A stretch of 32,000 bases of DNA from Moritella sp. JT01 (GCF_001574435.1 NZ_LOCN01000001.1:297801-329800), one strand, 5' to 3'; counted from the stretch's first letter, positions 1 to 32,000 are shown. The notes: a model not told the origin generated them from the letters alone. Translations and numbers: made by a program.

Positions 1-73
1 GTAGTTAATTTATAGCCAAATAAGTTAAAAACAAGCCTTTCTGTTTAAAAATGTGATTAAATTTCAAAAACAC

Positions 74-101
74 TTTATCTTTAGATAAAACGCTGTATTA
101 T
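74..101 (+). promoter_or_regulatory. putative sigma70 promoter of tRNA-Ser copy 1 (TTTATC - 16 - TATTAT)
   Basis: -10 TATTAT at 96-101, -35-like TTTATC at 74-79, just upstream of tRNA start at 117. Confidence 0.5.
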
Positions 102-116
102 ACGCTCCATTGCTGC

Positions 117-207
117 GGAGGGGTGGCAGAGTGGCCGAATGCACTGGTCTTGAAAACCAGCAGGGGTTAATAGCTCCTCGAGAGTTCAAATCTCTCCTCC
201 TCCGCCA
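117..207 (+). tRNA. tRNA-Ser (anticodon TGA), encoded CCA
   Basis: 91 nt; acceptor GGAGGGG pairs with 3' strand before GCCA; anticodon loop CTTGAAA; long variable arm; GTTCAAATC T-loop. Confidence 0.97.
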
Positions 208-220
208 TCTATATAGAGAA

Positions 221-252
221 AGGCGCTATCTGAAAAGGTAGCGCCTTTTTTG
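221..252 (+). terminator. intrinsic terminator after tRNA-Ser copy 1
   Basis: AGGCGCTA-TCTGAAAAGG-TAGCGCCT followed by T-run. Confidence 0.85.
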
Positions 253-475
253 CATTTTAGCATCCCTCATCTATCTAATTTTGACAGTGAATATTCTCAC
301 GATTTTGGTTTAGCCGAACTTCTTGCTTTACTCGCATATTGTGTCGTTTCGTTAACATAACGTTTATTTATCTTTATCCATATCAATTCGCACACTCTAT
401 TTGTTGGATTACAGTGCGAAGCGAGTGAAAAGTAAACGGTCAGGTCGTTGGACGTGTTTTTTTAGCTTCTAGATA

Positions 476-504
476 TTTACAACGCTCAATCATATCTCTA
501 CTAT
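476..504 (+). promoter_or_regulatory. sigma70 promoter of tRNA-Ser copy 2 (TTTACA - 17 - TACTAT)
   Basis: -35 TTTACA 476-481, 17-nt spacer, -10 TACTAT 499-504, tRNA begins at 519. Confidence 0.7.
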
Positions 505-518
505 ACGTTCATTGCTGC

Positions 519-609
519 GGAGGGGTGGCAGAGTGGCCGAATGCACTGGTCTTGAAAACCAGCAGGGGTTAATAGCTCCTCGAGAGTTCAAATCTCTCCT
601 CCTCCGCCA
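519..609 (+). tRNA. tRNA-Ser (anticodon TGA)
   Basis: identical in sequence to the copy at 117-207. Confidence 0.97.
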
Positions 610-622
610 TCTATATAGAGAA

Positions 623-654
623 AGGCGCTATCTGAAAAGGTAGCGCCTTTTTTG
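623..654 (+). terminator. intrinsic terminator after tRNA-Ser copy 2
   Basis: same GGCGCTA/TAGCGCC hairpin and T-run as copy 1. Confidence 0.85.
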
Positions 655-849
655 CATCTTAAGCCTTATTCTTCTTTCATCACGCCACTGCTTCTTTGCC
701 ATTATTCTTCAGTGTAGTTTATTCCCACCGTTATTCTCGGATAAACATATCGAATCTGATATTTTTTAAACACTTGCTTTACGCTGTCGCTAGGAAGTTG
801 ATCAAGTTGGTTTTATTTTGTGCGAAGTTTGAAGGTTTGGTCTTTTTAC

Positions 850-878
850 TTTACAACTGGACGCTGTATCTCTATTAT
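850..878 (+). promoter_or_regulatory. sigma70 promoter of tRNA-Ser copy 3 (TTTACA - 17 - TATTAT)
   Basis: -35 TTTACA 850-855, 17-nt spacer, -10 TATTAT 873-878, tRNA begins at 894. Confidence 0.7.
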
Positions 879-893
879 ACGCTCCATTGCTGC

Positions 894-984
894 GGAGGGG
901 TGGCAGAGTGGCCGAATGCACTGGTCTTGAAAACCAGCAGGGGTTAATAGCTCCTCGAGAGTTCAAATCTCTCCTCCTCCGCCA
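894..984 (+). tRNA. tRNA-Ser (anticodon TGA)
   Basis: identical in sequence to the copies at 117 and 519. Confidence 0.97.
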
Positions 985-995
985 TCTATATAGAG

Positions 996-1030
996 AAGCC
1001 GGTACTTATTTATTTGAGTACCGGCTTTTT
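996..1030. terminator. terminator between tRNA-Ser copy 3 and the convergent minus-strand gene
   Basis: AAGCCGGTACT...AGTACCGGCTT hairpin followed by T-run. Confidence 0.85.
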
Positions 1031-1059
1031 GCTATTTGGTATTATTTAATCTCTCTAAT

Positions 1060-1221
1060 TTATTCAGTTTCTTCAAGCTGTGCGGCACGTTGTGCATTCC
1101 ATCGTTTTCGTTGTTCGTAGTAATAATCCCAAACACAAGGGCAGCAAGCGCCACCACCACAACAATCATCATCTGCGGGTGGGTAGGGTTTTTCTATTAA
1201 CTGTGGTTGCGGTTTTTCCAT
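1060..1221 (-). CDS. small Cys-rich protein, resembles oxidoreductase-like domain family (PF09791-type CCG.GC..CVW motif)
   Basis: MEKPQPQLIEKPYPPADDDCCGGGACCPCVWDYYYEQRKRWNAQRAAQLEETE; AAGGA Shine-Dalgarno upstream of ATG at 1221; the track start at 1275 is probably too far upstream. Confidence 0.6.
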   Translation of the reverse strand: MEKPQPQLIEKPYPPADDDCCGGGACCPCVWDYYYEQRKRWNAQRAAQLEETE

Positions 1222-1272
1222 TGATTTATCCTTTTCGCTAGCGATAGACAAAATGTAACATATTTTCAATGG

Positions 1273-1289
1273 CACTGATCAAATCAGTG
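1273..1289. repeat. short perfect inverted repeat CACTGAT-caa-ATCAGTG
   Basis: read directly; lies upstream of the minus-strand small gene. Confidence 0.7.
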
Positions 1290-1325
1290 GTGGTTAATTA
1301 ATAAGCTGTATTATCAATAATAAAA

Positions 1326-1367
1326 ATGTATAAGGCCTTTATATAGATATATAAAGGCCTTATACAT
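1326..1367. repeat. 42-bp palindrome with perfect 20-bp arms
   Basis: ATGTATAAGGCCTTTATATA-GA-TATATAAAGGCCTTATACAT; lies in the divergent intergenic region before uvrY. Confidence 0.95.
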
Positions 1368-1595
1368 AGCTTGATATTTCATGTTTTTTTAGTAACTATG
1401 TTTATTTTGCTAACTGAACCGCATTTTAGCTTTAAAGTAATATAGTTATTAAATTATTGATATATAATGCCATATTATTATTTTGTATAAATATATTAGC
1501 TTCTATGGTTAACTTAAGCGTAAAAATAACAACCTATTTTTGGCCATCTAATGTATTATGTTCTTTAGAAATTATGTGTATGCGGAGATATTCTT

Positions 1596-2240
1596 TTGAT
1601 TAATGTATTCCTTGTCGATGATCACGAATTAGTCCGTACCGGGATTCGCCGAATTCTTGAAGATGTACGTGGTATTAAAGTCGTGGGTGAAGTTTCATGC
1701 GGAGAGGATGCCGTTCAGTTTTGTCGAGAAAATCAACCTGATGTGATCTTGATGGATATGAACATGCCAGGTATTGGCGGATTAGAAGCTACTCGCAAAA
1801 TTTTACGGAACAATGCTGATATTAAAATTATCGTATTAACGATACACACGGAAGAACCATTCCCAAGCAAAGTAATGCAAGCTGGTGGTGCAGGCTATTT
1901 AACTAAAAGTGCAGCACCTGACGAAGTGTTAAGTGCAATTCGTAAAGTACATAGTGGTCAGCGTTATATTGCACCTGAAATTGCACAACAGATGGCATTA
2001 AGTCAATTTTCGTCTGCAGATGAAAACCCTTTCCAAAGTCTGTCAGAGCGTGAATTACAAATCATGATGATGATTACGAAAGGGCAACGAGTGGTCGATA
2101 TTGCCGAACAATTACACCTTAACTCTAAGACGGTTAATGCTTATCGCTATCGCCTATTCAGTAAGCTTAATATTAATGGTGACGTAGAACTGACTCACCT
2201 TGCGATCAGGCACGGTATCTTAGATGCAGATACACTATAA
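1596..2240 (+). CDS. uvrY: LuxR/FixJ-family response regulator UvrY (GacA/VarA/SirA-type)
   Basis: MINVFLVDDHELVRTGIRRILEDVRGIKVVGE... receiver plus LuxR HTH; followed by uvrC-pgsA as in many gammaproteobacteria; start codon is TTG. Confidence 0.93.
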   Translation: MINVFLVDDHELVRTGIRRILEDVRGIKVVGEVSCGEDAVQFCRENQPDVILMDMNMPGIGGLEATRKILRNNADIKIIVLTIHTEEPFPSKVMQAGGAGYLTKSAAPDEVLSAIRKVHSGQRYIAPEIAQQMALSQFSSADENPFQSLSERELQIMMMITKGQRVVDIAEQLHLNSKTVNAYRYRLFSKLNINGDVELTHLAIRHGILDADTL

Positions 2241-2273
2241 TCAAGCATGACCTTACTTAATTTAAATTGAGAA

Positions 2274-2298
2274 AGATGCCTTCGGGCGTCTTTTATTT
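2274..2298 (+). terminator. putative UUCG-tetraloop intrinsic terminator/attenuator between uvrY and uvrC
   Basis: AGATGCC-TTCG-GGCGTCT followed by TTTATTTTA. Confidence 0.65.
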
Positions 2299-2299
2299 T

Positions 2300-4153
2300 A
2301 TGCCTTCAAAAGAACAATTCAATCATCAAGATTTCTTGAAAACCGTTTCACACCAACCCGGTGTTTACCGTATGTATGACCATAAAGATGTGGTTATTTA
2401 TGTCGGTAAAGCGAAAGATCTACATAAACGCCTAACCAGTTATTTTAGAAAAACCGTCGATCGTGAAAAAACGCGTGTATTAGTCACCCATATTACGAGT
2501 ATTGATGTCACCGTTACGCATTCTGAAACCGAAGCGTTAGTGCTTGAGCATACTTATATTAAACGCTATCAGCCACGTTATAATGTTTCACTACGTGATG
2601 ATAAGTCTTACCCTTACATTTTGATAACCGATCATAAGCATCCGCAATTAACGTCTATTCGTAATAAAAATAAGCGTAAAGGCCAATATTTTGGTCCCTA
2701 TCCAAGTGGCAGTGCTGTACGAGAAAGTTTGCATTTAATGCAAAAGCTATTTCCTGTGCGTCAGTGTGAAGATAGCTATTATCAAAATCGTTCACGTCCG
2801 TGTTTACAATTCCAACTTAAGCGGTGCTTAGGCCCTTGTGTAAAAATGGACAATCCTGAGGAATATCAACAGCAAGTTGAACTGGCTGCACTATTTTTGA
2901 AGGGTAAAAATATTGACGTGATTAATGAATTAGTGATTAAGATGGAGAAAGCCAGTCAACAGTTAGCATTTGAAGAAGCGGCACGCTATCGCGATCAGAT
3001 ACAAGCATTAAGAACGATTCAAGAGCAGCAGTATGTAATATCTGATTTAGGTGAGATGGACGTTATCGGGTTTGCCTTTAAAAATGGTATCGCCTGTGTA
3101 CATTTGTTATTCGTACGCTCGGGTAAAGTGTTTGGTAGTCGTAGTTATTTTCCTAAAGTGCCTGCAAATACAGAAATGAGTGAAGTGATTCAGGCATTTT
3201 TATTACAGTATTACTTGAATAAAGAGACTGAACAGGCGATCCCTAAGGAAATATTGTTAACGGAACTTGCTGAAGATAATGACTTGATTGAATCAAGTTT
3301 AAGTCAACTTGCGGGTCGTAAAATAAAGCTAACTAGCCCTAAACGAGGGGACAGATCTAAGTTTTTAAGGTTGGCGCTTACTAACGCTGAAACGGCTTTA
3401 ACAACAAAGCTAGCAACGAAAAGCACGGTACTTAATCGTTTTAAAGAATTAGAAAAAGTATTAAAATTTGATGGTAAAATCCAACGTATGGAATGTTTTG
3501 ACATTAGTCATACCGGCGGTGAACAGACGGTTGCTTCATGCGTTGTATTTAATCGAGATGGGCCCAATAAAGCAGATTATCGACACTTTAATATCAGTGG
3601 GATCACGGGCGGGGATGATTATGCCGCGATGGCACAAGTATTGGAACGCCGCTTTAAGAAGGTTACTGAAGTCGACAAAATACCTGATATTCTATTCATC
3701 GATGGTGGTAAAGGGCAAATGACACAGGCGGAGCAAGTGCTAACTCAATACGCTGATAATTTTACTGTTAAACGGCCCAAAATCATTGGTATTGCTAAAG
3801 GCGTGACGCGTAAAGCAGGTTTAGAAACGTTAATCTTGTCGGGTGCGTTGGATAATGTACCTGATATAGAATTCTACTTACCCAGTGATTCAGCAGCGTT
3901 GCATCTTGTTCAACATATTCGTGATGAATCTCACCGTTTTGCGATTACTGGTCATCGCGCTCGTCGTAATAAAGTTAAACGTACCAGCCCTTTAGAAAAT
4001 ATTGCAGGTGTTGGACCGAAGCGCCGCCAAGCATTACTTAAATTTATGGGCGGATTACAGCAATTACGTCGTGCGAGTAGGGAAGAAATAGCAAAAATAC
4101 CAGGTATAAGTATTGATTTAGCAGAAAAAATTTATGATTCATTGCATCAATAA
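2300..4153 (+). CDS. uvrC: excinuclease ABC subunit UvrC
   Basis: [40 protein letters not shown] domain, UvrBC and HhH regions. Track ORF starts at TTG 2267; homology to E. coli UvrC favours ATG at 2300 (ATG at 2276 is possible). Confidence 0.95.
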
Positions 4154-4202
4154 GCAAGATATAGGACTATAGGGATGTTTCAATTTCAAAAGCATGAGAA
4201 TA

Positions 4203-4781
4203 ATGAAAAACATACCAAATATTTTAACTTTGTTTCGCGTGATTTTAATTCCTTTTTTTGTTCTCGCGTTTTATTTACCAATTGAAAATTCGTTTTATAT
4301 TGCTGCATGGATCTTTTTTGTTGCAGGTGCAACTGACTACCTTGATGGTTATTTAGCTCGACGTTGGGATGTATCAAGTAAACTGGGTGCTTTCCTTGAT
4401 CCTGTCGCAGATAAAATAATGGTTATCACTGCATTAGTGATGGTTGCGGGTGATCACGACCGTATCGCAGCGACTGTCGGCGAACACAGTGCATTGTGGA
4501 TCATGATCCCAACACTCATCATGATTGGCCGAGAGTTGGCTATTTCAGGCTTACGAGAATGGATGGCGGACTTGGGCAAACGTGCTAATGTTGCTGTCGG
4601 TAATGCGGGTAAATGGAAAACAAGCCTTCAAATGATGGCGTTAGGCGGTTTCGTTTGGCAACAAGGCCCTTGGATGGTTTACCTTGCTTATATCGTGTTT
4701 TATGCCGCGATGGTGTTAACGATTATTTCTATGGTGCAGTACTTTTCTGCGGCGTGGGGCGAGTTAATGAGTGATGATTAA
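4203..4781 (+). CDS. pgsA: CDP-diacylglycerol--glycerol-3-phosphate 3-phosphatidyltransferase
   Basis: NIPNILTLFRVILIPFFVL...DYLDGYLARRWDVSSKLGAFLDPVADK CDP-alcohol phosphatidyltransferase motif; ATG 4194 is an alternative start. Confidence 0.95.
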   Translation: MKNIPNILTLFRVILIPFFVLAFYLPIENSFYIAAWIFFVAGATDYLDGYLARRWDVSSKLGAFLDPVADKIMVITALVMVAGDHDRIAATVGEHSALWIMIPTLIMIGRELAISGLREWMADLGKRANVAVGNAGKWKTSLQMMALGGFVWQQGPWMVYLAYIVFYAAMVLTIISMVQYFSAAWGELMSDD

Positions 4782-4889
4782 AGTATAATTTCTATCGGCG
4801 ATATCGGTTGTTTTGGAGTATCGCGCCATTTCGGTGGTATTACCCCCTTTTTAGCTAAAAAACAGACCGGTTAGGTTGAAACGTAAGCG

Positions 4890-4910
4890 TTTTAATCAAT
4901 GCGATTAAAA
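4890..4910. repeat. perfect inverted repeat TTTTAATC-aatgc-GATTAAAA upstream of tRNA promoter
   Basis: read directly; ends 5 nt before the -35 at 4916. Confidence 0.8.
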
Positions 4911-4915
4911 GGGTG

Positions 4916-4943
4916 TTGACTCTGTCTTTTAGGTCTGTAGAAT
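4916..4943 (+). promoter_or_regulatory. sigma70 promoter of Leu/Cys tRNA array (TTGACT - 16 - TAGAAT)
   Basis: -35 at 4916-4921, -10 at 4938-4943. Confidence 0.75.
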
Positions 4944-5011
4944 GCGTCAGCACATAGGGGCTAAAGCAGTTTAATTAAAACAGCTTAGATGATATGTAAA
5001 AAGAATTCTGT

Positions 5012-5097
5012 GCCCGAGTGGTGAAATCGGTAGACACAAGGGATTTAAAATCCCTCGCTTAATAGGCGTGCCGGTTCAATTCCGGCCTCGGGCACCA
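5012..5097 (+). tRNA. tRNA-Leu (anticodon TAA)
   Basis: GCCCGAG...CTCGGGC ACCA; anticodon loop ATTTAAAAT; GGTTCAATTCC. Confidence 0.96.
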
Positions 5098-5148
5098 ATT
5101 TCTTTTTGTTAGATATAACGTTAAACATATACTTTAAATAAAATATTT

Positions 5149-5222
5149 GGCGGGTTGGCAGAGTGGCTATGCAGCGGATTGCAAATCCGTGGACCTCGAT
5201 TCGACTTCGGGACCCGCCTCCA
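5149..5222 (+). tRNA. tRNA-Cys (anticodon GCA)
   Basis: GGCGGGT...ACCCGCC TCCA; loop TTGCAAA. Confidence 0.96.
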
Positions 5223-5289
5223 TGATTTAAGCTTGAAAGAGCAAGTTTGTTGGTTCTGCACTGGAACGAATAAATTATAAAAATTCAGT

Positions 5290-5375
5290 GCCCGAGTGGT
5301 GAAATCGGTAGACACAAGGGATTTAAAATCCCTCGCTTAATAGGCGTGCCGGTTCAATTCCGGCCTCGGGCACCA
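5290..5375 (+). tRNA. tRNA-Leu (anticodon TAA)
   Basis: identical in sequence to the copy at 5012. Confidence 0.96.
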
Positions 5376-5463
5376 ATTAATACAAATACTAGAAATAGTA
5401 TATCTCGCTAAGATGTAAAATTAGCACCCTGTATTAGCAACGAAAGTTGTGATGGCAGGATAT

Positions 5464-5537
5464 GGCGGGTTGGCAGAGTGGCTATGCAGCGGATTGCAAA
5501 TCCGTGGACCTCGATTCGACTTCGGGACCCGCCTCCA
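5464..5537 (+). tRNA. tRNA-Cys (anticodon GCA)
   Basis: identical in sequence to the copy at 5149. Confidence 0.96.
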
Positions 5538-5604
5538 TGATTTAAGCTTGAAAGAGCAAGTTTATTGGTTCTGCACTGGAACCAATAAATTATAAAAATT
5601 CAGT

Positions 5605-5690
5605 GCCCGAGTGGTGAAATCGGTAGACACAAGGGATTTAAAATCCCTCGCTTAATAGGCGTGCCGGTTCAATTCCGGCCTCGGGCACCA
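5605..5690 (+). tRNA. tRNA-Leu (anticodon TAA)
   Basis: identical in sequence to the copy at 5012. Confidence 0.96.
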
Positions 5691-5700
5691 ACTTTTATAA

Positions 5701-5727
5701 AAAACCAGCTTATAGCTGGTTTTTTTA
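5701..5727 (+). terminator. terminator of Leu/Cys tRNA array
   Basis: AAACCAGCT-TAT-AGCTGGTTTTTTT. Confidence 0.85.
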
Positions 5728-6019
5728 TGCCTGAAATTTACCTATGCACTAAAACCAGCGATTTCCTTTGTTCGGAATTATCTGATTTAATCAAAGTCGG
5801 CTTGTTCGGATAACGTTTTGTATTGTAGTTTTTGGTGTTAGTCGATTCCACATTGAACTGTAAACAATTGTCGATTGTAAAATCGTTGTGATAATAAGCA
5901 TATTGAATTTATTTTCAACCATCTGATATATATATAAAGGTTTTCATTGACTCATATTTAGAATGCGGTAAAGTGAGCGCATATCCGGTTAGGCAGCTAG
6001 CTTAATTGTTTATCACTCA

Positions 6020-6105
6020 GCCCGAGTGGTGAAATCGGTAGACACAAGGGATTTAAAATCCCTCGCTTAATAGGCGTGCCGGTTCAATTCCGGCCTCGGG
6101 CACCA
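6020..6105 (+). tRNA. tRNA-Leu (anticodon TAA), solitary fourth copy
   Basis: same sequence as the other Leu copies; separated from the array by a terminator and about 330 bp. Confidence 0.96.
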
Positions 6106-6112
6106 AATTTAG

Positions 6113-6144
6113 AAAAAGGCTTACCATTAGGTAAGCCTTTTTTG
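6113..6144 (+). terminator. terminator after solitary tRNA-Leu
   Basis: AAGGCTTACC-ATTA-GGTAAGCCTTTTTTT. Confidence 0.85.
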
Positions 6145-6167
6145 CTTTCTGGCATTTAAAATAATTC

Positions 6168-6196
6168 TTGTTTCTTCTATTCCAAGTGCTTATGAT
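6168..6196 (+). promoter_or_regulatory. putative sigma70 promoter of the vemP-like/secDF operon (TTGTTT - 17 - TATGAT)
   Basis: -35 TTGTTT 6168-6173, 17-nt spacer, -10 TATGAT 6191-6196; about 25-nt leader before ATG 6229. Confidence 0.55.
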
Positions 6197-6219
6197 ACGT
6201 AATTATACTTTATGATTAT

Positions 6220-6702
6220 TTGTCTTCTATGCTACTTCGATTGATGCGCTATTTTACTCTGTTATTTGTTATGGTTATGGGCTTTAATGCTCAGGCTGAC
6301 ACATACACAGAATTAGCGATACCATCAACACCGTTATTAGCGCCAGCCTCTTTACTTGTAAATGCGAATGAAGCGGGTACTGCTTACCAAGATGTCGGTG
6401 AATCAGAACAACCCCCTGTCTCATCGCCAACTCATGCTTATGAATTTGCTTTAACGGAAACCTCCCGTTATACCAGTGCTGGTCGTTTACGGTTAAATAA
6501 TCCCGAACCGGACTATCAGATAGAGATTGAATTATCGATTCCACCATCAGCGTCGTTGGTGATCGGCTATGCGGTAAATATTAATTTCGAGCAATACTGG
6601 TTAACCGGCACATCTTTTTCTAAGTCGCGAATATCGGGCTGGAAAGACAGTAATTTATTATATTCTCACCGCCAATACCCCGCTGTTATTACCTCTGTTT
6701 AG
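6220..6702 (+). CDS. small secreted VemP-like export-monitoring / translational arrest peptide (putative)
   Basis: N-terminal signal peptide (LLRLMRYFTLLFVMVMGFNAQA|D), C-terminal RISGWKDSNLLYSHRQYPAVITSV, directly upstream of secD. Track start is TTG 6220; ATG 6229 is a likely alternative. Confidence 0.72.
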   Translation: MSSMLLRLMRYFTLLFVMVMGFNAQADTYTELAIPSTPLLAPASLLVNANEAGTAYQDVGESEQPPVSSPTHAYEFALTETSRYTSAGRLRLNNPEPDYQIEIELSIPPSASLVIGYAVNINFEQYWLTGTSFSKSRISGWKDSNLLYSHRQYPAVITSV

Positions 6703-6853
6703 ACAAAAATGTAAGTATTAACCATACTGCTTTTTTGTTGTATTTATCTGCTTAACTATCCTAGTTTCACTAGACATAATTACTAGAAATAGTACTGAAC
6801 ATAACGCGTTCATAACGCTCTTGTCAGGCTCTATAAGCAAGTTAATCACCAAT

Positions 6854-6923
6854 ATGCCTGCGTTTTATGTAAGAACGTTATATATCTATTTTCTATATAT
6901 ACCTTTTATATAGAAACGGGCAT
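6854..6923 (+). promoter_or_regulatory. structured secD leader: hairpin TTTCTATATA/TATATAGAAA (6890-6916) with outer ATGCCTG/CGGGCAT pairing masking the secD RBS region
   Basis: complementarity read directly; ends 3 nt before ATG 6926. Confidence 0.5.
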
Positions 6924-6925
6924 TG

Positions 6926-8764
6926 ATGGACAGCGATCAAATGACAAAAAAATTAAATTCAAAAGCCCAACGTAAACGATTAAACCATTATGCAGGTTGG
7001 AAGTATGTGGTTCTAATCTGCACTGTCTTAATTATGCTATTAAGTGCGATCCCTACTTTATATGGTGAAAATCCGGCACTGCAAATTAACCATAAACAAG
7101 GTCAACAACCTGCTATTCACGTGCTTAAGCAGACACTAGAAGAAAGTAATATTGCGGTAACACGTATCGATCAAGACATGGATAAAACCACGATAGTGTT
7201 AACAGACTCTAGCACTCAAACACGTGCTAAGGCGATACTCGAAGCCATATTGCCTGCAAATGATGACATTACTTTAGCACTCGTTTCTGCCGCGCCGTCT
7301 TGGTTACAGAGTATGGGACTAAAGCCGATAAAATTAGGTTTGGATCTACGTGGCGGTGTGCAGTTCTTGCTAGATGTTGATATGGAACCGGTATTCAATA
7401 TCAGAGCACAGCAATTGGTAGATAACTTACGGGCTGATTTTCGTGAGGAAGGGTTTCGAGGTGTTCGAATTAGCATTAATCATAATAATAGTTTGCAACT
7501 GAACTTGCCCACCAATGAAGAAAAAGTCACATTATTGAAATTAATGCACAACAGCTATCCACAATGGAAAGTAACTCAGAGTTCGGGGTTATTGGTTGAG
7601 GTGAGTATTCCACAAGCTGAAAAGACCGACATCATTAACCTAACTGTGCAGCAGAATTTACAAACAATGCGCAGTCGTATCGCAGAGTTAGGTATTACTG
7701 AAGCGATGGTTCAGCGCCAAGGTGAGCATCGTATCCGTATTGAATTACCCGGTGTGCAAGATCCTGCGACGGCAAAAAACGTTATCGGCGCGACAGCCAG
7801 TCTTGCCTTTCATGAGCTTAAAAACACAAGCAATGGAAGTATGCTCGTGAATAATAATCAGGGGATGCCAATACGTATTGATCGTGATGCCATATTAGGT
7901 GGTGAACACATTATTGATGCGCGAGCCAGTGTTGGTGAAATGGGGGCAGCAGAAGTTAATATTACGTTAGATAACGCCGGTGGTAAAAAAATGTCGAGCT
8001 TTACCAAGCATAATATTGGCAAGCCGATGGCAACGCTCTATAGCGAGTACAGTCGTAACGCGGATGGTTCTACCAAAAAGACTAGCAACATTATTAGTGT
8101 CGCCACCATTCAAGCCCAGTTAGGCAGTCAATTTAGAATCACGGGTGCAGGTAGTATGGTTGATGCAAAAGAGCTTGCATTGTTGCTACGTGCGGGGTCG
8201 TTAACTGCACCAGTGACGATTGTTGAAGAAAGAACGATAGGTCCTTCACTGGGGGCCGAGAATATTCAAAATGGCTTCTCAGCATTAGCGCTCGGGCTAG
8301 GTTTAACCTTGGTATTTATGGCGCTGTGGTATCGTCGCCTAGGCTGGGTTGCGAATGTCGCACTCATTGCCAATATTATTATTTTATTTGGTTTATTGGC
8401 TCTGATCCCTGGTGCTGTCTTAACGCTACCGGGTATTGCAGGGTTAGTACTTACTGTTGGTATGGCCGTCGATACAAATGTACTGGTGTTTGAGCGTATT
8501 CGAGACAAATTACGAGAAGGACGTAGTTTTGCACAAGCTATTGATCGTGGTTTTGATAGTGCATTCGCTACGATTGTTGATGCCAATATCACCACCTTAA
8601 TTATTGCGGTTGTACTGTATTCGGTCGGTCGGGGACCTGTGCAAGGATTCGCTTTAACGCTGGGCTTAGGTATCTTAACCAGTATGTTTACAGGCATCTT
8701 GGTATCACGTGCATTAATTAATAAATTATGGGGTCGTGATACTCGTCATGACTTGAAGGTATAG
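6926..8764 (+). CDS. secD: protein translocase subunit SecD (paralog-2 type)
   Basis: MKLGLDLRGGVQFL-like (IKLGLDLRGGVQFLLDVDME), VVELPG-like, VGMAVDTNVLVFERIRD motifs; E. coli SecD-like length. Confidence 0.92.
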   Translation: MDSDQMTKKLNSKAQRKRLNHYAGWKYVVLICTVLIMLLSAIPTLYGENPALQINHKQGQQPAIHVLKQTLEESNIAVTRIDQDMDKTTIVLTDSSTQTRAKAILEAILPANDDITLALVSAAPSWLQSMGLKPIKLGLDLRGGVQFLLDVDMEPVFNIRAQQLVDNLRADFREEGFRGVRISINHNNSLQLNLPTNEEKVTLLKLMHNSYPQWKVTQSSGLLVEVSIPQAEKTDIINLTVQQNLQTMRSRIAELGITEAMVQRQGEHRIRIELPGVQDPATAKNVIGATASLAFHELKNTSNGSMLVNNNQGMPIRIDRDAILGGEHIIDARASVGEMGAAEVNITLDNAGGKKMSSFTKHNIGKPMATLYSEYSRNADGSTKKTSNIISVATIQAQLGSQFRITGAGSMVDAKELALLLRAGSLTAPVTIVEERTIGPSLGAENIQNGFSALALGLGLTLVFMALWYRRLGWVANVALIANIIILFGLLALIPGAVLTLPGIAGLVLTVGMAVDTNVLVFERIRDKLREGRSFAQAIDRGFDSAFATIVDANITTLIIAVVLYSVGRGPVQGFALTLGLGILTSMFTGILVSRALINKLWGRDTRHDLKV

Positions 8765-9684
8765 TGAATATGAACAAAAACAATAGAAATAAATACAGTA
8801 CATTACGTTATATCAGTAGTGCTATGTCAGTGGTTTTTATGCTTATCGCAATTGCATTTATTAGTATTAATGGACTGAACTGGGGCTTGGACTTCACTGG
8901 TGGCGTTATCACCGAAGTGCAGCTTGATCCAAGCATTACAATGAGTGAGATCTCACCATTATTACAGTCAGTACTTAATCAAAATGTCAGTGTGATTGAA
9001 GGGGGAGAACTTGGCCGCTGGATCTTACGTTATGCTGAGCCTGCTGCAGGCATGAGTATTCCGGATATTACGCAGGTACTCGCGCCATTGGCAACCAATA
9101 TTCAAGTATTAAACACCAGTATTGTTGGCTCTCAAATCGGTCAAGAGTTAGCGGAGCAAGGTGGTCTTGCACTCTTAGTGTCTATGCTGTGTATCATGGC
9201 GTATTTAAGCTATCGTTTTGAATGGCGTTTGGCGTCGGGTGCATTATTTGCCTTAATACACGATGTGTTATTTGTACTCGGGGTATTTGCTGCGCTGCAA
9301 CTTGAGTTTAACCTGACGGTATTTGCGGCGATATTGGCGATTATTGGGTATTCATTGAATGATTCTATTATTATTGGGGATCGTATCCGCGAGTTACTTA
9401 TTCTTAAGCCAACCTTAGCGATAGCTGATGTGAATAATGAAGCGATTGCGGCAACGTTCTCTCGCACTATGGTGACATCGGGTACCACCTTAATGACAGT
9501 TTCGGCATTATGGTTACTTGGCGGAGGACCTTTGAACGGATTCTCTACTGCGATGTTCATTGGTTTAATTGTCGGCACATGGTCATCGATTGCTGTTGCG
9601 ACGACTTTACCTGAATGTTGGGGCTTAAATGCCAAACATTATCAGGTTGTTGAGCGAGAGGATCGATTTAGCGAAGGCTTGTAA
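8764..9684 (+). CDS. secF: protein translocase subunit SecF
   Basis: GLDFTGGVITEVQ, GYSLNDSIIIGDRIRE motifs; overlaps secD stop by 1 nt; GTG start (ATG 8770 possible). Confidence 0.92.
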   Translation: MNMNKNNRNKYSTLRYISSAMSVVFMLIAIAFISINGLNWGLDFTGGVITEVQLDPSITMSEISPLLQSVLNQNVSVIEGGELGRWILRYAEPAAGMSIPDITQVLAPLATNIQVLNTSIVGSQIGQELAEQGGLALLVSMLCIMAYLSYRFEWRLASGALFALIHDVLFVLGVFAALQLEFNLTVFAAILAIIGYSLNDSIIIGDRIRELLILKPTLAIADVNNEAIAATFSRTMVTSGTTLMTVSALWLLGGGPLNGFSTAMFIGLIVGTWSSIAVATTLPECWGLNAKHYQVVEREDRFSEGL

Positions 9685-9705
9685 GTTTCAGATTGTTGCT
9701 AATTT

Positions 9706-9740
9706 AAGCGCGTGGGTTTGGCTAATAGCCCCGCGCTTAT
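9706..9740 (+). terminator. possible terminator/stem-loop after secF
   Basis: AAGCGCG-T-GGG...CCCCGCGCTT with only a weak T-rich tail. Confidence 0.35.
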
Positions 9741-9956
9741 TTATGATCAGCGGATCTATCTGTAGATATTGTGATATAGCACAGACTATTTTTATCCTAA
9801 TATCTAATTAACTCATCCGACTATTTCATCTTTATTTAGGAATGTGTACTATAGCGATGTCAATTAATTGGCGGAGGTTAATTTTTGACACACTTTAGCT
9901 GTAGTTAAAGTGATTTAATTATTTTAAGTTTAAGCAAGGTTAGCGCAGGCTGTAAT

Positions 9957-11423
9957 ATGGATACTACTGAGTCAGTTTTTGTAATTGATGAGAATATTGA
10001 ACGCAGAAAAAATTTAGAAACAATCTTGTCCTTTCTTGGTGAAAGTTGGCAGAGTTATGATTCCCATATCAATATTAATGCGAAGATCGATCTTGCTGCC
10101 AATAGTGTTATCGTTTCTTCAGATAATTACTCAGAAAAGGAATTATCTGCATTACTTGATGCTAACCCAATGAATCCGTTTTTGACTTTTGGTGTACAAA
10201 GCACTGCATCAGAGGAAGGTAATTTAATTGGTCATATCGAGCTGCCTTTATCTTATCAACAACTGACACTCTTACTTGGACGTTGCCAATCTTATCGCCA
10301 ATGTGTGGCGAGTAAGTTAGGACAATCAGCATCCGCGTCAAAAGCATTAATTAAGCAGTTGGTTGGTCGTGGTGATGCGATCCAAAGTGTCCGTCATTTG
10401 ATCACGCAAGTGGCGAAAAAAAGCGCGAATGTTTTAGTGTTGGGTGAATCCGGCACGGGTAAAGAAGTGATTGCCCGTTCAATCCATGATGCATCATCAC
10501 GTAACAATGGTCCATTTGTCCCTATTAACTGTGGTGCTATTCCGGCTGAATTATTAGAAAGTGAATTATTCGGTCATGAAAAAGGTGCATTTACCGGCGC
10601 GTTTTCAGCCCGTAAAGGACGTTTTGAACTGGCCTGTGGTGGTACTTTATTTCTTGATGAAATCGGTGATATGCCACAGCCAATGCAAGTGAAATTATTA
10701 CGTGTTTTACAAGAACGTGTTTTTGAACGCGTGGGTGGCAGTAAAGCAATTAAAGCTGATGTCAGGATTATTGCGGCAACACACCGTAATTTAGAAAAAA
10801 TGATCCTTGATGGTGAATTCCGTGAAGATCTCTATTACCGTTTAAATGTATTTCCAATTGAAAGCCCTGCATTACGTGAGCGCCCAGATGATATCCCATT
10901 ATTGATCCAAGAGTTATTACGTCGACACGAAGCAGAGCATGATGCGACAATCTTATTTACGCAACGGGCAATGGAATCGTTAATGCAACATTCATGGCCC
11001 GGTAATGTACGTGAGCTATCGAATTTGATCGAACGTTTACTTATCATGACGGCTGGTAATATTGTTGATATTGGTGAGCTACCTGCTAAATATCGTTATA
11101 ACGATGATGGTGAAAGTCAGATTGTGAGTTCAGAATTACCGAGTGAATTAGCAGAGCGTGACGCTATTTCGGCTATGTTTAATGATGATATTTTTGCCGA
11201 TGTAGAAGAATCACAAGAAGATGGTTTCTTCTCGATGCCAAATAGTTTGCCTGAAACGGGTGTGAATCTTAAAGAGATGCTGGCTGAATTCGAAATTGAC
11301 ATGATCAAACAAGCCCTCGATCAACAAGCGCACGTTGTCGCCAGAGCGGCGGATCAACTTGGCATGCGTAGAACGACACTGGTTGAAAAAATGCGTAAGT
11401 ATGGATTACAGAAAGAAGCTTAA
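9957..11423 (+). CDS. flrA: sigma54-dependent master flagellar regulator FlrA/FleQ
   Basis: [34 protein letters not shown]+ domain, Fis-type HTH; divergent N-terminal FleQ-type domain; first gene of the flagellar regulatory block. Confidence 0.93.
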
Positions 11424-11472
11424 ATAAATGTAACCAAGCGTAAATTTACTTATCATTGATAAAAAACGAGAA

Positions 11473-11497
11473 AGCTCAACATAATGTTGGGCTTTTT
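11473..11497 (+). terminator. terminator after flrA
   Basis: AGCTCAAC-ATAAT-GTTGGGCTTTTT. Confidence 0.8.
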
Positions 11498-11533
11498 GTG
11501 TTTAAAACCAGGTGGTTACATTGTTTGAATTGT

Positions 11534-11549
11534 TGGCACACTAAATGCA
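11534..11549 (+). promoter_or_regulatory. sigma54 promoter of flrBC
   Basis: TGGCACACTAAATGCA vs consensus TGGCAYGNNNNTTGCW; 39 nt before flrB. Confidence 0.75.
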
Positions 11550-11587
11550 TTGTTAGGTGTGAGTCAATTTTTTAGCGGAGTGCTACC

Positions 11588-12643
11588 ATGGTACAAGAAT
11601 CTTATCCCGGCGAATTAGCAGAACTACGAGCGCACAAAGATCGTAGTGAAAAGTTAGTAGAAGCATTGCCGTCAGGGTTGGTTATTCTTGATGGCAACGG
11701 TATTGTCATTGAAGTCAATAAAGTTGCCGTGCAATTACTTGGCGAGCCATTGATCGATTCACGTTGGATGGATGTGATTCAACGTGCGTTTACCCCTAAA
11801 GAAGATGACGGACATGAAATATCATTAAAGAATGGCTGTAAAGTTCAACTTTCGATCACGACACTTGGCACGCAACCTGGTCAGTTAATCATGTTGACAG
11901 ACTTAACGTATACACGTCATTTACAAGAGCGTGTCAGTCATATGAAACAGTTGTCGTCGTTGGGACGAATGGTAGCGTCATTAGCACACCAGATCCGCAC
12001 GCCATTATCAGCGGCATTATTATACGGCTCTAATCTTGCTAACCCGAATCTCCCGCCAGCATCAAAGAAACGTTTTCAAAGTAAACTGATTCAACGGCTT
12101 AATGATTTGGAAAACCAAGTTAATGACATGCTGCTATTTGCACGCACGGGCAAAGATTTAGTGGTTGAAGAGATTTCACTGCAGAACTTATTAGTGCAAG
12201 TGCAAGCGGGCAGCGAAGCTATGATGTTGCAGACTGGTAGCAACATGGACGTGACACTACCCGAACCCGATTTATTAATTTTAGCTAATCGCAATGCATT
12301 ATCTAGCGCGATTGGTAATTTGATACAAAATGCATTACACGCTTGCGGTCAAGGGGCTAACCTCGCTATTTCTGCCGTCCGATCCGGTGACGACAAAGTC
12401 GCAATTGTGGTATCTGATGATGGTCCTGGGATCTCAAAACTCATGCAAGTAAAAATTTTAGAACCTTTCTTTACCACCAAATCACAGGGCACGGGTCTTG
12501 GCCTCGCCGTTGTACAAAGTGTGGTAAAAGCACACCATGGCAGTTTAGAGTTAGACTCAACTGTCGGTGAAGGCAGTCGTTTTAGTATAATCGTACCGCT
12601 ACATCGCGTAGCAGAACCTCAACCAATGGTAATAGGTGGATAA
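11588..12643 (+). CDS. flrB: flagellar sensor histidine kinase FlrB
   Basis: PAS plus HisKA (MVASLAHQIRTPLSAALLYG) plus HATPase (DDGPGISKLMQVKILEPFFTTKSQGTGLGLAVVQSVVKAHHG). Confidence 0.92.
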   Translation: MVQESYPGELAELRAHKDRSEKLVEALPSGLVILDGNGIVIEVNKVAVQLLGEPLIDSRWMDVIQRAFTPKEDDGHEISLKNGCKVQLSITTLGTQPGQLIMLTDLTYTRHLQERVSHMKQLSSLGRMVASLAHQIRTPLSAALLYGSNLANPNLPPASKKRFQSKLIQRLNDLENQVNDMLLFARTGKDLVVEEISLQNLLVQVQAGSEAMMLQTGSNMDVTLPEPDLLILANRNALSSAIGNLIQNALHACGQGANLAISAVRSGDDKVAIVVSDDGPGISKLMQVKILEPFFTTKSQGTGLGLAVVQSVVKAHHGSLELDSTVGEGSRFSIIVPLHRVAEPQPMVIGG

Positions 12644-14039
12644 CAGTATGTCCCATTCTCAAATTCTTGTAGTTGAAGATGATTTAGGTCTTCGTGAAGC
12701 CTTGGTTGATACCTTATTAATGGCTGGTTATGAATGCGATGAAGTTGATAGCGGTGAAAGCGCACTGATTGCATTAGGTAAAAAACCCTATGATATGGTC
12801 GTGAGTGATATCCAAATGGGTGGCATGACGGGATTAACTTTACTGCATAATATTAAACAAAAATACCCCGATTTACCGGTATTGTTAATGACGGCCTATG
12901 CCAAAGTAGATGATGCGGTAACGGCAATGCGTAATGGTGCTGTTGACTACATTGGTAAACCTTTCTCTCCAGAAGTATTGATTAATCAGGTTGGTCGTTA
13001 TGTACCACCACAAAAAATAGCTAAGCGCACACCTTGTTACGGTGATGAGAAAACAGAGCAACTATTAAGTTTGGCGCGTAAAGTGGCCAAATCAGATGCA
13101 ACCGTCATGGTGACAGGCCCAAGTGGAACGGGTAAAGAAGTGCTATCACGTTATATTCATGATAATTCGCTGCGTTATGACGGTCCATTTGTGGCGATTA
13201 ACTGTGCGGCGATCCCAGATAATATGTTAGAAGCAACACTGTTTGGTTATGAAAAAGGCGCATTTACTGGCGCGATACAAGCATGCCCAGGGAAATTTGA
13301 GCAAGCACAAAACGGTACCATTTTACTGGATGAAATCTCGGAAATGGATTTATCGCTGCAAGTTAAATTATTACGGGTATTGCAAGAGCGTGAAGTTGAG
13401 CGCTTAGGTAGCCGTAAAACCATTAAACTTAATATACGCATCATTGCTACCAGTAACCGTAATATGAAACAAGCTGTCGCGAATGGTGATTTCAGAGAAG
13501 ATTTATATTATCGCTTAAATGTATTCCCATTAGCTTGGTTACCGTTAACTGAGCGTAAAGGTGATATTTTACCGATAGCAGAGCATTTATTAAAATCACA
13601 CTGTAAGCAAAATAATATTCCAACACTAGAGTTACTTAACTGCGCGAAGGCGAAGTTACAGATTTATCATTGGCCGGGTAATGTACGTGAATTGGACAAC
13701 GTGATCCAACGCGCGATGATTTTAGCGGTTGATGGAAAAATAAAAGATGCAGATCTTATTTTAGAAGATTTTACAGCCGCAGATTTACAAGTAATAGTAC
13801 CGATTGGTCAAGCGCCAAAGCTGAATATTAAAGCAGAAATCCCTATGCGCCGCATTAATTTACCCAATGAGCCTTTAGGTAACGAATTACGTCAACAAGA
13901 GTATCAAATTATTTTGGAAACGTTGATCGGCTGTAATGGCGTGCGTAAAAACGTTTCAGAGACATTGGGTATCAGTCCACGTACATTGCGCTATAAATTA
14001 GCAAAAATGCGAGAACAAGGCATCGAAATCCCTGCATAA
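12636..14039 (+). CDS. flrC: sigma54-dependent flagellar response regulator FlrC
   Basis: receiver DMVVSDIQMGGMTG, AAA+ GPSGTGKEVLSRYIHD and GAFTGA, C-terminal Fis HTH; 8-nt overlap with flrB. Confidence 0.93.
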   Translation: MDNSMSHSQILVVEDDLGLREALVDTLLMAGYECDEVDSGESALIALGKKPYDMVVSDIQMGGMTGLTLLHNIKQKYPDLPVLLMTAYAKVDDAVTAMRNGAVDYIGKPFSPEVLINQVGRYVPPQKIAKRTPCYGDEKTEQLLSLARKVAKSDATVMVTGPSGTGKEVLSRYIHDNSLRYDGPFVAINCAAIPDNMLEATLFGYEKGAFTGAIQACPGKFEQAQNGTILLDEISEMDLSLQVKLLRVLQEREVERLGSRKTIKLNIRIIATSNRNMKQAVANGDFREDLYYRLNVFPLAWLPLTERKGDILPIAEHLLKSHCKQNNIPTLELLNCAKAKLQIYHWPGNVRELDNVIQRAMILAVDGKIKDADLILEDFTAADLQVIVPIGQAPKLNIKAEIPMRRINLPNEPLGNELRQQEYQIILETLIGCNGVRKNVSETLGISPRTLRYKLAKMREQGIEIPA

Positions 14040-14069
14040 CTATTTATAAAAAACAATCGTTATAAAAAA

Positions 14070-14101
14070 GGCCGTAATCAATTGAAATTACGGCTTTTTT
14101 T
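14070..14101 (+). terminator. terminator after flrC
   Basis: GCCGTAATC...AAATTACGGC followed by TTTTTTT. Confidence 0.85.
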
Positions 14102-14103
14102 GT

Positions 14104-14119
14104 TGGCATGTTAATTGCT
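14104..14119 (+). promoter_or_regulatory. sigma54 promoter of fliE operon
   Basis: TGGCATGTTAATTGCT, full consensus match; 42 nt before fliE. Confidence 0.88.
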
Positions 14120-14160
14120 AAATTCAAGGTAGGTCAAAAATATGACAATGAGGATAACCA

Positions 14161-14490
14161 ATGAATATCGCAGCCAATAATCTTTACTCTGAAATGCAAA
14201 GCATGTCGTTACAGGCGACTAAATTTGAAGCAGATCCTACCGCGATAAAAGTGCCAACCACAACATCAGCCAATTTTGGTGATATGTTGCAGCAAGCAAT
14301 GGATAGTGTGAACGGATTACAGCAAAATACTGGCGATTTACGCACCCGTTTCGATCAAGGTGATCGCAGTGTGTCCCTAAGTGATGTTATGATAGCATCG
14401 CAAAAATCGGGGATAGCATTCGATGCTACGGTACAGGTTCGTAACAAATTGATCGAATCTTATAAAGAAATAATGAGTATGCCTGTTTAA
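14161..14490 (+). CDS. fliE: flagellar hook-basal body protein FliE
   Basis: FGDMLQQAMDSVNGLQQNTGDLRTRFDQGDRSVSLSDVMIASQKSGIAFDATVQVRNKLIESYKEIMSMPV. Confidence 0.95.
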   Translation: MNIAANNLYSEMQSMSLQATKFEADPTAIKVPTTTSANFGDMLQQAMDSVNGLQQNTGDLRTRFDQGDRSVSLSDVMIASQKSGIAFDATVQVRNKLIESYKEIMSMPV

Positions 14491-14512
14491 TCTCGGGTAA
14501 AGGAGTAACTCT

Positions 14513-16222
14513 GTGGCTGACATAGCTTCAAATACAGGTATCGTAAGTAATGACGATATGGGTAATGATTTAGCGCAATTAGATGAGAATGAGCAAAAAA
14601 GCTCAGCATTTGGTTTTTTTACTAATGCCGATATCTTACGTCAAATCATTCTAATCTTAGCATTAGCGATCTCGTTAACCTTAGTGGTATTTATTTTACT
14701 CTGGGGAAAAGATCCTGAAATGCGTCCTTTAGGCATGTATCAAACAGCTGAACTCATTGAAACCCTCGAATTTTTAGACCAACAGAAAATAGAATATAAA
14801 ATTAATGGTGATACGGTCTCTGTTCCTGCTGAGCAGTATCAAGACATTAAATTACGATTACGTCGTTCAGGACTCGTCACTGCTGAATTACAAGGTGACG
14901 ATATTTTGATGAAAGATATGGGCTTTGGTGTCAGTCAGCGTGTCGAACAAGAACGTTTAAAACTGGGTCGTGAACGTCAAATATCACGGGCATTAACAGA
15001 ATTTAAACATGTATCAAAGGCACAAGTATTATTAGCAATCCCAAAAGAGAATGTGTTTGCTAAGCGTGATAAGAAACCCAGCGCAACAGTCGTATTGACG
15101 GTACGTAACAGCAGCGCAATCTCACAAGAAAATATTGATGCTATGGTGCAATTGGTTGCTTCTGCTGTTCAAGGCTTAGAGCCAACCCGCGTGACCTTGA
15201 CTGATCAAAATGGCCGTTTATTGAACTCGGGCAGTCAAGACATGATGGCAGTAAAAGGCCGACGTGAATTTGAAATGGTAAAAAATCATGAACGTGAGTA
15301 CCGAGAAAAAATAGATTCTATACTTATCCCTATCTTAGGTGTCAGTAATTATACCGCTGAAGTTGATGTATCAATGGACTTTAGTGTGACAGAGCAAACA
15401 CAAAAACGTTTTAATCCCGATTTACCTGCAATACGCAGTGAAATGTTATTGGAGCGTCAATCGATCGGTAATGCTAGTCAAGGTATTCCGGGTGCATTAA
15501 CCAATCAACCACCATTAGACGCGGATATACCTGAAGAGGCCGCTGGAGACAATGTCGCTGCTCGTCCTATTGGCCAATCTCAAAAAGAATCAACGCGAAA
15601 TTATGAACTTGATACAACGATCAGTCACACTAAATCACAAACTGGTATTATTCAGCGCTTAAGTGTGTCTGTTGCGATAGATTACATTAATAGTACGGGT
15701 GCAGATGGAACATTGGTGAGAGAACCTCGTAGTCAAGCTGAACTCGCCAATATTCGTCGTGTCTTACAAGGTGGTGTGGGCTTTAATGTTAACCGAGGTG
15801 ATGTTCTTGAGGTTGTTTCAATCCCATTTCATCGTCCTGAATTGGCTGCGATGGCTGAACTTCCAATTTGGGAAGAAGAATGGTTTTGGCGTGCCGTACG
15901 TATTGCAGCTAGCCTAATCGTGATTGTGATATTAATCATGGCCATTATTCGTCCTATGATTAAACGCTTAATTAACAATGAACCTGAAGAAAAACTAGAA
16001 GATTTAGACTTAGGTATCAGTGCGATTGAAAATGACGAAGATATGCAATTGCTTACTGCCGATACCGATGTTGATACCGACTTTGCAATGCGCAGTGGTC
16101 ATTTACAGTTACCTAACTTACACAAAGATGAAGACTTGCTCGAAGCGGTTCGTGCACTGGTTGCTAACGAACCTGACTTAACTGCATTAGTAATTAAAGA
16201 ATGGATGATAGAAGATGCCTGA
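14513..16222 (+). CDS. fliF: flagellar MS-ring protein FliF
   Basis: YRIG-type ring domains, GFNVNRGDVLEVVSIPF, two TM segments; GTG start. Confidence 0.95.
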   Translation: MADIASNTGIVSNDDMGNDLAQLDENEQKSSAFGFFTNADILRQIILILALAISLTLVVFILLWGKDPEMRPLGMYQTAELIETLEFLDQQKIEYKINGDTVSVPAEQYQDIKLRLRRSGLVTAELQGDDILMKDMGFGVSQRVEQERLKLGRERQISRALTEFKHVSKAQVLLAIPKENVFAKRDKKPSATVVLTVRNSSAISQENIDAMVQLVASAVQGLEPTRVTLTDQNGRLLNSGSQDMMAVKGRREFEMVKNHEREYREKIDSILIPILGVSNYTAEVDVSMDFSVTEQTQKRFNPDLPAIRSEMLLERQSIGNASQGIPGALTNQPPLDADIPEEAAGDNVAARPIGQSQKESTRNYELDTTISHTKSQTGIIQRLSVSVAIDYINSTGADGTLVREPRSQAELANIRRVLQGGVGFNVNRGDVLEVVSIPFHRPELAAMAELPIWEEEWFWRAVRIAASLIVIVILIMAIIRPMIKRLINNEPEEKLEDLDLGISAIENDEDMQLLTADTDVDTDFAMRSGHLQLPNLHKDEDLLEAVRALVANEPDLTALVIKEWMIEDA

Positions 16223-17258
16223 TTCTAATAAACAAGTAGCCACAACGCCAAAGTTTGATGCAACGACCTTAACAGGTATTGAGCGCTCTGCGATCCTAAT
16301 GTTGAGTTTAAATGAAGCCGATGCTGCCACTATTTTTCGCCAGCTAGAGCCGAAACAAGTACAGCGCCTTGGTATGGCAATGGCATCAATGAAAGATTTT
16401 TCTCAGGTTAAAGTAGCAGGTGTACACCGTGCGTTCATTGATGACATTCAAAAGTTCACTAATATTGGCGTGGGCAGTGAAGACTTCGTTCGAAATGCAT
16501 TAACAGCTGCGCTGGGTGCTGACAAAGCCGGTAATCTGGTTGATCAAATTATCATGGGTAGTGGCGCTAAAGGTCTCGATTCATTGAAATGGATGGATGC
16601 ACGTCAGGTGGCTAGTATTATCCATAATGAGCATCCGCAGATCCAAACTATTGTATTATCTTATTTAGAACCAGAGCAGTCAGCTGAAATTTTATCGCAG
16701 TTCCCAGATAAAGTACGTATCGATTTAATGATGCGTATTGCTAATTTAGAAGAAGTACAGCCAGCCGCACTGCATGAATTAAACGAGATCATGGAGAAAC
16801 AGTTTGCTGGTCAATCTGGCGCTCAAGCCGCGAAGATGGGTGGCCTGAAAGCGGCCGCCAATATTATGAATTACCTCGATACCAATATCGAAGGCCAATT
16901 AATGGATGCTATTCGTGAGTCTGACGAAGAGATCAGTCAGCAGATCCAAGACCTTATGTTTGTGTTTGAAAATCTGATTGATGTGGATGACCGTGGTATT
17001 CAAGCATTACTGCGTGAAGTGGCACAAGAGCAATTACAAAAAGCACTTAAAGGTGCTGACGATCAGCTTAAAGATAAGATCTTTAAGAATATGTCGAAAC
17101 GTCAAGTTGAAATTCTGGAAGATGATCTGGAAGCGATGGGACCAATTCGTGTTAGCGAAGTGGAATCTGCGCAGAAAGAGATCTTATCAATCGCGCGTCG
17201 CTTAGCGGATAGTGGTGAAATTATGCTGGGTGGAGGTGGTGGTGATGATTTCTTATAA
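16215..17258 (+). CDS. fliG: flagellar motor switch protein FliG
   Basis: GIERSAILMLSLNEADAATIFRQLEPKQVQRLG, MFVFENLIDVDDRGIQALLREV. Confidence 0.96.
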   Translation: MPDSNKQVATTPKFDATTLTGIERSAILMLSLNEADAATIFRQLEPKQVQRLGMAMASMKDFSQVKVAGVHRAFIDDIQKFTNIGVGSEDFVRNALTAALGADKAGNLVDQIIMGSGAKGLDSLKWMDARQVASIIHNEHPQIQTIVLSYLEPEQSAEILSQFPDKVRIDLMMRIANLEEVQPAALHELNEIMEKQFAGQSGAQAAKMGGLKAAANIMNYLDTNIEGQLMDAIRESDEEISQQIQDLMFVFENLIDVDDRGIQALLREVAQEQLQKALKGADDQLKDKIFKNMSKRQVEILEDDLEAMGPIRVSEVESAQKEILSIARRLADSGEIMLGGGGGDDFL

Positions 17259-17285
17259 TAACATGATTATTAATGGTAAATTATC

Positions 17286-18089
17286 ATGACTGAGTCTTTG
17301 AAGCCAACGTTCGCACCGCTTGATAGTAGTGGTGAACATCAAATTGAAGATTGGTATTTACCGGACTTTGAAAATACGCAAGCTGCCGCACTGAATACTA
17401 ATGCGCTTGGTATGAAATCCGATTGGTATGAAGGTAAGCTTGCGCCAGGTGAACAGGTTGAAGAAGTTGAACCTCAGCCAATGACGGCCGAAGAACTTGA
17501 TGCGATACGCCAAGCGGCGTATGACGACGGTTACAATGAAGGGAAAGAGCAGGGCTATCAAGATGGATTTACGAGCGGTACCGCTGAAGGTCTTAGCCAA
17601 GGTGAAACGGAAGGTTTGGCGCAAGGTCTAGCGCAAGGCTTAGCTGATGGTCAGCAACAAATTGTTGATAAAGCGGCGGCTTGGGAGCAATTGCAAACGC
17701 AAATGCATACACCTCTTGCCGCGGTAAATAGCGAAGTTGAAAACGAATTAATTCGCGTAGCAACAGGCTTAGCAGAAGAATTAATTAAAACCGAAGTGAC
17801 GTTTAATCACGATATATTACTACAGACATTAAAGCTCGCGTTGGATGCTTTACCTGTGCTTGAACAAAAAATTACCATTACATTACATCCTGATGATTTA
17901 GCGGTGATTAATGAATACTATTCGGTTGAAGAGTGCGTAAAGCGTGATTGGGTATTAATTTCAGAGCCGATGATGAAACAAGGTGATCTGGTTATCAATA
18001 ACGAGGTATCTTCGGTCGAACTGTTAATGGAACAGCGTATAAAACAGATGATGCGTCAGTTCCTTATTGCTAATAAACCGGGTGCATAA
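17286..18089 (+). CDS. fliH: flagellar assembly protein FliH
   Basis: position plus Gly/Gln-rich GxxxG segment and C-terminal FliH/NolV domain. Confidence 0.9.
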
Positions 18090-19426
18090 TGACGGAATTA
18101 CTGACTCGTTTACAACAACTAAAAACCGACTCATTGGCGAGTAAACCCACTGTCGCCGGTAAGCTGACGCGTGTCGTCGGCTTGACACTCGAAGCCGTTG
18201 GTTGCCGGGCTGCGATTGGCAGTTTGTGTTCTGTCGAAACCGATAATAGTTTGATGGATGCCGAGGTTGTCGGTTTTGATGGTGATAAGTTATTCTTAAT
18301 GCCCAGTGAACAGGTCACTGGTATTATTCCCGGCGCAAAAGTAACACCACTCAATGAAACCCAAGGTATTCCGGTTGGTATGGAACTACTTGGTAGGGTA
18401 TTAGATGGTGTCGGTAAACCGATTGATGGTAAAGGCGAGATCATTACTGGACAAACTACGTCTTTTACGGCCAAGCGTATTAATCCGTTGGCGCGTAAAA
18501 AAATATCACAACCACTTGATGTCGGCGTTAAAGCCATTAATGCCATGCTCACCGTAGGTCAAGGTCAGCGTATGGGGCTTTTCGCTGGTTCTGGTGTCGG
18601 TAAGAGTGTGTTGTTAGGTATGATGACGCGTGGTTCGACCGCTGACGTTGTGGTTGTCGGTTTAATTGGTGAGCGTGGCCGTGAAGTAAAAGAATTTATT
18701 GAAGAGATCCTCGGTGAAGAAGGGCTTGCGCGCTCTGTTGTTGTTGCTGCGCCTGCAGATTCATCACCACTGATGCGCCTAAAAGGTTGCGAAACATCAT
18801 TAGCGATAGCAGAATACTTCCGTGACCAAGGCTTGAATGTATTGCTGTTAATGGATTCATTAACCCGTTTTGCACAAGCGCAGCGTGAAATTGCTCTCGC
18901 GGTGGGAGAGCCTCCTGCAACGAAAGGTTATCCGCCATCAGTATTTGCAAAATTACCGCAGTTGGTGGAGCGTGCTGGTAATGGCAGTGAGGAGCAGGGC
19001 TCGATTACCGCATTCTTTACCGTATTAACCGAAGGTGATGATTTACAAGATCCCATTGCCGATGCATCACGCGCAATTCTTGATGGTCATATCGTATTGT
19101 CACGAGAGTTAACGGATGCTGGACACTATCCTGCGATTGATATTGAAAAGTCGATTAGCCGAGTTATGCCAATGGTCACAACTGATTTCCATCAAGCCGC
19201 CGCTCGTGGATTCAAGCAAGCTTACTCGCTATATCAGCAGAACAAAGATCTGGTTGCTATTGGTGCTTATAGTCAAGGTGCCGATGCTAAAATTGATCGC
19301 GCCATTCGTTTAAAACCAGCAATGGACCAATTCTTACAGCAAGGCATGAAAGAAGTTATTCCGTTCTCGCAATGTGAAGAAATGCTTGCTGCTATCGCGC
19401 CGCATCTCGGCGTGGCAACCTCATAA
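18089..19426 (+). CDS. fliI: flagellum-specific ATP synthase FliI
   Basis: [19 protein letters not shown] Walker [46 protein letters not shown]. Confidence 0.97.
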
Positions 19427-19444
19427 TGAAACAGTGTCAATATA

Positions 19445-19891
19445 ATGTCTAATACAGCGCTACAACGAGTCTATCAGCAATTTGAAGAACAAGAAAAACA
19501 CGCCGCGAGAGCTTATGCGCTGATCCAACAAGATGCTGAGCGTTACCATAGTCAAATGCAGCAATTAAGTGATTATCGTAAACAATATTTACAGCAATTC
19601 ACTGAACGTGGGGAAGAAGGTATCTCAGGTAGTAGTTATGCGCATTATCATAACTTTATGAAAAAACTAGAATTAGCTGAATTTGAGCAGAAACAAGCAC
19701 TCGATAATATCAAACAAACAGTCAATAATAAGCATGCGGATTGGATGGAAATTCGTAAGAAGCGTGATGCGCTGGGTTTATTATTAGATAAACGCAAAGT
19801 CGCTGCACAGCTTGTCGAACAACGACGCGAGCAAAAAGATCTTGATGAATTTTCTAACTTCCAATATTTCAAGCGTAAAAATAACCGATAA
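19445..19891 (+). CDS. fliJ: flagellar export chaperone FliJ
   Basis: short coiled-coil protein in conserved position after fliI. Confidence 0.88.
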   Translation: MSNTALQRVYQQFEEQEKHAARAYALIQQDAERYHSQMQQLSDYRKQYLQQFTERGEEGISGSSYAHYHNFMKKLELAEFEQKQALDNIKQTVNNKHADWMEIRKKRDALGLLLDKRKVAAQLVEQRREQKDLDEFSNFQYFKRKNNR

Positions 19892-19950
19892 TACGATTAA
19901 TCTAGCCATATTTAGCGATTCATATTTTACCATCATTATTAATAGTAATT

Positions 19951-19966
19951 TGGCGTGAATTTTGCA
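19951..19966 (+). promoter_or_regulatory. sigma54 promoter of fliK operon
   Basis: TGGCGTGAATTTTGCA, one deviation from consensus; 46 nt before fliK. Confidence 0.75.
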
Positions 19967-20011
19967 TTTATTTCGCTATAACTTTTTATTGATGACATTT
20001 AGGCTTGAACT

Positions 20012-21601
20012 ATGACTTTCTCTCTACATAAATCAACAGCGATGACTGATACACAGGCGGCGAATAATAAATCGCAAGCGCTTAATGTCAAAGGCGATAC
20101 AGCTGAAAATATGGCGAGTGATGGGGAGTCGAGTACGCCTGAAAGTAGCTTTTCTAAGCTATTTTCTATCTTTAGTAGCAATAATAAAACAGATGCTATC
20201 GTCGGACAAACAGCCATTGATAGCGCTGATAATATAACGGTGGAGAGTGCGGCTGAGAGCTCTTTACTTAGTGCTGAGCCTGGTTCTGACGCGAGTATCG
20301 ATGATGGTTTTATCGCAGGGCGGATAGCTAAGACTAATGAGGTTGAAGCGATAGCTGGCGATGACTTAAATGTAATAAGCCAAGATGACAGCTTGCTTAA
20401 AAATGAAAGTAGCGATGACTTTTTGGCGCGTCTCGATCAATCATCTATGCTGTTGCAAAGTAATGCTGCGAGTGACGCAGGGGCATATATTCAGGGTAAA
20501 GCTAACGGTAATGAATTGCCTTTACAAGCAAAGGGGGCGAATATTGCCTCATCAGCCCCCGTTAGTATGACTGACTTATCCACGCCAGATAGTCGTGTGG
20601 CAGGTACGACGGATGTTAGTAATAATGAGCTGACACAAGTATTGCAAATGAGCGCGTTATCTACAGAGCTAACAGCTCTAACAGATTCAACAGATTCAAT
20701 AGATTCAATAGATTCAATAGATTCAATAGATTCAACAGATACGATCACAGCGTCAACGTTAGTCGGTATGTCGACAGTCGCTGGCCTTACTGATAATAAT
20801 CCTCGATTTACGCAAGGCGATTTATTAGCTACGGGCGATTCAATTAATGATGATGGCACACTTGATCCTGAACTCTTAGGTGGCGCTGGGAAGGTAAACT
20901 TAGCCACTGGTTTTGGCGAAACAGGGTTGGCGAAAAATAAACCTGTTGGTCAAGCTAATGGCATGGCCGCAGGGATCAGCAGTGCAGTAACAGAGAGTAA
21001 TTCAGCACTAGAACAGCTGGATATGACATCGCCTGAACCCATTGAGCAATTAGATTTTGCGCAAATTATGGAATCAGCACGTAAGCAAGAGCCGTTAGAC
21101 CAAACCACTCGTACCTTGGTAAAGACACCAGTATTAACGGACGCGGAACAACAAGTATTAGAGAAACGGGTTAATCTTAATAACAATCTCGCGACCTCTG
21201 AATTAAATGAAAAAATCGCTATTATGGCGGGTAAAGAATTACAAACAGCGACAATCCGCTTAGACCCGGCAGAATTAGGTAGTATGAATATCAAATTGGT
21301 TGTGCAAAACGATCAAATACATGTGACAATTCAAGCGCAGAATAATCAAAGCCGCGATTTACTTGAACAACAAATGCCGAGATTACGAGAAATGTTACAG
21401 CAACAGGGCATGACACTGGGTGAGACGCAAGTGCAAGCCGACAATGGGCAGCAGCAATCTGCATTTCAACAGTCAAGACAAGAAAACGGACAAAAAAATA
21501 GCAATAACGAAGCGAATTATACGATAGATTCACAGACTGAAGTCCCTGTTACTACTCAGTATTGGCAAGACTCGGCTAAAGGGGTAGACTTTTACGCCTA
21601 A
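20012..21601 (+). CDS. fliK: flagellar hook-length control protein FliK
   Basis: C-terminal LQTATIRLDPAELGSMNIKLVVQNDQIHVTIQAQNNQSRDLLEQQMPRLREMLQQQG, low-complexity N-terminal ruler-like region. Confidence 0.92.
   Translation: MTFSLHKSTAMTDTQAANNKSQALNVKGDTAENMASDGESSTPESSFSKLFSIFSSNNKTDAIVGQTAIDSADNITVESAAESSLLSAEPGSDASIDDGFIAGRIAKTNEVEAIAGDDLNVISQDDSLLKNESSDDFLARLDQSSMLLQSNAASDAGAYIQGKANGNELPLQAKGANIASSAPVSMTDLSTPDSRVAGTTDVSNNELTQVLQMSALSTELTALTDSTDSIDSIDSIDSIDSTDTITASTLVGMSTVAGLTDNNPRFTQGDLLATGDSINDDGTLDPELLGGAGKVNLATGFGETGLAKNKPVGQANGMAAGISSAVTESNSALEQLDMTSPEPIEQLDFAQIMESARKQEPLDQTTRTLVKTPVLTDAEQQVLEKRVNLNNNLATSELNEKIAIMAGKELQTATIRLDPAELGSMNIKLVVQNDQIHVTIQAQNNQSRDLLEQQMPRLREMLQQQGMTLGETQVQADNGQQQSAFQQSRQENGQKNSNNEANYTIDSQTEVPVTTQYWQDSAKGVDFYA
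20684..20737. repeat. in-frame 9-bp tandem repeat GATTCAA(T/C)A x6 inside fliK
   Basis: encodes (DS[I/T])6; units begin at 20684, 20693, 20702, 20711, 20720, 20729. Confidence 0.95.
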
Positions 21602-21655
21602 ACAGTTTAATTAGCATTTATTTAGCGTAATATAAGATTCGATTTAAGGACGATA

Positions 21656-22165
21656 ATGGCCGACGACAACGATTTGAAAATAGATGATAAAAGTAAAGGT
21701 AATAAAAAAATCATTATTATTGCGGTGATTTTAATATTAACGCTTGCAGGGGCTGGCGCGGCGTTTTTCTTTTTAAGTGGGGATGATAGAGACACTACCG
21801 ATAGCGCAGAACCTGTGACTGAAAGTGTCGATAGAAGTGTAACTGAAACGGCATATTATGTTGCTATGCCACGTCCTTTTGTTTTTAATATTATAGGATT
21901 AAAACGCGAACGCTTAGTGCAGATTAAAGTTCAATTAATGGTACGCGGTAGTGACAATCAAAAATTAGCGAAAACCAATGTCCCTTTAATTGAAAGTACC
22001 TTGTTGCAAGTTTTTAGCGCAACCACAGAGCAGCAGCTCGCTACATATGAAGGCAAAGAATTATTGCGTTCAGATTCATTGCTGAGTGTGCATGAAATTT
22101 TGATTAAATATACTGGAAAAAGGGTTGTTGAAAAGATCCTATTTTCTGGTTTTGTAATGCAGTAG
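21656..22165 (+). CDS. fliL: flagellar basal body-associated protein FliL
   Basis: N-terminal single TM, YYVAMPRPFVFNI, C-terminal VLFSGFVMQ. Confidence 0.93.
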   Translation: MADDNDLKIDDKSKGNKKIIIIAVILILTLAGAGAAFFFLSGDDRDTTDSAEPVTESVDRSVTETAYYVAMPRPFVFNIIGLKRERLVQIKVQLMVRGSDNQKLAKTNVPLIESTLLQVFSATTEQQLATYEGKELLRSDSLLSVHEILIKYTGKRVVEKILFSGFVMQ

Positions 22166-22172
22166 GTTATGT

Positions 22173-23219
22173 GTGAGTGATTTATTAAGTCAAGACGAGA
22201 TTGATGCGCTATTACACGGTGTTGATGATGTTGAAGAAGATGAGTTTGACTCCGTAGAAGAGAGTGGCAATATTGTCGATTTTGACTTTTCATCGCAAGA
22301 CCGTATTGTGCGTGGACGTATGCCTACGCTGGAGTTGGTGAATGAACGTTTCGCACGGCATATGCGGATCAGCCTATTTAATATGATGCGTCGTACAGCC
22401 GAAGTGTCCATTAATGGCGTGCAGATGCTGAAGTTTGGTGAGTATGTTCACACATTATTCGTACCAACCAGTTTAAACATGGTACGTTTTCGTCCATTAA
22501 AAGGCACGGCGTTAGTCACCATGGAAGCACGGTTAGTGTTTATTTTGGTCGAAAACTTTTTTGGTGGTGATGGTCGTTATCATGCAAAAATTGAAGGTCG
22601 TGAATTTACGCCAACCGAACGCCGTATTATTCAAATGCTATTAAAGATTGTCTTTGAAGATTATCACGAGGCATGGGCACCGGTTATGGATGCGGAATTT
22701 GAATATCTTGATTCTGAAGTAAACCCGGCAATGGCAAATATTGTAAGTCCCACCGAAGTGGTGGTGGTGAGTTCATTCCATATCGAGCTTGATGGCGGTG
22801 GTGGTGATTTCCATATTACCATGCCATATTCTATGCTCGAACCGATTCGTGAGTTGCTCGACGCGGGTGTGCAAAGTGATAAAGAGGATACTGACGAACG
22901 TTGGAGCTCGGCATTACAAGAAGAAATTTTAGATGTTCCGGTAGAGTTAAGTACAAGATTGCTTGAAACTGAGCTTTCATTAAGGCAGATCATGGAATTG
23001 AAAGCGGGGGATATCATCCCGATTGATATGCCAGAAGACCTTACCGTTTTTATTGAAGATTTACCGAGTTATAAAGCCAAACTTGGCCGAAATAGAGATA
23101 ACGTTGCGGTTAAGATTAGTAAAAAGTTAAAAGTAAGTAATTTAACTAAATCAGAGATTGACCACGTTGCATTACGTGGTGGGCTATTGAATTTAGGCGA
23201 TAAAAATGACGATAAATAA
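22173..23219 (+). CDS. fliM: flagellar motor switch protein FliM
   Basis: LLSQDEIDALLHGVDD, FARHMRISLFNMMRRTAEVSING; GTG start. Confidence 0.96.
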   Translation: MSDLLSQDEIDALLHGVDDVEEDEFDSVEESGNIVDFDFSSQDRIVRGRMPTLELVNERFARHMRISLFNMMRRTAEVSINGVQMLKFGEYVHTLFVPTSLNMVRFRPLKGTALVTMEARLVFILVENFFGGDGRYHAKIEGREFTPTERRIIQMLLKIVFEDYHEAWAPVMDAEFEYLDSEVNPAMANIVSPTEVVVVSSFHIELDGGGGDFHITMPYSMLEPIRELLDAGVQSDKEDTDERWSSALQEEILDVPVELSTRLLETELSLRQIMELKAGDIIPIDMPEDLTVFIEDLPSYKAKLGRNRDNVAVKISKKLKVSNLTKSEIDHVALRGGLLNLGDKNDDK

Positions 23220-23228
23220 GGTATTGAC

Positions 23229-23612
23229 ATGAGTACAGATCAAGATCAGATGGCAAATGATTGGGCTGCAGCAATGGCTGAGCAAAGCAGTGTTGAGGCC
23301 ACTGAATTAGAAGATTTTAACAATGATGAGGTTCCATTCTCGGCGGTCCAGCAACAAAAGCTAGACAGTATTCTTGATATTCCAGTTGTGATTTCGATGG
23401 AAGTTGGTCGTAGTAAAATTAGTATTCGTAATTTATTACAGTTAAACCAAGGCTCTGTTGTTGAACTCGATCGCATTGCGGGTGAACCGCTCGATGTCAT
23501 GGTTAACGGTACATTGATTGCTCACGGTGAAGTCGTTGTCGTCAATGATAAATTTGGTATTCGTTTAACTGACGTTATCAGTCAAACCGAACGTATTAAA
23601 AAGCTTAAATAA
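23229..23612 (+). CDS. fliN: flagellar motor switch protein FliN
   Basis: LDIPVVISMEVGRSKISIRNLLQLNQGSVVELDRIAGEPLDVMVNGTLIAHGEVVVVNDKFGIRLTDV. Confidence 0.96.
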   Translation: MSTDQDQMANDWAAAMAEQSSVEATELEDFNNDEVPFSAVQQQKLDSILDIPVVISMEVGRSKISIRNLLQLNQGSVVELDRIAGEPLDVMVNGTLIAHGEVVVVNDKFGIRLTDVISQTERIKKLK

Positions 23613-23613
23613 T

Positions 23614-23937
23614 ATGAACGATATCGATATGCTGCAATGGCTATTATCATTGCTTGTAGTTATTGCGGTTATCGTAATACTCGCTTTTTTGGCGAAAAAG
23701 GCGCGTGTATTTGGCAGTAATCACCAACAGCTAAACGTTGTCGCAACATTACCGCTAGGGCCGAAAGAACGTATCATGGTCGTACAAGTGGGGTCAGAAC
23801 AAGTGCTACTAGGTGTGACAGGACAACAAATCAATCTGCTCAAAGAACTTGAACAACCACTGGTAAATAGCCAACCAGAACTCAATCCATTTGCTACTAA
23901 ATTAGCCCAGATGATGAAACAGCATAATGAAAAATAA
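23614..23937 (+). CDS. fliO: flagellar biosynthetic protein FliO
   Basis: small TM protein with [37 protein letters not shown], position between fliN and fliP. Confidence 0.92.
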
Positions 23938-24673
23938 GTTTACGGTATTACTGTCGCTGGTACTGCTCTTCTTCACTTCTGCTGCATGGGCTGATAATTC
24001 GGTGATGTCGGCGGTGAAAGTGATCACAAACAGTGATGGCTCACAGGAATATTCGGTGTCATTGCAAATTTTAGCCATGATGACGGCGCTGAGTTTTCTA
24101 CCCGCTGCGCTGATCATGATGACCTCTTTTACTCGCATCATCATTGTACTGTCTATTTTACGCCAAGCCTTAGGGTTACAACAAAGCCCCTCTAATCAAG
24201 TATTAGTGGGTATCACTTTATTCCTGTCCTTTTTCATTATGTCGCCTGTATTTGAGCGTATTAATGACAATGCGCTACAGCCTTATTTGAGTGAAGAACT
24301 GACCTCGATGCAAGCCTTTGAACAGGCTAAATTGCCGATGCAACAATTCATGTTGGCACAAACCCGGGTGACCGATATTGATACCTTCATGCGGATAGCG
24401 AAAGTCGAAGCTAATTCTCCAGAAGAAGTCCCTTTCCGCGTATTGATCCCCGCATTTGTTACCAGCGAATTAAAAACCGCCTTTCAAATTGGATTTATGG
24501 TGTTCATTCCATTTTTGATTATTGACTTGGTAGTGGCGAGTATTTTGATGGCGATGGGTATGATGATGTTATCTCCGATGATTGTTTCATTACCTTTTAA
24601 GCTTATGTTGTTCGTGTTAGTCGATGGCTGGAGTTTAATTATGGGCACGCTTGCGGCTAGTTTTGGTTTATGA
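23927..24673 (+). CDS. fliP: flagellar biosynthetic protein FliP
   Basis: [41 protein letters not shown]. Confidence 0.96.
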
Positions 24674-24739
24674 CGACGCTCTTTATATACAAGTTCATCA
24701 ATCGGCTTATAAGCCTGTTAATAAGTAATAGGGAGCATC

Positions 24740-25009
24740 ATGGCACCTGAAGTCTTTGTCGATATATTTAGACAAGCATTATGGACCGTATTACTGCTGG
24801 TATGTGCGGTTGTTGTTCCGGGGTTATTAGTCGGTTTAGTGGTCTCTGTCTTTCAGGCCGCGACCTCAATTAATGAACAAACATTAAGTTTCTTACCACG
24901 TTTAATCGCGACCTTGTTGGCACTCATTTATGGTGCGCATTGGGGCTTTGCCCGTTTGATGGATTTTTTTACCAATATGATGCTCCAGATCCCACAAGTT
25001 GTAGGCTAA
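24740..25009 (+). CDS. fliQ: flagellar biosynthetic protein FliQ
   Basis: GLLVGLVVSVFQAATSINEQTLSFLPR. Confidence 0.95.
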   Translation: MAPEVFVDIFRQALWTVLLLVCAVVVPGLLVGLVVSVFQAATSINEQTLSFLPRLIATLLALIYGAHWGFARLMDFFTNMMLQIPQVVG

Positions 25010-25012
25010 TTA

Positions 25013-25798
25013 GTGGAGATTCTATCGGCTGATATTATGACGTTTATGGCCAGTTATATTTGGCCGTTTGCACGCCTTTCTGGCATGGTTATGGTCATGA
25101 TAGTCAGTGGTGCGAAAACAACGCCACCCATGATCCGGTTATTTTACTGTCTTGCGCTCACCGCGATGGTCGCGCCTGTATTACCACCTATGCCTAATGT
25201 CGAACTGTTCTCTTTGGGCAGTTTTATGATTATCCTGCAACAGAGTCTGATTGGTATTGCGATTGGTTTTGTCACCGTCATGCTGATTCAGACATTTGTT
25301 ATTGCGGGGCAAATTATTGCGATGCAAACCAGTTTAGGTTTCGCTGCGATGGCCGATCCTGGATCCGGTCAGACTTCACCTGTTATTGGTCAAATCTATA
25401 TTTTATTAGGCACTCTGGTTTATCTATCCGTTAATGGTCATTTATTTATGATCGAAACAGTCGTTAAATCTTTTGAGACACTTCCGGTGTCCGCGTCTGG
25501 TTTAATGGCTGTTCAGTACTATGAAATAGCGGGCTGGATGTCGGTAATGATCGCTGCTGCATTGAGTATGTCATTGTCTGCGGTTGTTGCTATGCTCGTG
25601 ATTAACTTTTCATTTGGTGTGATGACCAAAGCTGCACCGCAACTAAATGTATTTAGTTTAGGTTTCGCGGTTGGTATGGTGGCAGGCTTATTTATTATTT
25701 ACTTATCATTAAAAAGTTTTATGTTTCATTTTAATGCCCAATGGCAGAGAGCGGGTGAATTGATTTGTTCGCTGCTCAATAATGCTTGTGCGTATTAA
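25013..25798 (+). CDS. fliR: flagellar biosynthetic protein FliR
   Basis: GFVTVMLIQTFVIAGQIIAMQTSLGFAAMADPGSGQTSPVIGQIY; GTG start. Confidence 0.94.
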   Translation: MEILSADIMTFMASYIWPFARLSGMVMVMIVSGAKTTPPMIRLFYCLALTAMVAPVLPPMPNVELFSLGSFMIILQQSLIGIAIGFVTVMLIQTFVIAGQIIAMQTSLGFAAMADPGSGQTSPVIGQIYILLGTLVYLSVNGHLFMIETVVKSFETLPVSASGLMAVQYYEIAGWMSVMIAAALSMSLSAVVAMLVINFSFGVMTKAAPQLNVFSLGFAVGMVAGLFIIYLSLKSFMFHFNAQWQRAGELICSLLNNACAY

Positions 25799-25833
25799 CG
25801 CCGCTCACCACATTAGGATAAAGGTATTTCCTC

Positions 25834-26964
25834 ATGGCTGAAAAAGACGGACAGGAACAAACCGAAGACGCCACCGAGAAAAAGATCACCCAAGCCAGAG
25901 AGAAAGGTCAGGTAGTACGTTCGAAAGAACTCGCGACGACCTTGGTACTGACGGCAAGTGGTGCCGCTTTCCTTGCTTTTGGTGATGCACTCGCCCGTGC
26001 GCTAGTGACTAATATGACGCGTTTATTTAAACTCGACCGTGAAGATGTATTCAATCCTGATGCCTTGATCGAAATTGTTGGCGCGAGTGTTAAACCGTTA
26101 TTTTGGCCCCTGTTCGGTATTATGATTGTGGGATTTTTTGCCGGTATTATTGGTAATGTTATGATGGGGGGCATGGTTTTTAGTGGGGAATCTATTCGTC
26201 CGAAAGCATCAAAAATGTCACCTAAAGCAGGTCTTAAAAGAATGATGGGACCGCAAGCCATGGTTGAATTGATTAAATCAATTGCCAAGGTTACGGTTGT
26301 CGTGACGATTGCCTTGTTGGTGCTAAAAGTGCAGTTTTTACAGATTATGGAGTTTAGTCTCCAGCCATTGCATATTTCGATTGTCCAATCGCTGAGTTTT
26401 TTGACTGATATTTTTATTTGGTTGTGTGCATCTTTGATTATTATTGTCGCGATTGATGTGCCTTACCAATATTGGAAACATGCGAAAGAATTGCGGATGA
26501 CCAAGCAAGAAGTTAAAGATGAAATGAAAGATGTGAATGGTAATCCACAGTTAAAAGGCAAGATCCGACAAATGCAGATGGAGGTATCGCAACGTCGTAT
26601 GATGGGTGATGTTCCTGACGCTGATGTGATTATTACCAATCCAACACATTATTCTGTGGCGTTAAAATATGAAAAAACCGGTAACACCGCCCCTAAAGTT
26701 GTGGCTAAAGGTGTTGATCAAGTGGCATTCCGTATTCGTGAAATGGCGAAAGAACACAAAGTACCAATCTTAGAGTCTGCGGCTTTAACACGTGCTATTT
26801 ATCATACCACTGAGATTGATGATCCAATACCTGAAGGGTTATTTATCGCGGTAGCACAGATACTTGCCTATGTTTATCAGCTTGAACAATTTAAACAACG
26901 TAAAGGTAATCGGCCTAAACCGCTACCAAAAACCATAGATATTCCTGATGACCTAAAATATTAG
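25834..26964 (+). CDS. flhB: flagellar export apparatus protein FlhB
   Basis: DGQEQTEDATEKKITQAREKGQVVRSKEL and NPTH autocleavage motif (26638-26649). Confidence 0.96.
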   Translation: MAEKDGQEQTEDATEKKITQAREKGQVVRSKELATTLVLTASGAAFLAFGDALARALVTNMTRLFKLDREDVFNPDALIEIVGASVKPLFWPLFGIMIVGFFAGIIGNVMMGGMVFSGESIRPKASKMSPKAGLKRMMGPQAMVELIKSIAKVTVVVTIALLVLKVQFLQIMEFSLQPLHISIVQSLSFLTDIFIWLCASLIIIVAIDVPYQYWKHAKELRMTKQEVKDEMKDVNGNPQLKGKIRQMQMEVSQRRMMGDVPDADVIITNPTHYSVALKYEKTGNTAPKVVAKGVDQVAFRIREMAKEHKVPILESAALTRAIYHTTEIDDPIPEGLFIAVAQILAYVYQLEQFKQRKGNRPKPLPKTIDIPDDLKY

Positions 26965-27002
26965 TGTCATTTGTGGACTTCAACACTGAATGCTTTTGCC
27001 TT

Positions 27003-27018
27003 CGGTATGATTATTGCT
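27003..27018 (+). promoter_or_regulatory. putative sigma54 promoter upstream of flhA
   Basis: CGGTATGATTATTGCT (GG...TTGCT spacing correct, two deviations); 36 nt before flhA. Confidence 0.55.
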
Positions 27019-27053
27019 TTATACTATCAAGCATAAAATTTTGAGGTCTCGTA

Positions 27054-29153
27054 ATGCAAGTAGCAGCAAATCTGTCAAAAATCTGGGGTAAAAGAGCGAT
27101 TGCGCTAGAAAATATCGGTACCCCGATAGTTGTGTTAGCTACACTCGGCATGGTTGTATTACCGATACCTGCATTCCTATTAGATGTGTTCTTTTCTTTT
27201 AATATCGCTTTATCGTTATTAATTCTGCTTGTTTCTATATACGTCAATAAACCACTTGATTTTGCTGCATTTCCGACGGTTTTGTTAATTGCAACATTAC
27301 TACGCTTAGCCCTGAATGTAGCATCAACGCGAGTGGTGTTGTTAGAAGGGCATAATGGCGGTGATGCTGCGGGACAAGTTATCGATGCCTTTGGTTCTGT
27401 TGTGATCGGCGGGAATTTGGCGGTGGGCCTCATCGTGTTTATGATTTTAATGATTATTAACTTTGCCGTGGTGACCAAAGGTGCGGGACGTATCTCGGAA
27501 GTAAGTGCGCGTTTTACGCTCGATGCTATGCCAGGTAAACAGATGGCCATTGATGCCGATTTGAACGCCGGTATTATTGACCAAGAGCAAGCCAAATTAC
27601 GCCGAGAAGAAGTTACTCAAGAAGCTGATTTTTATGGTTCGATGGACGGTGCCAGTAAATTTGTAAAAGGTGATGCGGTTGCCGGTTTATTGATTTTATT
27701 TATTAATATTATCGGTGGCCTTATCATTGGTGTTTCACAGCATGATTTAAGTTTTGCGGAAGCGGGTGAGATTTACACATTATTGACCATTGGTGATGGT
27801 CTGGTTGCGCAGATACCGTCACTACTCTTATCGATCGCTGCAGCGATAATTGTTACCCGTCAAAATAAAGACGAAAAACTCGGCACCCAAGTCACGAGCC
27901 AAATGGTGGCTAATCCCAAAGCATTGGCTGTTGTTGCTGTCATTATGACGGTAATGGGGTTAGTACCGGGTATGCCACACCTTGCTTTCATCGGTTCTGG
28001 TGTGCTTACTGGCACTTGGGCTTGGTGGTTAATGAAAGCAGCAGCTAAGCGTGAAGAAGAGAAAACCAATATTCCAGAAAATACCGCCATTGACGCGACG
28101 TTGAATGATCAAAAAGATCTGGACTGGGATGATGTTAAACCGGTAGATACGATTGGTTTGGAAGTAGGTTACCGTTTAATTCCGATGGTTGATAAGAGCC
28201 AAGGTGGTGAGTTATTAAACCGTATTAAGGGTGTTAGAAAGAAACTTTCTCAAGAATTGGGTTTCTTGGTGCCCGCAGTGCATATTCGTGACAATCTCGA
28301 ATTACCACCAAATTGTTATAGTATTAACATTATGGGGGTCTCAAATGGCGAAATTGAAATTTTCCACGATAAAGAATTAGCCATTAACCCTGGTCAGGTT
28401 TACGGCAAGATCGATGGGATTGCAACCATCGATCCTGCTTTTGGCTTACCGGCTTTGTGGATTAATCCCCAACAGCGTGATCAAGCGCAAACCTTGGGTT
28501 ATACAGCTGTTGACTCTGCGACAGTTGTTGCGACACACTTGAGTCAGTTGTTACTGAACAATGCCGCACAATTACTCGGTTATGAAGAAGTGCAGAATTT
28601 ATTAGATGTGTTAGCGAAAACACACCCTAAATTGGTCGAAAGCTTAGTCCCTGAAATTTTACCGTTAGGGGTTGTTGTGAAAGTATTGAAAGGACTTTTA
28701 CATGACAACGTGCCAATTCGAGATATTCGCACCATTGTTGAAACAATGGCTGAATATGGTACCAAAACACAAGATCCAGAAGTGTTGATTTCTGCTTGCC
28801 GTGTAAGTTTACGCCGCATGATTGTTCAGGATATAAATGGTATCGACAGTGAATTACCTGTTGTGACACTGGCACCAGAATTAGAGCAAATATTACACCA
28901 GTCTTTACAGGCAGCAGGTAGTGAAGGTGCGGGTATTGAACCTGGTTTAGCTGAACGGATGCAAACCTCATTAACAGAGGTAGCACAAAATCAAGAATTA
29001 GCGGGACAACCGGCGATCTTACTTACCTCTGGGGTATTAAGGTCAACATTGGCGAAATTTGTGAAATACTCAATACCCTCATTACGCGTATTATCATATC
29101 AAGAAGTACCTGATGATAAACAGATTAGAATTGTCAGTGTTGTTGGTCAATAA
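27054..29153 (+). CDS. flhA: flagellar biosynthesis protein FlhA
   Basis: RLALNVASTRVVLLEGHNGGDAAGQVIDAFG, TLDAMPGKQMAIDADLNAGII. Confidence 0.97.
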   Translation: MQVAANLSKIWGKRAIALENIGTPIVVLATLGMVVLPIPAFLLDVFFSFNIALSLLILLVSIYVNKPLDFAAFPTVLLIATLLRLALNVASTRVVLLEGHNGGDAAGQVIDAFGSVVIGGNLAVGLIVFMILMIINFAVVTKGAGRISEVSARFTLDAMPGKQMAIDADLNAGIIDQEQAKLRREEVTQEADFYGSMDGASKFVKGDAVAGLLILFINIIGGLIIGVSQHDLSFAEAGEIYTLLTIGDGLVAQIPSLLLSIAAAIIVTRQNKDEKLGTQVTSQMVANPKALAVVAVIMTVMGLVPGMPHLAFIGSGVLTGTWAWWLMKAAAKREEEKTNIPENTAIDATLNDQKDLDWDDVKPVDTIGLEVGYRLIPMVDKSQGGELLNRIKGVRKKLSQELGFLVPAVHIRDNLELPPNCYSINIMGVSNGEIEIFHDKELAINPGQVYGKIDGIATIDPAFGLPALWINPQQRDQAQTLGYTAVDSATVVATHLSQLLLNNAAQLLGYEEVQNLLDVLAKTHPKLVESLVPEILPLGVVVKVLKGLLHDNVPIRDIRTIVETMAEYGTKTQDPEVLISACRVSLRRMIVQDINGIDSELPVVTLAPELEQILHQSLQAAGSEGAGIEPGLAERMQTSLTEVAQNQELAGQPAILLTSGVLRSTLAKFVKYSIPSLRVLSYQEVPDDKQIRIVSVVGQ

Positions 29154-29200
29154 CACGTAAATAAAAAATTTAAGTAGCGAACTGAACTAAGGATGTTAAG

Positions 29201-30697
29201 TTGAAAATAAAGCGCTTTTTTGCCAAAGATATGCGAGCGGCATTGGCTGAAGTCAAAGAGGTTCTTGGCCCTGACGCTGTTATTATGTCTAACAAAAAGG
29301 TCACCGGCGGCATTGAAATAGTTGCTGCTGTGGATTTCTCTGAAAGTAAGCCTGTCGCAGCCGAAAAAGCACGCGAACCAAAAACTGTAGCAAATAAATC
29401 AGACCGTCAACTTTCTGAAGACTCCGTCAATTTATCGGCATCTAAATTCAGTTTCAAAAGATTAATCAATAATGAACTGTCACAGCAAGCAGAACCAGAT
29501 CGAGCCGTCGCGCCAAATGACTCATTAGCGAGCTTATTAGCGCGTCAGCAAGAACATAAACAGCAAATGTCACAAGTAATAAATAACGATGATAATGCGC
29601 GTGAAAAAAATAATTGGGATACCAGTTTTTTAAAGAAACCGGTCGCTCGTCGCTTTGCTGAACGTCCAAATACTGCTCCGGCGACACTTGCAGAACAAAA
29701 TGAAATGCGTGATGGTATGGCGCGCTCTTCTCAACAAAATGGTTATAAGCAGTTTGAGTCTACGGCACCGAAAAGTGACAACCAACAAGACATTAGTGCG
29801 ATGAAGGCAGAGCTTGCTTCAATCCGAAAGTTGCTTGAGCATCAAGTATCAGGATTACAGTGGCAGGAAGTTGAACGTAATGAACCTATTCGTGCTATGT
29901 TGATCAAACATTTGGTTAAGATTGGTTTTACCGAAGAGGTTGCAGACCAACTAGCTAACTCTGTGGCTGAAAACTGTTCGATTGAGTCGGCTTGGGATCA
30001 GATTGAAGCGTTACTGACGGACAGCGTTCTCATTGCGCAAGATGATATTTTAAGTAAAGGTGGTGCAGTTGCATTAGTTGGCCCAACGGGCGTGGGCAAA
30101 ACGACAACTATCGCCAAATTAGCGGCAAAATTTGCCATGTTACATGGTTCAGAGAATGTTGCGCTGATTACGACTGATACATATCGTATTGGTGCTCACG
30201 AACAATTAGCGACTTACGGCCGTATTATGGGGTGTGTTGTTAAAGTTGCCCGTGATGAAGCAGAATTGGCACAATACTTGTATCAATTAAGAAGTAAACG
30301 TTTAGTTTTGATTGACACTGCCGGTATGGGACAGCGTGACAAACGTTTATCCGAACAGCTAGAAACATTAGTTAATAATGAAAAAGTCGTTATTCGTAAC
30401 TATTTGGTTGTCCCGGCAACTGCGCAGCGTAGAGTTGTACAAGAAACATTAGAGCATTTTCACCACATTCCGTTAGCGGGCTGCATTTTAAGTAAAGTGG
30501 ATGAAAGTTTAAGCTTAGGTGAGATTTTAAGCGTATTAATACAACATGAACTACCTATTGCATATATCACAAATGGGCAAAGGGTTCCTGAAGATATAGA
30601 TTCAGCCAATGCGCAGCAATTAGTTCGTACTGTACTGAACAGAGATACGCTAGAAGAACAAAACGATACGCATTTTTGGTTAGGCGATGATAAATAG
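29201..30697 (+). CDS. flhF: SRP-like GTPase FlhF (polar flagellum placement)
   Basis: MKIKRFFAKDMRAALAEVKEVLGPDAVIMSNKKV, GPTGVGKTTTIAKLAAKFA, ITTDTYRIGAHEQL. Confidence 0.95.
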   Translation: MKIKRFFAKDMRAALAEVKEVLGPDAVIMSNKKVTGGIEIVAAVDFSESKPVAAEKAREPKTVANKSDRQLSEDSVNLSASKFSFKRLINNELSQQAEPDRAVAPNDSLASLLARQQEHKQQMSQVINNDDNAREKNNWDTSFLKKPVARRFAERPNTAPATLAEQNEMRDGMARSSQQNGYKQFESTAPKSDNQQDISAMKAELASIRKLLEHQVSGLQWQEVERNEPIRAMLIKHLVKIGFTEEVADQLANSVAENCSIESAWDQIEALLTDSVLIAQDDILSKGGAVALVGPTGVGKTTTIAKLAAKFAMLHGSENVALITTDTYRIGAHEQLATYGRIMGCVVKVARDEAELAQYLYQLRSKRLVLIDTAGMGQRDKRLSEQLETLVNNEKVVIRNYLVVPATAQRRVVQETLEHFHHIPLAGCILSKVDESLSLGEILSVLIQHELPIAYITNGQRVPEDIDSANAQQLVRTVLNRDTLEEQNDTHFWLGDDK

Positions 30698-30699
30698 TA

Positions 30700-31575
30700 A
30701 TGAATAAAAATATTTTTTTCGATCAAGCAAGTGGTCTAAGACAAATGAGTAATAACAAAAAAGTTAAAGTTATTGCCGTTTCAGGTGGCAAAGGTGGCGT
30801 AGGTAAAACTAACGTAACACTGAACATGGCAGTATCACTCGCGGCCCAGGGCAAGCGAGTCATGGTTTTAGATGCCGACCTTGGGTTGGCAAATGTCGAT
30901 GTTTTACTCGGCTTACGTGTACATAAAAATATTTCTCACGTTATTTCAGGGGAATGTACATTAGATGATATTTTGATTGAAGGTCCTAATGGGATCTTAA
31001 TCGCGCCAGCAACCTCTGGTACGCGTTCGATGGTTGAGTTATCAATACAAGAACATGCTGGCTTAATCCGTGCGTTTGCAGAATTGAAAACACCGATTGA
31101 TGTGCTGCTGGTTGATACTGCTGCGGGTATTTCGGAGATGGTATTAAGTTTTTGCCGTGCTTCACAAGATATCATCATGGTGGTGTGTGATGAACCGACA
31201 TCAATCACGGATGCTTATGCATTAATTAAATTACTCTCCAAAGAACACGGTGTTCATCGTTTTAAAATTGTGGCCAATATGGTGCGCAGTTTACGTGAAG
31301 GCCAAGAATTATTTACTAAATTGACGCGTGTAACGGATCGGTTTTTAGATGCAACATTAGAGCTTGTTGCTTGTATCCCGTTTGATAACAGTGTTCGTCA
31401 AGCCGTTCGTAAACAGAAAGTGGTTGTCGAAGCATTTCCAAAAGCGCCCGCTTCATTGGCGTTTAGAGCGTTAGCAAGTCGAGCTGCAACTTGGCCAGTA
31501 CCGAATAAAGTCGGCGGTCATTTGGAGTTTTTCATTGAGAACCTGTTTGAAAACAAATCTAGGGTAGAAGATTGA
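30700..31575 (+). CDS. flhG: MinD-like ATPase FlhG/FleN
   Basis: N-terminal DQASGLRQM, then VIAVSGGKGGVGKTNVTLNMA. Confidence 0.95.
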   Translation: MNKNIFFDQASGLRQMSNNKKVKVIAVSGGKGGVGKTNVTLNMAVSLAAQGKRVMVLDADLGLANVDVLLGLRVHKNISHVISGECTLDDILIEGPNGILIAPATSGTRSMVELSIQEHAGLIRAFAELKTPIDVLLVDTAAGISEMVLSFCRASQDIIMVVCDEPTSITDAYALIKLLSKEHGVHRFKIVANMVRSLREGQELFTKLTRVTDRFLDATLELVACIPFDNSVRQAVRKQKVVVEAFPKAPASLAFRALASRAATWPVPNKVGGHLEFFIENLFENKSRVED

Positions 31576-31576
31576 A

Positions 31577-32000
31577 GTGAATAAGGCATCCGCTTACAGT
31601 AACATCCAGTCGCAACAGAATCATGCTGTTGAGCAATTCGGTTTTTTAGTAAAACGAATTGCCCATCACTTGCTTCTCCGTTTGCCGCCGAGTGTTCAGT
31701 TAGATGATTTAATCCAGTCGGGTATGATTGGATTACTGGATGCTGCGCGCAACTTTGATGGCTCTAAAGGCGCTAGCTTTGAAACTTATGCCGGTATTCG
31801 TATCCGCGGCTCAATGATTGATGAAATGAGACGTGGGGATTGGGTTCCAAGATCGGTACATAAAAATGGCCGTGATATTGCTGCCGCCATTGACCGTATC
31901 GAAAAACAAACGGGTACGGATGCAAAAGATACTGATATTGCTGAAGAATTAAGCGTAAGCCTGACTGACTACCATAGTATGTTGATGGATGTTAATAGTG
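31577..32000 (+). CDS. fliA: flagellar sigma factor sigma28 FliA, truncated by window end
   Basis: GTG start; my translation gives VKRIAHHLLLRLPPSVQLDDLIQSGMIGLLDAARNFDGSKGASFETYAGIRIRGSMIDEMRRGDWVPR. Confidence 0.93.
   Translation, partial: MNKASAYSNIQSQQNHAVEQFGFLVKRIAHHLLLRLPPSVQLDDLIQSGMIGLLDAARNFDGSKGASFETYAGIRIRGSMIDEMRRGDWVPRSVHKNGRDIAAAIDRIEKQTGTDAKDTDIAEELSVSLTDYHSMLMDVNS

Follow-up and report, generated by a model that had tools for sequence, protein, structure and literature searches.

A vemP Gene with a Divergent C-Terminal Segment Upstream of secD–secF in Moritella sp. JT01

Introduction

Does an open reading frame that precedes secD–secF in Moritella sp. JT01, and whose C-terminus departs from that of Vibrio alginolyticus VemP in the segment nearest the ribosomal active center, encode an arrest peptide of the VemP family, and how would a stall in such a peptide be communicated to secDF? 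VemP is among the few well-studied force-sensing arrest peptides. In V. alginolyticus the SecDF that it regulates is a second, Na+-independent paralogue that exists beside the constitutive SecDF1; a stem-loop sequesters the ribosome-binding site of secD and is dissolved by the stalled ribosome; and almost every residue of a six-residue stretch near the active center matters for arrest. A first-pass annotation of a 32,000-nucleotide stretch of Moritella sp. JT01 DNA (hereafter the window) had proposed that the open reading frame is a divergent, VemP-like arrest peptide. Here we examine that proposal, the divergent segment, and the RNA that separates the gene from secD. Features of the locus are collected in Table 1.

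Results

The Open Reading Frame and Its Surroundings

The reading frame is as the first-pass annotation had described it: read from a TTG at 6220 it runs on the plus strand to 6702 and comprises 160 codons, and the residues that had been cited near its C-terminus, R137-I-S-G-W141-K-D-S-N-L-L-Y148 followed by SHRQYPAVITSV, are exact. The true start is likely to be an ATG at 6229 (MLLRLMRYF...), where 11 Moritella loci have either ATG or GTG; the RefSeq model, of 152 aa, begins at MRYF, position 6244. Thirty homologues with E values of 1e-30 or lower share the frame and a C-terminus that is conserved up to Pro154, and the reading frame is therefore far beyond what chance would produce. Its best database match (100% identity) carries the name "hypothetical protein AKG98_276 [Moritella sp. 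JT01]", and scans of the ORF against Pfam and NCBIfam assigned it to no family. Neither collection contains a VemP model; this explains the gene's continued annotation as a hypothetical protein, and it means that the empty scans do not count against membership of the VemP family. Outside the ribosome we expect most of the protein to be disordered.

A signal peptide, MLLRLMRYFTLLFVMVMGFNAQA, cleaved before D, is discernible in the sequence and is conserved in homologues. A SignalP-6.0 call covering residues 1–18 of the 152-aa form ("SS 1-18") appears in a published table (PMC10987492), and the signal peptide with AQA cleavage that had been proposed is borne out both by the sequence and by this entry.

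On the 5′ side of vemP lie pgsA and a tRNA-Leu/tRNA-Cys array whose final tRNA-Leu occupies 6020–6105. The terminator that had been reported before the ORF is real, and it is the terminator of this tRNA-Leu; it insulates vemP from the tRNA array. The tRNA-Leu gene and its terminator are found directly 5′ of vemP in nine of 11 Moritella loci, with different genes farther upstream. As to the claim that the ORF has a promoter of its own, a candidate TTGTTT–17 nt–TATGAT element is conserved upstream of the ORF in the alignment of the 11 loci, but a generic promoter scan listed none for it. The generic terminator scan called neither the tRNA-Leu terminator nor the leader hairpin H1 described below, and folding and conservation were used in place of generic scanning for terminators and promoters alike. 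We also note that the window contains tandem tRNA arrays at 117–984 and 5012–6105, which comprise three tRNA-Ser(UGA) genes and a Leu(UAA)-Cys(GCA)-Leu-Cys-Leu series, and a separate fourth tRNA-Leu(UAA).

Table 1. Positions, in window coordinates, of features at the vemP–secD–secF locus
Feature	Position	Strand	Description or basis
Intrinsic terminator of tRNA-Leu	6112–6143	+	Hairpin, then T-run; −21.7 kcal/mol, z = −4.97
Candidate sigma-70 promoter	6168–6196	+	−35 TTGTTT 6168–6173, 17-nt spacer, −10 TATGAT 6191–6196
vemP coding sequence	6229–6702	+	157 aa from ATG, stop codon included
Sec signal peptide	6229–6297	+	Cut after AQA; sequence reading, SignalP-6.0 in published table
Arrest-release element equivalents	6409–6468	+	HMMER alignment to VemP PDB chain
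Arrest module	6628–6681	+	R137-ISGWKDSNLLY-SHRQY-P154; core, then Moritella-specific S-H-R-x-[Y/F]-P
Codon of Pro154	6679–6681	+	Last codon of the arrest module
Tail	6682–6702	+	AVITSV + stop; six poorly conserved codons
Hairpin H1	6702–6739	+	Starts at last base of stop codon; A-run pairs with U-run, terminator-like look
Long-range helix H2	6749–6839	+	UGCUUA 6749–6754 pairs with UAAGCA 6834–6839
Helix H3	6849–6929	+	CC..AUGCCU 6849–6859 pairs with GGGCAU..GG 6918–6929
secD	6941–8764	+	Pfam; NF009545; conserved start ATG 6941 (MTKK...)
secF	8764–9684	+	Same strand as vemP and secD

Assignment to the VemP Family

When the protein was compared with all PDB chains using phmmer, the single match was the VemP nascent chain (5nwy; residues 34–149, E = 5e-4), and a profile built from Moritella sequences matched the same chain with E = 1.5e-4. 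The alignment with VemP that the first-pass annotation had named as a check extends over ~115 residues, beyond the motif. A profile search also connects the Moritella sequences with Vibrio-type representatives. In the VemP alignment the arrest core appears as SRISGWKDSNLLY versus HRISGWKETNAMY, and the core pattern RxxxWKxxNxxY is represented here by R137-ISG-W141-K-DS-N145-LL-Y148. The Vibrio motif that had been cited for the comparison was essentially right: the deposited chain carries HRISGWKETNAMYV, and arrest occurs at Gln156 (PMC5449182).

Likeness to V. alginolyticus VemP (Ishii et al. 2015; PDB 5NWY, PMC5449182) includes a signal peptide and a length of about 157–159 aa, a position upstream of secD–secF with a SecD of the same type (NF009545), and a core of the form R-I-S-G-W-K-[E/D]-[T/S]-N-x-x-Y, with arrest assumed at Trp+13. 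The proposed gene order, signal peptide, motif, and family assignment all hold. The likeness extends, moreover, to three elements that control translocation-coupled release of arrest in V. alginolyticus VemP (PMC7793623, PMC11470409), the equivalents of which lie at the same spacing. The hydrophilic-x-Pro motif Q65-x-P67 is matched by Q64-P-P66; the short hydrophobic segment L78–F81 aligns with F76-A-L-T79, which is weaker here, being hydrophobic at three of four positions; and Arg-85 aligns with R83 (6466–6468). The distance from this arginine to the tryptophan of the core is 58 residues in both the Moritella and the V. alginolyticus protein. Among the differences, the lower-helix residue Trp124 of V. 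alginolyticus VemP aligns with Phe123 here, and the tail beyond the stall measures six residues in Moritella as compared to three.

Fujiwara et al. (2024; Nat Commun 15:2711, PMC10987492) had entered the same gene as VemP in their supplementary data. The entry (GCF_001574435.1, NZ_LOCN01000001.1 304044-304502, AKG98_RS01355, WP_067040195.1) gives a protein of identical sequence the class "VemP / uDF_VemP_Enterobacterales"; it places WKDSN at residue 133 and assumes arrest at residue 146, which is Pro154 in the 160-codon numbering and corresponds to Trp+13. Moritella sp. PE36 and M. dasanensis are included in the same table; Moritella goes unmentioned in the main texts of the VemP papers, and the classification is found in the supplementary table only. 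We conclude that the ORF is vemP and that, as a member of a known family, it had been catalogued for Moritella sp. JT01 before. Because Fujiwara et al. had already classed it as VemP, its identification is not a discovery, and the window adds no new kind of system. According to our scans and the tables of Fujiwara et al., the vemP–secDF arrangement also occurs in Moritella, Photobacterium, Enterovibrio, Shewanella, and Psychromonas (compare PMC11470409).

The Divergent Segment Nearest the Active Center

The first-pass annotation had drawn attention to the segment SHRQYP as a departure from Vibrio. To place it in the context of the family, we carried out a full-library profile search and used the invariant Trp as the anchor point for 71 sequences representing clusters at 50% identity. 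Trp, Lys(+1), and Asn(+4) are invariant among these representatives, and Arg(−4) is present in 68 and Tyr(+7) in 62 of the 71; positions +8 to +13, meanwhile, have entropies of 2.6–3.8 bits. The VALNSQ type of V. alginolyticus constitutes one cluster, a minority, and other family members end in tails such as TLYQHR, RFSQTR, SHQHAR, and PQQYP. The divergence of the Moritella segment is thus real but not special to Moritella: because +8 to +13 are hypervariable throughout the family, the tail is no peculiarity of this genus, and the VALNSQ residues do not define the family.

Residues V151-A-L153-N154-S-Q156, which belong to the C-terminal helix of V. alginolyticus VemP, lie nearest the peptidyl-transferase center, and silence it, are absent here, their place being taken by S-H-R-Q-Y-P; in particular, N154 and Q156 are not conserved. 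L153, N154, and Q156 matter in V. alginolyticus, where they are near the peptidyl-transferase center (PMC5449182), and the corresponding Moritella residues are R151, Q152, and P154. Moritella VemP is of some value as a natural variant that retains the mid-tunnel motif and the release elements on the export side but has all six residues next to the active center replaced, and variant tails of this kind bear on the question of what share of arrest is set by the mid-tunnel module and what share by residues near the active center.

Within the Moritella type the replaced segment is well conserved. In 19 aligned Moritella-type sequences Arg(+10) and Pro(+13) are invariant and position +12 is almost always Tyr or Phe; conservation ends abruptly after Pro154 and is followed by six variable residues and the stop codon. 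The number six holds for every Moritella-type sequence inspected, though the letters vary. The mature N-terminal parts of the same 19 sequences are full of substitutions and indels. The C-terminal segment is, by this alignment, under strong constraint. A boundary at Pro154 is to be expected if residues beyond the stall never act in the tunnel, and we infer that the stall falls at Tyr153 or Pro154.

The codons for H150–P154 (6667–6681) are CAC CGC CAA TAC CCC, of which four of five are minor codons ending in C, in a region of 41% GC. CCC accounts for three of the 50 Pro codons in neighboring genes and is locally the rarest, and the Pro codon of the segment is mostly CCC. This codon use could reflect a constraint at the level of RNA or slow decoding at the stall site.

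Linkage to secD and secF

The statement that the ORF lies directly upstream of secD–secF holds in that the genes are adjacent and on the same strand, but vemP does not abut secD: the two are separated by a gap of 238 nt, measured up to the conserved secD ATG at 6941. Linkage of vemP, secD, and secF is kept in 11 Moritella loci despite their differing upstream neighbors. The SecD protein scores 989 bits against the NCBIfam equivalog NF009545 (cut-off, 728 bits) and shares 59% identity with the SecD encoded after a classic, VALNSQF-type vemP of Vibrio sinaloensis, which matches the same model. By these comparisons SecD here is of the same type as the SecD that follows vemP in Vibrio.

Two in-frame ATGs are available to secD, at 6926 (MDSDQM...) and 6941 (MTKK...), and RefSeq places the start at the first in JT01 and at the second in PE36. 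In two loci (L002 and L029) the first ATG is out of frame or runs into a stop, leaving a 5-codon mini-ORF that ends at the secD start. The conserved start is therefore 6941. The Shine-Dalgarno sequence of secD is weak, and the 23 nt before the ATG at 6941 (GGCAUUGAUGGACAGCNAUCAA) are conserved as RNA. Immediately beyond secF, the stretch from 9957 to 31575 holds a flrA-like (FleQ) sigma-54 activator gene, a flrB/flrC-like two-component pair, and fliF, fliG, fliI, fliK, flhA, and flhF-like genes, a polar-flagellum cluster as in Vibrio.

A Structured Leader between vemP and secD

The vemP–secD spacer ranges from 168 to 290 nt across the 11 Moritella loci and from 116 to 316 nt in other members of the VemP family. 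RNAalifold and pair counts applied to the Moritella loci revealed three conserved helices, H1, H2, and H3. H1 (−9.2 kcal/mol, z = −2.4) is conserved together with its U-run in all 11 loci, and in one of them (L026) the 5′ arm has gained a G and the 3′ arm the C that pairs with it. H2 encloses a region of variable length, and two of its pairs are changed on both sides among the 11 loci. H3 encloses a variable AU-rich hairpin (local fold, −22.7 kcal/mol, z = −2.1); its 3′ arm covers Shine-Dalgarno-like GGG/GGA and the upstream secD ATG, and its pair 251:353 covaries (AU 4, UA 3, UG 2). Taking the conserved structure as a whole, 94% of cells are paired in the 11 loci and four pairs change on both sides. 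It outdoes shuffled controls in three measures out of five, and every slid control, a comparison that is inflated by the derivation of the structure from the same alignment. Nothing in the leader reaches threshold in Rfam, and the ATGs of candidate small relay ORFs in the leader are not conserved among the Moritella loci.

Leaders with related features are known. In Alteromonas naphthalenivorans, a marine gammaproteobacterium, the family uDF_RQH_Enterobacterales likewise supplies a leader ORF with a signal peptide upstream of secDF2 and a stem-loop that masks the secDF2 Shine-Dalgarno sequence (PMC10987492); its arrest motif, however, is R-G-P-P without the WKxxN core, and it is a different family.

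Two further pairings were considered and set aside. In the window the codons for P154–V156 are complementary to GGACAGCG before secD, and CGCUGU (6682–6687) pairs with ACAGCG (6930–6935) in the minimum-energy fold, but this pairing between the stall site and the secD initiation region does not differ significantly from shuffles (p of about 0.07) and is absent from the more distant Moritella loci. Pairing of the H1 U-run with the A-rich secD start was rejected because the inserted G/C of L026 has no counterpart at the secD start.

Coupling of the Stall to secDF

We think it probable that the gene product is a Sec-exported "monitoring substrate" of the VemP family, whose pausing would be tuned by its own export and would in turn induce secDF. 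Sensing of export and induction of SecDF are supported by homology, and the homology is deep. By analogy, the ribosome would pause at about codon 153/154 (6676–6681) with the C-terminal ~25 residues in the exit tunnel. A translocon working with SecDF and PpiD would pull on the exported N-terminal part, upon which the pause would be released and VemP completed; if export were weak, the pause would persist and expression of secD–secF would rise. H3 would serve, as the stem does in the Vibrio model, to occlude the ribosome-binding region of secD.

We infer the coupling step from the Vibrio paradigm, and the geometry of the leader bears on it. The 5′ arm of H3 is ~170 nt downstream of the stall site (ribosome at 6679). 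A stalled ribosome therefore cannot melt H3 directly, and coupling would have to proceed through a relay in the structured leader or by some other route. When the footprint of the stalled ribosome was forced to be unpaired, the secD ribosome-binding site and its AUG were predicted to be just as accessible as before at all 11 loci, and we keep direct unmasking of the ribosome-binding site as a candidate mechanism only.

Alternative Explanations

The tail allows a different account of the arrest chemistry, in which the VemP mid-tunnel module would be joined to a SecM/RAPP-like module at the ribosome's active center, so that formation of a bond to proline would be blocked (as at RAG/P in SecM and RAP/P in ApdA/ApdP) and not, as in Vibrio, prevented by a helix that jams U2585/U2506. 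The Arg-x-x-Pro arrangement of the Moritella tail recalls SecM; SecM and ApdA/ApdP (PMC10951233, PMC10951299) are also Sec-monitoring leader peptides, with an invariant Arg three residues before an invariant Pro at which conservation ends, although they have no overall homology to the Moritella protein and carry A-G, A-P, or G-P in place of its Q-Y. The spacing is that of RAG/P and RAP/P, in which neither Arg at −2 nor the A-site Pro is dispensable (PMC10951233), and [R/Q]-x-Y-P recurs at the same offset elsewhere in the family (SQRLYP in P0047, PQQYP in P0089 and P0098). The invariance of Arg and Pro up to the point at which conservation stops, and the predominance of the locally rarest Pro codon, fit this account as well. 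The middle residues are bulky, however (Q/L/V/E, then Y/F), as opposed to the A/G/P/S of all tested RAPP-like motifs, and the RAPP-like mechanism depends on precise backbone geometry (PMC10951233). R-Q-Y-P, moreover, fails the published RAPP-like and SecM definitions ([R/Q/H]-[A/G]-P-P, R-A-G-P, R-A-P-G, and R-G-S-P), the Arg...Pro spacing alone being in agreement; the published table takes Pro as the P-site residue, albeit by a fixed offset; and a Pro within +8 to +14 is present in only 21 of the 71 representatives and hence is no requirement of the family. We therefore regard the SecM-like chemistry as possible but doubtful, and a diverged arrest chemistry by way of Pro154, as the first-pass annotation had suggested, as hypothetical. 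A far more deflationary view is that the ORF is a degenerate relative of VemP that no longer stalls, its product being a small secreted protein or the ORF itself a passive leader, and that expression of secDF is constitutive. The loss of the critical V. alginolyticus residues near the active center and the length of the intergenic region would accord with it, but purifying selection on the whole C-terminal module is strong and extends to the lineage-specific residues, the release elements are kept at their spacing, and the link with secDF is obligate, and we judge degeneration to be very improbable.

As to the means by which a stall is transmitted, coupling could be transcriptional instead of translational, with H1 acting as a terminator, or Rho acting on the leader, to end most transcripts, and with the position of the ribosome modulating read-through. 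The arrangement resembles tnaC–tnaA in that an untranslated spacer lies between an arrest peptide and its target gene. In E. coli that spacer is about 220 nt, and TnaC stalls at the stop codon and blocks Rho. Conservation of H1 with its U-run in all 11 loci, the length of the leader, the strictly conserved distance of six codons from Pro to stop, and the lack of any predicted direct effect of the stalled ribosome on the ribosome-binding site all lend themselves to such a scheme. But H1 begins 23 nt past the first base of the Pro154 codon, outside the footprint of the stalled ribosome; a ribosome that reaches the stop codon would break up H1 and thereby give the wrong regulatory sign; and H1 is weak, with its U-run paired to an A-run and the terminator scan silent. 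Nor is there evidence of a Rho loading site in the Moritella leader, which has none of the C-over-G bias typical of such sites, and on this ground Rho-dependent attenuation of the tna kind was rejected. The Vibrio system, for its part, acts at the level of translation (PMC5449182). We consider transcriptional coupling distinctly unlikely. A composite is also conceivable, in which a modular hybrid traps Pro-tRNA at the A site and this stall is sent to secDF by way of H1, H2, and H3 over ~170–240 nt and not by direct melting of a stem; this combination too we think unlikely. The VemP-type monitor of export thus remains the reading that we favor.

VemP-Like Open Reading Frames at Other Loci

Finally, we note that a motif scan of genomes also revealed VemP-like ORFs that are not upstream of secDF; the survey of Fujiwara et al. 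(2024) covered only regions upstream of secA, secDF, and yidC (PMC10987492). In Glaciecola sp. KUL10 (L023:3701-4195) and a Shewanella metagenome-assembled genome (L021:3686-4102), such ORFs lie directly upstream of Peptidase_S41 genes. Their N-terminus holds a hydrophobic segment and their C-terminus the motif [H/F]R[I/L]SGWKDSN, and the Glaciecola copy lacks the Tyr at +7.

In Serratia sp. Ag1 (L019:3650-4093) and on an S. quinivorans-type contig (L031:3001-3447), a VemP-like ORF of ~147 aa with the signal peptide MRWLFAMLIALFCW... lies between a GntR (exuR-like) gene and a gene for a DedA/VTT-domain (yqjA-like) protein, and 3′ of the latter are a gene for a SecD-TM1-domain protein (mzrA-like) and then yqjCDEK-like genes. 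The C-terminus of these Serratia/Chania ORFs reads SR[I/L]GGWKESN[I/M]LYRG[S/T]LTYHS, and the ORF is conserved in 28 sequences, all annotated as hypothetical. A literature search found no paper that links yqjA with arrest peptides. The Serratia/Chania ORF may represent a VemP-type monitor whose target is a new one.
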